64,000 bases of DNA, taken from the NCBI GenBank assembly GCA_965652295.1, contig CBFGTS010000006.1, positions 1-64,000 of the forward strand, read 5' to 3'. A program made the position numbers and the translations under genes. A model generated the notes under the pieces. It did no database searches and was not told the origin of the DNA. It worked only from the letters and a program-made list of their open reading frames with translations. Shown piece after piece: positions 1 to 64,000 of this stretch. Positions within the stretch are counted from its first letter, which is position 1. Each line of letters starts with the position of its first letter. This DNA comes from an uncultured Haloferula sp. (GTDB lineage: Bacteria; Verrucomicrobiota; Verrucomicrobiia; Verrucomicrobiales; Akkermansiaceae).

Positions 1-1
1 C

Positions 2-163
2 ACCCTCCTCGCCGGCAAGTGCGAAGGCGGTGACTGCGACAAGGACGAAGACACCTTCCTCGCCGGCAAGTGCGAAGGCGGTGACTGCGACAAGGACGAA
101 GACACCCTCCTCGCCGGCAAGTGCGAAGGTGGTGACTGCGACAAGGATGAGGAAACTCTCCTC
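2..163 (+). repeat. 51-bp coding tandem repeat, at least 3 copies
   Basis: The unit ACCCTCCTCGCCGGCAAGTGCGAAGGCGGTGACTGCGACAAGGACGAAGAC starts at 2, 53 and 104. Confidence 0.95.
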
Positions 164-172
164 GTTGCCTGA
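2..172 (+). CDS. 3' end of a Cys/acidic tandem-repeat protein (17-aa repeats), truncated by the window edge
   Basis: Frame 2 reads TLLAGKCEGGDCDKDED-TFLAGKCEGGDCDKDED-TLLAGKCEGGDCDKDEE-TLLVA-stop (TGA 170-172). Differences between repeats are mostly synonymous, and a terminator follows. Confidence 0.8.
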   Translation, partial: TLLAGKCEGGDCDKDEDTFLAGKCEGGDCDKDEDTLLAGKCEGGDCDKDEETLLVA

Positions 173-194
173 TCAGTCCTGCTGCTGAGATTTA

Positions 195-236
195 CACGAA
201 AAGCCGGTGGCCTCACGCCATCGGCTTTTTTCGTGC
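195..236. terminator. Bidirectional intrinsic terminator
   Basis: AAAAGCCGGTGGC-CTCAC-GCCATCGGCTTTTTT lies between convergent genes. Confidence 0.85.
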
Positions 237-292
237 CCCGCCTGACCGCGAAGACAGATCCGGGTCGCACGGGAGTTCCTTCGAAGCCTCCT

Positions 293-1174
293 TCAGCCTT
301 CCCCGCCACAACGCTTCAGCTCTTCCACCAGCACCAGGCAAGGGGCAGTCGGTTCCCGGTGCCAGCCCACCGCCACACAGATCGGTTCGGGCGGCGGCAC
401 AAGCCGGAGTTGATGCAAACCAGGATGAGACCGGCCGGAGCCCGAATCGGCGATAAGAGCGATTCCGATGCCAGCCTCCACCGCCATCGCCAGACTGCTG
501 AAACCATCGAACTCTCCCACCACCCGTGGTGATACGCCATGGTCGGCAAAGAAATCCCCCACCCGTCGCCAATAGTCCGGGTAACCCTCCCGCGCGAACA
601 TCAGAAGATTCTCCGAGGCCAGTTCCGAAGCCGCAACTTCCCGCTTTTCGGCAAGCCGGTGGCCCCGGCCCACCGCCACACTCCATGCCCGGCGCAAGAC
701 GGGCTCCCAGTAAATGCCGCTGCCATCCCTTTCCTCCGGCACGGTCACGATCAGATCCAGCTCTCCCGCCAGCAGGTCCCGCTTCATTTCCGCCGTCGAA
801 AGATCCGACAACTGCACCCGCACCTTGCTGTGCAGCTGCCCGAAGCGCTCCAACGCCGGCCCCAGCAATTCTCCGGCGAGCGAAGGCGCATAGCCAATCC
901 GCAGCATTTCACCGCGCCCCGCCGCCAGCACCTTCTGCCGCACCTGCGCTCCCATCGCCAACCACTTGCGACCGTCCCGCTCCAGCACCCTCCCGGCCGG
1001 AGCCAGCGAAACCGAATGCGCACCCCGCTCGAAAAGCGCCACCCCCAGCTCCTCCTCCAACGCCTTGATCCTCCGGCTCAGAGCCGGTTGCGTGAGCCTC
1101 ATCTTCCTCGCTGCTGCGGTGATCGTCCCTTCCTCCACCACTTTCAGGAAAGCCTGCACACTCTTCGAGTCCAT
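293..1174 (-). CDS. LysR-family transcriptional regulator
   Basis: HTH signature AFLKVVEEGTITAAARKMRLTQPALSRRIKALEEELGVALF plus a substrate-binding domain; start moved to MDSKSV. Confidence 0.95.
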   Translation of the reverse strand: MDSKSVQAFLKVVEEGTITAAARKMRLTQPALSRRIKALEEELGVALFERGAHSVSLAPAGRVLERDGRKWLAMGAQVRQKVLAAGRGEMLRIGYAPSLAGELLGPALERFGQLHSKVRVQLSDLSTAEMKRDLLAGELDLIVTVPEERDGSGIYWEPVLRRAWSVAVGRGHRLAEKREVAASELASENLLMFAREGYPDYWRRVGDFFADHGVSPRVVGEFDGFSSLAMAVEAGIGIALIADSGSGRSHPGLHQLRLVPPPEPICVAVGWHREPTAPCLVLVEELKRCGGEG

Positions 1175-1213
1175 GCTCCAGCCTCGCTGAAGCCGAGCCG
1201 GCCGACAAGCTCC

Positions 1214-1234
1214 AGCATGCACATCATGCATGCT
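1214..1234. promoter_or_regulatory. LysR box (T-N11-A palindrome) between the divergent lysR and pirin genes
   Basis: Perfect inverted repeat AGCATGCA-CATCA-TGCATGCT, with T1218-N11-A1230. Confidence 0.75.
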
Positions 1235-1288
1235 CAGGTCACCAAGCATGCATTGGATGAAGACTCCGGTTTCTGCCAGGGTGATCTC

Positions 1289-2008
1289 ATGAAAACAACC
1301 TCATCCGCCCTCCGGATCCGCCGCTCGAACGAACGCGGACACGCCCGCCACGGCTGGCTCGAAAGCCGCCACACCTTTTCCTTCGCCGACTACTACGATC
1401 CCCAGCACATGGGTTTCCGGTCACTCCGCGTGATCAATGAGGACCGCGTAGCAGCCCACGGCGGCTTTCCCGAGCACCCCCACCGCGACATGGAGATCTT
1501 CTCCTACGTCGTCTCCGGGCAGCTGGCGCATGCCGACAGCATGGGCCACCGCCGCACGCTCCATCCGGGGGAAATCCAGCTCATGTCCGCGGGCGGCGGC
1601 GTCACCCATTCCGAGTTCAATCCCTCCGCCAGCGAACCCGCCCATTTCCTGCAAATCTGGATCCAGCCTCGCGAGAGAGGTCTCTCGCCCCGTTACACCG
1701 AGTGGAAACCCGATCCGGCCCGTGCCGCGGAGCCCAAGGTTCTCGTCATCTCCCCAGATGGCCGCGACGGCTCCGCCGTCATCGCCCAGGACGCCGAGGT
1801 TTACCGCCTCCGTCTCGCGCCCGGAAACACCGTCACCCACACCTTGGCCGAGGACCGCGGACTGTGGCTCCAGATCATCTCCGGTTCGCTCGAAATTGCC
1901 GGCGAAACCCTCGACGCAGGCGACGCCCTCGCCTCCGAGGAGGCCGGCGAGCACCGCTTCACTGCATCTGACGAAAACGTCGAGGCGCTTCTCTTTGACC
2001 TGCGCTGA
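1289..2008 (+). CDS. Pirin-family protein (YhhW-like)
   Basis: Motifs GWLESRHTFSFADYYDP, LRVINEDRV, HPHRDMEI and HSEFN; start at MKTTSS. Confidence 0.95.
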   Translation: MKTTSSALRIRRSNERGHARHGWLESRHTFSFADYYDPQHMGFRSLRVINEDRVAAHGGFPEHPHRDMEIFSYVVSGQLAHADSMGHRRTLHPGEIQLMSAGGGVTHSEFNPSASEPAHFLQIWIQPRERGLSPRYTEWKPDPARAAEPKVLVISPDGRDGSAVIAQDAEVYRLRLAPGNTVTHTLAEDRGLWLQIISGSLEIAGETLDAGDALASEEAGEHRFTASDENVEALLFDLR

Positions 2009-2056
2009 ATCCTCTCCTTCTTCTCCCCACCACCAACCAACCACCGACCCCGTATC

Positions 2057-2689
2057 ATGAAAACCGTTACCGCCACCCTCGCTTCCGCCGCCTTCGCCGC
2101 CTTCGCACTCGTTTCCTGCGAGAACCCGGCCGATCAAACCGCCGACGCCACCGTCAAGGACGCCGCACCCGCAGCCGCCGCCACCGGCACCCGCTACATC
2201 ATCGCCGATGACTCCACCGTGACCTTCGTCGGTTCGAAGGTCACCGGCAGCCACGAAGGAGGCTTCAAGCAACTCGAAGGCTTCTTCACCCTCGGGCCCG
2301 ACGAACAAGTCAACGGCGGCGAGATCGTCATCGACATGAACTCGACCTGGAGTGACGCCGAAAAACTCACCGAACACCTGAAATCCGGAGACTTTTTCCT
2401 TATCGAGAAACACCCGCAGTCGAAATTCACCGTCACCGGCGTCGAGAAGACCGACACCGGTTACCAGGTCTCCGGCAACCTCCTGCTCCGCGGTGTGGAA
2501 AAGAACATCACCTTCCCCGCCACCGCCGCGAAGGATGGCGATGCGGTCAAGGTCCAGGCCGAGTTTGACATCAAACGCAAGGACTGGGGCATCGTCTACG
2601 CCGGCAAGGCCGACGACCTGATCCGCGATGAAGTCATCATCCGCTTCGACCTCACCGCCACCCCCGCTTCCGACCAGCCCGAAGCCTGA
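2057..2689 (+). CDS. YceI-family lipid/polyisoprenoid-binding lipoprotein
   Basis: Lipobox LVSC; motifs VTFVGSKVTGSHEGGF, LTEHLKSGDFF and GNLLLRGVEKNITFP. Confidence 0.9.
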   Translation: MKTVTATLASAAFAAFALVSCENPADQTADATVKDAAPAAAATGTRYIIADDSTVTFVGSKVTGSHEGGFKQLEGFFTLGPDEQVNGGEIVIDMNSTWSDAEKLTEHLKSGDFFLIEKHPQSKFTVTGVEKTDTGYQVSGNLLLRGVEKNITFPATAAKDGDAVKVQAEFDIKRKDWGIVYAGKADDLIRDEVIIRFDLTATPASDQPEA

Positions 2690-2812
2690 CCACGCCAAGG
2701 GGGCTCCCGCCCCCGCGGCTGCACAGGATTCTCGCCGGGAATCCTGTTCAGCCAGGTATTGGCAAAATCCAAAACGCCCGCCTATGCTCCGCCCATCTTC
2801 CTAAGAACCAGC

Positions 2813-3385
2813 ATGGCAAGCCTCCGCTTGATCTCCCTCGGCCTTCTCGTTTCGGCGGTCTTCGCCATGGTTTCGTGTGCCCCCACCGGACCTCTCGCAG
2901 GCCCCGCGCCGAGGGCGGAAGCGGTTCTTTACGAATGGTTCGACGACGGCGGCCCCGGTGAGGTCAAGGTGCGGATCAACCTCACCGAACAGCGCGCCTT
3001 TTACTCCCGCGGCGGTCGGCCCATCGGCTGGAGCTACGTCGCCACCGGAACGGAAGGACACGGCACCCCCGGCGGGAGCTACCGCATCACGGAGAAGATC
3101 GTGGACAAATACTCGAACGCCTACGGCTGGATCGAAGACGAGTTCGGCAACATGGTCGATAACGACGCCAAGCCCTCCGACCCCGTCCCTGCCGGCTGCC
3201 GCTACGTGGCCGCGCCCATGCCCTACTGGATGCGCCTCACCAACTACGGCATCGGCATGCACGCGGGCATCATCCCACAGCCCGGGCAGCCGGCCTCCCA
3301 CGGCTGCATCCGTCTACCCAAACCCTTCGCGCCGGTGCTTTTTGACGCGGTCAAAGTCGGCACGCCGGTCACCATCACTTACTGA
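2813..3385 (+). CDS. L,D-transpeptidase family lipoprotein
   Basis: Catalytic signature GIGMHAG...PASHGCIRL; lipobox MVSC. Confidence 0.9.
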   Translation: MASLRLISLGLLVSAVFAMVSCAPTGPLAGPAPRAEAVLYEWFDDGGPGEVKVRINLTEQRAFYSRGGRPIGWSYVATGTEGHGTPGGSYRITEKIVDKYSNAYGWIEDEFGNMVDNDAKPSDPVPAGCRYVAAPMPYWMRLTNYGIGMHAGIIPQPGQPASHGCIRLPKPFAPVLFDAVKVGTPVTITY

Positions 3386-3438
3386 CCTCGGATCCCTGGG
3401 GTTTTCGTCGTGCCCGGCGGGCGCTAGTGTTCCGTCCC

Positions 3439-5649
3439 ATGCGCGCGTTTCCCGGCCCCTGCCTGCTTTTCCTGCTCGTCGTCGGCTGCGGAAAAGACGA
3501 GCCCGAAACCGCCGCGGCCTCGCCGACCGTCCAGCCGCTCGACCCCACCCGCCTCGCACACTCATCCGAATGCCTCGAATGCCACCGCGAGGCCCACGAA
3601 TCCTGGTCGGGCTCCCACCACGCCCTCGCCCATCGCAACACCGGCACCCCGATGGACGCCGAAGCCTTCGCCGGGCACACCGCGACCCATGGAGAAGCTT
3701 CGTGGCATTTCACCGGAGGGGCCGGAAAACCCGCCATCGCTTGGCAGGATCCGCGTGCCGAGGGAGCTGCGCCGATCGAGGAACATCCGCCGATGGCCAT
3801 CGGCCACACGCCGCTCGTCCAGTACCTGTTGGCCGCCGGCGACGGCCGCTACCAGGTGCCCGACATGGCCTGGGACCCGGCGGAAAAGGAGTGGTTCAGC
3901 ATTTATGGCAATGAAGCCCGCGCCCCCGATGAGTGGGGCCATTGGTCGAACCGCGGCATGAACTGGAACTCCCAGTGCGCCTACTGCCACTTCACCGGGC
4001 TGGAAAAAAACTACGACCCAGCGACCGACACCTACGAAACCGCCTGGGTCGAGCAGGGCGTCGGCTGCGCCCAGTGCCACGGGGAAAGCCCCCACTCTTC
4101 GGACCCGGCCGGCTGCCTCGTGGATCGCAGCAAAAAGTTCACCAAACAGCAATGGACCGAGTCCTGCGCCACCTGCCACGCCCGGCGCGAGGAGTTCGAC
4201 GAGAAGTTCGCCCCCGGCCGGTCGTTTCACGACCACTACGCGCTCGCCCTGCCCGATCAACCCGGCCTGTGGTATCCCGACGGCCAGCAGCTCGACGAGG
4301 TCTACAAATTCACCTCACTCCTGCTCTCCCGCATGGGCCACCAGGGCATCGGCTGCACCGATTGTCACGATCCCCACGCCGCCGAGCCCAAGTTCGGCGA
4401 CGCCACCCTGCGCGCCAACACGCTCTGCATGAGCTGCCACGCCGGCGGGACCGAGGGCGCAACGGTCATCGACGTCGCCAGCCACACCCGTCACCCCGCC
4501 GGCACCGCTGGTTCCAGTTGCGTCGATTGCCACATGCCGAAACGCAGCTACATGGGCCGCGACCCGCGCAGCGACCACCGTTTTCCACGGCCCGATCCCC
4601 TCCTCACCAAGGAACTCGGCACCCCCAACGCCTGCAACGATTGCCACGCCGACCAAGGCCTCGATTGGCAGATCGAGAAAACCCACGAGTGGTATGGCGC
4701 GGACATGAACGCCACCGGCCGCAAGCGCACCCGTGCCATCCACGCCGCCAACGAGCGCCGCCCGGGCGCGCTCGACCTACTGCTGGCTGCCTTCGACGGC
4801 GAGGAGATCGATGCCTGGCAGGCCACCCTGCTGCGTCTCATGGAGCCGTGGGCCGGCGAAAGCCGCGTGGCCCGTGCCACCAACGTGACCCTCCACGAGG
4901 GCGGCCCGCTCGCCCGCACCTCCGCCGCCCTGCTCATCGCCCGCCGCGGCGAGACCGGAGCGCTGCTCGAAAAAGCCCTCATCGATCCCCTCAAGGCCGT
5001 TCGCGCCGAGGCCGCATGGGGGGCCCTGGAGCGACTTCCCGCCGATCATCCTGCCATCAAGGAGATCACCGCCATCGCCCGTCACCAAAGCGATCAACCC
5101 GCCGGTGCCATGCGCATGGCCCGCCTCGCCATCGCCCGCAACCAGCTGGACGAGGCCGAGAGCTGGATGACGAAAGCCGCCAAATGGGACAAAACCTCGC
5201 CCGTTCCCCGCCGTGACCTCGCCGTCTTCCTCAGCGGTCTGGGCCGCAGCGAGGAGGCTCTGGAGTGGATGGAAGAGGCCGCCGGGCGGGCTCCTGAAAA
5301 CGCCGAAATCCAATACCTCTACGGCCTCGCACTGTTCGAGGCGGGCCGCCCTGAGGAGGCGGAAAAGCGTTTTCTCCAGGCCACCCGCATCGCCCCCCGC
5401 TACGCCCGCGCCTGGTACAACCTCGGTCTGCTCTACGCCGGCCAGGAGCGGATTGAGGAAGCCATCCAGGCGCTGCGCGCCGCCGAGGCCGCCGCCCCCA
5501 CCGATCCCGATGCTCCCTATGCTCGGGCCACCCTGCACTACCGCCTCCGCCAAGCGCCGGAGGCCCGGGCAGCCGCCACCGAAGCCCTCCGCCGCGCACC
5601 CGATCACACCCCATCGGCACAACTTTTGCGGGAACTGGAAGGTCGCTGA
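3439..5649 (+). CDS. Octaheme c-type cytochrome lipoprotein with C-terminal HEAT/TPR repeats
   Basis: Eight CxxCH motifs (CLECH, CAYCH, CAQCH, CATCH, CTDCH, CMSCH, CVDCH, CNDCH); TPR motif AWYNLGLLY; lipobox VVGC. Confidence 0.9.
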   Translation: MRAFPGPCLLFLLVVGCGKDEPETAAASPTVQPLDPTRLAHSSECLECHREAHESWSGSHHALAHRNTGTPMDAEAFAGHTATHGEASWHFTGGAGKPAIAWQDPRAEGAAPIEEHPPMAIGHTPLVQYLLAAGDGRYQVPDMAWDPAEKEWFSIYGNEARAPDEWGHWSNRGMNWNSQCAYCHFTGLEKNYDPATDTYETAWVEQGVGCAQCHGESPHSSDPAGCLVDRSKKFTKQQWTESCATCHARREEFDEKFAPGRSFHDHYALALPDQPGLWYPDGQQLDEVYKFTSLLLSRMGHQGIGCTDCHDPHAAEPKFGDATLRANTLCMSCHAGGTEGATVIDVASHTRHPAGTAGSSCVDCHMPKRSYMGRDPRSDHRFPRPDPLLTKELGTPNACNDCHADQGLDWQIEKTHEWYGADMNATGRKRTRAIHAANERRPGALDLLLAAFDGEEIDAWQATLLRLMEPWAGESRVARATNVTLHEGGPLARTSAALLIARRGETGALLEKALIDPLKAVRAEAAWGALERLPADHPAIKEITAIARHQSDQPAGAMRMARLAIARNQLDEAESWMTKAAKWDKTSPVPRRDLAVFLSGLGRSEEALEWMEEAAGRAPENAEIQYLYGLALFEAGRPEEAEKRFLQATRIAPRYARAWYNLGLLYAGQERIEEAIQALRAAEAAAPTDPDAPYARATLHYRLRQAPEARAAATEALRRAPDHTPSAQLLRELEGR

Positions 5650-5684
5650 AACTTTTTGGTGAAAGCTCCGCCCCGCGATTCCCG

Positions 5685-5713
5685 TTGCTATCGGCCCTCG
5701 CCATCCTTAATTT
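5685..5713 (+). promoter_or_regulatory. Sigma70-type promoter of tatA (probably leaderless)
   Basis: TTGCTA-N17-TAATTT, 6 nt before ATG 5720. Confidence 0.55.
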
Positions 5714-5719
5714 CCCGCC

Positions 5720-5971
5720 ATGCAAGCCCCGCTCGCCTTCGGCCTCCCACAAGGCCCTGAATGGATCATCATCTTCGTCGTCGTGCTGCTTCTGTTCGGA
5801 GCGAAGAAGATTCCCGAACTCGCTCGTGGCCTCGGTAAGAGCATGGGTGAATTCAAAAAAGCCCGCGACGAGTTCGAGCGGGAAATCCACAGCGCCGAAG
5901 AGGAAGTCAGCGCCAAAACCGAGGAAAAGAAGGTCAAGGAAGCCGCCGGCACCGAACCTCGCGAGGTGTGA
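5720..5971 (+). CDS. tatA: Twin-arginine translocase TatA/TatE subunit
   Basis: [36 protein letters not shown]. Confidence 0.95.
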
Positions 5972-5974
5972 CCG

Positions 5975-7006
5975 ATGAAGATCCCCCTCCCCCGCCCACT
6001 CGCCCCGATCACCCTCGGGGCGTTTTTTTTGGCCCTCGGCCTCAACTCCTGCCGCAAACAGGAAGCCGTCGACTGGCCCGGCCCCGAGCTCAACTCAGCC
6101 GCCACCACCGCGGAGGCCGGGCCCACCCGGCCCGGGCCCGAAGCGAAGCCCTCCGCCGCGGAGAAGAATCCCGACGAGTCATCCGGTGCCACCCGCTTCA
6201 TCGCCTACAACGTGGAGAACTGGCTCACCATGTACCGGAAGACCGGTCATGAACGGAGACAGGAGATCACCAAGCCCGACGAAGAGAAGGCCGCCATCGT
6301 CTCCATCCTTTCCCGCCACAAACCCGATGTTCTGGGCATTTGCGAAATCGGCACCGAGGCCGACCTCGAAGACCTCCAAAAGCGCCTCTCCGCCGCCGGC
6401 CTCAAGCTCCCCCACCGCTACCACACCGGTGGCGGCGACGACGTCCGCCACCTCGCCCTGCTCTCCCGTTTCCCCATCACCGGCACGGTGCCCCATCCCA
6501 ATCTGACCTACCGTCTCCAAGGCCGCGGGTTCGAGATGGGCCGCGGCATCCTCGACGCCACCGTCGAGACCCCCGCCGGTCCCGTGCGCTTCCTCGGCAC
6601 CCACCTCAAATCCAAGCGTGAGGTCCCCGAGGCCGATCAGGAAATGATGCGCCGCGCCGAAGCCCACCTCCTCCGCGGCGAGATCGAGGCCATTCTCCGG
6701 CAGGATCCCCACACCGCCCTCCTCGTCTATGGCGACATGAACGACACCCGCCAATCCTCCACCCTGCGCATCCTCCAGGGTCCGCGAACCGGACCCCTGT
6801 CGATGAAGATGGCGCGTCTCGAGGACTCCCGCGGCACCACCTGGACCCACTTCTGGTCCTACCAGGACGTCTATTCGCGTTTCGACTACGTTCTCTTCAG
6901 CAGCCCCATGACCGATCGCTTCATCTGGGACCGCTGCGCCGTCCTGGATGATCCGGACATTGCCGAAGCCAGCGACCACCGCCCGCTCCGCGTCGAGTTC
7001 CGCTGA
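5975..7006 (+). CDS. Endonuclease/exonuclease/phosphatase-family lipoprotein
   Basis: Motifs AYNVEN, GICE, THLKS, GDMND, FDY and SDHRP; lipobox LNSC. Confidence 0.9.
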   Translation: MKIPLPRPLAPITLGAFFLALGLNSCRKQEAVDWPGPELNSAATTAEAGPTRPGPEAKPSAAEKNPDESSGATRFIAYNVENWLTMYRKTGHERRQEITKPDEEKAAIVSILSRHKPDVLGICEIGTEADLEDLQKRLSAAGLKLPHRYHTGGGDDVRHLALLSRFPITGTVPHPNLTYRLQGRGFEMGRGILDATVETPAGPVRFLGTHLKSKREVPEADQEMMRRAEAHLLRGEIEAILRQDPHTALLVYGDMNDTRQSSTLRILQGPRTGPLSMKMARLEDSRGTTWTHFWSYQDVYSRFDYVLFSSPMTDRFIWDRCAVLDDPDIAEASDHRPLRVEFR

Positions 7007-7134
7007 TCTTCTCATCCTTCGCCCTCAGGAAAGACACCGGCTTCAAGGAAGCGCGCGGCCGCAGCCCGCCTTACTCCTTGGCATCCTCCGCGGCTCTCCG
7101 TTGAAATAGCGGCCGCCCTTACCGGTGCCACCGC

Positions 7135-7809
7135 ATGACCGACAACCCCTACGCCCCACCCACCGCCGCCGTCCCGCCGCCCATGCCGAAGGACGACATC
7201 GGCCGCCAGCTCGCCGGCATCCAGTATCCGCTGACACTGAGCTTCAAGATCCTCGCCCTCGCCAGCCAGGCCACCGTCACCGACGCCAACGGCCGGATCG
7301 TCCTCTACACCAAGCAGAAGCTTTTCAAGTTCCGCGAGCACGTCGAGATCTTCACCGACAAGTCCCGCTCCACCCTCCTCGCCGAGATCAAGGCCAACAA
7401 GGTCATCGACTGGTCCGCCCGCTACCATTCCACCGACGCCCACGGCACCCCCATCGGCTCCGTCGGCCGCCGCGGCTGGCGCTCCATTTGGAAAGCCCAC
7501 TACGAAGCCTTCAATCCCGGCGACGACTCCCCCGACTTCTCCATCCGCGAGGAGAATCCTTGGGCCAAGGTCGTCGATTCCTTCCTCGGTGAAATCCCCA
7601 TCGTCGGCTTCCTGAGCGGCTACCTCTGCCACCCCCGCTACGGCGCGTCCCGTACCAACGGAACCCCCGCCATGCGCCTCACCAAACAACCCGCCTTCTG
7701 GGAAGGCCGCTTCCAGATCGACAAACTCACCGACCTCACCCCGCGTGAAGAGCTGAACCTCTTCCTCAGCTTCCTGATGCTGGTGCTGCTGGAGCGGAAG
7801 AGAGGGTGA
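7135..7809 (+). CDS. Hypothetical protein, LURP-one/scramblase-like beta-barrel
   Basis: Strong codon bias; pattern VTDANGRIVLYTKQKLFKFREHVEIFTD; N-terminal NPYAPP motif. Confidence 0.65.
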   Translation: MTDNPYAPPTAAVPPPMPKDDIGRQLAGIQYPLTLSFKILALASQATVTDANGRIVLYTKQKLFKFREHVEIFTDKSRSTLLAEIKANKVIDWSARYHSTDAHGTPIGSVGRRGWRSIWKAHYEAFNPGDDSPDFSIREENPWAKVVDSFLGEIPIVGFLSGYLCHPRYGASRTNGTPAMRLTKQPAFWEGRFQIDKLTDLTPREELNLFLSFLMLVLLERKRG

Positions 7810-7810
7810 T

Positions 7811-7833
7811 GGACCGCCGATTATGAAATCGGC
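7811..7833. repeat. REP-like palindrome, single copy of the 22067 family
   Basis: GGACCGCCGATTATGAAATCGGC compared with GGAGCGCCGATTGTAAAATCGGC at 22067. Confidence 0.65.
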
Positions 7834-7880
7834 ACCGTCTCAACCCCAGAAGCTCGATCCCCTCCAAAACAGCCCGATCT

Positions 7881-8483
7881 TTACACCCTTCTAATCGTCT
7901 CCGCCACCCGCTGTTTCACATCCGCCCACCCCAGCCCCCGCAGCGAAACCGGATCGGGCTCCGATTCAGCATCGTCGAACCACGCGAGACTCCGAAGGGC
8001 GACAAACCGATCCACGTTCACATACTTGCTCTCGAATGCCTCAAGCATGGATGGAAGATCCAGATAACTCCATAACTCGACGATATCGTAGAAGTCCTTC
8101 TTCGCACCCCGATTGCAGATCGCGTTCAGCTTCATTGCCGCTACGTCTTTGACGGACATCAATACGATCCCTTCTTCCTCCTCGGATGCATCGAGCTGAG
8201 GATAGTCGTGCCGTAGAAAATCCACTTTCGTTGACCGTGCGACCAAACTCAAGGCCCCGCGAGACCGGGCAACTTCGACCGCCGGGACAGGAAACTCCGC
8301 TCCGAGTCGCTCGAAATTCATGAGTTCCGTGGTGAAAAAATCCAGATCGACAGAGAGCCGATGCCCGAATCTCAACGCGAGCGAGGTTCCACCCGCCAAG
8401 GCGAATCCCCTCTCCGCCGCCCAAGGCATGATCTCCTTCAGGAGCTCTCGGACATCGTCGGGAATGGCGTGGAACTGGAGCAT
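7881..8483 (-). CDS. AbiEii/AbiGii-family nucleotidyltransferase toxin (type IV TA)
   Basis: Motifs FALAGGTSLALRFGHRLSVDLDFF and AMKLNAICNRGAKKDFYD. Confidence 0.9.
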   Translation of the reverse strand: MLQFHAIPDDVRELLKEIMPWAAERGFALAGGTSLALRFGHRLSVDLDFFTTELMNFERLGAEFPVPAVEVARSRGALSLVARSTKVDFLRHDYPQLDASEEEEGIVLMSVKDVAAMKLNAICNRGAKKDFYDIVELWSYLDLPSMLEAFESKYVNVDRFVALRSLAWFDDAESEPDPVSLRGLGWADVKQRVAETIRRV

Positions 8484-8722
8484 CGGAAAGCGTCGGCCGG
8501 AAGATCGAACCAAACCTGGCAAAAAGCGAAAGCCTTGGATTGAAGCGTTCGGAGCTGCGTGACGATCTCCCTGAGACGGTTGCGGTCATATCGGCCCATC
8601 AACACCTGCCAATCGGCCCACAAGCCGTATTCCAGAACACGCTTCACCACCCAAGGAGCATGACGGTCGAAGTCGATGCTCTCCCGGTCCACGTCCCAGA
8701 ACAAGTGCTCCGAAAGTTCCAT
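8438..8722 (-). CDS. Putative antitoxin partner (DUF6922-like)
   Basis: LFWDVD...VVKRVLEYG motif; directly upstream of and overlapping the toxin gene. Confidence 0.8.
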   Translation of the reverse strand: MELSEHLFWDVDRESIDFDRHAPWVVKRVLEYGLWADWQVLMGRYDRNRLREIVTQLRTLQSKAFAFCQVWFDLPADAFRCSSSTPFPTMSESS

Positions 8723-8782
8723 GCACTCAGAATGTCACTTGTCCGGGCGCGCGGCAAGGCCTCGGGTCGGTGATGTAAAATT

Positions 8783-8811
8783 ACGCCGCCGCCGTTTTCC
8801 CACGACGGCGT
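8783..8811 (-). terminator. Probable terminator after kdgK
   Basis: Minus-strand stem CGCCGTCGT/ACGGCGGCG followed by AATTTT. Confidence 0.45.
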
Positions 8812-8829
8812 GTGCTGAAATTCCGGCTC

Positions 8830-9927
8830 TCAGCGATCCACCCGCGCCGATCCACCGCCGACGAGCTTTTTCACCTCGTCCACGGTTGCCATGGTGGTGT
8901 CGCCCGGCGTGGTCATGGCCAGGGCACCGTGGGCGGCACCGTATTCGACCGCCATCTTGGCGTCGTCGAACTCCATGAATCCATACACCAGGCCGCTCGC
9001 GAACGAGTCACCACCGCCGACGCGGTCGTAGATCTCCAGCTTCGGGCGGTGCGTGGCCTCGTGGAACTCGCCGTCGTGCCAGCAGATCGCGCCCCAATCG
9101 TTGACCGTCGCACTGTGGACGTCGCGCAGGGTCGTCGCCACCACCTGGAAGTTCGGAAAATCCTTCACCGCCCGGCGGATCATGTCCTTGAAGCTGTCCA
9201 CTTGCAGGCCCGTGACGTGCTCGCTGACGCCCTCGACCTCGAAACCGAGCGAAGCGGTGAAGTCCTCTTCGTTGCCGATCATGACATCCACGTATTTCGC
9301 GATCTCGCGATTGACCTCCTGCGCCTTGGCCTGACCGCCGATGCTCTTCCACAGGCTGGGGCGGTAGTTGAGATCGTAGGAAACGATCGTCCCGTATTCC
9401 TTGGCCTTCTTGCAGGCCTCGATGGTGAGCTCGGCGGTGGTTTCCGAGAGCGCGGCGAAAATCCCACCGGTGTGGAACCAGCGGCTGCCCTGCTTGCCGA
9501 ACACATCGTCCCAGTCGATGTCGCCGGGCTTCATCTGCATCGCGGCGGTCAGGCCGCGATCAGGAGTGCCCTTCGCACCGCGCACGCCGAAGCCCTTTTC
9601 GGTGAAGTTGAGCCCGTTGCGGACGTTGCGGCCGAGGCCATCGAAAGGTGCCCACTGGATGAAGCGGGTATCGACGCCGCCCTGCAGGATGAAGTCCTCA
9701 AGCAGGCGGCCCACGTCGTTGTCGGCGAAGGCGGTGACCACGGCGGCGCGCTTGCCGAAGCAGCGGCGCAGACCTCGGGCGACGTTGTATTCACCGCCAC
9801 CTTCCCAGACATCGAAACGGCGTGTCGTGCGGACGCGACCGTCACCGGGATCGAGACGGAGCATGATCTCCCCGAGGGAAATGATATCGAAGGCGACGGA
9901 ATCGGCGGAACGGAGGGTCAATGACAT
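8830..9927 (-). CDS. kdgK: PfkB-family sugar kinase, 2-dehydro-3-deoxygluconokinase-like
   Basis: Motifs GEIMLRL, GGGEYNVA, SYDLNYRPSLW and DRVGGGDSF. Confidence 0.9.
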   Translation of the reverse strand: MSLTLRSADSVAFDIISLGEIMLRLDPGDGRVRTTRRFDVWEGGGEYNVARGLRRCFGKRAAVVTAFADNDVGRLLEDFILQGGVDTRFIQWAPFDGLGRNVRNGLNFTEKGFGVRGAKGTPDRGLTAAMQMKPGDIDWDDVFGKQGSRWFHTGGIFAALSETTAELTIEACKKAKEYGTIVSYDLNYRPSLWKSIGGQAKAQEVNREIAKYVDVMIGNEEDFTASLGFEVEGVSEHVTGLQVDSFKDMIRRAVKDFPNFQVVATTLRDVHSATVNDWGAICWHDGEFHEATHRPKLEIYDRVGGGDSFASGLVYGFMEFDDAKMAVEYGAAHGALAMTTPGDTTMATVDEVKKLVGGGSARVDR

Positions 9928-9987
9928 GGCTTGATGATGGAAGACGGGGTGGAAAAAATCGAGCGGGAGTAGGTTGAATCTGGAAAC

Positions 9988-10968
9988 TCACTCCTCGGCG
10001 CTCGGCACCACGCCGTTGGCGCAGAAAACCGGGCCTTCGCCCTTGAGGAAATTGACGAGGTTGGTGACGGCCTTCATCGCCTGGCGGGGCACGCTTTCAA
10101 AGGTGCGGGAGCCGATGTGAGCGGTCACAAGGGCTTTCGGATGGGAGAGCAGCGGATGATCGGGAGCGGGCGGCTCTTCCTCCATCACGTCGGTGGCATA
10201 GCCGGCCAGCTTGCCCGCCTCCAGGGCCTCAAGCACCGCCGCGGTATCGGCCAGTTCACCACGGCCGGTGTTCACGACGATCGCGTCCGCCGGCATCATG
10301 GCGAGACGCTCGCGGTTGATCATGTGATGCGTCTCCGCCGTCAGTTTGGTGTGCGGGCTGACGATATCGCAGGTGGAAAACAGCGAGTCCAGCGAATCGT
10401 GGCGGGTGACGCCATTCTCCGCGCAGAACGCCTCCGGCCAAAAGTTGCCGTAGCCGTGCACCTCCATGTCGAAACCGCGGGCGCGCTTCACCATCTCCTG
10501 CCCGATCCGACCCATGCCGATGATGCCGATCTTTTTCCGCCACAGTTCGTGCCCGGTCAGGCGCAGCCATTTCCCGCTGCGGGTCGCGTTGACCGTCTCG
10601 ACGAGGTTCCGGTAAAGCGCGAGCATCAGACAGAAGGTGTGCTCGGCCACCGTGGTGTGATTCACGCCCGGAGTGAATAGGACGGGGATGCCGGATTCCT
10701 TGGTCGCAGCGATGTCGATCTTGTCGAGGCCGATGCCGTATTTCGCGATCACCTTCAGGCGCGGCAGGCTTTTCTCGATCACCGCGCGGGTGATTCCGTC
10801 GTCGCCACAGAGGAACCCGTCGAACTCCCCCGCCAACTCCAGCATGCGCTCCTCCGCGAGCGGACCCCGCTCGCGGACAATTTCATAACCTTGTTCCTCC
10901 AGAAACCCATGATGGGGTCCGGGCGTGTCCTGGAAGCTGCACGTGGTGAGAAGAATTCTTGGCGTCAT
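9988..10968 (-). CDS. D-isomer-specific 2-hydroxyacid dehydrogenase (phosphoglycerate dehydrogenase-like)
   Basis: Motifs GIGLDKID, GIIGMGRIG, VNTGRG, DVMEEEP and AHIGS. Confidence 0.9.
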   Translation of the reverse strand: MTPRILLTTCSFQDTPGPHHGFLEEQGYEIVRERGPLAEERMLELAGEFDGFLCGDDGITRAVIEKSLPRLKVIAKYGIGLDKIDIAATKESGIPVLFTPGVNHTTVAEHTFCLMLALYRNLVETVNATRSGKWLRLTGHELWRKKIGIIGMGRIGQEMVKRARGFDMEVHGYGNFWPEAFCAENGVTRHDSLDSLFSTCDIVSPHTKLTAETHHMINRERLAMMPADAIVVNTGRGELADTAAVLEALEAGKLAGYATDVMEEEPPAPDHPLLSHPKALVTAHIGSRTFESVPRQAMKAVTNLVNFLKGEGPVFCANGVVPSAEE

Positions 10969-11109
10969 GGGGCTGGCAGCGATTCCAATGAACCTGAATT
11001 TGTCATACAAGTCGGAAATACGACAGCTCCGGGCCTCACTGACTTCACGCGATTTTCACGCATTGGTCCTTGCCCGGGACGAGATACCTAAGATTAAGTT
11101 CTGGTTAAG

Positions 11110-12105
11110 ATGAAATCGGCACTCCGCATCTATCAGACCTTGCCGGGAGTTCTGGGACTCCTCGCCAGTCTGGCTCTGGTCTCCTGCCAGAGCAGGGATG
11201 CCATGGCCGAGGCGCGGTGGTGGTCGCGGGAAGCCAGGCGGATCGCCGTGGAGAACGAGGTGAAACTCGCGCGTCTGCGGGCCGAAGCCATGGAGACGGA
11301 GGAGAAGGAGTGGACGTCCGCCCGCTCGCGTCTCCGCGTGGCGCAGCAGAAATTGGAATCCCTCACCCAGCTCAAGGCCACTCTGGAAGCCGGAATCCTC
11401 GCTCAGGAGAATACCAATGAGGCGTGGCTGGAAGATCGACTCGCCGCGATCCGTGCGAGTCACAAGGGCAGCTCGGTGGAGTTCATTCAGTCCAACTCCG
11501 GCAAGCATTACCAGGACGTGGAGATCACCCAAGTGAGCGAAGCTGGCGTCGAGTTTCGCCACGCCACTGGTCTCGCCCGCCTGACCGCCCGCCAGCTGAC
11601 GATGGAGCAGCTGCGGGATTTCGGCATCGACGCCGACCGCTCGCGCCAGCTGGTCACCCGCGAACGCCAAACGGCGGCGCTGTATGCCGAAAAGGTCGAG
11701 GAAATGATCGCGTCGACGAACCAAAGGGAAATGGAACTTCGCCTCGAAGCACAAAGGGAGGAGGCCCGTCAGCTGAAAGCCCGCATCGATTTCGGCAACC
11801 GGGAACTCGCCGCCATCAGCACCAGCCCCTTGGCCGAACCTCCACGCCGTCTCAGTAGCAGCCGCCCAAGCACCACTTTCTACACCTACGGACGCCGACG
11901 CTATTCGAGCTGCTACTCCACTTATCGATCCAATCCGTGCCTCACAGACACGATCTATGGAGCCTGCAGCACTCCGGTCTATCCCCTCACCCACCCCAGC
12001 GGCCGCACCTCTGTCGGCCGCTATCGTTATTCCCCCAACATCGGCTGTCGCACACCGCGCGTGACGAGCTCCCGCCCGATCTATCCGGTTTTTTCCCGAT
12101 ACTGA
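11110..12105 (+). CDS. Coiled-coil lipoprotein with a small beta domain and a Tyr/Ser/Arg-rich tail
   Basis: Lipobox LVSC; heptad-rich helices; domain GKHYQDVEITQV..GVEFRHATG. Confidence 0.75.
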   Translation: MKSALRIYQTLPGVLGLLASLALVSCQSRDAMAEARWWSREARRIAVENEVKLARLRAEAMETEEKEWTSARSRLRVAQQKLESLTQLKATLEAGILAQENTNEAWLEDRLAAIRASHKGSSVEFIQSNSGKHYQDVEITQVSEAGVEFRHATGLARLTARQLTMEQLRDFGIDADRSRQLVTRERQTAALYAEKVEEMIASTNQREMELRLEAQREEARQLKARIDFGNRELAAISTSPLAEPPRRLSSSRPSTTFYTYGRRRYSSCYSTYRSNPCLTDTIYGACSTPVYPLTHPSGRTSVGRYRYSPNIGCRTPRVTSSRPIYPVFSRY

Positions 12106-12426
12106 ATGAAGACCATCCCCATGGCCCTCGCGGCCATCACCGCCTGCATCCTCGTTTCCTGCAAGGACGACCCCGAACTTATCGCCAAGCGGGAACAACA
12201 ACGCGCCGAGATCAACAAGCTTGAAGGCGAGCTCTCGCTCCTCGGGGAGAAACTCAAGAACGCACCCACCGACCGCCGTCAGGAGCTGATCCAAACGCAA
12301 ACCAAGGCCCAGCAACTCGAGAAGCAGGTCGCGGAACTCGAAGGCGACATCGCGACCCTTGAAACGCGCAAAAAGACCCTCGAAGACGAACTTCGCGACT
12401 ACCAACGGGAATACCCCCTCCGCTGA
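12106..12426 (+). CDS. Small coiled-coil lipoprotein
   Basis: Lipobox LVSC followed by continuous heptad repeats; abuts the upstream stop codon. Confidence 0.8.
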   Translation: MKTIPMALAAITACILVSCKDDPELIAKREQQRAEINKLEGELSLLGEKLKNAPTDRRQELIQTQTKAQQLEKQVAELEGDIATLETRKKTLEDELRDYQREYPLR

Positions 12427-12474
12427 GCTTCAGTCCTGACCCCCTTCTGTTTCACCCCTTACCTTTTTATTTCC

Positions 12475-13476
12475 GTGGGCAGCACCGATCTTTTTTCCAG
12501 CAGCTACGGCCCGGGCGTCGTAGGCACCTTCATGGCTCTCATCGTTCTCCTCGGTTTCGGAGGACTCTACATGCTCGTGGGCGACAGCTATCTCCAACAA
12601 GGCCCGCCCATCGAAACGGTCATTGCCGAGAATGAAAAGGACATCGCCCAACTGAAGAAGAGCATCGCCGCCAGCACCGATCAGTTGACCCGGATCGACC
12701 AGATCAAGAAAGCCCGCTTCGAGCTTCAACGGCTGGAGGTGAAGACCGCGGAGCTGGACCAGCGCATCCAAGGGCTGATCAGCAAGAAGGAACAGGCCGC
12801 CTCGCAGGTCGCCGCCGCGGAAAGAACCTTCGAACAATACCGGGAACAGTATCGCGAGTCGGCGCGGCTTTCCCTCGTCGACCGCGTGTTCGAGGAGCTG
12901 AGGACCGGTGACGGCAAGGTTTTCCAGAACGCCAAGGTGACCAGCGTCGACCCGGTCCGCATGAACTTCCAGCACGACGATGGCATCGGGAAGGTCAACC
13001 TCGGCGACCTGCCCGCCGACCTCAAAACCTACCTCCAATACTCCGAAGACCGGGCCAAGGAACATCTCGTCGCCGAGCACCAGACCGATGCCAAGCTCGG
13101 CGATGCCGTCAAGATCGCCCAGCAGGAAGACCTCGTGATCAAGCTGGAACGGCAGGCCGCCGAGAAGCGGGCAACCCTTGAGAAGGCCAAAAGCTCCCTC
13201 AACCGCGCCAAGCGCGCAGTGCCGGCACATGAGCGTACGATCCGCGCGAAGCGGATGGAGATTGCCGACGAGCGCGGAAAACGCGGTGTCTCGCGGGTGC
13301 CGGAAATGCGCGAACAGCTCCGGCAAATGGAATCGGATCTGCGCAAGGTCCAGAGGGCCGTCCCCGACCTGTCCCGACAGATCTCCGACCTCACCCGCGA
13401 AATCGGTGAGACCGAAACAGCCATCGGCGAGGCTCGTGCCAAGCTCGCCCGCCTCCACGCCGGCGAAGAGGAATAA
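12475..13476 (+). CDS. Membrane-anchored coiled-coil protein with the shared beta domain
   Basis: N-terminal TM helix; domain GKVFQNAKVTSV..MNFQHDDG; long heptad regions. Confidence 0.8.
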   Translation: MGSTDLFSSSYGPGVVGTFMALIVLLGFGGLYMLVGDSYLQQGPPIETVIAENEKDIAQLKKSIAASTDQLTRIDQIKKARFELQRLEVKTAELDQRIQGLISKKEQAASQVAAAERTFEQYREQYRESARLSLVDRVFEELRTGDGKVFQNAKVTSVDPVRMNFQHDDGIGKVNLGDLPADLKTYLQYSEDRAKEHLVAEHQTDAKLGDAVKIAQQEDLVIKLERQAAEKRATLEKAKSSLNRAKRAVPAHERTIRAKRMEIADERGKRGVSRVPEMREQLRQMESDLRKVQRAVPDLSRQISDLTREIGETETAIGEARAKLARLHAGEEE

Positions 13477-13514
13477 GATTTCCCTTCCGACCTCGTTCCG
13501 ATCTCATCGTCACC

Positions 13515-14441
13515 ATGGGTGAAAGTCACGCCGGCCTTTTCGTTGTCCTCATCGGCATCATCGCCCTCGTTTTCGGCGGAATCGGCATCAGCCTGATGGC
13601 CGAAAACCAGGCGCAGGGCCGGGGACGGGAACAGTCGCTTCATGCCGTGATCGCCGACAACGCGGCCACCATCGCGGACCTCGAACGCTCGGTGCGCTCC
13701 AGCCGGCAACGCGCGGTCGAATACGAGAAGGAGCATCGGCGGATCGAGGAAGACCTGCACCACGAACAGGTCCGCATCGCGAGCCTGACCTTGAAAAGCG
13801 AAGCTCTGGAGAACGAACGGGAGAGCATCGAGCAAGCCATCGCCGACGCGGAAGCCGCTCTCGACCAGGGTCGGCTGGCGGCCCGCGACGCCGCGCGGCA
13901 GCGTCTCGTCGGCGACTTTCTCGGCGAGGTCCGGTTCAGAGGTGCCCGACGTTACACCGGTGTGCGCGTGACAGGTTTTGGCCCCGGCACCATGAGATTT
14001 TCCCACGATGGCGGCGTTTCCTCCATCCCCCTCAGCCAACTTTCCAAAGACCTCAAAAGCCGCATCTTCTGGGACCCCTCGGAAGCCGCCGACGAAGACC
14101 GCCCCGCCACCGCCGAGAGCCGCGACTCACAGCCCTCTTTCCGCCCTTTCCCTCGCAAGACCAAAGCCGCGCCGGATCCCCACCAGGTTTCACAGGCGCA
14201 AGCGCGGTTCACCGCTGCCTTAGCAAGCCGTGAGGAAGTCAAACGCGCCCTTGAGGAAGCCAACTTCCATTTGGACGGACCACGACGCTCCCCCCCCGGT
14301 TCCCTGGAAACCTACGCGGATCGAGTGAACCGCCTGACTCGTTTGTTGCAATCGAAAGAAGCACTTCTCGACCAGTGCCGCACCCAGCTGCGCACGGTCA
14401 GTCCGCACGATCCCCTTCTTTCCGCCAAGCACCGCCCCTGA
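13515..14441 (+). CDS. Membrane-anchored coiled-coil protein with the shared beta domain
   Basis: N-terminal TM helix; domain ARRYTGVRVTGF..MRFSHDGG. Confidence 0.75.
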   Translation: MGESHAGLFVVLIGIIALVFGGIGISLMAENQAQGRGREQSLHAVIADNAATIADLERSVRSSRQRAVEYEKEHRRIEEDLHHEQVRIASLTLKSEALENERESIEQAIADAEAALDQGRLAARDAARQRLVGDFLGEVRFRGARRYTGVRVTGFGPGTMRFSHDGGVSSIPLSQLSKDLKSRIFWDPSEAADEDRPATAESRDSQPSFRPFPRKTKAAPDPHQVSQAQARFTAALASREEVKRALEEANFHLDGPRRSPPGSLETYADRVNRLTRLLQSKEALLDQCRTQLRTVSPHDPLLSAKHRP

Positions 14442-14561
14442 CGCGGTTTTCTCGGCCAGGAACCGCTCCCCATTGCGAAGCGACGTCCCGCTTTCCGGCC
14501 TCGAACTTGCCTATCGGGGATCCGCCGCCCACAAACGGCGCTGCCAATCCCAACATCCTTC

Positions 14562-15494
14562 ATGCGTACCCTGATCACCGGCGGTGCCGGCTTCCTCGGC
14601 TCCCACCTCTGCGAACGACTCCTCAACGAAGGCCACGAGGTCATCTGCCTCGACAACTTCTTCACCGGGCGCAAAGCCAACATCGCTCCCTTTCTCGGCA
14701 ATCCGAATTTCGAACTCGTCCGCCATGACGTCATCGATCCCTTCAAGTTCGAGGTCGACCGCATCTACAACCTCGCCTGCCCCGCCTCGCCGCCCCACTA
14801 CCAGTTCAACCCCATCAAGACCACCAAGACCTCGGTGATGGGGGCCATCAACTGCCTCGGCCTCGCCAAACGCGTCAAAGCCCGCGTTTTCCAGGCGTCC
14901 ACCTCCGAGGTTTACGGCGATCCCGAAATCCACCCGCAGCCCGAGAGCTACCGCGGCTGCGTCAACCCCATCGGCATCCGTTCCTGCTACGACGAGGGAA
15001 AACGCTGCGCCGAGACCCTGTTCTTCGACTACCATCGCGAGCATAAGCTCGAGATCCGTGTCGTCCGCATCTTCAACACCTACGGACCCCGCATGCTGCC
15101 CGACGATGGCCGCGTCGTCTCCAACTTCATCGTCCAGGCCCTCAAGGGTGAAGACCTCACCGTCTATGGCGACGGCACCCAGACTCGCTCGTTCTGCTAC
15201 GTCGACGACCTCATCGAGGGCTTTGTCCGCCTCATGGAGCACCCCACCCTCACCGGACCCGTCAACATCGGCAACCCCGGTGAGTTCACCATGCTCGAAC
15301 TCGCCGAAAAGGTCCTGAAAAAGGTCGGCGGAAAATCCAAGCTCACCTTCCACCCGCTGCCCGGCGACGATCCGATGCAACGCCAGCCCGACATCACCCT
15401 GGCGAAAGCCGAGCTCGGCTGGGAACCCAAGATCAACCTCGACGAAGGTCTCGACCGCACCATCCCCTACTTTGCGCAGCTCCTGGGGAAATAG
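14562..15494 (+). CDS. UDP-glucuronate decarboxylase (UDP-xylose synthase) family SDR
   Basis: Motifs [27 protein letters not shown] and [10 protein letters not shown]. Confidence 0.95.
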
Positions 15495-15500
15495 GCCATC

Positions 15501-15728
15501 CGGAGATCACAAAGAAAGGCAGGATGGGAGGTTTTCAACTCCGTGGCCTCCGTCTTCTTCCGTTGCTCCGTGCCCGGAAGAATGCCTGGCCAACCGGGGA
15601 CCACCTCGCCGCCTTCTGAAAACAACCGGTGAATGGAACTCCACCGACGGTCATCCCCCACCACTTTTTCCTTTCTTCTCGTCACTCCCCACTCCTGCCG
15701 GACGCGCTCCCAACCCCTTCCCGGGCTT
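15501..15728. repeat. Dispersed intergenic repeat, copy A (truncated relative to copy B)
   Basis: Aligns with 25896-26138; shared blocks AGAAAGGCAGGATG, GTGGCCTCCGTCT, CTCCGTGCCCGGAAGAATG, CCAACCGGG, TGAATG, CCGGACGC and CCCGGGCTT. Confidence 0.85.
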
Positions 15729-15796
15729 GGGATACCGGCGACGAAGAGCCGGCTCCACGTGATTGCCAAGCGCTCCGAATTGTCGATTCTAGCGCC

Positions 15797-16594
15797 GTGC
15801 AGACCTCACCCCTCGGCTTCTTCGATTCCGGCATCGGCGGACTCACCGTGGTCCGTGCCGCCCAGGAACTTCTGCCGCACGAGGACATCGTCTATCTCGG
15901 CGACACCGCCCGCGTTCCCTACGGATCGAAAAGCCCGGAGACCATCCGCCAGTTCGCCTGCGAGGACGTCCAATGGCTGCTCACCCACCACGTGAAGGCC
16001 ATCGTGGTCGCCTGCAATACCGCCACCGCCCACGCCCTCCCGCTCCTCAGGGAAACCTTCCGGGTCCCCATCCTCGGGGTCATCGAGTCCGGCGTACAGG
16101 CCACCTTGACCGATCCCGAGACCGACCGCGTCGGCATCATCGCCACCCGCGGCACCATCCGCTCCCACGCCTACCAGCACGCCCTCGCCCAGCGCCGCAC
16201 CGGCCTCATCATCCACGCCCAGCCGGCCCCGCTTCTGGTTCCACTCATCGAGGAAGACTGGCTCGACCACCCCTCCACCCACGCCGCCCTGCACACCTAC
16301 CTCGACCCCATGGTCGAAACCGGCATCGATGCCCTGCTGCTTGCCTGCACCCACTATCCGCTGCTCATCCCCACCCTGCGGAAATTCCTGCCCGACGACA
16401 TCCGGCTCATCGACTCCGCCACCACCTGCGCCGAGCACCTGAAAGCCGAACTCACCCGCCTCGATCTCCTCAACCCGGCCCCGGAGCCCGGCAAGCTCCA
16501 GATCCACCTCACCGACCTCAGCGAGCAGTTTGAAAAGCTCGCCAAACGCTTCCTCGCCCGCCCCACCGGCAAGATCCGCCGCGCGGTCCTTTAG
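15797..16594 (+). CDS. murI: Glutamate racemase
   Basis: Motifs FDSGIGGLTV, DTARVPYG, VACNTA and LACTHYP; GTG start. Confidence 0.97.
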   Translation: MQTSPLGFFDSGIGGLTVVRAAQELLPHEDIVYLGDTARVPYGSKSPETIRQFACEDVQWLLTHHVKAIVVACNTATAHALPLLRETFRVPILGVIESGVQATLTDPETDRVGIIATRGTIRSHAYQHALAQRRTGLIIHAQPAPLLVPLIEEDWLDHPSTHAALHTYLDPMVETGIDALLLACTHYPLLIPTLRKFLPDDIRLIDSATTCAEHLKAELTRLDLLNPAPEPGKLQIHLTDLSEQFEKLAKRFLARPTGKIRRAVL

Positions 16595-16663
16595 TAAAAG
16601 CTCCTCCTCTCAGCACGCTGGCCTGCCGCCAACTTTGCACTTCGATCGCCGCACCCTCCCAAC

Positions 16664-16880
16664 CTAGTATGGTGATCGCGAAATCCCTAGACGAAATGCG
16701 CGAGGGATTTTTCCCAAGATTAAGGCGCGACGAGGGAGCGGATGAACATCCGTGACCGAGGAGAAACACAGAGATGGGGAAAAAGCGCCGCACTCCCGCA
16801 TCCGACCGAGCGAAGCGAGCTGCCTTTTGAAAACTCTCACTCACTCATTTCGTCTAGGGATTTCGCGATCACCACACTAG
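16664..16880. mobile_element. MITE-like non-autonomous element, 217 bp
   Basis: 35-bp terminal inverted repeats (16664-16698 and 16846-16880, one mismatch) starting and ending with CTAG; no coding capacity. Confidence 0.85.
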
Positions 16881-16889
16881 CCTCCGCCC

Positions 16890-17447
16890 ATGTCCGCCGC
16901 CGATCTCAAAGCCATCCTCCTTTCCAAGTCCGTCCGCACCGGCACCTTCACCCTCGCCTCCGGCAAGCAGAGCGACCTCTACATCGACTGTCGCGTCACC
17001 ACCCTCGACCCCGTCGGGGCCACCCTCGTCGGCGAGATCGGCTGGGCCGCCGTGCGCGAGAAAATCCTCCTCGATGGTCTGAAGATCGACGCCATCGGCG
17101 GCATGACCATGGGTGCCGATCCCATCTCGCTGGCTGTCGGCATGGCTTCCGCCCGCGCCCATCCCGAGGAAGCGCTGCAAGTTTTCACCGTCCGCAAAGA
17201 GCCCAAGGGCCACGGCCAGGGCAAACAGATCGAGGGCAACTTCAAGAGCGGCGACACCGTCGTCGTGGTCGATGACGTCATCACCACCGGTGGATCGACC
17301 CTCAAGGCCATCGATGCCATCGAGCGCGAAGGCGGCAAGGTCGCCTTCGCCCTCGTCCTGGTGGACCGCGAGGAAGGCGGCCGCGAAGCCATCGAAGCCC
17401 GCGGCATCCCCGTCGTCTCCCTATTCAGCCGCAGCACGCTGCTGTAA
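16890..17447 (+). CDS. pyrE: Orotate phosphoribosyltransferase
   Basis: Motifs FTLASGKQSDLYID, RKEPKGHG and VVVDDVITTGGS. Confidence 0.97.
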   Translation: MSAADLKAILLSKSVRTGTFTLASGKQSDLYIDCRVTTLDPVGATLVGEIGWAAVREKILLDGLKIDAIGGMTMGADPISLAVGMASARAHPEEALQVFTVRKEPKGHGQGKQIEGNFKSGDTVVVVDDVITTGGSTLKAIDAIEREGGKVAFALVLVDREEGGREAIEARGIPVVSLFSRSTLL

Positions 17448-17474
17448 TCTGGAGCGAGGCCTGCCCCCCACGGC

Positions 17475-18188
17475 TCACGACCCCACCTCGACGTCGAACC
17501 CCGATCCGTCGCACTCCTTGGCGGCATAGGTCAGGATCGCCCAAGCCGCGATCACCGCGGCGATCATCTCAAGGTTCTCCTCGATCGTGTAGAGGATCGC
17601 GACGCCGATCGACTCGACGCCCTGCTCCCCGCTGTGATCGGCCGCCAACATTTCGCAGCCAAGCGCTCCGGCCACATACAAGCCTGAAGCAGCTGCAAGC
17701 AGCCACTGATAACGTCTTCCAAGCGTCAGGAAAAATTTCAGGAAGAACAGGGCGACGGCACCGGCCAGTAGGGCATACGGGATCACCCACGGCCAGGCCA
17801 GCGCCCCCTCGGTTCGAATCCGCTTCATCAACACCCAGTCCACCACCTCATGGATTTGGCAGACTTCATCGACGGCCATCAGGACCATCACGCAGCCCAC
17901 CCCGAACCACCCCCGGCGCTCGATCTCCCGGCTGCCTTCGAGGCGTTTCCAACGACTGACTGCAAAGGCACCCAACCCGCCAAACGCTAACAACAACCCA
18001 TTGAACAAAGTCGGGAGATTCGCCTCACGATCGAAGTTGAATTGGGGCACGATCCCCAGACCGAATTCCACGCCCCTCACATGGAGCAGGTAGATCGACA
18101 CCGCATTGCCCACGTTGAGCAGTAGGATCGCGATCAAGCCGACCGAAAGGAGCCGTCGCCGGCTGAGGACAAGGGGAGCATGGTTCAT
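17475..18188 (-). CDS. Polytopic membrane protein, function unknown
   Basis: About 6 TM segments; conserved-looking motifs FNFDREANLPT, DEVCQIHE and IEENLEM; atypical codon usage. Confidence 0.8.
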   Translation of the reverse strand: MNHAPLVLSRRRLLSVGLIAILLLNVGNAVSIYLLHVRGVEFGLGIVPQFNFDREANLPTLFNGLLLAFGGLGAFAVSRWKRLEGSREIERRGWFGVGCVMVLMAVDEVCQIHEVVDWVLMKRIRTEGALAWPWVIPYALLAGAVALFFLKFFLTLGRRYQWLLAAASGLYVAGALGCEMLAADHSGEQGVESIGVAILYTIEENLEMIAAVIAAWAILTYAAKECDGSGFDVEVGS

Positions 18189-18244
18189 CCCCTTTCTCTC
18201 TACCCGCCCCGGGAGGCCATGACAATGGCAGTCTGCTCCACCTC

Positions 18245-19060
18245 CTACGGTGCGGTGGCGAACGGGCTCGCCGTTTGACGCGTGCGAACCTCTCCCGGCA
18301 TCCACTTCCACGGATCCACTCCCTTTTCACCGAACACCGCCACCCCGATCACGCCGACGTTCCTCGTCTCGCCGTGACGTCGGTTGGCGTAGGAGTCCGC
18401 GACGCTGGAAAATTCGAACCTCGCCACGCTGTCCCAACCGGTCCGCCAGCCCTTCACCTCCAGCGTTTCCCCCGGACCAATGATGTATCCCCGCTTGCGG
18501 AAAGACGCCGGTTTGCCGTCGATCACGTCCAGTCCATCGACACTCAGCACCACCTCGACCCGGCTCCGGCAGGCGTTCTTGACGACAAGCGAGTAGCTGG
18601 ACCCGGCCTTTCCCCGGACAAACAACTCGCCCCCCGAGCGATAGGCCGGCAGGTAACCGAACCGCCCCTTCACCCCCCACTCGATCATCCCGCCCGCTGC
18701 CTGAGTTAGAGCCGCCGTTTTGTAGCGATAGCCCGTCATCGCATCGATACCCGACTGATCATTGTAGTACATCTTTCCCGTGCCGACCGGTGCCTTGTTT
18801 GCCCGGACGAACGACTCCTTCCGCCACTCGTCCCGAACCCTCTCACCAAAGCCCGTCGCCAAGCCCGGCCGCTCCTCCGCCGCCCTGGTTCGGTGCGGGG
18901 CTTCGGAGCGAGCCTCACCCAACGCTGGCACGGCGTGATCCTGTGGCACCACATAGCTGGTGCACGACGCCAACCAAAGAGCCCCCGCTCCCAGCACTAA
19001 GGTCGTTCCAATACCTGCGGTCCGCTTGCGGAAGCCCATCAGCCACGTGTTGCTCTTCAT
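18245..19060 (-). CDS. Hypothetical lipoprotein, divergent from blaI/blaR
   Basis: Lipobox LASC; motifs VVLSVDGLDVIDGKPAS..KRGY and NVGVIGVAVF; C-terminus EVRTRQTASPF. Confidence 0.85.
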   Translation of the reverse strand: MKSNTWLMGFRKRTAGIGTTLVLGAGALWLASCTSYVVPQDHAVPALGEARSEAPHRTRAAEERPGLATGFGERVRDEWRKESFVRANKAPVGTGKMYYNDQSGIDAMTGYRYKTAALTQAAGGMIEWGVKGRFGYLPAYRSGGELFVRGKAGSSYSLVVKNACRSRVEVVLSVDGLDVIDGKPASFRKRGYIIGPGETLEVKGWRTGWDSVARFEFSSVADSYANRRHGETRNVGVIGVAVFGEKGVDPWKWMPGEVRTRQTASPFATAP

Positions 19061-19062
19061 GA

Positions 19063-19144
19063 TGCTGGAAAACCAGCATTTCAAATCAGGGCCGTCAATC
19101 CTATTTGCTGTTTTTCCAGCATTTGAATTGCAGTTTTTCCAGCA
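19063..19144. promoter_or_regulatory. Three putative BlaI operators, TGCWG-N6-CAGCA
   Basis: TGCTGGAAAACCAGCA at 19063-19078, TGCTGTTTTTCCAGCA at 19106-19121 and TGCAGTTTTTCCAGCA at 19129-19144. Confidence 0.8.
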
Positions 19145-19162
19145 CCCCTTAGTTTTCAGCCG

Positions 19163-19546
19163 ATGAGCGAATCGAAGGGCACCGCCCTCGCCCGCCGCGA
19201 GCAGCAGGTGATGGACATTCTCTACCGGCTCGGTGAAGCGGGCGCACAGGAGATCCTGGATGAAATGCCGGACCCGCCGACCTATTCGGCGGTCCGCGCG
19301 CTGCTTTCGACCATGGTCGAAAAGGGCCTTCTCAAGCACCGCAAGGATTCCCGTCGTTATCTCTATCGCCCGGCTGTTTCTGAAAAGAAGGCCAAGCGCT
19401 CGGCGCTTAAAAATCTGCTGGCAACCTTTTTCGACGGACGACCGGAAAACCTCGTGGCTTCGCTGCTCGATCCCAAGGACCAGCAGCTCAGCTCCGAGGA
19501 AATCGAGAAGATCCGCGAACTCATCGACCACGAACCCGAGCCATGA
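19163..19546 (+). CDS. BlaI/MecI/CopY-family repressor
   Basis: LARREQQVMDILYRLGE, TYSAVRALLSTMVEKG and LLATFFDG. Confidence 0.95.
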   Translation: MSESKGTALARREQQVMDILYRLGEAGAQEILDEMPDPPTYSAVRALLSTMVEKGLLKHRKDSRRYLYRPAVSEKKAKRSALKNLLATFFDGRPENLVASLLDPKDQQLSSEEIEKIRELIDHEPEP

Positions 19547-20424
19547 TCCTCGCCACGCTTTGCTTTTCCCTGCTCGCCAGCCTGCTGGTCGCAACCCTCG
19601 GCCGGCGCGAACCGCGTCTGAGTGCTGCGGCGCTGCTGTTGCTCTTGGCGATGCCTCTCCTCGCCTGCTTGCCGAAATGGCCGGTGTTGCCTGGCGGTGA
19701 CGGGACGGAAGCCGGCGGCTCGCTCCTCTTTCCCGGGTTGTGGTCGGCCGGCGCGATTCTGGTAACGTCGAGGCTCATCGTTTCCGCCGTCGTGCTGCGT
19801 CGTTGGCGTCGAGCCTCGCCGCTCATCGAGACGCTGACACTGCCGGACGGCCGGAGCGCGGAACTCCTCCTCTGCGAGCAAATCCACGGCCCCGTCGCAG
19901 CCGGTGTTTTCCGGTCCACCGTTTTCGTGCCGGCTGCCTGGACAACGTGGTCCGGAGAGATCCGGAACATCGTCCTCGCCCACGAGCTGGCCCATCTGCA
20001 TCGCCGCGATCCGATGTGGCGGCTGCTCGGCACCCTGGCCTGCGCGATCCATTGGTTCAATCCGCTCGTCTGGTGGCTGGCGCGGCGTCATCGGCTGGAG
20101 GCCGAGTTCGCCTGCGATGCCAGCGTCGTCTGCTCCGGCATCCCCGCAAAACGCTACGCGAACGTGTTGTGCGACCTCGCCGCCACCGGCTCCGCCCCCG
20201 CCGGGGCCTTGGCGATGGCGGAGGAAAGCCTGCTCCACCGCCGGGTGAAGCGGGTCTTCCAGCCGGCAAGCGCCGCATCCCCACTCGTCACCGCCTTGCT
20301 GCTCGCCACCTTCGGTCTCGCCGCCGTGGCGGTTTCCGTGATCGGTCCCGAGAAGCGATTGAGCCCGCCTTCCACGGAGGAAGTCCGTCTGAGACTCAGC
20401 GCGGATCCATTTCCAGAAAACTGA
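19543..20424 (+). CDS. BlaR1-like M56 metallopeptidase without a C-terminal sensor domain
   Basis: HELAH zincin motif, IHWFNPLVW and EFACD; ATGA overlap with blaI; ends about 25 aa after the last TM helix. Confidence 0.92.
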   Translation: MILATLCFSLLASLLVATLGRREPRLSAAALLLLLAMPLLACLPKWPVLPGGDGTEAGGSLLFPGLWSAGAILVTSRLIVSAVVLRRWRRASPLIETLTLPDGRSAELLLCEQIHGPVAAGVFRSTVFVPAAWTTWSGEIRNIVLAHELAHLHRRDPMWRLLGTLACAIHWFNPLVWWLARRHRLEAEFACDASVVCSGIPAKRYANVLCDLAATGSAPAGALAMAEESLLHRRVKRVFQPASAASPLVTALLLATFGLAAVAVSVIGPEKRLSPPSTEEVRLRLSADPFPEN

Positions 20425-20442
20425 CAGGCCACCGTCCCCATC

Positions 20443-20471
20443 TTGACACCACTGCACCACTGCACCATGGT
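20443..20471 (+). promoter_or_regulatory. Promoter/operator of the first vapBC pair
   Basis: TTGACA-N17-CATGGT with a CACTGCAC direct repeat in the spacer; GTG 6 nt downstream. Confidence 0.6.
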
Positions 20472-20477
20472 TCACAT

Positions 20478-20792
20478 GTGAATCGCCTCACCATCTCCCT
20501 TCCCGACGACCTTTACGCCATGGCTCGCGCCCATGCCGTGGCGAATCGCAAATCGCTCAGCAAGGCGATCGGGGATTTGCTGCGGCAGGGCCGGACCCCC
20601 AATCCATCGCCGGCCCCGTCCGGGCACTCGCAAGGTCCGAAAATCCATCCGGAAACCGGCTTTCCCCTCATTGAGTGCGAGGAAGGCCTCACCATGGCGG
20701 ACATCCAGCGCGCCATCGATGACGACGATATCCGTCACCTGGAGATGATGGGGCTCGGTCCGGAGGAAATCGAACGCGCGCTTGCCCGATGA
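20478..20792 (+). CDS. RHH antitoxin (VapB-like)
   Basis: RLTISLPDDLYAMARAHAVANRKSLSKAIGDLLR; overlaps the PIN toxin start. Confidence 0.85.
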   Translation: MNRLTISLPDDLYAMARAHAVANRKSLSKAIGDLLRQGRTPNPSPAPSGHSQGPKIHPETGFPLIECEEGLTMADIQRAIDDDDIRHLEMMGLGPEEIERALAR

Positions 20793-21196
20793 CCTGGCTG
20801 CTGGACGGCAACGTGCTGATCTCCCTCGCCTGGCCGGGTCATCCGTTTCATGACCGGGCATCGCGCTGGCTCGCCTCGCTCCCAGCAGCTGACGGAATCG
20901 CCACCTGCCCGGTTACCGAAGGCACCCTTCTCCGCCTTCACATGCAGCATGGAAAGGACAAGACAGCCAGCACCGCTTGGGCCGCTCTGGGCTGCATCCA
21001 CGCCCATCCCCGTCACGTCTTCTGGCCGGACAATTTCTCCTACACCGAGATCGACCCCACCCGTCTCACCGGCCACCGGCAGATCACCGACACCTGGCTC
21101 GCCCATCTCGCGCACCGCAAAGGCGGCAAGCTCGCCACCCTCGACGACGCGCTCTCCGTCCTCTGGCCCGATTCCACCCTCCTCATCCCGGTTTGA
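20789..21196 (+). CDS. vapC: PIN-domain toxin (VapC family)
   Basis: Motifs LLDGNVLI, TE, ITDTWL and LATLD. Confidence 0.9.
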   Translation: MTWLLDGNVLISLAWPGHPFHDRASRWLASLPAADGIATCPVTEGTLLRLHMQHGKDKTASTAWAALGCIHAHPRHVFWPDNFSYTEIDPTRLTGHRQITDTWLAHLAHRKGGKLATLDDALSVLWPDSTLLIPV

Positions 21197-21263
21197 CCTC
21201 ATTCCCGGCAAGGAGAAATCCCCCTGCCACCTCGTGGCCTCCGTCCTACCATGCCCGGCTTCG

Positions 21264-21298
21264 TGATGCCTTGACATCATATTCTAAAGCATCATGAT
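21264..21298 (+). promoter_or_regulatory. Promoter/operator of the second vapBC pair
   Basis: TTGACA at 21271 and CATGAT at 21293, bracketed by the inverted repeat TGATGC/GCATCA. Confidence 0.6.
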
Positions 21299-21304
21299 TC
21301 ACCC

Positions 21305-21586
21305 ATGAGAACCACCCTCACCATCGACGACGATCTGATGGGCCTTTTAAAGCGCCGTGCCCGCGAGCTGGACAAACCGTTCAAGGAACTCGTGAACGCC
21401 GCCTTGAGGCGGGGCCTTGCGGCGGAGAATCCGGGGGAATCTCGTCCGAACATCACGGTCCGCCCGCATGATTTCGGCCCCACTCCGGCCGGACTGGATC
21501 CGGGCCGCCTGAACCAGCTGGTGGATGAACTGGAAGTGGCGGAATACCTTGGAAAGGCGGCGCACGATGATTCTTCCGGACGTTAA
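21305..21586 (+). CDS. RHH antitoxin (VapB-like)
   Basis: MRTTLTIDDDL..LKRRARE..KELVNAALRRGL. Confidence 0.9.
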   Translation: MRTTLTIDDDLMGLLKRRARELDKPFKELVNAALRRGLAAENPGESRPNITVRPHDFGPTPAGLDPGRLNQLVDELEVAEYLGKAAHDDSSGR

Positions 21587-21998
21587 CCTCCTCGTTTACG
21601 CCCACAATCTGCGTGCTCCCCAACACCAGGAAGCCCGCGCCTGGTGGGAGGGCTGCCTACAGGGTCACGATGGTGTCGCTTTGGCCTGGGTGGTGATCCA
21701 AGGCTTCATCCGCCTCACCACGCATCCCAGGGTTTTCGCCAACCCGCTGCCCGTGGCCGAGGCACTGGACCGCGTCGAGGAATGGCTCTCGCTCCCCCAT
21801 GTGCGGGTGGCGCATCCCCCGGACAAGCATTTCCCCACCTGGTCCGGTCTGCTGCGCCAGCTCGGATGTGCGGGAAACCTCACCACGGACGCCCATCTCG
21901 CCGCCCTCGCCATCGACCGCGGCTTCATCCTCCACACCACGGATGCCGACTTCACGCGCTTTCGCGGCCTGAAGTGGGTCAACCCGCTTGCTCCCTGA
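21567..21998 (+). CDS. vapC: PIN-domain toxin (VapC family)
   Basis: Motifs ILPDVNLLVYA, TDAHLAALA and TTDADF. Confidence 0.92.
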   Translation: MILPDVNLLVYAHNLRAPQHQEARAWWEGCLQGHDGVALAWVVIQGFIRLTTHPRVFANPLPVAEALDRVEEWLSLPHVRVAHPPDKHFPTWSGLLRQLGCAGNLTTDAHLAALAIDRGFILHTTDADFTRFRGLKWVNPLAP

Positions 21999-22066
21999 GT
22001 TCTCCTCAGATCTTTCCACGACCCCCACCGCCTACGACCTCGCCGACCGGCTTCCGAGGGCTCTAG

Positions 22067-22133
22067 GGAGCGCCGATTGTAAAATCGGCTTCTGCGGCGG
22101 TTCGGAAGATGCCGATTTCACAATCGGCGCTCC
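22067..22133. repeat. REP-like inverted doublet
   Basis: GGAGCGCCGATTGTAAAATCGGC (22067-22089) and its inverted copy at 22111-22133, one mismatch; each arm is itself a hairpin. Confidence 0.85.
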
Positions 22134-23146
22134 ATGAGACACCCGCCGACTCCTTGGTTTCCGCCGACGGCGGTGATGATGGCCTTTTCCGCCTCGCCTT
22201 GATTCAAGGCATCGACCGCCGCCACGAGCTGCATGCCGGCGGAAGCTCCCATGGCTTCGCCGAGGAGCTTGCGGGTGGAAAGCCGCGGGCCGTTCCAGGC
22301 GATCGCTTGCTCGGGGGCGTCGAGGCGCGGGACGCCATTCCGTCCGTCGGACCAGAGCGTGGCGCCATCGTCGCTCGCCGCGAGTTCCGACCAGATGCGT
22401 GAGAGGGCTTTCGCCCGGTCCGGTTCGACGGCATAGCTGACGACATCGGGCACGGCGAGGAGTTGCGGACCCGCACCATCCTTCTCCAAAAGCAGCGCCG
22501 CCGCGCCTTCGGCGGGCAACATACGGGAATCGTAGTAGCCGAGCGCTTCGGCGCTGAGCCAGTCGGCCTCTTCGGGCGCGACGACGAGCACGGCATCGCA
22601 ATCGCCGCGGTCGAGCCACTCGGCGGCGAGGTCGAGGGCGATGAAGATCTCCGCGCCGTCGCCGATGATCGTGTCGTTCGGCGCGGTGCAGTTCGACATC
22701 GCGGAAAGGTGGCTGGACGGCGCGTTATAGACCGTTTCCGGGAAAAGGATGGGGCTGGCCACCGCGGGATCGGCGAGGACCTCGCCGTAGAAGCGGTTGG
22801 AGTAGTTCACGCAGCCGTTCATCATCGAGCAGATGACGCCGAGGCGGAGCTGGCCGCTGGACACCGCTTCGAGGCGCTCCGGTCCAAGGGCTTCGAGCGC
22901 GGCGGCGGCGGCGAACTTGCCGACCGAGCTGGCGCGGCGCAGGCGGGGGGATTTAGGCAGCAGGGAGCGATCGGTCATCGCCGGCACCTTGGCGATCGGC
23001 GTGCGGATGGTTTCTCCGGCCGTCGTCGTACGTTCGAGAAACGAGGGCTCGACCGGGTTTCCGGCGGCGAGGCATTCGCGCAGCGCGGACACGCCCCAGC
23101 CGGCCGGGGAAACGACGCCGATGCCGCTGATCGTGATCCGGCTCAT
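22118..23146 (-). CDS. Catalytically degenerate beta-ketoacyl synthase (chain-length-factor-like)
   Basis: KS N-terminus ISGIGVVSPAG and ASPILFPETVYNA; the active-site Cys motif is replaced by GDGAE and the His motifs are absent. Confidence 0.85.
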   Translation of the reverse strand: MSRITISGIGVVSPAGWGVSALRECLAAGNPVEPSFLERTTTAGETIRTPIAKVPAMTDRSLLPKSPRLRRASSVGKFAAAAALEALGPERLEAVSSGQLRLGVICSMMNGCVNYSNRFYGEVLADPAVASPILFPETVYNAPSSHLSAMSNCTAPNDTIIGDGAEIFIALDLAAEWLDRGDCDAVLVVAPEEADWLSAEALGYYDSRMLPAEGAAALLLEKDGAGPQLLAVPDVVSYAVEPDRAKALSRIWSELAASDDGATLWSDGRNGVPRLDAPEQAIAWNGPRLSTRKLLGEAMGASAGMQLVAAVDALNQGEAEKAIITAVGGNQGVGGCLMERRL

Positions 23147-24402
23147 GGCGCGACCTCCCTTCCCATGACGAGCGTCGCATTCGCTCCGCCGAAACCGAAC
23201 GAATTGGTGAGCGCGTATTTCACCCCGGCCTCGCGCGGCTCGCGGATGAGGTCGAATTTCACCACCGGATCGACTTCCCGGACGCTCAGATTGGCAGGCA
23301 GCCACTGGCCGCGCAGGGCCATGAGGCAGATGACCGCCTCGACCGAGCCCGCGCCGCCGAGGAGGTGGCCGATGGAGGATTTGGTGGAACTCAGGCGGAT
23401 GCCCGGCGTGGCGTCGCCGGCCCAGCGGGCGACGGCGTTGGCCTCGGCGACGTCGTTGAGCGGCGTGCCGGTGCCGTGGGAGTTGATGTAATCGATCTGC
23501 CCCGGCTCCAACCCGGCCATGCGCGTGGCGGCGGTCATGGTGATCAGGGCGGCATCGCCCTGCGGGTGCGGCTGGGTGAGGTGGTGGATATCGGTCGCAG
23601 CCCCGTAACCGAGCAGCGTGCCGAGGATTTCCGCGCCGCGGGCCCTGGCGGAATCGAGGCTTTCCACGACCACAAATCCCGCGCCCTCACCGATCGCGAG
23701 GCCGTCGCGGTGGGCGTCGAAAGGCCGCGGAAGACCGCCGGGCGAGAGCGCCTGGAGGGAATCGAAGCCGGCGAAGACCATCTGCGCGAGCCCATCGTAG
23801 CCGCCGGCCAGCACGCGATCGGCGCGGCCCTCGCGGACGAGATGGAAGGCCTGGCCGATGGCGTTGGCACCGGAAGCGCAAGCATTGGAGACGATCCGCA
23901 GCGGCCCGCCGATGCCCAGCGCGGTCATCATGGAGGTGAGCTGACGTTGCGGCTGGTAGGTCTCGATGCGGGTGAGCTGGCCGCGTTTTCCGCCGGCCAT
24001 CGCGTGCTGGTAGTAGCTCTCGCCGATCGGCATCGCGCCGGCCGAGGTGCCGATGCACACCGGCATTTCCCCGGAGACTCCGGCCTGTGCGAGCGCCTCG
24101 TGAGCCGCCACCAGCGCCATCCGCGTGCCGCGGTCGAAGCGGTGCCACTCGCGGCTCGTCAGTGAGGAAACCGTCGGCCGGTCCGGCATGTCCGCCTGAC
24201 CGGCGGTGCCGACGCGCTGGCGGGAGACATCGAAGAGATCGACCGCGCGGAACGCAGTCCGCCCCGCGCGGAAACCCGCGGCGTTTTCGGCGAAGCCGGC
24301 ACCCATGGACGTATGGATGCCCGCGCCCGTGATGACCACGGTGCGGGGGTCGGCGATTTGCTGCTGGTCCGCTCGGTAAGCCACACTTTCGCGCTTTCTC
24401 AC
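23143..24402 (-). CDS. Beta-ketoacyl-ACP synthase (FabF/FabB family)
   Basis: Catalytic motifs SNACASG, HGTGT and IGHLLG, plus NSFGFGG; start uncertain. Confidence 0.93.
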   Translation of the reverse strand: MRKRESVAYRADQQQIADPRTVVITGAGIHTSMGAGFAENAAGFRAGRTAFRAVDLFDVSRQRVGTAGQADMPDRPTVSSLTSREWHRFDRGTRMALVAAHEALAQAGVSGEMPVCIGTSAGAMPIGESYYQHAMAGGKRGQLTRIETYQPQRQLTSMMTALGIGGPLRIVSNACASGANAIGQAFHLVREGRADRVLAGGYDGLAQMVFAGFDSLQALSPGGLPRPFDAHRDGLAIGEGAGFVVVESLDSARARGAEILGTLLGYGAATDIHHLTQPHPQGDAALITMTAATRMAGLEPGQIDYINSHGTGTPLNDVAEANAVARWAGDATPGIRLSSTKSSIGHLLGGAGSVEAVICLMALRGQWLPANLSVREVDPVVKFDLIREPREAGVKYALTNSFGFGGANATLVMGREVAP

Positions 24403-24452
24403 TGGCCGAATGCCAGCTGCGGCAGCTAGGCAACCCCCGCCGAAGTTGTCAA

Positions 24453-25688
24453 ATGCTGCTTCCCCGCTGGCACAGAACCCTAACTGATTTCCACGATGCG
24501 CCCGCCATTTTTCATGGCGAAACGGTGCTGACCTTCGGTGCCCTCGCGGAGCGTCTGGCAGCGCTGCCCCCGGCCACGGCTCCGGTGCTGGCCGCCGGCA
24601 GCGCGCTCGAGATCGTCCTGGCGACCCTGCGCGGCTGGCGCGACGGGCAACCGGTGGTGCCGGTCGAGCGCGCCGATGGAGCCATGCCCGGACTCGACGA
24701 AATTCCGGAATCCATCGCCCACATCAAGCTCACCCCCGGCAACGACGGCCGCCCACGCGGCGTGTGGTTCACCGCGGCGCAGCTCGCGGCCGATGCCGAC
24801 CGGCTGGTCGCGGCCATGGATCTCCGCCGGGATACCCCGAATCTCGCCACCGTTTCCCTGACGCATTCCTACGGCTACTCCTCGATCATCCTGCCGCTGC
24901 TGCTCCACGGCATCCCGCTGCAGACCGTCGAGGTGCCGTTTCCCGCGGTGGTGGCCGCAGCCTGGAAAAACCATGCCCGGGTGGTACTGCCCGCCGTGCC
25001 CTCGATGTGGCGGGCCTGGCACCGGTCCGGGATTTTGGAAAAGGCACCGATCGCGCTCGCCCTCTCCGCCGGGGCACCGCTGGCGCTCGAGCTGGAGCAT
25101 GCCGTCTGGGAAAGCCACGGCCTCAAGCTCCACAACTTCTACGGTGCCTCCGAATGCGGCGGCATTTCCTTCGATGCGGGCGAACTCCCCCGCAGCGAGG
25201 CTTCCGACCTCGGCAGCCCGCTGCCCGGCGTGGAGGTCGAGGTCACCGGCGAGGGTCGTTTCCTGATTCACAGCGATGCCGTCGCCGAATGCTACGACAC
25301 CCACCGTAGCGGCGAAGTCCTCGGCAACGGACGTTTCCTCACGCCCGATCACGGGCACCTGGCCGACGGACGCCTCATTCTCGACGCCCGCGGCGGCGAG
25401 CACATCAACGTCGCCGGCCGCAAGCTCGGTCCTGGCCGCATCGAAACCGCTCTCAAGGCCACCGGGCTGATCACCACCGTGCGCGTCTTCGGCCTGCCCA
25501 GCTCCGACCCCGAACGCGTCGAGGAAGTCGCCGCGCTCGTCCCCCCCGGCACCGACACCGCAGCCCTGCGCCGCGCCGTTTCCGAAAAAATCGCCGGCTG
25601 GGAAGTCCCCCGCCACTGGTTCACCAGCGATCAGCCGGACGACTTCTCCCTGAAACGCTCCGACCTCCGGAAGCGCCACTCCAACTGA
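24453..25688 (+). CDS. AMP-binding (acyl-CoA/acyl-ACP ligase-like) enzyme
   Basis: Motifs THSYG, SAGAPL, NFYGASECG and INVAGRK; degenerate P-loop LTPGNDGRPRG. Confidence 0.85.
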   Translation: MLLPRWHRTLTDFHDAPAIFHGETVLTFGALAERLAALPPATAPVLAAGSALEIVLATLRGWRDGQPVVPVERADGAMPGLDEIPESIAHIKLTPGNDGRPRGVWFTAAQLAADADRLVAAMDLRRDTPNLATVSLTHSYGYSSIILPLLLHGIPLQTVEVPFPAVVAAAWKNHARVVLPAVPSMWRAWHRSGILEKAPIALALSAGAPLALELEHAVWESHGLKLHNFYGASECGGISFDAGELPRSEASDLGSPLPGVEVEVTGEGRFLIHSDAVAECYDTHRSGEVLGNGRFLTPDHGHLADGRLILDARGGEHINVAGRKLGPGRIETALKATGLITTVRVFGLPSSDPERVEEVAALVPPGTDTAALRRAVSEKIAGWEVPRHWFTSDQPDDFSLKRSDLRKRHSN

Positions 25689-25698
25689 CCTCGAGGAG

Positions 25699-26142
25699 GA
25701 TCAAGCTCGGGAGGAAGATGGACCAGGATGAATAGGATCCATAGGATGGGCAGGATCAAATCCGGGTAGGGTTGCCAAGGCGATCAAGCCAGGGAGAATG
25801 AGGGGCACCAGCCATTCCGATTTTCCCAGATGAACGCTGATGCAGGCATCCAGGTCCCGAGTTGCCTTTTTCCATCACCGAGGAACGGAGGAGGACGGAG
25901 GTCACGGAGAAAGGCAGGATGAAAGGTTTCGCGGCTCTGTGGCCTCCGTCTCCCTCAGTGCCTCCGTGCCCGGAAGAATGGCTGTCCAACCGGGAACCAT
26001 CTCGAAGCCTTCGGACGACGACCGATGAATGCGGCTCAAATCAGCGACCCTCGTTCAACCACCATCCCATGCATCCCCCCAATCCTATCCATCTTGATCT
26101 CAAATTCCCGGACGCCCGCCCAACCCTTCCCCGGGCTTGATC
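25699..26142. repeat. Nested inverted-repeat intergenic element containing dispersed-repeat copy B
   Basis: Outer IR GATCAAGC(T/C)CGGG; 9-periodic AGGAT x4 against ATCC/ATCT x4; inner 34-bp CACGGAGG-periodic IR at 25876-25968. Confidence 0.75.
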
Positions 26143-26167
26143 GCCCTGAACCGACTCTTTTCCCTTT

Positions 26168-26602
26168 CTACTTTTCACTGGCCACTCCGGCTTCGCCGGC
26201 CAACTGCACCTTCGCCGTTGCCAGCACCCGCTCGCCGACTTTCACCTCGCCGCTGATCTGGATCATCGGCCCGAGTCGGCCTTCCACCATCGCGGAGATT
26301 TCCAGCACCTCTCCCGGCACCGCCGCTCCGAGGATTTTCGCACCGCGGATGCCGGTCAGCAGCAGGCCTTCCACCGCCGGGATTGCCGGATCGCTCTGCG
26401 CCACCACCCCGCCGAGCTGGGCGATCGCCTCGACCAGAATCACGCCGGGCATCAGCGGCCGGCCGGGGAAGTGCCCCACGAGAAATGCCTCGTCGCCCCG
26501 CACCGTGTAGCGCCCCAGCGCGCGCTTTCCTCCCTCCAGCTCCACGATTTCATCGACAAAGCGGAACTCCGGACCGTGGGGCAGGGCATCGAGCGCGGAC
26601 AT
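26168..26602 (-). CDS. 3-hydroxyacyl-ACP dehydratase (FabZ family)
   Basis: Motifs LPHGPEFRFVD and GHFPGRPLMPGVILVEAIAQ. Confidence 0.92.
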   Translation of the reverse strand: MSALDALPHGPEFRFVDEIVELEGGKRALGRYTVRGDEAFLVGHFPGRPLMPGVILVEAIAQLGGVVAQSDPAIPAVEGLLLTGIRGAKILGAAVPGEVLEISAMVEGRLGPMIQISGEVKVGERVLATAKVQLAGEAGVASEK

Positions 26603-26705
26603 GCCTGGAGAAAGGAAAATAATCGTCTCCGGCGCAACCCCTCGGGTCCACCCGGAGCGCAAAATCCGCACATTCCGTGCTTGGCCGCCTTCTTTGGTCC
26701 GGATT

Positions 26706-27557
26706 ATGTTTGAAACGTCTCGCATGCCCCCTGCCGATCCATCCGTCCTTCCTAACACCGGTGCCTTACCGGCGCAGACGAGATCGTGGTGGTGGTGGCC
26801 GGTGGAGACCGTCGCCGCTCTGGGAGCCTTCGCCTACTGGGGCGTGGCCGGGCCGCTTTTCACGCTCGCGGCGATTCCCCTCTGCCTGATTTTGCCGAAG
26901 CGCCACGGCAAGGTGCTCGGTCGCTCGCTGCTGCACTTCGTCTTCCGCGTCTTCGTCCGCTACCTGCGGGTCACCGGCCTGGTCTATGCGGATCTCGATT
27001 CCCTCAAGTCGCTCCGCGAGCGCAAGGATTCCGTGATCATCGCGCCGAACCACACCTCGCTGTGGGACGCCGTGTTCGTCATCGCCTGCCTGCCGCAGCC
27101 GATCTGCATCATGAAGGAGTCGATCCTTTGCAACCCCTTCCTCGGCGGCGGTGCGCGGCTCGCCGGCTACATTCCAAACGGCTCGTCCTCACGCCTGATT
27201 CGCGATGCCTCCGAGGCGCTCGCGCACGGCGGCCAGCTCCTGCTTTTCCCCGAGGGTACCCGCACCCGTCACGATGCCCGCTGGATCAACCCCCTCAAAG
27301 GCGGCTGCGCGCTGATCGCCCGCCACGCCGGCGTCCCCGTGCTGCCCGTCTTTATCCGCAGCAACACGCGCTTCCTCGAAAAAGGCTGGCCGCTGTGGAA
27401 GCGGCCCGAGTTTCCCATCCGCATGAGCTTCGAACTCGGCGAGGAGATGGTCTCCACCGGCGAGGAAACCGCGAAACAGTTCACCGGCCGGCTTGAGGAA
27501 AGCTATCACGCCAACCTCTCCCGCCCGCACAAGCTGAGGAGACAGGTGGCGGAGTAG
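26706..27557 (+). CDS. Lysophospholipid acyltransferase (PlsC family)
   Basis: Motifs NHTSLWD and FPEGTR; start at 26706 or 26724. Confidence 0.9.
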   Translation: MFETSRMPPADPSVLPNTGALPAQTRSWWWWPVETVAALGAFAYWGVAGPLFTLAAIPLCLILPKRHGKVLGRSLLHFVFRVFVRYLRVTGLVYADLDSLKSLRERKDSVIIAPNHTSLWDAVFVIACLPQPICIMKESILCNPFLGGGARLAGYIPNGSSSRLIRDASEALAHGGQLLLFPEGTRTRHDARWINPLKGGCALIARHAGVPVLPVFIRSNTRFLEKGWPLWKRPEFPIRMSFELGEEMVSTGEETAKQFTGRLEESYHANLSRPHKLRRQVAE

Positions 27558-27577
27558 GAGGGTGCGGCGGGCTATTC

Positions 27578-27610
27578 CCCCATAGGTCCTATAGGACCCA
27601 TGGGACCCAT
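27578..27610. repeat. 9-periodic self-complementary repeat
   Basis: CCCATAGGTCCTATAGGACCCATGGGACCCAT, with a perfect 14-bp palindrome at 27585-27598. Confidence 0.7.
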
Positions 27611-27760
27611 CCCCGCGAAGCCCGCCCCTCCCATTCCCCCGGGCCCGCCTCACCCTCCCCGATTTTCCTCCGATTCCGCATTCGACAACCCGCCGGACCC
27701 GCCCCTACCTTTCCGCGCCGCGCGCACAGGACCCGCCTTCGTGCGCGGCCGACCTGTCCC

Positions 27761-28900
27761 ATGAAAGCCATTCTCGCCCTAGAAGACGGCCGTCTCTTCC
27801 ACGGCCGCGCATTCGGTCAGCCCGGCACCTCCACCGGTGAAATCTGCTTCAACACCTCGATGACCGGTTATCAGGAGGTCATCACCGATCCGTCCTACCG
27901 CGGGCAGATCGTCACCATGACCTACCCGCAGATCGGCAACTACGGCATCAACCCCGACGACGCCGAGTCCGCCTCGCCGCACGTCCGCGGCTTTGTCATC
28001 GGCGAGCTTTCCCCGGTGGCCTCCAACTACCGCTCGCGCCAGACGCTGGCCGAGTATTTCACCGAGCACGGCATCCTCGGCATCGAGTGGGTCGATACCC
28101 GCGCGCTCACCAAGCACCTGCGCTCCTCCGGGGCCATGCGCGCCTGCCTGACCACCGAGCTTTCGGAAAACGAAGCCATCGAGGCCGCGAAAAACTCCGC
28201 TCCGATGGAGGGCGCGGATTTCGTCAAGGAAGTCTCCACCGCCGAGGGCTACTCGTGGGAGCAGGACAGCCGCCGCTTCACCCTGCCCAACACCATCACC
28301 GGCCAGGAGGGCAATTGGGCCGAGCTGCCGCCGATCAAGCACCGCATCGTCGCCTACGACTTCGGCATCAAATACAACATCCTGCGCCGCCTCCGGCAGT
28401 CCGGCTTCGACGTCCAGGTCGTCAACGCCCGCACCAAGGCGTCCGACGTGCTTTCCCTGAATCCCGACGGCATCTTCCTCTCCAACGGCCCCGGCGACCC
28501 CGCCGCGCTCGGCTACATCCACGAGGAAATCAAGCAACTCATCGGCAAAAAGCCCATCTTCGGCATCTGCCTCGGCAACCAGATCCTCGGCCACGTTTTC
28601 GGCGGCAAGACCTTCAAGTTGAAGTTCGGCCACCGCGGCGGCAACCAGCCCGTCAAGGACCTGCGCAGCGGCAGGATCTCCATCACCTCGCAGAACCATG
28701 GTTTCGCCGTCGATGGTGAGAACCTGCCGTCGAACGTCGAGGTCACCCACCTCAACCTCAACGACGACACCGTCGAGGGCATCCGCCACAAGGACCACCC
28801 CGTCTTCAGCGTCCAGTACCACCCCGAAGCCGCCCCCGGCCCCAACGACGCCACCTACTTCTTCGACGAGTTCGCGGCGTTGATCGACTCGACGAAGTAG
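27761..28900 (+). CDS. carA: Carbamoyl-phosphate synthase small subunit
   Basis: Motifs FNTSMTGYQE, SNGPGDP, GICLG and QYHPEA. Confidence 0.98.
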   Translation: MKAILALEDGRLFHGRAFGQPGTSTGEICFNTSMTGYQEVITDPSYRGQIVTMTYPQIGNYGINPDDAESASPHVRGFVIGELSPVASNYRSRQTLAEYFTEHGILGIEWVDTRALTKHLRSSGAMRACLTTELSENEAIEAAKNSAPMEGADFVKEVSTAEGYSWEQDSRRFTLPNTITGQEGNWAELPPIKHRIVAYDFGIKYNILRRLRQSGFDVQVVNARTKASDVLSLNPDGIFLSNGPGDPAALGYIHEEIKQLIGKKPIFGICLGNQILGHVFGGKTFKLKFGHRGGNQPVKDLRSGRISITSQNHGFAVDGENLPSNVEVTHLNLNDDTVEGIRHKDHPVFSVQYHPEAAPGPNDATYFFDEFAALIDSTK

Positions 28901-28904
28901 AAAA

Positions 28905-28934
28905 AACCGCGAATGGACGCGAATGGACGCGAAT
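28905..28934 (+). repeat. Left inverted arm of the GxxExxY cassette (10-mer x3)
   Basis: AACCGC-GAATGGACGC-GAATGGACGC-GAAT. Confidence 0.9.
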
Positions 28935-29308
28935 TGATTCTGAGAGACGAGGCGCACGCCATCGTCGGTTGCGCCATGGAAATCCACAACGGACTGGGCC
29001 ATGGGTTGAACGAAAAGCCCTACGAAAATGCCCTCACCGTTGAATTCAACCATCGCGGTATTCCCTACGTCCAACAACCTCGCTACCCCGTCCTTTGGCA
29101 CGACGTCAAAGTCGAGGAGTTCATTCCCGACCTGATTGCCTTCGGCCAGATCATCGTGGACACCAAGACCATCGAGAAGATCACCGATCACGAACGCGGC
29201 CAAATGCTCAACTACTTGCGCATCACCGGCTTGCCGCTGGGACTCCTCATCAATTTCAAACATCGCCGTATCCAATGGGAGCGCATCGTTCTCTCTCGAA
29301 CGTCGTGA
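28913..29308 (+). CDS. GxxExxY protein (PD-(D/E)XK nuclease-like fold)
   Basis: GLNEKPY motif, PDLI..IIVDTK and QMLNYL..GLLINF. Confidence 0.93.
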   Translation: MDANGRELILRDEAHAIVGCAMEIHNGLGHGLNEKPYENALTVEFNHRGIPYVQQPRYPVLWHDVKVEEFIPDLIAFGQIIVDTKTIEKITDHERGQMLNYLRITGLPLGLLINFKHRRIQWERIVLSRTS

Positions 29309-29320
29309 ACTCCCAAACCC

Positions 29321-29350
29321 ATTCGCGTTCATTCGCGTCCATTCGCGGTT
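29321..29350 (-). repeat. Right inverted arm of the GxxExxY cassette
   Basis: ATTCGCGTTC-ATTCGCGTCC-ATTCGCGGTT, a 29/30 reverse complement of 28905-28934. Confidence 0.9.
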
Positions 29351-29358
29351 AAACATTC

Positions 29359-30627
29359 ATGAACACCATCGTCACCGGTCTCCAATGGGGAGACGAAGGC
29401 AAGGGCAAGATCGTCGATTACCTCACCGAATCCGCCGACGTCGTCGTCCGCGGCCAGGGAGGAAACAACGCGGGCCACACGGTCATCGCCCGCGGCACGA
29501 AATACGTCCTCCACCTCCTCCCCTCCGGCATCCTCTGGGATGGCAAAACCAACGTCATCGGCAACGGAGTCGTGCTTGATCCCATCGGCCTCGTCGCCGA
29601 AATCGAACGCGTCGAGGCCCAAGGCGTTTCGATCACCCCGGAAAAGCTTCTCATCTCCGACCGCGCCCACGTCGTCCTGCCCCTCCACAAGGAACTCGAC
29701 GCCGCCCGCGAGGCCGCCCTCGGCGACCGCAAGATCGGCACCACCAAGCGCGGCATCGGCCCGACCTATGCAGATAAGGTGAACCGTTGCGGCCTGCGCG
29801 TCGCCGACCTGCTCGACGAGAAATTCGCGCGCGAGACCATCGCCCTGCGCACCGCAGACGCCAACGATATCCTCAAGCGCTTCGACCTCCCGACCTTCGA
29901 CGCCGGACAACAGGCCGACGAAATTTTCGCGGCCTTCGAGCGGCTCCGTCCGCACGTCTCCAACACCATCCCCGTCCTTCACTCCGCCTGGAAATCCGGC
30001 AAGGACATCCTCTTCGAAGGTGCCCAGGGAACCCTGCTCGACATTGACTTCGGCACCTTCCCCTTCGTCACCTCGTCCAACACCACCGCCGGCGGCTGCT
30101 GCACCGGCACCGGCCTGCCTCCTACCGCGATCGATCAGGTGATCGGCGTTTGCAAAGCCTACACCACCCGCGTCGGCGGCGGACCTTTCCCCACCGTGGA
30201 CGAAGGACTTTCGCAATATCTCCACGATCTCGGCCGTGAGTTCGGAGCCACCACCGGCCGCCCGCGCGGCTGCGGCTGGCTCGATGCCGTCCTGCTCCGC
30301 CAGGGCTGCATGGTCAACGGCACCACCGGCCTCGCCGTCACCAACCTCGACGGCCTCGACAACTACGAGACTCTTCGTATTTGCGCCGCCTATGAGATCG
30401 ACGGCATCCGCCACGACCTCGCCCCGGCCGACCGTCACGCCTGGGACCGCGCCGTGCCGATCTACGAGGAACTTCCCGGTTGGATGAGCGACACCACCGC
30501 CTGCACGAGCTACGAGCAGCTTCCGGAAAACGCCAAGGCCTACCTCACACGCCTGTCCGAACTCTGCGACACTCCGATCCAATTCGTCGGAGTCGGACCG
30601 GACCGCGATCAGACCCTGGTCGTGTGA
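29359..30627 (+). CDS. purA: Adenylosuccinate synthetase
   Basis: Motifs QWGDEGKGK, GGNNAGHT, GTTKRGIGP and GATTGRPR. Confidence 0.98.
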   Translation: MNTIVTGLQWGDEGKGKIVDYLTESADVVVRGQGGNNAGHTVIARGTKYVLHLLPSGILWDGKTNVIGNGVVLDPIGLVAEIERVEAQGVSITPEKLLISDRAHVVLPLHKELDAAREAALGDRKIGTTKRGIGPTYADKVNRCGLRVADLLDEKFARETIALRTADANDILKRFDLPTFDAGQQADEIFAAFERLRPHVSNTIPVLHSAWKSGKDILFEGAQGTLLDIDFGTFPFVTSSNTTAGGCCTGTGLPPTAIDQVIGVCKAYTTRVGGGPFPTVDEGLSQYLHDLGREFGATTGRPRGCGWLDAVLLRQGCMVNGTTGLAVTNLDGLDNYETLRICAAYEIDGIRHDLAPADRHAWDRAVPIYEELPGWMSDTTACTSYEQLPENAKAYLTRLSELCDTPIQFVGVGPDRDQTLVV

Positions 30628-30666
30628 CCAGAGCCGCCGGCCTCGGACTACAACGGTCCGGGGGAG

Positions 30667-30841
30667 TCAGCAACCCGGCGGTCGCGCGGCAACCGCCTTG
30701 CGGCTGCCTGAGGGGGGTACGTGAAGACCGTGTTCCCGTGCGAGGCACGGCACCTCGGGAATGAGAGGTGCCAGCGGACTCGGGGGCAATCCCTCGCATT
30801 CAACACTCGGGTCTTCTTCATGCGCACCGCCAGGTTGCTGA
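30667..30841 (-). ncRNA. Candidate structured non-coding RNA (family not recognised)
   Basis: 20-bp closing stem, nested stems and three hairpins; G-U wobbles and a GCAA tetraloop appear only on the minus strand. Confidence 0.6.
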
Positions 30842-30936
30842 AATTTGCTTTGGATTTGAATGGATGGGAGTTTCTTGATGACGGAGTCCGGAAAGAGCGC
30901 CTCCATGTTAGATACCTTGCTAGTCACAGATTAAAT

Positions 30937-31131
30937 CTATCGTTCGGAATGACTTGAAGGGTCCGAGGACCGCTCCCGCCCTGACTCCTCGGAGCCCAGG
31001 CGGCCGAGGAGGACTTCGACGCCATGCCGGATGGCCATGGCCCCCACTTCCGCTTTATCGAGTCCCAGCTGTTCCGCCAGATCTTCAAGTTTCTCGCCGA
31101 CTTCGTGAGTAATGTGGAGGTTCTTGATCAT
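30937..31131 (-). CDS. Small ribbon-helix-helix-like DNA-binding protein
   Basis: KNLHITHEVGEKLEDLAEQLGLDKAEVGAMAIRHGV shows a beta-alpha-alpha pattern. Confidence 0.6.
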   Translation of the reverse strand: MIKNLHITHEVGEKLEDLAEQLGLDKAEVGAMAIRHGVEVLLGRLGSEESGRERSSDPSSHSER

Positions 31132-31150
31132 CCCAGAATTGCATCCGCAC

Positions 31151-31196
31151 GATTACGCCGGCTTACGTAGTCTTTTTGACTACGGCGCGCAATACG
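31151..31196. promoter_or_regulatory. Putative operator between the divergent RHH genes
   Basis: CGTAGTC-TTTTT-GACTACG at 31166-31184; TACG recurs at 31154, 31164, 31181 and 31193. Confidence 0.55.
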
Positions 31197-31234
31197 GAAT
31201 TGGCGGAAATCCTGTTTTCCTCCACTTTTGCCGG

Positions 31235-31510
31235 GTGAACCCAAAGAAACGTCGAGTTTCCGCCCCCATCCGAATGGACCCTGATCTCTTGGAACACGTG
31301 AAGCTCGCGGCCGAACGGACCGGGCTGGCCCAAGCAGATATCCTGCGGTTGTGTCTGGCGATCGGTTTGGAGGATCTGCGGAAGCTGGACTACAAGATTC
31401 CTTCCGTGCTTTCCGAGGCCGCCGCCCGCCGTCCTCCCTCGTCCACGCGCTACGACGCGACGCCGTTTTCGAAAGACTTGAAGGTCGCGGAGCCCGATCC
31501 GGAAAGCTGA
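31235..31510 (+). CDS. Small ribbon-helix-helix-like DNA-binding protein
   Basis: PIRMDPDLLEHVKLAAERTGLAQADILRLCLAIGL; probable GTG start at VNPKK. Confidence 0.65.
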   Translation: MNPKKRRVSAPIRMDPDLLEHVKLAAERTGLAQADILRLCLAIGLEDLRKLDYKIPSVLSEAAARRPPSSTRYDATPFSKDLKVAEPDPES

Positions 31511-31607
31511 CCGCGGCTCGATCGGCAGTTACGGCATCGCCCCGGCATTGAAGCTTGAACGCCCGGCTGCAAAAGCACCTCCTTTCGCCAGATCCGCCAG
31601 CTCCTGA

Positions 31608-32318
31608 ATGGACTCCGATTCCCACACCCCCGCCCACATCGCCATTATCATGGACGGCAACGGCCGTTGGGCGAAGGAACGCGGGCTGCCGCGGCGCGAT
31701 GGCCACCGGGCCGGAGCCGAATCGGTCCGCGAGTGCGTCGAGGCCTGCAAGCAGCTCGGTGTCCGCTTCCTCACCCTCTACGCCTTTTCCTCGGAAAACT
31801 GGAGCCGACCGCCCGCGGAAATCACCGCGCTGATGGCGCTCTTGGAGCGGTTTCTCGATCAGAAAGCGGAGGAGATGATGAAGCAGGACGTGCGGCTCCA
31901 AGCGATCGGCCAGCTCGACCGTTTGCCTCCCAAAACCCGCAACAAGCTGGACGCCGCCATTTCCCGCACCGCGGACAACAGCTCGCTGACCCTCGTCCTC
32001 GCCCTGTCCTACGGCTCCCGTGAGGAAATCACCGAAGCCGCCCGTTCCATGGTGCGGGACGCGGCGGAAGGGCGTCTCGCGCCGGACGATGTCACCCAGG
32101 ATCTCTTCGCCTCCCGGTTGTTCACCGCCGGTCTCCCCGATCCCGACCTGCTGATCCGCACCTCCGGCGAGCTGCGCGTCTCCAACTTCCTGCTGTGGCA
32201 GATCAGCTACGCGGAAATTGTCATCTTCAAGAAATACTGGCCGGACTTCAAACAGGCGGACCTCTTCGATGCCGTGACGGAATACCGCCGCCGGCACCGC
32301 CGCTTCGGCGGCCTTTGA
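31608..32318 (+). CDS. uppS: Isoprenyl transferase (undecaprenyl diphosphate synthase)
   Basis: Motifs HIAIIMDGNGRWA, YAFSSENW and IRTSGELRVSNFLLWQ. Confidence 0.97.
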   Translation: MDSDSHTPAHIAIIMDGNGRWAKERGLPRRDGHRAGAESVRECVEACKQLGVRFLTLYAFSSENWSRPPAEITALMALLERFLDQKAEEMMKQDVRLQAIGQLDRLPPKTRNKLDAAISRTADNSSLTLVLALSYGSREEITEAARSMVRDAAEGRLAPDDVTQDLFASRLFTAGLPDPDLLIRTSGELRVSNFLLWQISYAEIVIFKKYWPDFKQADLFDAVTEYRRRHRRFGGL

Positions 32319-32445
32319 GCGGGGAAACCTGCGGGTATCCCTACTCCCTCTCAGGGAAATTAGCCCTTTTCATGAGCCTGTTTCATGCCTGCTTGAGTCC
32401 TTGCCTTGTGGGTCCCGGCGCGGCAGCCTTCCTCCGCCCCTGCCC

Positions 32446-33819
<1,374 letters not shown>

Positions 33820-33868
33820 CGCAGTTGTCGCGGTTGCCACCCGGCGGCCGTCCACCCTAGCTTCCGTC

Positions 33869-36421
33869 ATGCGCTCGAAACGCCTCGCGATCCTCCTGTC
33901 GACCGCCGTCCTCGTCGGACGCGCGCTGGCGGCGGGGCCCGAGGAAATCCCCGCCTACCGCCAAGGGATCGACGCGCTCGCGGGCGAACTGTGGAGCGTC
34001 GCCGCCGATCGTTTCGAGGAAGCGCTGGCAACGCCCGAGCTGGAACCGGAGACGAAGCAAACCCTGTTGCTACGGCTTGCCGAGTCCCTGGTTCGCGGCG
34101 ACCAAGGCGCCCGGGCCCTCCAGGTGCTCGCCGATCCGCTGCTCGCCGGATCCCCCGACCGGTCGTTTTGGAGCGGCCAGGCGCAGGTCGCGGCCGGGCG
34201 GTTTGGCGAAGCCATCGAAGAGCTGGCCGGGATACCGGAGAAGAGTCCTTTTTATCAGGAAGCCCAGCTCACCCTGGCTTTGGTGCATCGCGCGCTGGGC
34301 GACCTCGATCACGCCCTCGAAGCCTTCGACCGGCTTGGCCGCGAAAGGAACGCGCCGACCCGGGCCCTGCTGCTCAAGGCGGAGACGCTGCTCGAAGCCG
34401 GCCACGCCGAACGCGCCCTCGCCGCCCTTCCCACCACCGACGGGCTTCCCCAGACCGCCGCCAAACGCGTGCTCCTCCTCCGCGGCGAAGCCCTTCTGGC
34501 ATTGGAAAAGCCCGCCGAAGCCGAAGCGATTTTCGCCCAGCTCGCCTCCGAGCCGGAAGGCCAGAACCTGCGGGATTTTCACCAGGCCTCCATCGATCTC
34601 GCCCGCGCGCGCCTCGCCCAAGGGGCGGTGCAGACCGCAGCGGACGGTCTGCTCGCCTTCATCCAACAGAACCCCGAGTCGCCGCTGCTCGACGAGGCGT
34701 TTTCCACCCTCCTCCGCTGTCTCCCGGCCCAGCCGACACCGAACGATCCGATTCTCGCCCGCCTCCGCGAGTGGGCCCCCGATCCCCTGCCGCGCTCGCC
34801 GGCCCTGCTGCCGAGCGACTCCGGGTCGACGGGGTCGTGGCCGACGCTGCCCGGTTCCAAGTCCGAATCGCTCGGAGCCGAAGCCCTCTATCATCTCGCT
34901 CTCGCCACCCGCCGCCTGGCCGCCCCGGATGCTGCGCTGCAAGCCCGCCGCTTGCTGGTGAGGCTGCGCAAGGAGTTTCCAGGCCACCCACTGGTCGCGC
35001 GGTCCCTGCTCGAACTCGGCCGCTGGGACCTCGATGCGGGCCGCAAGGAACAGGCCGCCGCCCATTTCACCCTGCTGGAGAAACTCGGCAGCAACTCCCC
35101 GAACGAACTCCGCGCCGAAGGCCTCGCCCTCGAAGCCCGCTCCCGGTTCAGCGACGGCGACTTCGCCACCGCCGCCCGGCTTTTCGACCAGGCCTCCGCT
35201 TTGCTTGAAGACGAGCGCCGGCTCGCCGCCCGCCAGAACGCCGCCGTTTCGCTTCTCGCTGCGGGCGAGTTGAAAACCTTCGACGAACTCGCGGAGAAAA
35301 CAGCGGAGCCCGATCTGGCCGCCCACCTGACGCTGGAGCGCGGCATCTATCTCGCGTCAAAGCGCGACCCGGCCGCCTTGCCGACCCTGCTGTCATTCAT
35401 CGGGAATCATCCCGATCATCCGCGGCTCGCCGAAGCCCGCCTCCACGCCGCGCTGGCCGCCGTCAACACGGTGCCCGCCCTCACGGAGGAAGCCGCCAGC
35501 CAACTCGCAGCGATCCCCGAAGAGCAACGCTCGAAGCTGCGCGCCTCCACCCTCGCGGTGGTCGAGATCCGGCTCCACGAGGCCCGGGGCGCCTGGGCCG
35601 CCGCCGCGGCCCGCGCCCAAGAGTTTCTCGACCAGTATCCCGCCGACCCCGCCCGGCCGATGATCCTCTACGAACGCGGACGCGCGCTTTACCAGAACAA
35701 GGATTTCAACGAAGCCGGCATCGTCCTCCGCACGCTCGCCACCGAGTTTCCCGATCACCCGGACACGCCCGCCGCCCTCCTTCTCTCCGCCCGCGCCGCA
35801 GCCGAGGGGGCCACCCCGCAGTCACGGAAGGAGAGCATCGAACTCTTCCAACAGCTCGCCGCCAAGGACTCACCGTTCCAGGATTTCGCGCGGCTCGAAC
35901 TCGCCGATCTCTACATCCTCCGCTCGCAGCTCGATGAGGCCATCGCCTTGCTCGAGCCGTGGTTCCAGCAACTGGAAAAAGCCGACCCCTTGCTGGTCGA
36001 TGTGGGTCTCAAGCTCGGCGAAGCCCTCTACGCACGCGCTCAGGAAAATCCCGCCTACCTTGAGCGTGCCCTCAAGGTTCAAGACCGGCTTCTCTCCCTG
36101 CTGCCCGAAAAGTCCACCTCGCGGCAGGCGATCCTCTATCAAAAAGGTCTCACCCTCGAGCAGTTCGGCGACCGCGACGACGACGCCCTGAGCGCCTACA
36201 TGGAGGTCGTTCAGGAGGCGGCCGAGATGCCGGAGGGAGATTGGAACGCCATCGAACGCTGCGGTTTCAGCGCCCTGCGGATCCTGGAAAAACGCGAGCA
36301 ATGGTCCGCCGCCAAAAAGCTCGCCGAGCGCATCCGCGATCTCAACGGACCCCGCTCCGCCGAAGCCGCCGAACGCGCCAAGAACCTCGGCTTGGAGCAC
36401 ATGATCTGGGACGAGGAATAA
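33869..36421 (+). CDS. Secreted TPR-repeat protein
   Basis: Signal peptide and repeated helical TPR patterns; promoter-like TTGCCA-N18-TAGCTT just upstream. Confidence 0.85.
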   Translation: MRSKRLAILLSTAVLVGRALAAGPEEIPAYRQGIDALAGELWSVAADRFEEALATPELEPETKQTLLLRLAESLVRGDQGARALQVLADPLLAGSPDRSFWSGQAQVAAGRFGEAIEELAGIPEKSPFYQEAQLTLALVHRALGDLDHALEAFDRLGRERNAPTRALLLKAETLLEAGHAERALAALPTTDGLPQTAAKRVLLLRGEALLALEKPAEAEAIFAQLASEPEGQNLRDFHQASIDLARARLAQGAVQTAADGLLAFIQQNPESPLLDEAFSTLLRCLPAQPTPNDPILARLREWAPDPLPRSPALLPSDSGSTGSWPTLPGSKSESLGAEALYHLALATRRLAAPDAALQARRLLVRLRKEFPGHPLVARSLLELGRWDLDAGRKEQAAAHFTLLEKLGSNSPNELRAEGLALEARSRFSDGDFATAARLFDQASALLEDERRLAARQNAAVSLLAAGELKTFDELAEKTAEPDLAAHLTLERGIYLASKRDPAALPTLLSFIGNHPDHPRLAEARLHAALAAVNTVPALTEEAASQLAAIPEEQRSKLRASTLAVVEIRLHEARGAWAAAAARAQEFLDQYPADPARPMILYERGRALYQNKDFNEAGIVLRTLATEFPDHPDTPAALLLSARAAAEGATPQSRKESIELFQQLAAKDSPFQDFARLELADLYILRSQLDEAIALLEPWFQQLEKADPLLVDVGLKLGEALYARAQENPAYLERALKVQDRLLSLLPEKSTSRQAILYQKGLTLEQFGDRDDDALSAYMEVVQEAAEMPEGDWNAIERCGFSALRILEKREQWSAAKKLAERIRDLNGPRSAEAAERAKNLGLEHMIWDEE

Positions 36422-36423
36422 CC

Positions 36424-38013
36424 CTACTTCCCCGTCAATTCATCGATCAGCAGCGGCTCGCCGGTCTGCATCTCCACCACGCCGAAGCCGACTTTCCACT
36501 CCCACCAGCACCACGGGACCCCGAGCTTTTCCGCCGCCTCACGCATCTGCCGCGCATAGCGCTTCCGCGAGTCGGCGTCCGCATTCCGCACGCAGCCGAA
36601 CTCCCCCAGATGCACCGGCCGACCGAAGACCTGCGACCACTCCGCCGCCTTCCGCAGGAGCCGCAAGGGCGAATGAATCGACGAGGGATTCGGATCGGAC
36701 CCGGGATCGCTGTAGGCATCGAACCAATTTCTCAAGCCCTCCTGTTCCGGCGGCGCGGAGGCGGGCTCCAGCGGCGGGCCGGGGAAGCGTACGTCCTTCA
36801 CCTCCTCGTAGCCCACCCACCCCGCCTTCTGATGGGTGAAGGGGAACGGATCGTAGCAATGGAAGCTCACCATCACCCGGTTCTCCTTCTCCGGGATCCA
36901 TAGTAGCCCGAGCTGGTCCGCCACCGCCCAGCGGCCGGGGTTGATGACGATGATCCTCTCCGGATCGATCCCGCGGATCGCCGCGAGCGTCTCCGCGTGC
37001 AACGCGTTCAACCTCTCACCATGGAGCTTCGCCGTCGGCTCATTCAGCAACTCAAGCGCGAGGTCCGGCGACCAATCCTTGAAATGCCCCGCGATCACCT
37101 TCCAGCCCTCGATGAAGCGCGCTTCATGAGCTTCCGGGTTTTCCTCCAACTCGCGGAAGGCATGCCAATCGAGCAGCACCCGCAGCCCGCGATCCAGCGC
37201 ACGGCGCATCACCGGCTCCAGCTCGGAAAGCAACTCGGACGAGATCCCCCCGCCGTCCATCCGGTGATGCCAGCCCACCGGCACGCGGACGTGGTCAAAG
37301 CCCGCATCCGCGATCCGATCGATGTCCTCCGGCCCGTACGGCACCCCCCATGAGCCGACCGGCGCTTCCCAGCAGTTGCCCAGATTCACCCCGCGGCGCA
37401 GCTTCGCAGCAAAGCGATGGGCCGGCGAATCCACCGCGCCTTTCGGCATCACACGAAATCCTTCAGGCACCGCCGCCCGCGCCTTGAACCGTAGCGCGAC
37501 TCGTTGGTCCTTCGTCACCCGCAGCGTCTGGACGAGCGGCCTGCCCAACCACGAGGCGCCTGCTTCCATCCCCTCCAACGGCCATTCCTTTTCATCGGGA
37601 AACGGCATCCAGGGCGAACTCCAACCCTCGATGCCGGTGGCGAAGCTGCCGTTTTCCACCTCACTGCCCGCCGCACTCACATCATCCCACAGCACTTCCT
37701 GCCGCCATACCTCACCCGGCTTCTTCTCCTCCCACGGTCCGATCAAAAACAACTCCACGCCGCCGCCACCCGTCGGGGTGAAACTCAACGTGGCGTCCGT
37801 CCAGCGCCAGTGATCGATGGGAAACGTCAGATCCCGCATCGCACCCTCCGCGCTTCCCGGGTCCATCCACGCACCGCCCACCGTCAGTGCCACGTCCAGC
37901 AGCTCGACTCCTTCAGCAGGCTTCAACTGCAACCTCGCCTGCTCGGCGAGCTTCACGGGAACCTCCGCCGCCCATGCGACCGACACCGTCCAAATCACCA
38001 TTAACCATTTCAC
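36424..38013 (-). CDS. Glycoside hydrolase family 5 (cellulase-like) with an N-terminal CBM-like domain
   Basis: Motifs RGVNLGN, GFDHVRVPV, ELLNEP, HCYDPFPFTHQ and GEFG. Confidence 0.92.
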   Translation of the reverse strand: MKWLMVIWTVSVAWAAEVPVKLAEQARLQLKPAEGVELLDVALTVGGAWMDPGSAEGAMRDLTFPIDHWRWTDATLSFTPTGGGGVELFLIGPWEEKKPGEVWRQEVLWDDVSAAGSEVENGSFATGIEGWSSPWMPFPDEKEWPLEGMEAGASWLGRPLVQTLRVTKDQRVALRFKARAAVPEGFRVMPKGAVDSPAHRFAAKLRRGVNLGNCWEAPVGSWGVPYGPEDIDRIADAGFDHVRVPVGWHHRMDGGGISSELLSELEPVMRRALDRGLRVLLDWHAFRELEENPEAHEARFIEGWKVIAGHFKDWSPDLALELLNEPTAKLHGERLNALHAETLAAIRGIDPERIIVINPGRWAVADQLGLLWIPEKENRVMVSFHCYDPFPFTHQKAGWVGYEEVKDVRFPGPPLEPASAPPEQEGLRNWFDAYSDPGSDPNPSSIHSPLRLLRKAAEWSQVFGRPVHLGEFGCVRNADADSRKRYARQMREAAEKLGVPWCWWEWKVGFGVVEMQTGEPLLIDELTGK

Positions 38014-38074
38014 ACTCCGTCCTTACTCCCCACCGTGCTTGCCGTCACTCCCGGACTTCGCTTGGCTCTGCGGC

Positions 38075-38380
38075 ATGGAACACCACGTCTATTTCTGGCT
38101 GAAAGAAGAGCACCTCAACGAGTCCGACCGCGCCGCGTTCGAAGCCGGGCTCGACACGCTTTTCACCATCCCCGGTTGCACCGGCGGCTTTTGGGGCCGC
38201 CCCGCTCCGGTGATGCCGCGGCCGGTCATCGATTCATCCTGGCACTACGGCACCTCGATGCATTTCCCCGATGTCGAGGCTCAGGACACCTACCAGATCC
38301 ACCCCACCCACACCGCCTTCATCGAGCGCTTCGCCTCGTGGTGGGAAAAAGTCGAGGTCAAGGATCTCGCCAAAGGCTGA
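38075..38380 (+). CDS. Dabb-family (stress-responsive alpha/beta barrel) protein
   Basis: Motifs HHVYFWLK and YQIHPTH. Confidence 0.88.
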   Translation: MEHHVYFWLKEEHLNESDRAAFEAGLDTLFTIPGCTGGFWGRPAPVMPRPVIDSSWHYGTSMHFPDVEAQDTYQIHPTHTAFIERFASWWEKVEVKDLAKG

Positions 38381-38390
38381 GGAGACAAGC

Positions 38391-40526
38391 TCACTTCCAC
38401 ACTGATCCCAAGGTGTGGATGTTCAGCTCCTCAAAGCTCACCCCGCCCCCTTCCGCCACCAGCCCGGCCGCCGGACCCTTTTGGCGGAGGTAGCGGGCGA
38501 TGTAGGTGCCGTTCACGAACACCTCCACGCTCCCCACATCCGAGAACGCGCGGATCCGCACCTTGCCGCCATCGACCACCTGCGCGCCTTCCGCTCCGCT
38601 GAAGGTCCGCGTCGCCGCGGTCCAAACGAACGGCTCACCGAAAAGCCGCAGACCGAATTTCTCCGCGGTCGTCCCGCCAACGTCGATCGTCGCTTCGATT
38701 TCAAACATCCGTCCCTGGACCTCCGTCAGCGGATCCTCTGCTCCGGCAGAATAGGTGAAGGGCCCCTGGACCTTGCTCTCCGTTCTCAGCTCTTCGAGTT
38801 CCGGCGAAGGCTCGATCCATAACCGCGCTTTGCCATCGAAGCTCCGCAGGCGGAAATCCATCGGCAATGACATCTGCATGCTGAACGGCGCACCCTCGAA
38901 CATCGCGATGTCCCCCCTCATCCAGCCAAAGTGGACCCGCCTGCCATCCGGCGCGTTGTCATAACTCTGCCCGGCATAAACATTCCCCCAATAGTGCCGT
39001 TGCGGCTCCCCGGCAGGCTCAAAGGTCCGGCCATCGAATGCGCCCAGCACATACACCCCGTTCGCCCCCCACGCCACCCAGCGGACGTCACCCTCCTCGC
39101 CATCGACCGCCAGCTCGAACAGATCCGGGCATTCCGAATCTCCCGGGATCCGGTACGTCGAGGTCTGCTCCCATTCCACCAGATCCGGGGAAACGTGAAT
39201 CCCGTACTCGTCCCGGTCGTGATAGAGCGCCATCACCCAGCGCTTCGTCGGCTCATGCCAGAAGACCTTCGGGTCGCGGTTGCCAGCGTCGATGTGCCCG
39301 ACCACCGGGTTGTCCTGGAACTTGGTGAATGTACGACCCCCATCGTTGCTGTATGCCATGGCCTGCGTCGCCTTCTTTCCCGGGACGATGCTCTCCTCGC
39401 CCCACGCGGTGTAGGCGAACCCGAGCCCGGTCGGCCCCGTCAGCGGCAACGCGGTGCGCCCACGCGGCACGACAAAGCCCGAGCCCGAGAACATCACCCC
39501 GTCCGGCCCGGGCCACAGCGCCGGCGGCCGCTCCTCCCAGTGGAGCAGGTCCCTGCTCACCGCGTGACCCCATGTCATGTTGTCCCAGAAAACATTGTAG
39601 GGATTGTGCTGGTAGCAAAGGTGCCAGCGACCGTCGGCATGAACCAGCCCGTTCGGGTCGTTGATCCAGCCGCGGCGGCTCGTGAAATGATACTGCGGAC
39701 GCCGTACTTCTTCGTAGACCTCCCCTTCCCCGGGATAGGTATCCGAAAGCCCGACCTTCTTCCATGCTTCTTCCAGCGCAGCGGGAATCCTTCCGGTGAT
39801 CCGCAAGGTCTTCCCTCGCAGGTTCGCGAGATCGGTGAAAACCCACTGATCCGGCCGCTCGCTCAGGGCGATGTTCGCATAAGTCATCAACTCCTCGTCC
39901 GACCGGAAAACGAACTTCTGCCGCAGGCTCTCATCGTTCACCACCGGCCACAGCAGGTAGCGTTTATCCACCACCAACACCTTTTCGACCTCCAGAATTC
40001 TCGCCCGGTCACTCTGGTGGATCTCATCGACGCTGATGTGCCCCCAGCCGCCGCGCCGTTGGTCGAGGACCTCCACCCTCACCTTCGCTCCGTCGAGTTC
40101 CGCCACATCCCAGGTTTCCCAAGTCAGCCGCTCGCTGCCGCCGGAACGCAGGTTCGGTCCGGTCGCCGTGCGCAGCACTTCCCCCTTCTCCGACACCAGA
40201 TTGATGCAAGTTTCCCCCTCGAAACCACCGCCCCCGACGAGGAAATTGAGATGACTGCGCTGGATTTCGAACCAAGGGGATACGGCCTTGCCCGTCGCGT
40301 CGTCGCCACCACGGAAGCTGCTGAGATACCCACCACCTTCGTAGCCGCTGACCTCCATCTGCTCCGGCAGCGTGCCCTGCGCCGGTCCCCTTCCGAAAGC
40401 CTCTCCCGTCACGCTCCAAGCTCCAAAGTCATCGCGATTGAAATCGCCCACAGCGAGGTCTTCGGCCGCCACGCCATACCACATCAGGGCGAGCGTGCAC
40501 CCGAGGACCGATCGGAAAATCATCAT
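38391..40526 (-). CDS. Glycoside hydrolase family 32 (levanase/fructanase-like)
   Basis: Catalytic motifs WINDPNG, RDP and ECP; signal peptide. Confidence 0.95.
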   Translation of the reverse strand: MMIFRSVLGCTLALMWYGVAAEDLAVGDFNRDDFGAWSVTGEAFGRGPAQGTLPEQMEVSGYEGGGYLSSFRGGDDATGKAVSPWFEIQRSHLNFLVGGGGFEGETCINLVSEKGEVLRTATGPNLRSGGSERLTWETWDVAELDGAKVRVEVLDQRRGGWGHISVDEIHQSDRARILEVEKVLVVDKRYLLWPVVNDESLRQKFVFRSDEELMTYANIALSERPDQWVFTDLANLRGKTLRITGRIPAALEEAWKKVGLSDTYPGEGEVYEEVRRPQYHFTSRRGWINDPNGLVHADGRWHLCYQHNPYNVFWDNMTWGHAVSRDLLHWEERPPALWPGPDGVMFSGSGFVVPRGRTALPLTGPTGLGFAYTAWGEESIVPGKKATQAMAYSNDGGRTFTKFQDNPVVGHIDAGNRDPKVFWHEPTKRWVMALYHDRDEYGIHVSPDLVEWEQTSTYRIPGDSECPDLFELAVDGEEGDVRWVAWGANGVYVLGAFDGRTFEPAGEPQRHYWGNVYAGQSYDNAPDGRRVHFGWMRGDIAMFEGAPFSMQMSLPMDFRLRSFDGKARLWIEPSPELEELRTESKVQGPFTYSAGAEDPLTEVQGRMFEIEATIDVGGTTAEKFGLRLFGEPFVWTAATRTFSGAEGAQVVDGGKVRIRAFSDVGSVEVFVNGTYIARYLRQKGPAAGLVAEGGGVSFEELNIHTLGSVWK

Positions 40527-40561
40527 GGCGCGTGACTACGCGTCCTCCGACGATCCGCCTT

Positions 40562-43500
40562 TCACCGATCTCCCCAGCCCTGCTGCAGGATCTTCTCGCT
40601 CACCTTCCCCGCCACCGGCACATCCGGGGCGAAGAGTGACACGCGGAACTCCTCCAGCAGCCAGCCATACTCCCACAAGGCCGGGTCTTCCGGCCGCGCC
40701 ATCCACTCGGCGAACCACGGCTCCCACAGCTCCCGCACGCGGTCCATCTTTTCGAGGTCCTTGCCGATAGGCAGGCTCTTCAGTCGACCGAGGCGTGACT
40801 GGATCGCCCGCAGATGCCGGCCGTATCCCAGCGCTCGGGGATAGCCCGCCTTCCAAGGGAAATCCCGGCGGAACAGCCAACTGAGTTCCTCCTCCAAATC
40901 CTCCGCGATCTCCCCCAGGTTGCGGTCACCCTTCATCCCAGCGATCGCCTCCCTCACCGGTTGCAAGCCTTCCAGCGCTTCATCCAGCGATTCGCCCAGC
41001 GCCATTGCGCACCGCCACCACTCGCCCCGCGCCCGCTCGGCGCGCCGTTCGAACTCATCCGCCGTCGCCATCCGCTCCTTACCCAACGCTCCCTCCGCCA
41101 CCACCGGAATCAGCGTCTCCAACGGGCAGCCCATCCGCGGCAGCTCGAACTTCGTCATCAGGCCCACCGGCAGCTTCTTCTTCAAATACGCCACCTGGTC
41201 CGGCTGCTTCAGCATCAACAACCGCACCGTGCCCGCGCGATGCGATTCATCCGCATCCTGCCTGCGGGAAAACGCCCGCGTCCCCACGCTCGTCCGTTCG
41301 TCCACCAGCGCCGGGAACGCCACGCCCGCCGCCGTCTCCGCGCTCGCCGGGATCTCAAAGTCCGGCCACTCCACGTGACCCGTCGTTTCCCACGCCTCGT
41401 TCGCCGCATCCTCGAAGCGACCCGCGATCATGCCGCCGAGCTTCTCCTTCAAAACCGCCGCATCCGTGCCGAACGCCACCTCCGCGCCGTCATCGTCGCA
41501 GATCCAGATCTTCGTCACCAGCTCCGCAGGCAGCCGTGAGCCATCGAAATCCTCCTCCCGTACCCTGAATCCCGAGATCCTGCTCAAATACTGCGCCAGC
41601 CGTACTTCCAGCGGGCCGTCCTTTCCGCGGTCGTGCCACTCGTCGGCAAAGGCGGCGGCATTCTCCGCGACCGGCTGACACATCCGCCGCAGATCCTTCG
41701 GCAGCGATCGGATCAGCCATTCTACCCGCTCCGCGAGGTGCCCCGGCACGCCCCAGCCCGCGAGCCAGTCGGGGAAATACGGAAGCTGGTCGATGTGCAC
41801 GCCCAGCGTCACCCCGTCGTCGCGCGCACCGGGATCGCACTGGTAGTAAACCGCATACTCCTGCCCGCCGTGTCCGAGCCAGTCGGGAAAACCGGAAAGA
41901 TCCAGCGCATCCAGATCCTCCAGCACCACATCGTCCGGCTCCGGCAGGTTCGCCTCCTCATGGTCCTTGCGCCAGCGGTGAAACGCCTTCGCCGTGCTCA
42001 AGCCCTCCGGCAGGCGGTTTTCGTAGAACTCCACCACCGCTTCCTCGCTCCACAGCCCGTCACGGCGACGCAGCTTGCGCTCCATGTCGGCGATCTCCTC
42101 GCGCAGCTCCTTCAACCGCTCGACGATGCGCGATTGACCCTTCACTCCGCCCTGCATCAGCCCGTCACGGATGAAAATCTTCCGCGCGCCTTTCGGATCG
42201 ATGCGGCCGAAGTGAACGCGCCGCCCGCTGATCACCGGCAGACCGCCACAGATCACCGTCTCCTTGGCGTAGACCGCTCCCTGACCCTCCTCCCAATGCC
42301 CGTCGGAATACCGGCTGCGGCAGAGGTGCGGCGCGACCTGTTCGACCCACTCCGGATCGACCCGCGCCAACCGCCGTGCCCACAAGCGCGTCGTCTCGAC
42401 CAGCTCCATCCCCATCACCCATTCCCAGCGTTTCCCGCCGAAAAGCCCTGAGCCCGGAAACACCGCGAAGAAGCCGCCGCTCGCCGAGCGGTAGGCCTTT
42501 TCCTCCCGATCCCACAACCCGAACTGCCGCGGCACGCCCGCCAGCAGCGCCCGGTGAAACGAGGGGTAGTCCGGAAGCTTGTCTCCCAAGGCTGCCGCTC
42601 CCTTCAAACCGGCGTCGCGCTTCACCAACTGCGCCAGCTCATCGTGCACGTTCGCCCACTCCTGAAGCCGGCGGAAATTGAGAAAACTTTCCCGACAGAA
42701 TTTCCTCAACCGGTTGCCATGCCACCCGCGGCCCCTGCGGAATTCCTGAAGCGCCTTCCACAGGATCAGCATCGAGAGGAAGTCGCTCTCCTCGTGCTTC
42801 CACTTCGCATGCGCCTTGTCCGCCTCCTTCTGCTTCTCCTGCGGACGCTCGCGCGGGTCCTGCGTCTCCAGACCCGCGACCACCGGCAACACCTCCGCCA
42901 ACACGCCCTCATGCGCCGCCTCGATCAGCATCCGCGCCAGCCGCGGATCCACCGGCATGCGCGCCATCGTCCGGCCGGATTCGGTCAGGTTCCGGTTCTT
43001 GTCGAGCGCTCCCACATCGCGCAAAGTACGATACCCTTCGGAGATCGCCTTCGGGGCCGGAGGATCCAGAAACGGAAAGTCCTCGATATCCGGAAGACCG
43101 AGCGACTTCATCCGCAGGATCACTCCCGCCAGCGAGCTGCGCCGGATTTCCGGGTCGGTGAACTCCGGCCGCGCCTCCAGGTTCTCCTCTTCGTAAAGCC
43201 GCACGCAGATTCCCTCACGCACCCGCCCGCATCGACCCTTCCGCTGCCGGGCGCTGGCCTGACTGACCTCCTCGATCTGCAATCGCTGCACGCCCCGGCC
43301 CGGGCTCCAGCGGCTCACCCGCGCCAGACCGGAATCCACCACGCAGACGATCCGGGGAATGGTCAGCGAGGTTTCCGCCACGTTCGTCGCCAGCACGATC
43401 CGCCGCTTTGGCCCCGGATGGAAAACCCTCTGCTGATCGCCGAGGCCCATCCGCGCGAACAGCGGCAGCACTTCGGTATTCCGATACCGCCGACCTTCCA

Positions 43501-44257
43501 GCGCGTCCGCGCAGTCACGGATCTCCCTTTCCCCCGGCAGGAACACCAGCACGTCACCCTGCTCGCCGGTATCCGTCAGCCAGTCGACGGCTCGAACTAC
43601 GGCATCCGCCGTATCTTCGTTCTCGTCAGCCGGCAGGAAGACCTCGTCCACCGGGAACGTCCGCCCCTCCGCCTCGATCACCGGGCAGCCTCCGAAAAAA
43701 CTCGCGAACGCCCCCGCGTCCAAGGTGGCCGAGGAAATCACCAGCTTCAGGTCCTTCCTCCGCTCCAGCAGTCGTTTCAGATAACCCAGCAGGAAATCGA
43801 TGTTCAGCGAACGCTCGTGAGCTTCATCGAGAATCAGCGCGTCGTACCGACGCAGATCCGGATCCCCCTGCGACTCCGCCAGGAGAATTCCGTCGGTCAT
43901 GAACTTGATCCGCGTCTCCTTCGAAGTCCGGTCCTCGAACCGCACCTGATAGCCTACGAATCCCCCCAGCGGCGACTTCAACTCCTCCGCCACCCGCTCC
44001 GCCACACTCGAGGCAGCGATCCGCCGCGGCTGCGTGCAGCCGATCCAACGCATTCTCCCGTTCCGCGCTCCGCATTCCGCGTTCCGCGCTTCCAAGGCCT
44101 CCGCCACCATCTTCGGCAACTGCGTCGTCTTGCCCGATCCGGTTTCCGAAACGATCACCACCACCTGGTGACTCCGGATCGCCTCCACGATCTCCCTACG
44201 ACGCGCCACCACCGGCAGCGCCTCAGGGTAATTCAATGCCGGCAACCCGTCTCGCAT
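40562..44257 (-). CDS. hrpA: ATP-dependent RNA helicase HrpA
   Basis: Motifs ETGSGKTTQLP, TQPRR, DEAH, SAT and QRKGRCGR; C-terminal LLEEFRVSLFA. Confidence 0.97.
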   Translation of the reverse strand: MRDGLPALNYPEALPVVARRREIVEAIRSHQVVVIVSETGSGKTTQLPKMVAEALEARNAECGARNGRMRWIGCTQPRRIAASSVAERVAEELKSPLGGFVGYQVRFEDRTSKETRIKFMTDGILLAESQGDPDLRRYDALILDEAHERSLNIDFLLGYLKRLLERRKDLKLVISSATLDAGAFASFFGGCPVIEAEGRTFPVDEVFLPADENEDTADAVVRAVDWLTDTGEQGDVLVFLPGEREIRDCADALEGRRYRNTEVLPLFARMGLGDQQRVFHPGPKRRIVLATNVAETSLTIPRIVCVVDSGLARVSRWSPGRGVQRLQIEEVSQASARQRKGRCGRVREGICVRLYEEENLEARPEFTDPEIRRSSLAGVILRMKSLGLPDIEDFPFLDPPAPKAISEGYRTLRDVGALDKNRNLTESGRTMARMPVDPRLARMLIEAAHEGVLAEVLPVVAGLETQDPRERPQEKQKEADKAHAKWKHEESDFLSMLILWKALQEFRRGRGWHGNRLRKFCRESFLNFRRLQEWANVHDELAQLVKRDAGLKGAAALGDKLPDYPSFHRALLAGVPRQFGLWDREEKAYRSASGGFFAVFPGSGLFGGKRWEWVMGMELVETTRLWARRLARVDPEWVEQVAPHLCRSRYSDGHWEEGQGAVYAKETVICGGLPVISGRRVHFGRIDPKGARKIFIRDGLMQGGVKGQSRIVERLKELREEIADMERKLRRRDGLWSEEAVVEFYENRLPEGLSTAKAFHRWRKDHEEANLPEPDDVVLEDLDALDLSGFPDWLGHGGQEYAVYYQCDPGARDDGVTLGVHIDQLPYFPDWLAGWGVPGHLAERVEWLIRSLPKDLRRMCQPVAENAAAFADEWHDRGKDGPLEVRLAQYLSRISGFRVREEDFDGSRLPAELVTKIWICDDDGAEVAFGTDAAVLKEKLGGMIAGRFEDAANEAWETTGHVEWPDFEIPASAETAAGVAFPALVDERTSVGTRAFSRRQDADESHRAGTVRLLMLKQPDQVAYLKKKLPVGLMTKFELPRMGCPLETLIPVVAEGALGKERMATADEFERRAERARGEWWRCAMALGESLDEALEGLQPVREAIAGMKGDRNLGEIAEDLEEELSWLFRRDFPWKAGYPRALGYGRHLRAIQSRLGRLKSLPIGKDLEKMDRVRELWEPWFAEWMARPEDPALWEYGWLLEEFRVSLFAPDVPVAGKVSEKILQQGWGDR
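44061..44088. repeat. Heptamer repeat (YTCCGCR x4) inside hrpA
   Basis: TTCCGCG-CTCCGCA-TTCCGCG-TTCCGCG, encoding RNAECGARN on the minus strand. Confidence 0.75.
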
Positions 44258-44291
44258 CGCGTCGGGGGCTTAGCCCATGGGCAGCCCGACC

Positions 44292-44843
44292 TCAACCCCC
44301 GTTCCGCACCGCCGCCATCAGCCGGTCCACCACCCCGCCCTCGTGGTCGGGTTGACTGGAAGGCGTCACGCCCCGGACCACCCGCTCGCGTGGAAAACCC
44401 AGCCAGCCATCGAGTTGATCGGCGTCGAAGCCGGGATTCCGGTCCGAACCGTGATACTGAAGACCGAACGGCCGATCGAGCAGCTCGAAACCCTCGCGGC
44501 GGACGCTTTCACCCAGAACCATCAACCGATCCCAACCCGCCTGGAGCCGATCCGGCTCGACATCCATCACGAACAGCACGGCGTCCGCCTCGCGGACCGC
44601 GAGATCATAGGCAGCCGGATGATCCTCCTCCACCAGTCCGCGCAGCAGGCAGGGAACGCCGCGATCATCGCTCCAGCCGACGCGGGCGACGAGAATCCCG
44701 CCGATCCGCGTCATTTCCGGGGGGGCTCCGCTGCGCCGCGCCGCCGCAGCCGCCAACATCTCGCTGACGACCCCCGGATGAGTACCGAAAACGGCGACCC
44801 GAATGGGGCCGCCGTCGGCGCGCTGCGGAGTCGCGTTCATCAA
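44292..44843 (-). CDS. Degenerate MglA-like small-GTPase-fold protein
   Basis: ADAVLFVMD..DRLQA...VRREGFELLDRPFGLQYHGSD resembles MglA; the P-loop and NKxD motifs are lost. Confidence 0.65.
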   Translation of the reverse strand: MMNATPQRADGGPIRVAVFGTHPGVVSEMLAAAAARRSGAPPEMTRIGGILVARVGWSDDRGVPCLLRGLVEEDHPAAYDLAVREADAVLFVMDVEPDRLQAGWDRLMVLGESVRREGFELLDRPFGLQYHGSDRNPGFDADQLDGWLGFPRERVVRGVTPSSQPDHEGGVVDRLMAAVRNGG

Positions 44844-44862
44844 AATAACAGCCGGGCAGCGA

Positions 44863-45681
44863 TCAGCTCATCCGGCTCAGTTCACGTGCAACGATCATGA
44901 GCGTTTCACGAACGCCCGGAGCGAAGCCGCCATCGGTTTGCACGGCCAGGAGGACGTCGCCCTCCCGCACGAATTCGACCGGCGAATTGCCGCAGTAAAG
45001 CTTCACCTGACCATCACCGAAGCCGATGCTGGAAAGAACGCGTTTGATGGCATCGATGGCACCGGTGTCGGACGAAGCCACACGGGCGAGCTGACGGATG
45101 CCTGGAAGAGAACGCGAGCGTTGCAGGATCTCGCCTTCGTTGAGCTCGCGATCCACCCCGAAAATGGCGCGCAACTCCAGCTGCCGGATGCCGGCGGATT
45201 CCGAGGGGTAGGTCGGAGCTGCAGCTTGGGCAGGGACGGGTTCCTCCTTGGGAGCAGGAGCGGGAGCCGGCGCGGATTCCGCTTTCGGTTGCTCGGCCGG
45301 GTGGCCGAAAGGACTGGCGGCACCGGCCTTGCGTGGTTCCTCCACCACAGCCTGGCCGAAGGGCGAGGAGGACTCCGCCGGTTTGGCGGGTGTCCCGAAG
45401 GGAGACGCGGATGCCGGGGTGGGCTCGGCGGCAAAAGGGGATGCGGAGGACGCCGGGACACCGAAGGGCGAAACGGGCTTCGACTCCGGCGAGACCCCGA
45501 ACGGGCTGGCAGGAGGAGCAGGAGCCCGGCCTTCGCCGGCCACGGCGAAGGGAGAACTGGGAGCCCCGGAGCCGGAATCTCCGGCAAATGGGTTATTCGG
45601 CGTCTCGTCGGTCGCGAACGGGCTCTTGGGAGGAGTGGCAAAGCCTTCTTGGGGCTCGAAAATACCTTTGTTGTTGCTCAT
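44863..45681 (-). CDS. Disordered SPF-repeat protein with a C-terminal roadblock/MglB-like domain
   Basis: Nine (S/N)PF(A/G) motifs in a Pro/Ala/Ser-rich region, then about 105 aa of alpha/beta domain. Confidence 0.75.
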   Translation of the reverse strand: MSNNKGIFEPQEGFATPPKSPFATDETPNNPFAGDSGSGAPSSPFAVAGEGRAPAPPASPFGVSPESKPVSPFGVPASSASPFAAEPTPASASPFGTPAKPAESSSPFGQAVVEEPRKAGAASPFGHPAEQPKAESAPAPAPAPKEEPVPAQAAAPTYPSESAGIRQLELRAIFGVDRELNEGEILQRSRSLPGIRQLARVASSDTGAIDAIKRVLSSIGFGDGQVKLYCGNSPVEFVREGDVLLAVQTDGGFAPGVRETLMIVARELSRMS

Positions 45682-45787
45682 GGTTCAGCTGGAGTTCGAC
45701 CGGGATTATAGAGAGCCGCCGCCGGTGCGGAATGGCGTCATCGTGTTGTGTTGATTAAGAAAAGTCGAGCATTCAATCCTGCAACTC

Positions 45788-46330
45788 CTAATCCAAGAGC
45801 CGCTTCAGCTTACCCTTGAGCCGGACCTTCGCCGCAGGCGAAACACGGTCGATGAACAGCACGCCATTGAGGTGATCCGTTTCATGCTGGATCGCCCGTG
45901 CCAGCAAACCGTCGGTTTCCACGACCAGCTCGCTGCCATCAAGCTGCGGCAGCCGCGCCTTGACCTCGGCGGGCCGGCTGACATCAGCCCTGATGTCGGC
46001 GATACTGAGGCAGCCTTCGGTGTCCTTCTCCTTGCGAGTGCCGAACTCCAGCTCCGGATTGATGAATACCAGCGGCATGATGTCTTCCAACTTCGCTTCC
46101 TCACCATTCACGCGAAGATAGGTGATGCAATCCGGATCATGGGATACATCGATCACCGCGAGCCGGATCGGCACGCCGATCTGGGGCGCTGCCAAGCCGA
46201 CGCCGTGAGCGTCGTGCATCGTTTCCAGCATCGAATCCACCAGCGCCTTCAGCTTGTCGTCCACCTTCTCCACCGGCGCACAGCGGTCGCGCAGGACCGG
46301 ATGACCGTATTGTACGATTTCCAAAATCAT
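45788..46330 (-). CDS. def: Peptide deformylase
   Basis: Motifs GVGLAAPQIG, EGCLS and QHETDHLNG. Confidence 0.98.
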   Translation of the reverse strand: MILEIVQYGHPVLRDRCAPVEKVDDKLKALVDSMLETMHDAHGVGLAAPQIGVPIRLAVIDVSHDPDCITYLRVNGEEAKLEDIMPLVFINPELEFGTRKEKDTEGCLSIADIRADVSRPAEVKARLPQLDGSELVVETDGLLARAIQHETDHLNGVLFIDRVSPAAKVRLKGKLKRLLD

Positions 46331-46758
46331 TCTTCGTTTTCGACCGGCAGTTCCGTCCGGACCGGAACGTCCTTAATATCCAGTCCGGCCTTGGTCAACG
46401 CATCGCGGATGCCGAAAAGCTGCTCCAGAGAGACGCCCTTGTCGGCCTCGAGTTCGAGCTTCCGACCGGGGTTTTTTTTCACGAATGCCTGCAAGTAGGC
46501 GTCGAGCAGCGCGATGTCCGGCACGATCAACTCGTCGAGCCGCACGGTGCCCTCGGCGGTCACCGCCAGCACCGAGCGCTCGTCGGCCACCAGATCGGCG
46601 GGTACCTCGTGCGAGGTCGGGAGTTGGATCTGCACGACCGGGCGCTTGGTTTTGAATTCGGAGGAGACGATGAAGAAAATCAGCACGATGAACAGGATGT
46701 CGATCATCGAGACGATCGGCAGCTGGCGCGCACGGGGTGCTGGTTTTTCGAAAATCAT
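46327..46758 (-). CDS. exbD: ExbD/TolR biopolymer transport protein
   Basis: IVSMIDILFIVLIFFIV and LEADKGV. Confidence 0.93.
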   Translation of the reverse strand: MIFEKPAPRARQLPIVSMIDILFIVLIFFIVSSEFKTKRPVVQIQLPTSHEVPADLVADERSVLAVTAEGTVRLDELIVPDIALLDAYLQAFVKKNPGRKLELEADKGVSLEQLFGIRDALTKAGLDIKDVPVRTELPVENEE

Positions 46759-46763
46759 CGGCT

Positions 46764-47450
46764 TCAGGCATCGCGGACCACGCCGGGGCGCGGCGTGCGT
46801 TCGCAGACGTGGGCGAGCTGGGTGAGCAGCACTTCCAGCCGCGCGGCGAAGGTTTCGATCTTCCGCGAGAAATACCCCTGGGCGATGATCGCCGGCACCG
46901 CGATGGCCATGCCGACGATGGTCGTCTTCAGCGCCCGGCCGATGCCCGCGGAGATGGCAAGCCAATCGGCATCCGACTGGAGGCCGGAAAACACCAACAC
47001 CAGCCCGGAGGCGGTGCCCAGCAGGCCGAGCAACGGAGCGACGCTGATCACCACATCGATCACGGTCATTCCCGCTTGGAGCCGCACGATTTCCGCCCGG
47101 GCCATCGATTGCACCGCTTCGGCGATCTCCGACTGCGCGCGGCCGCGGTGACGGATGACTTCCGAACAAAGGCGGGCGAGCGTACTTTCGCCGCGCTCGA
47201 ATTCCTCGAGGATCGGCTCGACCTGCTCGGTGCGGACGACGTCCTCGAAGCGGGCGATCTTCGAAGCCAGCGAGTCCGGCAAAATCCGGGCCTTCGACAG
47301 CGAAAGAAACTTGAAGAGAATGGCGGCGAGAGCGACCACCGAAGTAATCGCCAGCAGCACCATGAAGGTGCCACCCTCGTCGAAGAACTCGGAAACCAGC
47401 GACACCACTCCGTCGTCGGTCTGCGCCAGGATCATCGTTACCGTCAGCAT
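46764..47450 (-). CDS. exbB: MotA/TolQ/ExbB proton channel protein
   Basis: APLLGLLGT and ALKTTIVGMAIAVP. Confidence 0.93.
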   Translation of the reverse strand: MLTVTMILAQTDDGVVSLVSEFFDEGGTFMVLLAITSVVALAAILFKFLSLSKARILPDSLASKIARFEDVVRTEQVEPILEEFERGESTLARLCSEVIRHRGRAQSEIAEAVQSMARAEIVRLQAGMTVIDVVISVAPLLGLLGTASGLVLVFSGLQSDADWLAISAGIGRALKTTIVGMAIAVPAIIAQGYFSRKIETFAARLEVLLTQLAHVCERTPRPGVVRDA

Positions 47451-47467
47451 GCGCAGCTCACTCGAAC

Positions 47468-48568
47468 CTAAAAGATGAAGTTGTAAAGCAGTTCCAGCGG
47501 CTCGCCGTTCAGCTCGCGACGGACTTCCTCGGGCATCGGCGGCAGCTCGGCGTCACGGATCGAGGAAAAGGTGAATCCGCGCTGGATGGTGGTCACGCCG
47601 ACCTCGTCGACCATGCCCACGGAGCGAACCGCGCCCTTGCCATCCAGCACCACCTGGACACGCAGCACACCGGGCGTGATGAAATCGCGGTTCTTCACCG
47701 CCGCACGTTGCCAACTCTTCTCGATCGCCCGGCTCAGGGCGGCGTGGTAGCGCCCGAGCGGGCCCGAATTGACGTCGAGCGCGGGTCGGCCGGAGCGGGA
47801 GATCGCCCCGCTCAACCGGACCCGCTGCTGGTTCCCGCGAAATCCCGGAGCGTCTTCTGCCGGCGGCTTCGGCTTGGGCTTCACCTCCTCGCGCGGCACC
47901 TCGGCGATTTTCTCCTTGGGCATCTCCTCGGCCTCCATCCTTTCCTCCGCCTGCCGGGCTTCCCGGGCGGCCACATCCACCGGATCCGGCCCCGCGGCGA
48001 GTCGTTCGGCTGATCGTTCCGGCGAGGCCGCAACGGGTGCCGCGGCTTCCGAGGGTTCCAGATCCTCCGGGGCCGGTGCCTCCATCGGAGCTGGCTCGGC
48101 GAGGGCTTCGGCGGTCTCCTGATGGGCCAGATCGCCGTCCTGATAATCACTCCGCGTTGTCTCGATTTCCTGCGCGCGGGGTTCGGGGCCCTCCTGGCTG
48201 GCCAATAACGGGTTCGCCCGGGGATCAGCCGGCAGATCGCCCGCCGCACGTGTGTCGTGCTCCCCGATGAAAGCCGCATTCTCCGGAGCCGGACCGGCCT
48301 GTTCCGGGTTGGTTCTCGTAAAACGCCGCGGCGGAGCCGGTTCGGGCGAGGCCGTCCGGGCCTGCGGCACCACCGGGATCAGGATCAACGGGGCCTCAGC
48401 CTCCGGCACCACCGGAGCGGCCGGCGGTGGCGGCGGCGTGATCCATTGCTGGATCACCGCGATCACGAAGAACGCCAATGCCACCAGATGGACGAGCAGC
48501 GCCATCAAGGCGGAGGCCATCCACAGGCCCGCGTCCCGGGGGTTTCGCGCTACGATCGCCGGATTCAT
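47468..48568 (-). CDS. TonB/TolA-like protein
   Basis: TM helix with S..ALLVH, a Pro/Glu-rich linker and a TonB_C-like C-terminus; upstream of exbBD. Confidence 0.75.
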   Translation of the reverse strand: MNPAIVARNPRDAGLWMASALMALLVHLVALAFFVIAVIQQWITPPPPPAAPVVPEAEAPLILIPVVPQARTASPEPAPPRRFTRTNPEQAGPAPENAAFIGEHDTRAAGDLPADPRANPLLASQEGPEPRAQEIETTRSDYQDGDLAHQETAEALAEPAPMEAPAPEDLEPSEAAAPVAASPERSAERLAAGPDPVDVAAREARQAEERMEAEEMPKEKIAEVPREEVKPKPKPPAEDAPGFRGNQQRVRLSGAISRSGRPALDVNSGPLGRYHAALSRAIEKSWQRAAVKNRDFITPGVLRVQVVLDGKGAVRSVGMVDEVGVTTIQRGFTFSSIRDAELPPMPEEVRRELNGEPLELLYNFIF

Positions 48569-48620
48569 GAGACGCCGGGAAGAATCGATCCAAGCCCGCC
48601 TGCTTGCAACGCCTCAATTT

Positions 48621-49955
48621 TCACCGCCGCCCGCGCGCCAGCTTCCAGCATTCGGTGAAGCCGCTGGCGAAATCCTCCGGTCGCGATTCCACCCAGGCAT
48701 CGATTTCCTCCGCCGGCAGCCACAACACCGCGTCCACTTCCGCGCAGGGAAACACAGGCCTGCCCTCCCAGCGGACCTGGTACAGCACCACGTGCTCCCA
48801 GCCGGTTTCCTCGCAGGGCGCGATTTTCCCCACCTCCCGGGGCTCCACCTCCGTGATCCCCATCTCCTCCTCCATCTCCCGCACGGCTGCGGAAAGGTAG
48901 TCTTCGCCGGCATCGAGATGCCCGGCGGCGCTCGAATCCCACACCCCCGGATGCTTGTCCTTCAGCAGCGAACGCCGTTGCAGCAGCAGCTCGCCGCGGC
49001 GGTTGATCGCGAAAATGTGGACCGCCCGGTGCAGCAGGTCCTGCTCGTGAACCTCCTTGCGCGTCGCCTGGCCGATGACCTCGTCGGCCTCGTTCACCAC
49101 GTCGAAAATCTCGTCATCCTTCTGCGGGATGTCGGCCAGCGGGTGCTCATCGTAGCAGCGGGAAAGCGCGATCCACTGCCGCAGATCCAGCTCCTCCGCA
49201 CGTGCGCTTTCGGCCACGCCGAGCTTCGCCGCGACCTCTTCCCACGGTGGCGATTCCGGGAGGTGTTTGCGCACCTGCTTGCGGCGTTGGGAAAACCCGC
49301 GGCGCACGAGTTCATCGAACCTCCGTGCGTCGAACGCCCCCAATCCGCCAGCAATCGGCTCCAGCACCGCCACCGAAGAATCAATCTGCGGCCGCGGATG
49401 AAACGCATCCGGCGGCACCGTCATCACCGAGCGCACCTGCCACTCGCTGCTCACCCGCAGCGTCAGGACCCCGTATTCCTTCGTCCGCGGCGGCGCGCCC
49501 AGGCGATCGATCACCTCTTTCTGAAGCATGATCACCGCCCGCGAGAACGGGAACGGCCGGGTGAGGAAATTCTTCAGAATCGCTCCGCCCGAAGAATAGG
49601 GCAGGTTGCCCAGAAACTTCACCGGCCGGTATTTCCACAGCACCCGCGGGTCGAAGCGCGCGCCGTCCTCGTGATGCACCTCCACCTCCGGATGATCCGC
49701 GAAACGCTCTTTCAAATAAGCCGCCAGCCGCGAGTCGAACTCGATCAGCACCAGCCGCCTCACCCGGCCCACCAACCATTCCGTCAGCGCGCCGGTCCCG
49801 GGGCCGACCTCCACGATCGTATCCTCCGGCTGCGGGTCGAGTTGGTCGCCGATCCATTTGGCCACATCCGCATCGCACAGGAAATTCTGACCCAGCTGGC
49901 GGTTCGGGCGCACCCCCGCCCCTTCAAGTACATCACGAATTTCCTTGCCGGTCAC
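48621..49955 (-). CDS. rsmA: 16S rRNA adenine dimethyltransferase RsmA/KsgA fused to a NUDIX (IDI-like) domain
   Basis: RsmA motifs LGQNFL, EVGPGTG and GNLPY; then LLHRAVHIF and the Nudix box GHLDAGEDYLSAAVREMEEEMG. Confidence 0.93.
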   Translation of the reverse strand: MTGKEIRDVLEGAGVRPNRQLGQNFLCDADVAKWIGDQLDPQPEDTIVEVGPGTGALTEWLVGRVRRLVLIEFDSRLAAYLKERFADHPEVEVHHEDGARFDPRVLWKYRPVKFLGNLPYSSGGAILKNFLTRPFPFSRAVIMLQKEVIDRLGAPPRTKEYGVLTLRVSSEWQVRSVMTVPPDAFHPRPQIDSSVAVLEPIAGGLGAFDARRFDELVRRGFSQRRKQVRKHLPESPPWEEVAAKLGVAESARAEELDLRQWIALSRCYDEHPLADIPQKDDEIFDVVNEADEVIGQATRKEVHEQDLLHRAVHIFAINRRGELLLQRRSLLKDKHPGVWDSSAAGHLDAGEDYLSAAVREMEEEMGITEVEPREVGKIAPCEETGWEHVVLYQVRWEGRPVFPCAEVDAVLWLPAEEIDAWVESRPEDFASGFTECWKLARGRR

Positions 49956-50160
49956 ACGGACATCCCATGCGGCCCGCCCGGTTCCGGCAAGCGGTCATCC
50001 ACCACTCCGGCCGGAAATTTTTCCTCCGGAAAGTTTGAACGACGCGCCACCGCAGGGGTCTTACCCCATTGAAAACCGCGCTTGCGCAGTTTTCATGTAA
50101 GGGTGAACAGCAGTTGTCAGTCCACCGTGCCCTCCGGGGCTGGAGGATGGGCAACTCTCC

Positions 50161-50200
50161 GCCGCCAGGGAGTGGGTGCTCCCTGGCGGCAACTTTTTTT
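50161..50200 (+). terminator. Strong intrinsic terminator with no annotated plus-strand gene upstream
   Basis: GCCGCCAGGGAG-TGGGTG-CTCCCTGGCGGC (perfect 12-bp stem) followed by AAC and T7. Confidence 0.8.
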
Positions 50201-50442
50201 GAAGTGCCTGCCTCCGATTTGCCGAGGCGTTGAACGCCCGCTCAGGGAGGCATCGGAGCTTGCGCAGCCCTCGGACGGATGGACATCCCGCCACCCCATC
50301 CCTTCCGTCCTGAAAATCCCGTCCTTCCAGCCCTCATTCTCCCGGTAGCCCTCCTCCGCAATCACCCGCCGACATAAGGGTTGATGCCCCGCCCGCGGCT
50401 CCCTTTACTTTCCGCCCGCGCGCAAAGACGCGCCTCTTTCGC

Positions 50443-52107
50443 ATGATCGAAAACATCCGCAAATACACCGGACTGCTCGTGGTCGTCATCGTCCTCCTGC
50501 TCCTCGGGTTCATCCTCATGGACACCCGGAATTTCTTCGACCGCTCGGTCGGCGGAGGAGCCACGGTGGTGACCGTCGATGGCGTCGGCTACAGCCAGGC
50601 CGACCTCATCAACCGCGGCTCCGCCCCGCTGCGTCTGGCCTCGGCGCTCCGCAGCTTCGATGTCAATGGGCTGGAGATCATGCGCTTCGCCAACACCCTC
50701 GTCGGCTCCGCCGAGAAGGAGGAAAACGCGGAGATCAACTTCTTCGCCGGCCGCCAGATCCTCCGGCAGGCCGCGGAGGACTTCGGCATCCACCCCTCGG
50801 AGGATGAGGTGAACGAGTTCATCCGCTCGCTTTCCGCCTTCCAGGAACGCCCGCCGATCGGTGCCGCACCCGGCACCACCGGCGAATTCTCCCAGGACCA
50901 ATACAACACCTTCGCCCAGAAACAGCTCCAATACATGGGACTCAGCGAGAAAGACTTCCGCGACCTGGTCCGGGACGTCATCGCCTTCCGCGAGCTGCGC
51001 TCGATCGTCGGCGGCGGCCTTACCGGCAGCCGTCAGGTCGCCGAAGCCATGGCGGTCGTGAACGCGCAGAAAGTCGGCGTGGACGTCGCCTCGATCGATA
51101 TCGCCAAGCTGAAGGAAACCATCCAGCCGACCGAAGAAGAACTGAAAGCCTACTGGGAGCCGCTCAAGGAAGCCTACCAGACCGAGCAGCGCATTAAGGT
51201 CAGCTACGCGATCGTCAGCCCGAAGTATCCCGAGGAACTCGCAGGCGAACCCGCGAAAGCGCCCGAGGGCGAAACCGACGAGCAACGCAAGGAACGCGAA
51301 GCCGCGGAAACCAAGCGCCAAGAGGACCGCAAGCAGGTCGAAAAGCAGCTCGCCGAGGCCGTCAGCCAGTTCAATGACGCGGTCGATGCTTCCGAGGGCG
51401 CGGACTTCGAAAAGCTCGCCAAGGAAAACGAATGGGAACTCGAAACCACCGAGTGGGTCACCCGCTCCACCCTTCCCGAGGATCTCAAGATTTCGACCCG
51501 TGGCGTGTCTGCTTCGAAAACGATCGCCGATGAACTCTTCAGCCTGAGCATGGGACCCGATCCCCTCGCTCCCTTCCCGCTGCCGCTGCCGGTCGGGGAG
51601 AACCAGTGGTTCATCGCCCGCCTCGATGCCATCGAGGAGCCCCGCGAGAAAACCTTTGAGGAAGCCAAGGACGAGGTCACCGAAGGCTACATCGCCAAAA
51701 TGGCCGGCGAAGCCGCACAGAAACTGGTCGAGGAGAAGCTCGCCGCGATGAAGAAGGACATCGAAGCCGGCAAAACCTTCGCCGAGGCCGCCGAGGCCCA
51801 GGGCCTTGAGGCGAAATCCTACGAGCCTTTCGCCGTGTCCGACACGCTCGATGACGAGCCCGCCGCCCGCGAGATCTTTACCCAGGCCGCGACCGTGAAA
51901 CCCGGCGAATTCGCCGAGCCGCTGTTCCTCGACGACCGCGCCCTGATCATCCGCGTCAACACCCGCGAGGTCGTGAAGGACGACAACCGCGGCGCGCAGG
52001 TCGACAACAACGCCTCGAATCTGGAAGTGCAGAACGAAAACGCCGCCTTCCAAGCCTGGCTCACCGACCGCATTGAGGAGGCTGGCATCACCACGCCGAA
52101 CAACTGA
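50443..52107 (+). CDS. PpiD/SurA-like periplasmic chaperone
   Basis: N-anchor MIENIRK plus TM helix, VTVDG, GIHPSEDEV, EQRIKVSY, DFEKLAK and TFEEAKDEV. Confidence 0.85.
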   Translation: MIENIRKYTGLLVVVIVLLLLGFILMDTRNFFDRSVGGGATVVTVDGVGYSQADLINRGSAPLRLASALRSFDVNGLEIMRFANTLVGSAEKEENAEINFFAGRQILRQAAEDFGIHPSEDEVNEFIRSLSAFQERPPIGAAPGTTGEFSQDQYNTFAQKQLQYMGLSEKDFRDLVRDVIAFRELRSIVGGGLTGSRQVAEAMAVVNAQKVGVDVASIDIAKLKETIQPTEEELKAYWEPLKEAYQTEQRIKVSYAIVSPKYPEELAGEPAKAPEGETDEQRKEREAAETKRQEDRKQVEKQLAEAVSQFNDAVDASEGADFEKLAKENEWELETTEWVTRSTLPEDLKISTRGVSASKTIADELFSLSMGPDPLAPFPLPLPVGENQWFIARLDAIEEPREKTFEEAKDEVTEGYIAKMAGEAAQKLVEEKLAAMKKDIEAGKTFAEAAEAQGLEAKSYEPFAVSDTLDDEPAAREIFTQAATVKPGEFAEPLFLDDRALIIRVNTREVVKDDNRGAQVDNNASNLEVQNENAAFQAWLTDRIEEAGITTPNN

Positions 52108-52109
52108 AC

Positions 52110-52448
52110 ATGGTCGACCGCGACGAGCTCTTCGATGAAGCCAACGGCCACCTCGCTCTTGGCGAGCTCGACGAGGCCGCGTCGCTCTACCGCCGTTGCC
52201 TTGAAGCCGACCCCGAGTTTTTCGACGGCTGGCACGCCCTCGGCATGGCCCTGCTGAAGCTCGGCCAGACCAAGGAAGCCATCGGCTGCGGCCTCAAGGC
52301 CGTCACCCTCCGCCCCAACGACCTCCTCGCCTGGACCGGCCTTTCCCAGATGTATGTCCGGGATGGCAACATCCCCGAAGCCGAGTCCGCCAAAGCCAAC
52401 GCCCGCATCCTTTCCCTCGGCGGAAAAGTCGATCGCTCCGCTCCCTGA
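52110..52448 (+). CDS. Small TPR protein
   Basis: TPR motifs GELDEAASLY, WHALGMAL and WTGLSQMY. Confidence 0.85.
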   Translation: MVDRDELFDEANGHLALGELDEAASLYRRCLEADPEFFDGWHALGMALLKLGQTKEAIGCGLKAVTLRPNDLLAWTGLSQMYVRDGNIPEAESAKANARILSLGGKVDRSAP

Positions 52449-52476
52449 CTTTCGCCTGATCACGTCCCACTTCCGC

Positions 52477-54048
52477 ATGCTCCTCACCACCGCCATCGAC
52501 TACACCAACGGGGCCCCACACATCGGTCACGCCTACGAGAAGGTCCTCGCCGACGTCCTCGCCCGCTATCTCCGCCTGCGCGGCGACGAGTGCTATTTCC
52601 TCACCGGCGTCGACCAGCACGGCCAGAAGGTCCAGCAGACCGCGGAAAAGGAAGGCATCCACCCCGCCACCTTCGCCAAGAAGAAGACGAAGCTTTTCCT
52701 CAATCTCTGGAAAAAGCTCGGCGTCGAATACGATGGCTGGGCCGAGACCACTGACGATCGCCACAAGGCCTGCGTCCAGCAGATCCTCACCGACCTCAAG
52801 GAGAAGGGCGAACTCTACAAAAAGGGCTACAAGGGGTTCTACTCCGTCCGCCAGGAGCAGTTCCTCACCGATCGCGACCGCAACGAAGCCGGCGAGTTCG
52901 GCCCCGAGTGGGGCGAGGTCGTCGAAATCGAGGAGGAAAACTGGTACTTCCGCCTTTCCGACCACGTCGAGTGGCTGAAAAACTACGTCTCTAGTAACGA
53001 AGGCTGCGTCATTCCCTCCTTCCGCCGCAACGAACTGCTCGGCGCCCTTGAGCGCTCCGGCGATCAGGACCTCTGCATTTCCCGCCCGAAGGAGCGCCTG
53101 CGCTGGGGCATCGAGATTCCCTTCGACCCCGACTTCGTCACCTACGTCTGGTTCGACGCGCTCATCAACTACGCCTCCTTCGCCGGCTACCTGGCCGATG
53201 AAAAAGCCGGCCTGCCGGAGTTCGCCAAGCTCTGGCCCGCCGACGGCTCGCCGACACCCGTCCACATCATCGGCAAGGACATCCTCGTCCCCGCCCACGG
53301 CATCTACTGGCTCTGCATGCTCCACGCCATGGGCTTCCCCGATGAGCAGATCCCCCGCCTGCTCGTCCACGGTTGGTGGAACATCAAGGGCGAGAAAATG
53401 TCCAAGTCGCTTGGCAACGTCGTCGATCCCGACGAACTCGCCGACCGTTTCGGTCCCGATGCCATCCGCTACTACCTCGTGCGCGACATCGTCACCGGCC
53501 GCGACGCCGATTTCGACCCCGAACGGCTGGTCATGCTCTACAACCAGGAGCTGGCCAATGAACTCGGCAACCTCTGCAACCGCGCCCTCAACATGACGGC
53601 GCGCTTCACCGACGGCATCTGTCGTACTTCGCACCAGCCCGGTGACGCCGAGGCCGCCCTGCGCCAGTCGCTCACCGAGGCCACCGCCGCCTACCGCGCC
53701 GCCATGGACGGGTGGGACACCACCGCCGCGCTCAAGGCCATCAACGCCCACGTCACCCACTGCAACGCCTATACCGAGCAGAACAAGCCGTGGGAACTTG
53801 CCAAGGATCCGGAGAGCAAGCCGCGCCTCGAAACGGTGCTTTCCCACCTGGTCGAAAGCCTCGCCCACCTCACCGTCCTGCTTTCCCCGATGCTCCCAGA
53901 GCCCGCCGCGCGTCTCGCCCACCAGCTCCGCAAGGAAGACCTGCTCACACTCAAGCTCGACGACCTCCGGTGGGGTCTCATCGAAGACGGCCACGAAACC
54001 GGCAAGCCCAAGCCCGTTTTCCCAAGGATCGTCATTGAAGAGGAGTGA
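52477..54048 (+). CDS. metG: Methionine--tRNA ligase (short monomeric form)
   Basis: Motifs TTAIDYTNGAPHIGH, GVDQHGQK, YVWFDAL and KMSKS. Confidence 0.97.
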   Translation: MLLTTAIDYTNGAPHIGHAYEKVLADVLARYLRLRGDECYFLTGVDQHGQKVQQTAEKEGIHPATFAKKKTKLFLNLWKKLGVEYDGWAETTDDRHKACVQQILTDLKEKGELYKKGYKGFYSVRQEQFLTDRDRNEAGEFGPEWGEVVEIEEENWYFRLSDHVEWLKNYVSSNEGCVIPSFRRNELLGALERSGDQDLCISRPKERLRWGIEIPFDPDFVTYVWFDALINYASFAGYLADEKAGLPEFAKLWPADGSPTPVHIIGKDILVPAHGIYWLCMLHAMGFPDEQIPRLLVHGWWNIKGEKMSKSLGNVVDPDELADRFGPDAIRYYLVRDIVTGRDADFDPERLVMLYNQELANELGNLCNRALNMTARFTDGICRTSHQPGDAEAALRQSLTEATAAYRAAMDGWDTTAALKAINAHVTHCNAYTEQNKPWELAKDPESKPRLETVLSHLVESLAHLTVLLSPMLPEPAARLAHQLRKEDLLTLKLDDLRWGLIEDGHETGKPKPVFPRIVIEEE

Positions 54049-54064
54049 AGGCTGTCTCCCCTAC

Positions 54065-54179
54065 CAGTGGCATGACCGTCCCGGTCATGAAAGGATAAGG
54101 CCGCAACGACTTGGCAGCCGACAGGAACTCCTCCGGCGTGAGAATTCCTACGTTCACGACCGGGACGGTCGTGCCACTG
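54065..54179. repeat. GTGG-type REP doublet
   Basis: CAGTGGCATGACCGTCCCGGTCATGAA (54065-54091) and an inverted copy at 54153-54179 with compensatory changes. Confidence 0.85.
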
Positions 54180-54194
54180 ACAGGCTGCCACGTC

Positions 54195-54506
54195 CTACTC
54201 CCCGAAGTCCCACTCCTTCGGTCGCTTCGGCTTGAAGCGCGTGCGTCCGCTCGCAGCCTGCCTCAGCGGATTGAAGACCGGATCCATGCCGTTCGCTTTC
54301 AGCTCCCACACCCATTCCATCAGCTCGCCGAGCCGACCCTTCGGAAAGCCGCGCTCCTTGAAATAGGTCAGGTATTCCGTGGGCAGATCGTAAATCGGAT
54401 AACCGCGCGGCGGGTGCTCCTTCGGCCCGTATTTCCCAAATGGCATCCGCGTCCGGCCGATCTCATTCAGCAGGTTCCGGAAGTCCTCACGGTCAATCTC
54501 GTTCAC
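54195..54506 (-). CDS. DUF3820-family protein
   Basis: MPFGKY...DLPTEYLTYF..GFPKGRLG..ELKANG. Confidence 0.85.
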   Translation of the reverse strand: MNEIDREDFRNLLNEIGRTRMPFGKYGPKEHPPRGYPIYDLPTEYLTYFKERGFPKGRLGELMEWVWELKANGMDPVFNPLRQAASGRTRFKPKRPKEWDFGE

Positions 54507-54628
54507 GGTGCGATCATCCCCCAGTTGCCGGGAATGTCGAACCGCAGATAACCGTGACCGCCGGCAGGTGTCCGAACGACGAATGAAGACGCATTCCATC
54601 CATCTGCGTCCATCGCCGTTCTTCCCCC

Positions 54629-56248
54629 TCACTCCGAGGGCGGCGGGAACGGCACCTCGCTGACTTCCCACTTCTCGTTTTTCTCGGTGAACGTCTGCAA
54701 GGTCCACGGGCTCGGGATCAACGCCACCAGATGCCCGTGCTGGTCGCGCACGAGGCGCACGTCCATCGATAGCTCCGGCCGGTCGTCCTTGGTCGTCTCT
54801 CCCTCTTTCAGCCGCAGCCAGCGGGCGATCGTCCAATGCGCGGGCTCGATCCGCGTCTCGGCATCATACTCGCCCTGCAGACGATGCTGCATGACCTCGA
54901 ACTGCAACGGTCCCACCGCCCCGAGCAGCGGCGTGTAAACCCCGTCGTTCTCCAGCGGCGTGAATTCGCTCACCACACCCTCTTTCAACATCTGCTCCAG
55001 CCCCGCCCGGAAGCGCTTGAACTTCGCCGTGCTCGCATTGTGCAGCCACGCGAAACACTCCGGCACGAAGCGCGGAATCTCATCGAAACTCAGACTCTTC
55101 TTCGAGCTCAGCGTGTCACCGATCAGAAAGTCGTGGTTGCCCACCAAACCCGCGACATCCCCGGCAAAGGCATCGTCAACCGTCTCCCGGTCCTGGCCGA
55201 ACAGCGTCATGGAATTCGACAGGCGGACCTTGTCGCCGGTGCGCGTGTGAAAGACGTTCATATCCCGCTCGAACTTGCCACTGACGATCCGGATGAAGCT
55301 CACCCGGTCGCGGTGCTTCGGGTTCATGTTCGCCTGGATCTTGAAAACGAACGCCGAGAATTCCTCCGACTCCGGCTCGATTTCCTCGTCGCCCGCCCGG
55401 CGGCCGGAGGGCGTCGGCGCGAGTTCGATGAAGCGATCCAGCAGCATCTGCACGCCGAAGTTGTTCGCCGCACTGCCGAAGAACACCGGTGTCAGCTCAC
55501 CCGCTTCCACGGCCGGAACATCGAAGTCCGCGCCCGCGCCATCCAGCAGCTCCAGCTCATCGGTCACCTGCTCATACACCCCGGTGTCGAGCTTCTCGCG
55601 CACCACCGGGTCGCTGATGTCGCTCACCGCCACGGCGGCCTTGAAGGCACCGCCCGGTGTCCGCTCGAAAAGGTGGACCTGCTTCTTTTCCCGATCGAAC
55701 ACGCCCTTGAACCGAGGCCCGTCACCGAGCGGCCAGTTCAGGGGAAACGCCTGGATTCCCAGCACGCTTTCCAGCTCGTCGAGCAGCTCCAGCGGCGGCT
55801 TCGCCGGCCGGTCGAGCTTGTTCATGAAGGTGAAGATCGGCACGCCGCGGCGACGGCAGACCTCGAACAACTTCCGCGTCTGGCTCTCGATGCCCTTGCC
55901 CGCGTCCACCACCATCACCGCCGCGTCCACCGCCGTCAGCACCCGGTAGGTGTCCTCCGAGAAATCCTTGTGCCCCGGGGTGTCGAGGATGTTCACCACG
56001 TAGTCCTTGTATTCGAACTGCAGGACCGTCGAGCTGATCGAAATCCCCCGCTGCTTCTCCAGCTCCATCCAGTCCGAGGTCGTCGCCCGCTGGTTTTTCC
56101 GCGCCGTCACGCTGCCGGCGAGGTTCAGCGCACCCCCGTAGAGCAGGAACTTCTCCGTAAGCGTCGTCTTCCCGGCGTCCGGGTGCGAGATGATCGCGAA
56201 CGTGCGGCGGCGCGCGACCTCGCGCTGGATTTCATTCGATACGGACAT
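54629..56248 (-). CDS. prfC: Peptide chain release factor 3
   Basis: Motifs RRTFAIISHPDAGKTT, SDWMELEKQRGIS and GAVGPLQFEV. Confidence 0.98.
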   Translation of the reverse strand: MSVSNEIQREVARRRTFAIISHPDAGKTTLTEKFLLYGGALNLAGSVTARKNQRATTSDWMELEKQRGISISSTVLQFEYKDYVVNILDTPGHKDFSEDTYRVLTAVDAAVMVVDAGKGIESQTRKLFEVCRRRGVPIFTFMNKLDRPAKPPLELLDELESVLGIQAFPLNWPLGDGPRFKGVFDREKKQVHLFERTPGGAFKAAVAVSDISDPVVREKLDTGVYEQVTDELELLDGAGADFDVPAVEAGELTPVFFGSAANNFGVQMLLDRFIELAPTPSGRRAGDEEIEPESEEFSAFVFKIQANMNPKHRDRVSFIRIVSGKFERDMNVFHTRTGDKVRLSNSMTLFGQDRETVDDAFAGDVAGLVGNHDFLIGDTLSSKKSLSFDEIPRFVPECFAWLHNASTAKFKRFRAGLEQMLKEGVVSEFTPLENDGVYTPLLGAVGPLQFEVMQHRLQGEYDAETRIEPAHWTIARWLRLKEGETTKDDRPELSMDVRLVRDQHGHLVALIPSPWTLQTFTEKNEKWEVSEVPFPPPSE

Positions 56249-56356
56249 GCGGCCCGCAGGGGCTAACCCCGCAGGGCACCGGCATCAAGCGGATTGGAAC
56301 GCCAGCTTCGGCTCGCCCGGCCCGTCTGCGAGATCAAGCTCGCGTTTCCATGCTCC

Positions 56357-57304
56357 TCAATTGTTCTCGGCCCCCTCCTCGATCCAGCGCTTGATCGCGG
56401 CGAACTCTTCCTCGGTCACCTGCTTCTTCCCTTCCGGCGGCATGTGCTCTTCGTCGTCGAGAGGGAGTTCCATGCGGAAAAGGATGTTGCTGTCCGGATC
56501 GCCGGGCTCGAAGCCTTCCCCCTCCTTGCCACCCGCCAAGGTCAGCTCATAGCTGTCCATCCGCAGCTTGCCCTTCGACTTGTCGGGTCCGTGACACGAG
56601 ACGCATTTCGCATCGAAGATCGGCTGGATGTGCCGGGAGTAGCTCAGCTTTCCCGTTGCTGGAATGGGCGCGGGCTCACGAGCGGGCGGCTCCGCGGTGG
56701 CTGGCTCCGCATCCACCAGCCATCGCTTGATCGGCCCGGGTACCTCGTCCACGAGAAACGTCCGCCCGTGGGTCAGTGAGCCGCCATCGTGACTCGCGAC
56801 GGTCATCACCCCGCCCGACGCCAGCAGCAGGAAAAAATACAACCCGCTTCCCCTTCCCACCGCATCCACCCAGGCCTTCACCATCAGCGTCACAACCGCC
56901 ACGCCAGCAAATCCCACCCCCCACAGCAGGTGGCTCTGCAAAAGCTCGCCGGAATAGTCCTCCGGGTGCGTCTGCCACAGCAGATAGCCGAAGACCGCCG
57001 CGACCACCGCTGCGAGTGCCGTGAAAAACATCGGCCACAGCGTCGAGGCACCGGAGCGACGGAACCAGCGCCCGCACTCCATCAGGATCACCAGCGCCAG
57101 CATGCCGATCGGCAGGTGCAGCACCACCGGATGCAGGTGACCGAGGAAACGGAACCACGACGGCACCGGGTTCTCCTTTCCAAACAACGGCACCCCCAGC
57201 AGTGTGACCAAACCCGCGATCACCCCCAATCCGCCAAGCGTGATCAGCGAGGCAAGAAAGGCGGGACGTCGGGAAGGCTTCGAGTTGGGCATCGGCGCGG
57301 GCAT
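56357..57304 (-). CDS. Membrane protein with a His-containing TM domain and a planctomycete-type cytochrome c domain
   Basis: HPVVLHLPIG and HDGGSLTHG; IQPIFDAKCVSCHG and MPP. Confidence 0.85.
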   Translation of the reverse strand: MPAPMPNSKPSRRPAFLASLITLGGLGVIAGLVTLLGVPLFGKENPVPSWFRFLGHLHPVVLHLPIGMLALVILMECGRWFRRSGASTLWPMFFTALAAVVAAVFGYLLWQTHPEDYSGELLQSHLLWGVGFAGVAVVTLMVKAWVDAVGRGSGLYFFLLLASGGVMTVASHDGGSLTHGRTFLVDEVPGPIKRWLVDAEPATAEPPAREPAPIPATGKLSYSRHIQPIFDAKCVSCHGPDKSKGKLRMDSYELTLAGGKEGEGFEPGDPDSNILFRMELPLDDEEHMPPEGKKQVTEEEFAAIKRWIEEGAENN

Positions 57305-57418
57305 GCTAACACCCTTACGAGCCCGACAAGTTGATTCTTATTCCTCAAGCCAGGAAGTCCACAGCGCCCACACCTTCAGCCGACGCTCCGGAAATCTTCC
57401 CCCAATCTCTCCTCCAGA

Positions 57419-57661
57419 TCAGATATCCACCACCGGACCGTCTTTGCTCTTCTTCTTTCCCTCCGGTTTCTTTCCTGCCTTCATGAAAGGAATGAAGCGG
57501 CTGATGTCGATGCCGAGCGACTGAAGGGATTTCACGAAAATGAGAAGAGCCGTGGCCTCGTCGATGATCGGAATTGGGTCGAGAGGTCCGACCATCGGTC
57601 CCCAGATCAAGAGGTAGAGACCCGAGAGGAGCGCGAAAAGGAGAGCAAAAGCCTTTTTCAT
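57419..57661 (-). CDS. Small membrane protein (DUF1232-like)
   Basis: TM helix followed by LDPIPIIDE. Confidence 0.65.
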   Translation of the reverse strand: MKKAFALLFALLSGLYLLIWGPMVGPLDPIPIIDEATALLIFVKSLQSLGIDISRFIPFMKAGKKPEGKKKSKDGPVVDI

Positions 57662-57714
57662 GGCGCGTACCCTACGCCACCCCTCCCTCGAATCAATCGC
57701 CCCCTCGTTCCAAT

Positions 57715-58296
57715 CTACCGGGCGGATTCCAAGTCTTCGATCCCGATGTCCTTGAACTCCACCTTCATCGCGACCCCGGGATGCACCTGAAATCCGATCG
57801 GTCCACTCTTCGCGGCGGTCTCGGAGCGGTAGCTCAGGACCTCTTTCCCTTGCAGAAACACGACGTATTCCGGCCCGCGCGCCTCGATCCGCATCCGGTT
57901 CCACTCACCTTCCTTCAGCAGCTTGGCGACACCCTCCGCCTCCACCGGATATGCCCGCTTCGAGGCAATGTAGGGGGAGCCGGTCATGTCGCGCTTCAAC
58001 GAGCCACTGATGCCGATCTGGATCTGGTCGTTCTCCTTGCGCAGAAAGACCCCCGAATCGATCGGTCCGGAAAACCGGAACTGGAACTCGATCGCGAAAT
58101 CCTCATAGGCATCCGGCGTCCAAAGGATCGAGCCCGTCTTTTTCTCGTCGCTCTCACCCGTCAAAACGCCGTCCTTCAACGACCAATCGGCCGAGCCTTC
58201 GACCTTCCAACCATCAAGCGAACCGCCACCGAGCAGCGGCTTGGGAGCGGCGAGCGCGATGGTACCAACGACCAAAAGAAAGAACAGCGGGTTCAT
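57715..58296 (-). CDS. DUF1080 / 3-keto-disaccharide hydrolase-family secreted protein
   Basis: Motifs SLDGW, DSGVFLR, GEWNRMRI and GPIGFQVH. Confidence 0.9.
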   Translation of the reverse strand: MNPLFFLLVVGTIALAAPKPLLGGGSLDGWKVEGSADWSLKDGVLTGESDEKKTGSILWTPDAYEDFAIEFQFRFSGPIDSGVFLRKENDQIQIGISGSLKRDMTGSPYIASKRAYPVEAEGVAKLLKEGEWNRMRIEARGPEYVVFLQGKEVLSYRSETAAKSGPIGFQVHPGVAMKVEFKDIGIEDLESAR

Positions 58297-59885
58297 ACGA
58301 CAAGCTTGGTTTGGGCAGCCGATTGATGGCTGCGTTGCAGGAAGAGGTCGATGGCGTCGACGATCGCGATCCATGAAGCCTCGATGATGTTCTCGGACAC
58401 GCCCACCGTGCCCCAGGTCGATTTGCCATCGCCGCTGACCACCAGCACCCGCGTCTTGGCGGCGGTGGCGTCGTGGCTGTCGATGATCCGCACCTTGTAA
58501 TCGAGCAGCGAGACCTCCGCGATCTCCGGGTAGAACGGCAGCAGCGCCTTGCGCAGGGCCTTGTCGAGCGCGTTCACCACTCCATGGCCCTCGGCCACCG
58601 TGTACTCCGCTTCGTCGCCCACGTGGACCTTCACCGTCGCCTCGCAGACCGGGTCGTGACCGTCACGATACAGCCGGTAGGAGGTGTGGAATTCCTTCAG
58701 CTCGAAGGGTTTTCCATAGCCTCCCATTTCCTTGCGGATCAGCAATTCCAGCGAACCTCCGGCCGCCTCGAACGAGTAGCCTTCGTGTTCGAGATCCTTG
58801 ATGCGTGCCAGCACCGCTTTGGCTTCCGGCGATCCCTTTTCCAGACCCAGGCCGAGTGCCTCCGCCTTGAGAAGGATGTTCGACTGGCCGCTTAGTTCGG
58901 AAACCAGGATCTGCTGCGAGTTGCCAACCGAGCCCGGCTCGATGTGCTCATAGCTACGGGCGAGCTTCTGGACGGCGTTGACGTGCATCCCCCCCTTGTG
59001 GGCGAAAGCCGTGCGGCCCACGAACGGCGCGCGAGCGAAGTGCGGGTTGTTGGAAACGTCGTCAACGAAGTACGAGAGATCCTTGAGTTGCGTCAGGTCC
59101 GGCACGACTTCGATTCCCATCTTCAGCTGGAGAATCGGGATGACCGAGGTCAGGTTGCAGTTTCCGGTGCGCTCGCCGTAGCCGTTGATCGTCCCCTGCA
59201 CCTGGATGCCGCCGGCCCTCACCGCGGCGATCGCGTTGGCGACCGCCAGCTCGCAGTCGTTGTGGGTGTGGATGCCGAAGGCGGTACCGGGAACGGCCTC
59301 GGCCACCGCCTTGCAGATCACCATCACCTCACTCGGCAGCGTGCCGCCATTCGTATCGCACAATACCAGCACGTCCGCGCCCCCCTCGGCAGCGGCCTTC
59401 AGGGTCGCCAGCGCGTGCTCCGGCGAGGCTTTGTAGCCATCGAAAAAGTGCTCGGCATCGTAGACCACTTCGCGGTCGTTCTCCTTCAGGTGGCGGACCG
59501 TGTCGCGGATCATTGCCTGGTTTTCCTCAACCGTCGTGCGCAGCACCTCGGTCACGTGAAGGTCCCAGCTTTTTCCGAAAATCGTCACCACCGGCGTCTC
59601 CGCCTCCAGCAGTAAACGGACCTGCGGATCGTCCTCCACCTTCACGTCCGCGCGGCGGGTCGAGCCGAACGCCGCCAGCTTCGCGTGGCCCAGCTTCAGC
59701 TTCTTCGCCTCCTGGAAAAACTCGATGTCCTTCGGGTTCGATCCCGGCCAGCCGCCTTCGATGTAATCCACGCCGAAGGCGTCGAGCCGTTGCGCGATCC
59801 GCAGCTTGTCGAGCATCGATAGCTGGAAGCCCTCGCCCTGCGTGCCGTCACGCAGTGTGGTGTCGTAGAGTTGAACGGATTTCAT
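58293..59885 (-). CDS. cimA: Citramalate synthase
   Basis: Motifs YDTTLRDGTQGE, EGGWPGSNPKD, DAEHFFDG, HTHND and FAHKGGMH. Confidence 0.95.
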   Translation of the reverse strand: MKSVQLYDTTLRDGTQGEGFQLSMLDKLRIAQRLDAFGVDYIEGGWPGSNPKDIEFFQEAKKLKLGHAKLAAFGSTRRADVKVEDDPQVRLLLEAETPVVTIFGKSWDLHVTEVLRTTVEENQAMIRDTVRHLKENDREVVYDAEHFFDGYKASPEHALATLKAAAEGGADVLVLCDTNGGTLPSEVMVICKAVAEAVPGTAFGIHTHNDCELAVANAIAAVRAGGIQVQGTINGYGERTGNCNLTSVIPILQLKMGIEVVPDLTQLKDLSYFVDDVSNNPHFARAPFVGRTAFAHKGGMHVNAVQKLARSYEHIEPGSVGNSQQILVSELSGQSNILLKAEALGLGLEKGSPEAKAVLARIKDLEHEGYSFEAAGGSLELLIRKEMGGYGKPFELKEFHTSYRLYRDGHDPVCEATVKVHVGDEAEYTVAEGHGVVNALDKALRKALLPFYPEIAEVSLLDYKVRIIDSHDATAAKTRVLVVSGDGKSTWGTVGVSENIIEASWIAIVDAIDLFLQRSHQSAAQTKLVV

Positions 59886-59984
59886 GGATTCTGCCGGGAG
59901 GCCGGGATGTAGCAGCCTCCACCCCGCCCGGCAACCCACGATGCAGCCAGCCTGTGGATCGCCCACCCCGACGGAAAACGATGA

Positions 59985-60016
59985 AGCCCGCCCCGGAACG
60001 AATTCCGGGACGGGCT
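59985..60016 (-). terminator. Terminator-like hairpin after the PDZ gene
   Basis: 14-bp stem with a UUCG loop on the minus strand. Confidence 0.7.
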
Positions 60017-60042
60017 CTTGTCTTGCCTCCCTGAGAAATCCG

Positions 60043-61113
60043 TCAATCGCCCGCCGGCGCGTCCTCCGCGGGTGCGGGCGGGGCTACCTCCGGCGCGACT
60101 TCGCCCGCGTCGCGGAAACGTCCGCCTTGGAATCGCAGCCGGATGCCGCCGTCACCGAAGCTTTCCAGCGAACTGCCGAAATCGAGGCTGTCGATCCGCT
60201 GCCGCACGTCTTCCGGCGCGGCCGCCTTGTCTTCCTCGGTCTCGTAGGGGCCTTCCCACACGACCTTGCCGTCCGGACCGAAAACCTTGGCCTGCTTGCC
60301 GGAGCCATCGTTGTTGAGCTCCACGCTGCCGTTTTCATCCATCAACCGGATCGAGGATCCCATGCCATCCGACCGGAACTGCATGCCTTCCGAGCCCATG
60401 CTCATCTGGCGGCGCAAACGCTCCATCATGTGGTTGGGAAACGCCTGATCGATGTCAGGCATCGTCTCATCGAACTGGTCGAGCAACTGGAGGTTGCGCT
60501 GCAAGGCGTCGCGCAGCAGGTCGGCGTGGCGGTCCGGCAGCGAATTCAAGCCGCGGTCGGCCATCCCAAAGCCGGGATCCCGCAAGGGTGCCACGTCCGG
60601 AGCCTGCGGCCGCGGGCCGAGCACCACCTTGAATTCCCGGCGCTCGCCACCTTGGATGGCCTCGATGACCACTTCGTCACCGACGGCGCGGCCGGCAGTG
60701 ATGTCGCTGATGTCCTGGCGCGCACCGATGGGCTTGCCATCGAGTTTGAGAATGATGTCGTTCTTTTCGAGACCCGCCGTCGCGGCAGGTCCTCCTTCGA
60801 GAATCTGGCCGATGATCACCCCTTGGCCGTTCTCCAGCTTCAGGTGCTCGGCGAGAAACTCGGGAACGTTCTCCAGCACCACACCGAGATACGGCTTGCC
60901 TGCTTGGAGAGCTTCCGGCTCGGCCACTTCCACCGCCCGCGGGGCGGCCTGAACGCGGCGCGGCGGGGCATTCTCGATCGTCGCCGGCGGCTGCTGCGGC
61001 GGGATCGGAGCGCGGTCGACCGGGGGCTCGATCGCCATGGCCGGGACCGTCGCCACGGATAGGGCGAGGATCGGGAAAAGCTTTGTCGTCATCTTCGGGT
61101 TCATCGTGTTCAC
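60043..61113 (-). CDS. Secreted single-PDZ-domain protein
   Basis: Signal peptide; PYLGV..GGPAATAGLEKNDIILKLDG; no trypsin domain visible. Confidence 0.88.
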   Translation of the reverse strand: MNTMNPKMTTKLFPILALSVATVPAMAIEPPVDRAPIPPQQPPATIENAPPRRVQAAPRAVEVAEPEALQAGKPYLGVVLENVPEFLAEHLKLENGQGVIIGQILEGGPAATAGLEKNDIILKLDGKPIGARQDISDITAGRAVGDEVVIEAIQGGERREFKVVLGPRPQAPDVAPLRDPGFGMADRGLNSLPDRHADLLRDALQRNLQLLDQFDETMPDIDQAFPNHMMERLRRQMSMGSEGMQFRSDGMGSSIRLMDENGSVELNNDGSGKQAKVFGPDGKVVWEGPYETEEDKAAAPEDVRQRIDSLDFGSSLESFGDGGIRLRFQGGRFRDAGEVAPEVAPPAPAEDAPAGD

Positions 61114-61159
61114 TACTATAAGCGCAGTACCTCAGGATTCTCGTCTGCGCATGATTCCG

Positions 61160-61798
61160 TCAGTCCACCTGCTCGGGCAGCACCACGTATTCGACCCGTG
61201 GCACGGTCGTCTCGATCACCTGCCCCTGCTCGTTGAGCAGCTTCATGCGATCCAGAAAAGTCACTTTCACCACCCGCATCGGCTTGGCCTGGCGGTTGTA
61301 GCGCACGCCGAGGTCCTCGGTGCGGCGCACGGCGCTATCGATCGAGGCCGGCTGGAAATGACCCGCTGCCGGGAGCGCTGGCGTGGCCACCGACATCTCG
61401 CTGCGCACCGCCAGCGGAGTCTTGGTGTCCTGGCTGGCTCCGGGGCTCATCTTCACCGCCGTCCATGCGCCTGCCAGCGCCACTGCCGCCGCCGCGGCAA
61501 GCCACGGAAAACGGCTCGTCCCCGAACGTTCCACGGCCGCTGCCACGGGAAAGGGCACGGTTTTCGCCTCCGGCTGAAACGGTACCCGCTCCAGTGTGGC
61601 GGCCAGTTTTTCAGAAAGTGCCGCACTCGGCCGGTTCGGGCGCATCTGCCTCAGCCGCTCCTCGGTTCCTTCCGCCACCGTCTCATCGCCCATCGCCACC
61701 GCGAGGCAATCCAGCAGCACCGGATCGAGACGCCGGGGAACCAGCGATTTCAGCTCGTCTTCGAGGCGTTGGAGTTCGGGTTCCATGGCTTTCATCAA
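61160..61798 (-). CDS. Putative single-TM anti-sigma factor
   Basis: Overlaps the ECF sigma stop codon; central TM helix WLAAAAAVALAG. Confidence 0.7.
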   Translation of the reverse strand: MMKAMEPELQRLEDELKSLVPRRLDPVLLDCLAVAMGDETVAEGTEERLRQMRPNRPSAALSEKLAATLERVPFQPEAKTVPFPVAAAVERSGTSRFPWLAAAAAVALAGAWTAVKMSPGASQDTKTPLAVRSEMSVATPALPAAGHFQPASIDSAVRRTEDLGVRYNRQAKPMRVVKVTFLDRMKLLNEQGQVIETTVPRVEYVVLPEQVD

Positions 61799-62391
61799 AT
61801 CGAGAGGTCGCCCTTGCGTCGGGCACCGGAGAGCTTCTTCTTGAGGGCTTCAAGACCGTAGCGATACCGCGAGGCCGCAGTGTTTGGGGAAATATCGAGC
61901 GCTTCTCCGATTTCCGCGAAAGTCCGCTCGCCCCAGACTTTCATCACGATGACCTCGGCAAACTTCTTCGGCAGGTCCTTCAAGCCGCTCTCCAGCAGTT
62001 TCCGCGTCTCGTCGTCCGAGCCGTCGCCGTCGAACCAAGGATGGAACTCATCCTGCAGCTGCACGATCGAGTCCCCCACCACCTGATCCTCGCGGCGTCT
62101 GCGGCGGTCGTCCTTGCGGCCCAGATCGATCGCGAGCCGGCGCAGCGCCGTGTAAAGGTAGGGCATCCACGCCTCCTGGCCGCCGGAGAATTCGTTGGCT
62201 TCGATCTTATCGACCAGCTTCACCAGGGCATCCTGCAGGATGTCCTCGGCGTCTTGCTGGGAGCGCGTCTGCTGGCGGGCGAAAAGCAACAGCTTCGGGC
62301 CGTGCACGGAGAGCCACTCCCGCCAACTTGTCGGGGTGGTGTTGGAAATCATGGCAGGTTGAGGCGTCACCTGTAGTTCGGGAGGGTTCAT
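61795..62391 (-). CDS. ECF sigma-70 factor
   Basis: DAEDILQDA and LPKKFAEVI..TFAEIGEALDISPNTAASRYRYG. Confidence 0.95.
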   Translation of the reverse strand: MNPPELQVTPQPAMISNTTPTSWREWLSVHGPKLLLFARQQTRSQQDAEDILQDALVKLVDKIEANEFSGGQEAWMPYLYTALRRLAIDLGRKDDRRRRREDQVVGDSIVQLQDEFHPWFDGDGSDDETRKLLESGLKDLPKKFAEVIVMKVWGERTFAEIGEALDISPNTAASRYRYGLEALKKKLSGARRKGDLSI

Positions 62392-62548
62392 GGCTCAAGC
62401 GACGCCTTTTTTGCGGATTGTCTAATTCTCCGGACCGCCGGGTATGAAACCGGCATCCATTCTTCCACACACTTCCGTTTCCGAAGCCACCACACAGCAA
62501 TCCCGCTTCCAGCCCTCTCGATAGGGCGATGCCGATTTCACCCTCGCC

Positions 62549-64000
62549 TCACCTCCCGGCCAACGCCCGGCCGGTCGGCGAATCGGGATTCGCCGCGAGT
62601 TCCGCGGGCGTGCCTACCGCCACCACCCGGCCGCCGCGCTTCCCGCCGCCGGGGCCCAGATCGATGACGTGATCGGCCGCGCGGACGACGTCGAGCTGGT
62701 GCTCCACCACCAGCACTGTGTGGCCCGCCTCGCGCAGGCCGCGGAAGGCTTTCAGCAGCCGTTCCACGTCACCGAAATGCAGGCCGGTCGTCGGTTCATC
62801 GAAAAAGTAAAACGTGTGCGGGGCTGCTGGTTTCGCCAGCTCCACCGAGAGCTTCAGCCGCTGCGCCTCGCCGCCGGAAAGCGTGTCCGCCGCCTGACCC
62901 AGCCGCAGGTAGCCGAGCCCCAGGTCCTCGATCACTCCCAGCAGCGGCGCGAGCTTCGGCACCACCGCGAACACTTGCCGTGCCTCGGAAACGGACAGCT
63001 CCAGCACATCGGCGATGCTCAGGCCCTTGAACGCCACCTCCAGCGTTTCGCGGTTGAAACGCCTCCCCCCGCAGGCCCCGCACGGCACCCAGGCATCGGG
63101 CAGGAAATGCATCTCGATCCTCAGCCGGCCCGCGCCCTCGCAGCGCTCGCAGCGGCCGCCACGCGTATTGAAGCTGAACCGGCCGGGACCATACCCGCGT
63201 TGGCGGGAAAGCGGCAGTTTCGCGAACATCGCGCGGATCAGGTCGAATGCTCCGGTGAATGTCGCCGGGTTCGAGCGCGGACTTCGGCCGATCGGCGACT
63301 GGTCCACGATCACCGCCTTTCCGATGTATTCGAAGCCATCGATGCCGTCGTGCTCGCCCGGCCGGTCCGTCGCGCCGTGGAAATGACGCCGCATCGCCCG
63401 CATCAGGATGTCGTCCGCCAGTGTCGATTTTCCACTACCGCTCGGCCCGCACAGGCAGGTGATCGTCCCCAGCGGGATCCTCACATCCACGTTCTTCAGG
63501 TTGTGCTCCCGCGCCCCCCGGATCACCAGGTCATTGCCCCAGTCCAGACTGCTCTTCACTCCCCGCTCCGCACTCCGCGTTCCGCACTCCAACCACGCCT
63601 TCGTCGGCGATCCCTCCACCTCCGCCATCGGTCCGTTCGCCAGCAAAAATCCGCCCTCCCTCCCCGCGCCCGGCCCCAGCTCCACCAGCCAGTCCGCCGC
63701 GCGGATCACCGCCTCGTCGTGTTCGACGACCACCACCGTGTTTCCCCGGTCGCGCAGCTCCTCCAGCGCCCCGATCAGCCGCCCGGTATCTTCCGCGTGG
63801 AGGCCGATGCTCGGTTCGTCCAAAACATACAGCACCCCCGTCAGCCCGCTGCCCAGCTGCGTCGCCAGCCGGATCCGCTGCGCCTCGCCGCCGGAAAGCG
63901 TGCCGCTCGCCCGGTCCAGTCCCAGATACCCCAGCCCCACGCGTTCCAAAAACGAGAGCCGCTCCTCCAGCTCGCTGACCAACCGTCCGCACACCTCCGC
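62549..64000 (-). CDS. uvrA: Excinuclease ABC subunit A, C-terminal part (5' truncated by the window)
   Basis: LSGGEAQR twice, DEPSIGLH, HNLKNV, GSGKS, RSNPATF and CERC/CGAC zinc finger. Confidence 0.95.
   Translation of the reverse strand, partial: AEVCGRLVSELEERLSFLERVGLGYLGLDRASGTLSGGEAQRIRLATQLGSGLTGVLYVLDEPSIGLHAEDTGRLIGALEELRDRGNTVVVVEHDEAVIRAADWLVELGPGAGREGGFLLANGPMAEVEGSPTKAWLECGTRSAERGVKSSLDWGNDLVIRGAREHNLKNVDVRIPLGTITCLCGPSGSGKSTLADDILMRAMRRHFHGATDRPGEHDGIDGFEYIGKAVIVDQSPIGRSPRSNPATFTGAFDLIRAMFAKLPLSRQRGYGPGRFSFNTRGGRCERCEGAGRLRIEMHFLPDAWVPCGACGGRRFNRETLEVAFKGLSIADVLELSVSEARQVFAVVPKLAPLLGVIEDLGLGYLRLGQAADTLSGGEAQRLKLSVELAKPAAPHTFYFFDEPTTGLHFGDVERLLKAFRGLREAGHTVLVVEHQLDVVRAADHVIDLGPGGGKRGGRVVAVGTPAELAANPDSPTGRALAGR
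63559..63590. repeat. Heptamer repeat (YTCCGCR) inside uvrA
   Basis: CTCCCCG-CTCCGCA-CTCCGCG-TTCCGCA-CTCC, encoding ECGTRSAERG on the minus strand. Confidence 0.75.

Follow-up and report, generated by a model that had tools for sequence, protein, structure and literature searches.

The purA-uppS locus

The window, by which we mean the whole 64-kb stretch of DNA analysed here, comes from the Haloferula genome G000 and carries between purA and uppS a compact insert made up of two divergent ribbon-helix-helix (RHH) genes and a strongly folding RNA element. The features discussed below are the following.

29359..30627, plus strand: purA, left flank (PF00709), convergent with the RNA
30644..30660, minus strand: small separate hairpin downstream of the RNA, in the predicted fold
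30667..30841, minus strand: structured RNA of 175 nt, recognised by folding, homologs in two genus relatives and covariation
30712..30717, minus strand: C-run 2, RNA positions 125-130, in a single-stranded linker; starts at 125, 128 and 129 in the three copies
30782..30786, minus strand: C-run 1, RNA positions 56-60, in a hairpin loop; starts at 56, 56 and 58 in the three copies
30822..30841, minus strand: 5' arm of the closing stem P1, pairing with 30667-30687
30937..31131, minus strand: RHH2, 64 aa, cro-position gene on the same strand as the RNA, with a putative RHH fold judged from position and pattern
31164..31192, minus strand: predicted RHH2 promoter, TTGCGC-17 nt-TACGTA
31167-31183: palindromic operator GTAGTC-N5-GACTAC over the RHH2 promoter spacer, recognised by sequence conservation
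31235..31510, plus strand: RHH1, CI-like RHH repressor without a protease domain, with weak Pfam RHH matches and a probable GTG start (alternative ATG at 31274)
31608..32318, plus strand: uppS, right flank (PF01255)

Upstream of the RNA on its own strand lies RHH2, followed by the divergent RHH1 and then uppS, while on its other side the RNA converges on purA and lies 40 nt past the purA stop codon (40-110 nt in the source genome and in G021 and G032, the two genus relatives with RNA homologs). Short contigs of one sequencing run, whose type is unrecorded, match the window exactly over 30746-30896, 30992-31142 and 31134-31287 and add no variants.

We took 30 purA loci from the 38 matches in the genus, and in 26 of them uppS lies directly downstream of purA at a distance of about 60-190 bp; most genus-mates are without the whole insert. 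The RHH pair and the RNA occur together at three of the 30 loci (G000, G021 and G032) and in the same order of purA, RNA, RHH2 and RHH1, with the RNA starting 11-105 nt past the last upstream gene; the purA locus of G025 holds an unrelated insert of 7 kb. A tree of purA and uppS from the 30 genomes places the three carriers in a four-genome group (support 94/88) together with G008, which is without the insert, and a topology in which the carriers were held monophyletic was not rejected (p-AU 0.089). This history is explained most simply by one gain and one loss, repeated insertion being also possible. In G021 four ORFs that are absent from the other two carriers lie between RHH2 and the RNA, and the RNA is the sole downstream element common to the three modules. 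These extra ORFs (L066:1496-2786; 89, 100, 84 and 137 aa) had no Pfam or PHROG match at E<0.05. Judged by eye, two of them resemble lipoproteins, another is GYF_2-like and the last is a membrane protein; they are possible candidates for superinfection-exclusion cargo. On the far side of purA, between it and carA, the window has a GxxExxY / PD-(D/E)XK gene (PF13366, 28913-29308) that is flanked by alike short inverted sequences, their translated flanks MNANG and IRVHSR reading in opposite directions, and an inverted repeat resembling these flanks fills the purA-uppS spacer of G022 and G023.

Predicted fold of the RNA

The minus strand of 30644-30841 folds with -108.5 kcal/mol (z = -7.25), none of 200 shuffled sequences being equally stable, and its centroid is the same as the minimum-energy structure, whereas the plus strand of the same region folds less well (z = -3.44). 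Across the three copies the minus strand is more stable than the plus strand by 10-28 kcal/mol when folded as RNA, and with DNA parameters this preference shrinks to 1.8-6.5 kcal/mol. With GC-corrected energies the 175-mer has a residual z of -3.48, beyond any of the 2554 fixed windows of 175 nt in the 64 kb, where the best value is -3.07; in this comparison the ends of the 175-mer were chosen and those of the windows were not. The next most stable stretches lie at about 22000-22230 and 54050-54230 on the minus strand and at 50050-50280 on both strands (residual z -2.4 to -3.1).

In the predicted fold the parts of the 175-mer follow one another as P1, a 5-nt A-rich linker, an irregular three-helix arm with two terminal hairpins, a 14-nt C-rich linker and a 3' hairpin. 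In G000, P1 is formed by 30841-30822 with 30687-30667 and has 20 bp with one bulged G. The arm is built from the inner stems 30816-30810/30729-30723 and 30806-30802/30734-30730 and a UGCGAG/CUCGCA helix (30798-30793/30745-30740), and it ends in a hairpin at 30792-30776 with the loop GCCCCCG and a second one at about 30773-30748 with eight perfect Watson-Crick pairs. The 3' hairpin (30708-30688) has a 9-bp stem. A sequence-only reading of this DNA had described the closing stem, inner stems and hairpins as well as the further hairpin at 30644-30660, and all of these are reproduced by the minus-strand minimum-energy structure. The GCAA tetraloop that it had placed on this strand appears as an alternative only, the 3' hairpin carrying an AAG triloop in the lowest-energy fold. 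Its C-rich single-stranded segments are indeed predicted to be open in the G000 copy (unpaired probability 0.91-1.0), but in G021 and G032 the C-runs are only partly unpaired. The hairpin found 3' of the RNA differs in each homolog, and a U-tract terminator is present there in G032 but not in G000 or G021.

Conservation and distribution

Diverged homologs of the RNA are present in two of the 34 other genus genomes, G021 and G032, with one copy per carrier, and the model built from the three sequences (R1) was positive in 3 of 35 genomes when run on the genus. They came to light through synteny only and not through BLAST, which found the RNA in 0 of 60 relatives. Pairwise identity of the copies is about 53-58% (100/189, 104/187 and 107/184 in the alignments), and the two homologs fold with z = -5.01 and -5.89. 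All 17 of the 17 aligned P1 pairs are standard in all three sequences, five of them having changed on both sides and three on one side, with nine invariant. Moreover, for the 23 modelled pairs none of 500 shuffles attained the observed pairing or covariation score, and the modelled pairs were 94% paired against 20-51% in slid controls; these counts come from three closely related sequences and a structure derived from the same sequences, and so are not independent and are supportive rather than a statistical proof. The sequence-only reading had also stated that mismatches on the plus strand become G-U pairs on the minus strand, and in fact all 7 of the 7 DNA mismatches within the outer 16 pairs of P1 are minus-strand G-U pairs (1+4+2 in the three copies, one being present in all three and one in two).

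The interior is less uniform. Its similarity between G000 and G032 and between G000 and G021 exceeds that of 300 of 300 shuffles. For G032 and G021, 33 of 300 shuffles reach the observed similarity, so that it does not exceed chance. A hairpin of 8-11 bp is found at positions 69-98 in all three copies with little sequence identity, and G000 and G032 share an identical GCGNG helix, which one compensatory change allows in G021 as well. G021 favours another interior fold, by 9.5 kcal/mol over the G000-like core, and RNAalifold predicts a different interior. The interior fold is thus only partly conserved, and the closing stem alone is strictly kept. The element is very probably a conserved RNA structure on the minus strand that is under selection.

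Searches beyond the genus were made with R1, a weak three-sequence model, and with exact patterns, and could overlook remote homologs. When GTDB genomes were scanned with a pattern, eight loci were returned, of which two are true homologs and lie in records of Haloferula sargassicola (L103) and Haloferula luteola (L102). Among 151 family genomes R1 gave full matches in G000 and G021 only, with one extra match of 81 nt (E=0.009) that we judged by inspection to be spurious, and among 151 order genomes it gave two partial matches (E=0.02 and 0.08), the one at L136 being judged spurious in the same way and the other being L135. Pattern scans of viral sequences gave 0, 2 (without model support) and 0 loci, and blastn of phage and plasmid collections found nothing significant. 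R1 likewise found no match in RHH-bearing prophage, phage and metagenome loci (26, 14 and 7 sources, with four control loci lacking RHH genes among the 26), and stem and folding scans gave no convincing counterpart.

A ribbon-helix-helix version of a phage switch

The two genes upstream of the RNA have relatives in Verrucomicrobial prophages. Over 58 aa, RHH1 shares 60% identity with the N-terminal part of a 218-aa repressor with RHH and peptidase S24 domains, which is encoded in a G017 prophage together with a phage lysozyme, and related RHH loci have a tyrosine integrase in G016 and Bro-N in G081. Its close relatives P0004-P0019 show 46-67% identity. Among the best 150 of 157 relatives the short forms that lack S24 are the majority, and because most relatives are short in this way RHH1 need not be truncated. 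An AlphaFold model of RHH1 was of low confidence (pLDDT 60). RHH2 had no Pfam match at E<=0.1 and gave no BLAST alignment with the cro-position RHH protein of G017. The operator palindrome is invariant in G000, G021, G032 and the G017 prophage, and is also found in the viral contig L149. Facing RHH2 is a promoter-like site of the form TTGCNN-16/17-TACNTN with its spacer under the operator; in all three modules the predicted -10 box is missing its last T. A comparable site (TTGCCA-16-TATTCT) belongs to the host 6S-like gene. A scan with the sigma-70 consensus returned no promoter, and the sole terminator-like match overlaps the operator region.

Both RHH genes are under purifying selection, with a dN of 0.26-0.29 against a dS of 1.1-3.1 for RHH1 and dN also below dS for RHH2, and changes at their synonymous sites approach saturation. 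The three modules retain neither an integrase nor any other phage gene. We conclude that the divergent RHH pair with its shared operator is a cI/cro-like switch of Verrucomicrobial prophages that has here been orphaned, RHH2 being assigned to its role by position only. A Verrucomicrobial prophage and phage family that has two divergent RHH genes as its switch is seen at L119:5100-14430 (G017), L120:7250-19900 (G016), L149 and L150.

Relation to known RNAs and mobile elements

In accordance with the sequence-only reading, which could not match the RNA to tRNA, SRP, tmRNA, RNase P or a riboswitch, Rfam gave no match at gathering score in the window, and at gathering and E-value thresholds it returned nothing meaningful for any of the three copies. 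There is no tRNA or tmRNA in the window, and the genome's own SRP, RNase P and tmRNA genes are on C5, C14 and C2. That reading's proposal of a novel non-coding RNA holds in the sense of an uncatalogued and conserved minus-strand structure with a covarying closing stem, as modelled here. Its suggestion of a phage-type antisense or immunity RNA is borne out as far as the phage link goes, through the prophage-derived repressor pair, but not as regards the C4/P4 immunity type. Like the C4/P4 CI RNAs (RF01695), the RNA is a structured RNA within a phage immunity region; unlike them it is about twice their size, the C4 model is silent at the locus in all three genomes, and complementary sites are missing from the module, where no conserved 8-mer complement was found and a matrix of cognate against non-cognate pairings was unspecific. 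Blocking of RHH1 translation by the RNA was also rejected, as RHH1 of G021 alone came within the top 3-4% of 2214 background regions and those of G000 and G032 failed.

Several other candidates were discarded. A retron RNA is contradicted by the locus being without a reverse transcriptase, the two that the genome encodes being unlinked (L145:712-2928 on C3 and L142:318-1775 on C35; group II intron-like by inspection). A small-protein gene fails since the reading frame, although open in the G000 and G032 copies, is stopped in G021, the differences at codon positions 1, 2 and 3 number 9, 13 and 14, and a protein search returned the self-match only. Likenesses to SECIS, attC and bridge RNA were discarded by inspection.

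In the literature that we searched no description of the RNA was found, and none of the search results described regulatory small RNAs for this group. The main text of one further source (bioRxiv 10.64898/2026.10.21.760802) does not mention Verrucomicrobia or Haloferula; an unnamed cluster in the supplements of this source or of large RNA-motif surveys could hold the motif.

A candidate regulatory RNA under the switch

Taken together, our folding, comparative and search results identify a real, uncatalogued and narrowly distributed structured RNA that is tied to an orphaned phage switch. As to its function, we tentatively prefer a small regulatory RNA that is made from the switch promoter, cut at the closing stem by RNase III, and acts on other mRNAs through its C-runs. 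On this reading the RNA would be the last element of the RHH2 (cro-side) operon and be transcribed from the RHH2 promoter, with RHH1 at the operator repressing the operon. In G021 a promoter of its own would lack intergenic room because the stem starts 11 nt past the last upstream stop, from which we infer transcription from the RHH2 promoter. The layout of the RHH2 operon and the RNA is compatible with processing from a repressed transcript, and the source genome encodes RNase III, an enzyme with a preference as to substrate length, which would excise the RNA at the 17-22 bp closing stem. The released RNA might then pair in trans with other mRNAs through its two C-rich stretches. These can pair with many G-rich sites, and the C-run segments showed no cognate-specific pairing with the RHH1 or RHH2 start regions in the three genomes. 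The source genome is without Hfq. The host would thus have retained the phage on/off switch and would be using it to gate the RNA, like E. coli Qin with its DicA/DicC pair and DicF.

According to bioRxiv 10.1101/2023.04.14.536235, the defective prophage Qin keeps the cI/cro-like pair DicA/DicC, its repressor is without RecA-triggered self-cleavage, and DicF is processed from a repressed polycistronic transcript, RNase III yielding a 190-nt form. Judged from sequence, the Haloferula module appears to share with the Qin arrangement so described a cI/cro-like repressor pair of prophage origin, here divergent and with a shared operator, and a repressor that would lack RecA-triggered self-cleavage. 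However, the repressors here are of the ribbon-helix-helix type, and the RNA stands on the P_R-like, cro side of its switch, dicBp being P_L-like; unlike DicF as presented there, the RNA has a long terminal stem that closes it, it has no Rfam similarity to DicF or any other family, and its host lacks Hfq. The Haloferula RNA may work like DicF by analogy, without being a member of its family. A second parallel is offered by RsaE, FsrA and RNAIII, Gram-positive small RNAs whose C-rich unpaired motifs are able to pair with ribosome-binding sites, the target pairing of RNAIII being unaffected by Hfq (PMC4152353). The C-rich motifs of our RNA, predicted to be unpaired in the G000 copy, resemble those motifs, but there is no relation in sequence or covariance model, the phylum is another one, and the trans pairing of these RNAs can serve here only as an analogy. 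The related prophage and phage loci that we scanned are without the RNA, so it may have become attached to the switch once this had been inserted, or have an origin independent of the switch.

Alternative explanations

The alternative that survives best, although we think it unlikely, is that the element is a cis-acting folded 3' end of the cro-side mRNA, which stabilises, processes or stops the transcript and insulates it from the converging purA transcript, there being no separate RNA. Its place shortly past the last upstream gene and at a short distance from the purA stop in all three genomes fits such a role, as does the restriction of strict conservation to the closing stem, and there is a U-run directly 3' of P1 in G032 and a downstream hairpin in all three. 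However, a 175-nt multibranch fold far exceeds what a terminator needs, the two C-runs and the GCGNG helix are kept at fixed interior positions, and the sequence of outer P1 is itself kept, as its nine invariant pairs of 17 show.

We consider it improbable that the RNA arose independently as a 6S-like decoy for RNA polymerase, which would be made when the switch flips and would dampen housekeeping-sigma transcription. The RNA does resemble 6S RNA (RF00013) in its size of about 180 nt and in its topology: it has a closing stem, an asymmetric centre whose 5' strand is rich in A and whose 3' strand is rich in C and bears a hairpin, and a long arm at the apex. Strands rich in A and in C are likewise present in the host 6S-like RNA. 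The unpaired central strands are about 16 and 15 nt in G032, as such a decoy would have them, but the 5' one is just 5 nt in the G000 fold (the 3' one being 14 nt), and none are predicted in G021. The 6S alternative named in the sequence-only reading itself fails: RF00013 gives no match at the locus at E<=10, a model built from six genus 6S-like RNAs scores no more than 5 bits there against 221.6 bits for the host copy, and the genome has a separate 6S-like gene that is well conserved, with a mean column identity of 85% across six species against the roughly 53-58% between the copies of our RNA. This likely 6S RNA of the genome lies at G000:C11:139774-139959 (L002:1501-1686, minus strand) beside an engB/yihA-like GTPase gene, and its score of 36.6 bits falls short of the 46.4 that Rfam sets as cut-off. 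Sub-threshold 6S matches of 34-42 bits with strong sequence conservation were present in five of five genus-mates tested, and annotation at the Rfam gathering level would overlook 6S in this genus.

We find it quite improbable that the element is a decayed relic, or a sponge or decoy RNA that binds a protein and has its C-runs by chance. Its fast divergence and variable interior, and its loss or absence in G008 within the carrier group, are in line with this, but pure decay is at odds with a P1 that is fully maintained while synonymous sites of the RHH genes are near saturation. We are more doubtful still of a DNA-level element, such as a miniature inverted repeat, a REP/REPIN-like hairpin, a recombination site or a single-strand origin from an inserted element: it would account for a near-perfect terminal inverted repeat at the edge of the insertion and for the small strand preference under DNA parameters, but the element is single-copy in the source genome by blastn and nhmmer, which rejects MITE, REP and REPIN families, and is single in each carrier, no target duplication is visible at its ends, the arm mismatches are all G-U on one strand, and the module is without integrase or transposase. 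The least probable proposal, to which we give very little weight, is a tripwire in which the domesticated RHH repressor, operator and cro-like module serves for nothing but gating one RNA, so that a related phage or its antirepressor, by disabling RHH1, would set off production of an RNA shaped like 6S, which would tie up RNA polymerase or shut down translation; if true, such a defence or dormancy device, RNA-only and switch-triggered, would be of a kind undescribed in PVC bacteria.

For the small regulatory RNA that we prefer, the reach is limited to three species so far and the regulatory role is predicted. The locus nevertheless offers a compact and testable example in which a phage lysis/lysogeny switch was kept under selection after the loss of the remaining phage, and it shows that Verrucomicrobial prophages have a cI/cro switch of the ribbon-helix-helix type, with a defined operator. 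Retention of the switch alone appears to have recurred. Further orphaned RHH remnants without adjacent phage genes were seen in the family and order, at L071:1246-2027 (G245), L072, L073 and L077-L080, and in G245 three small RHH-like ORFs stand in a row.
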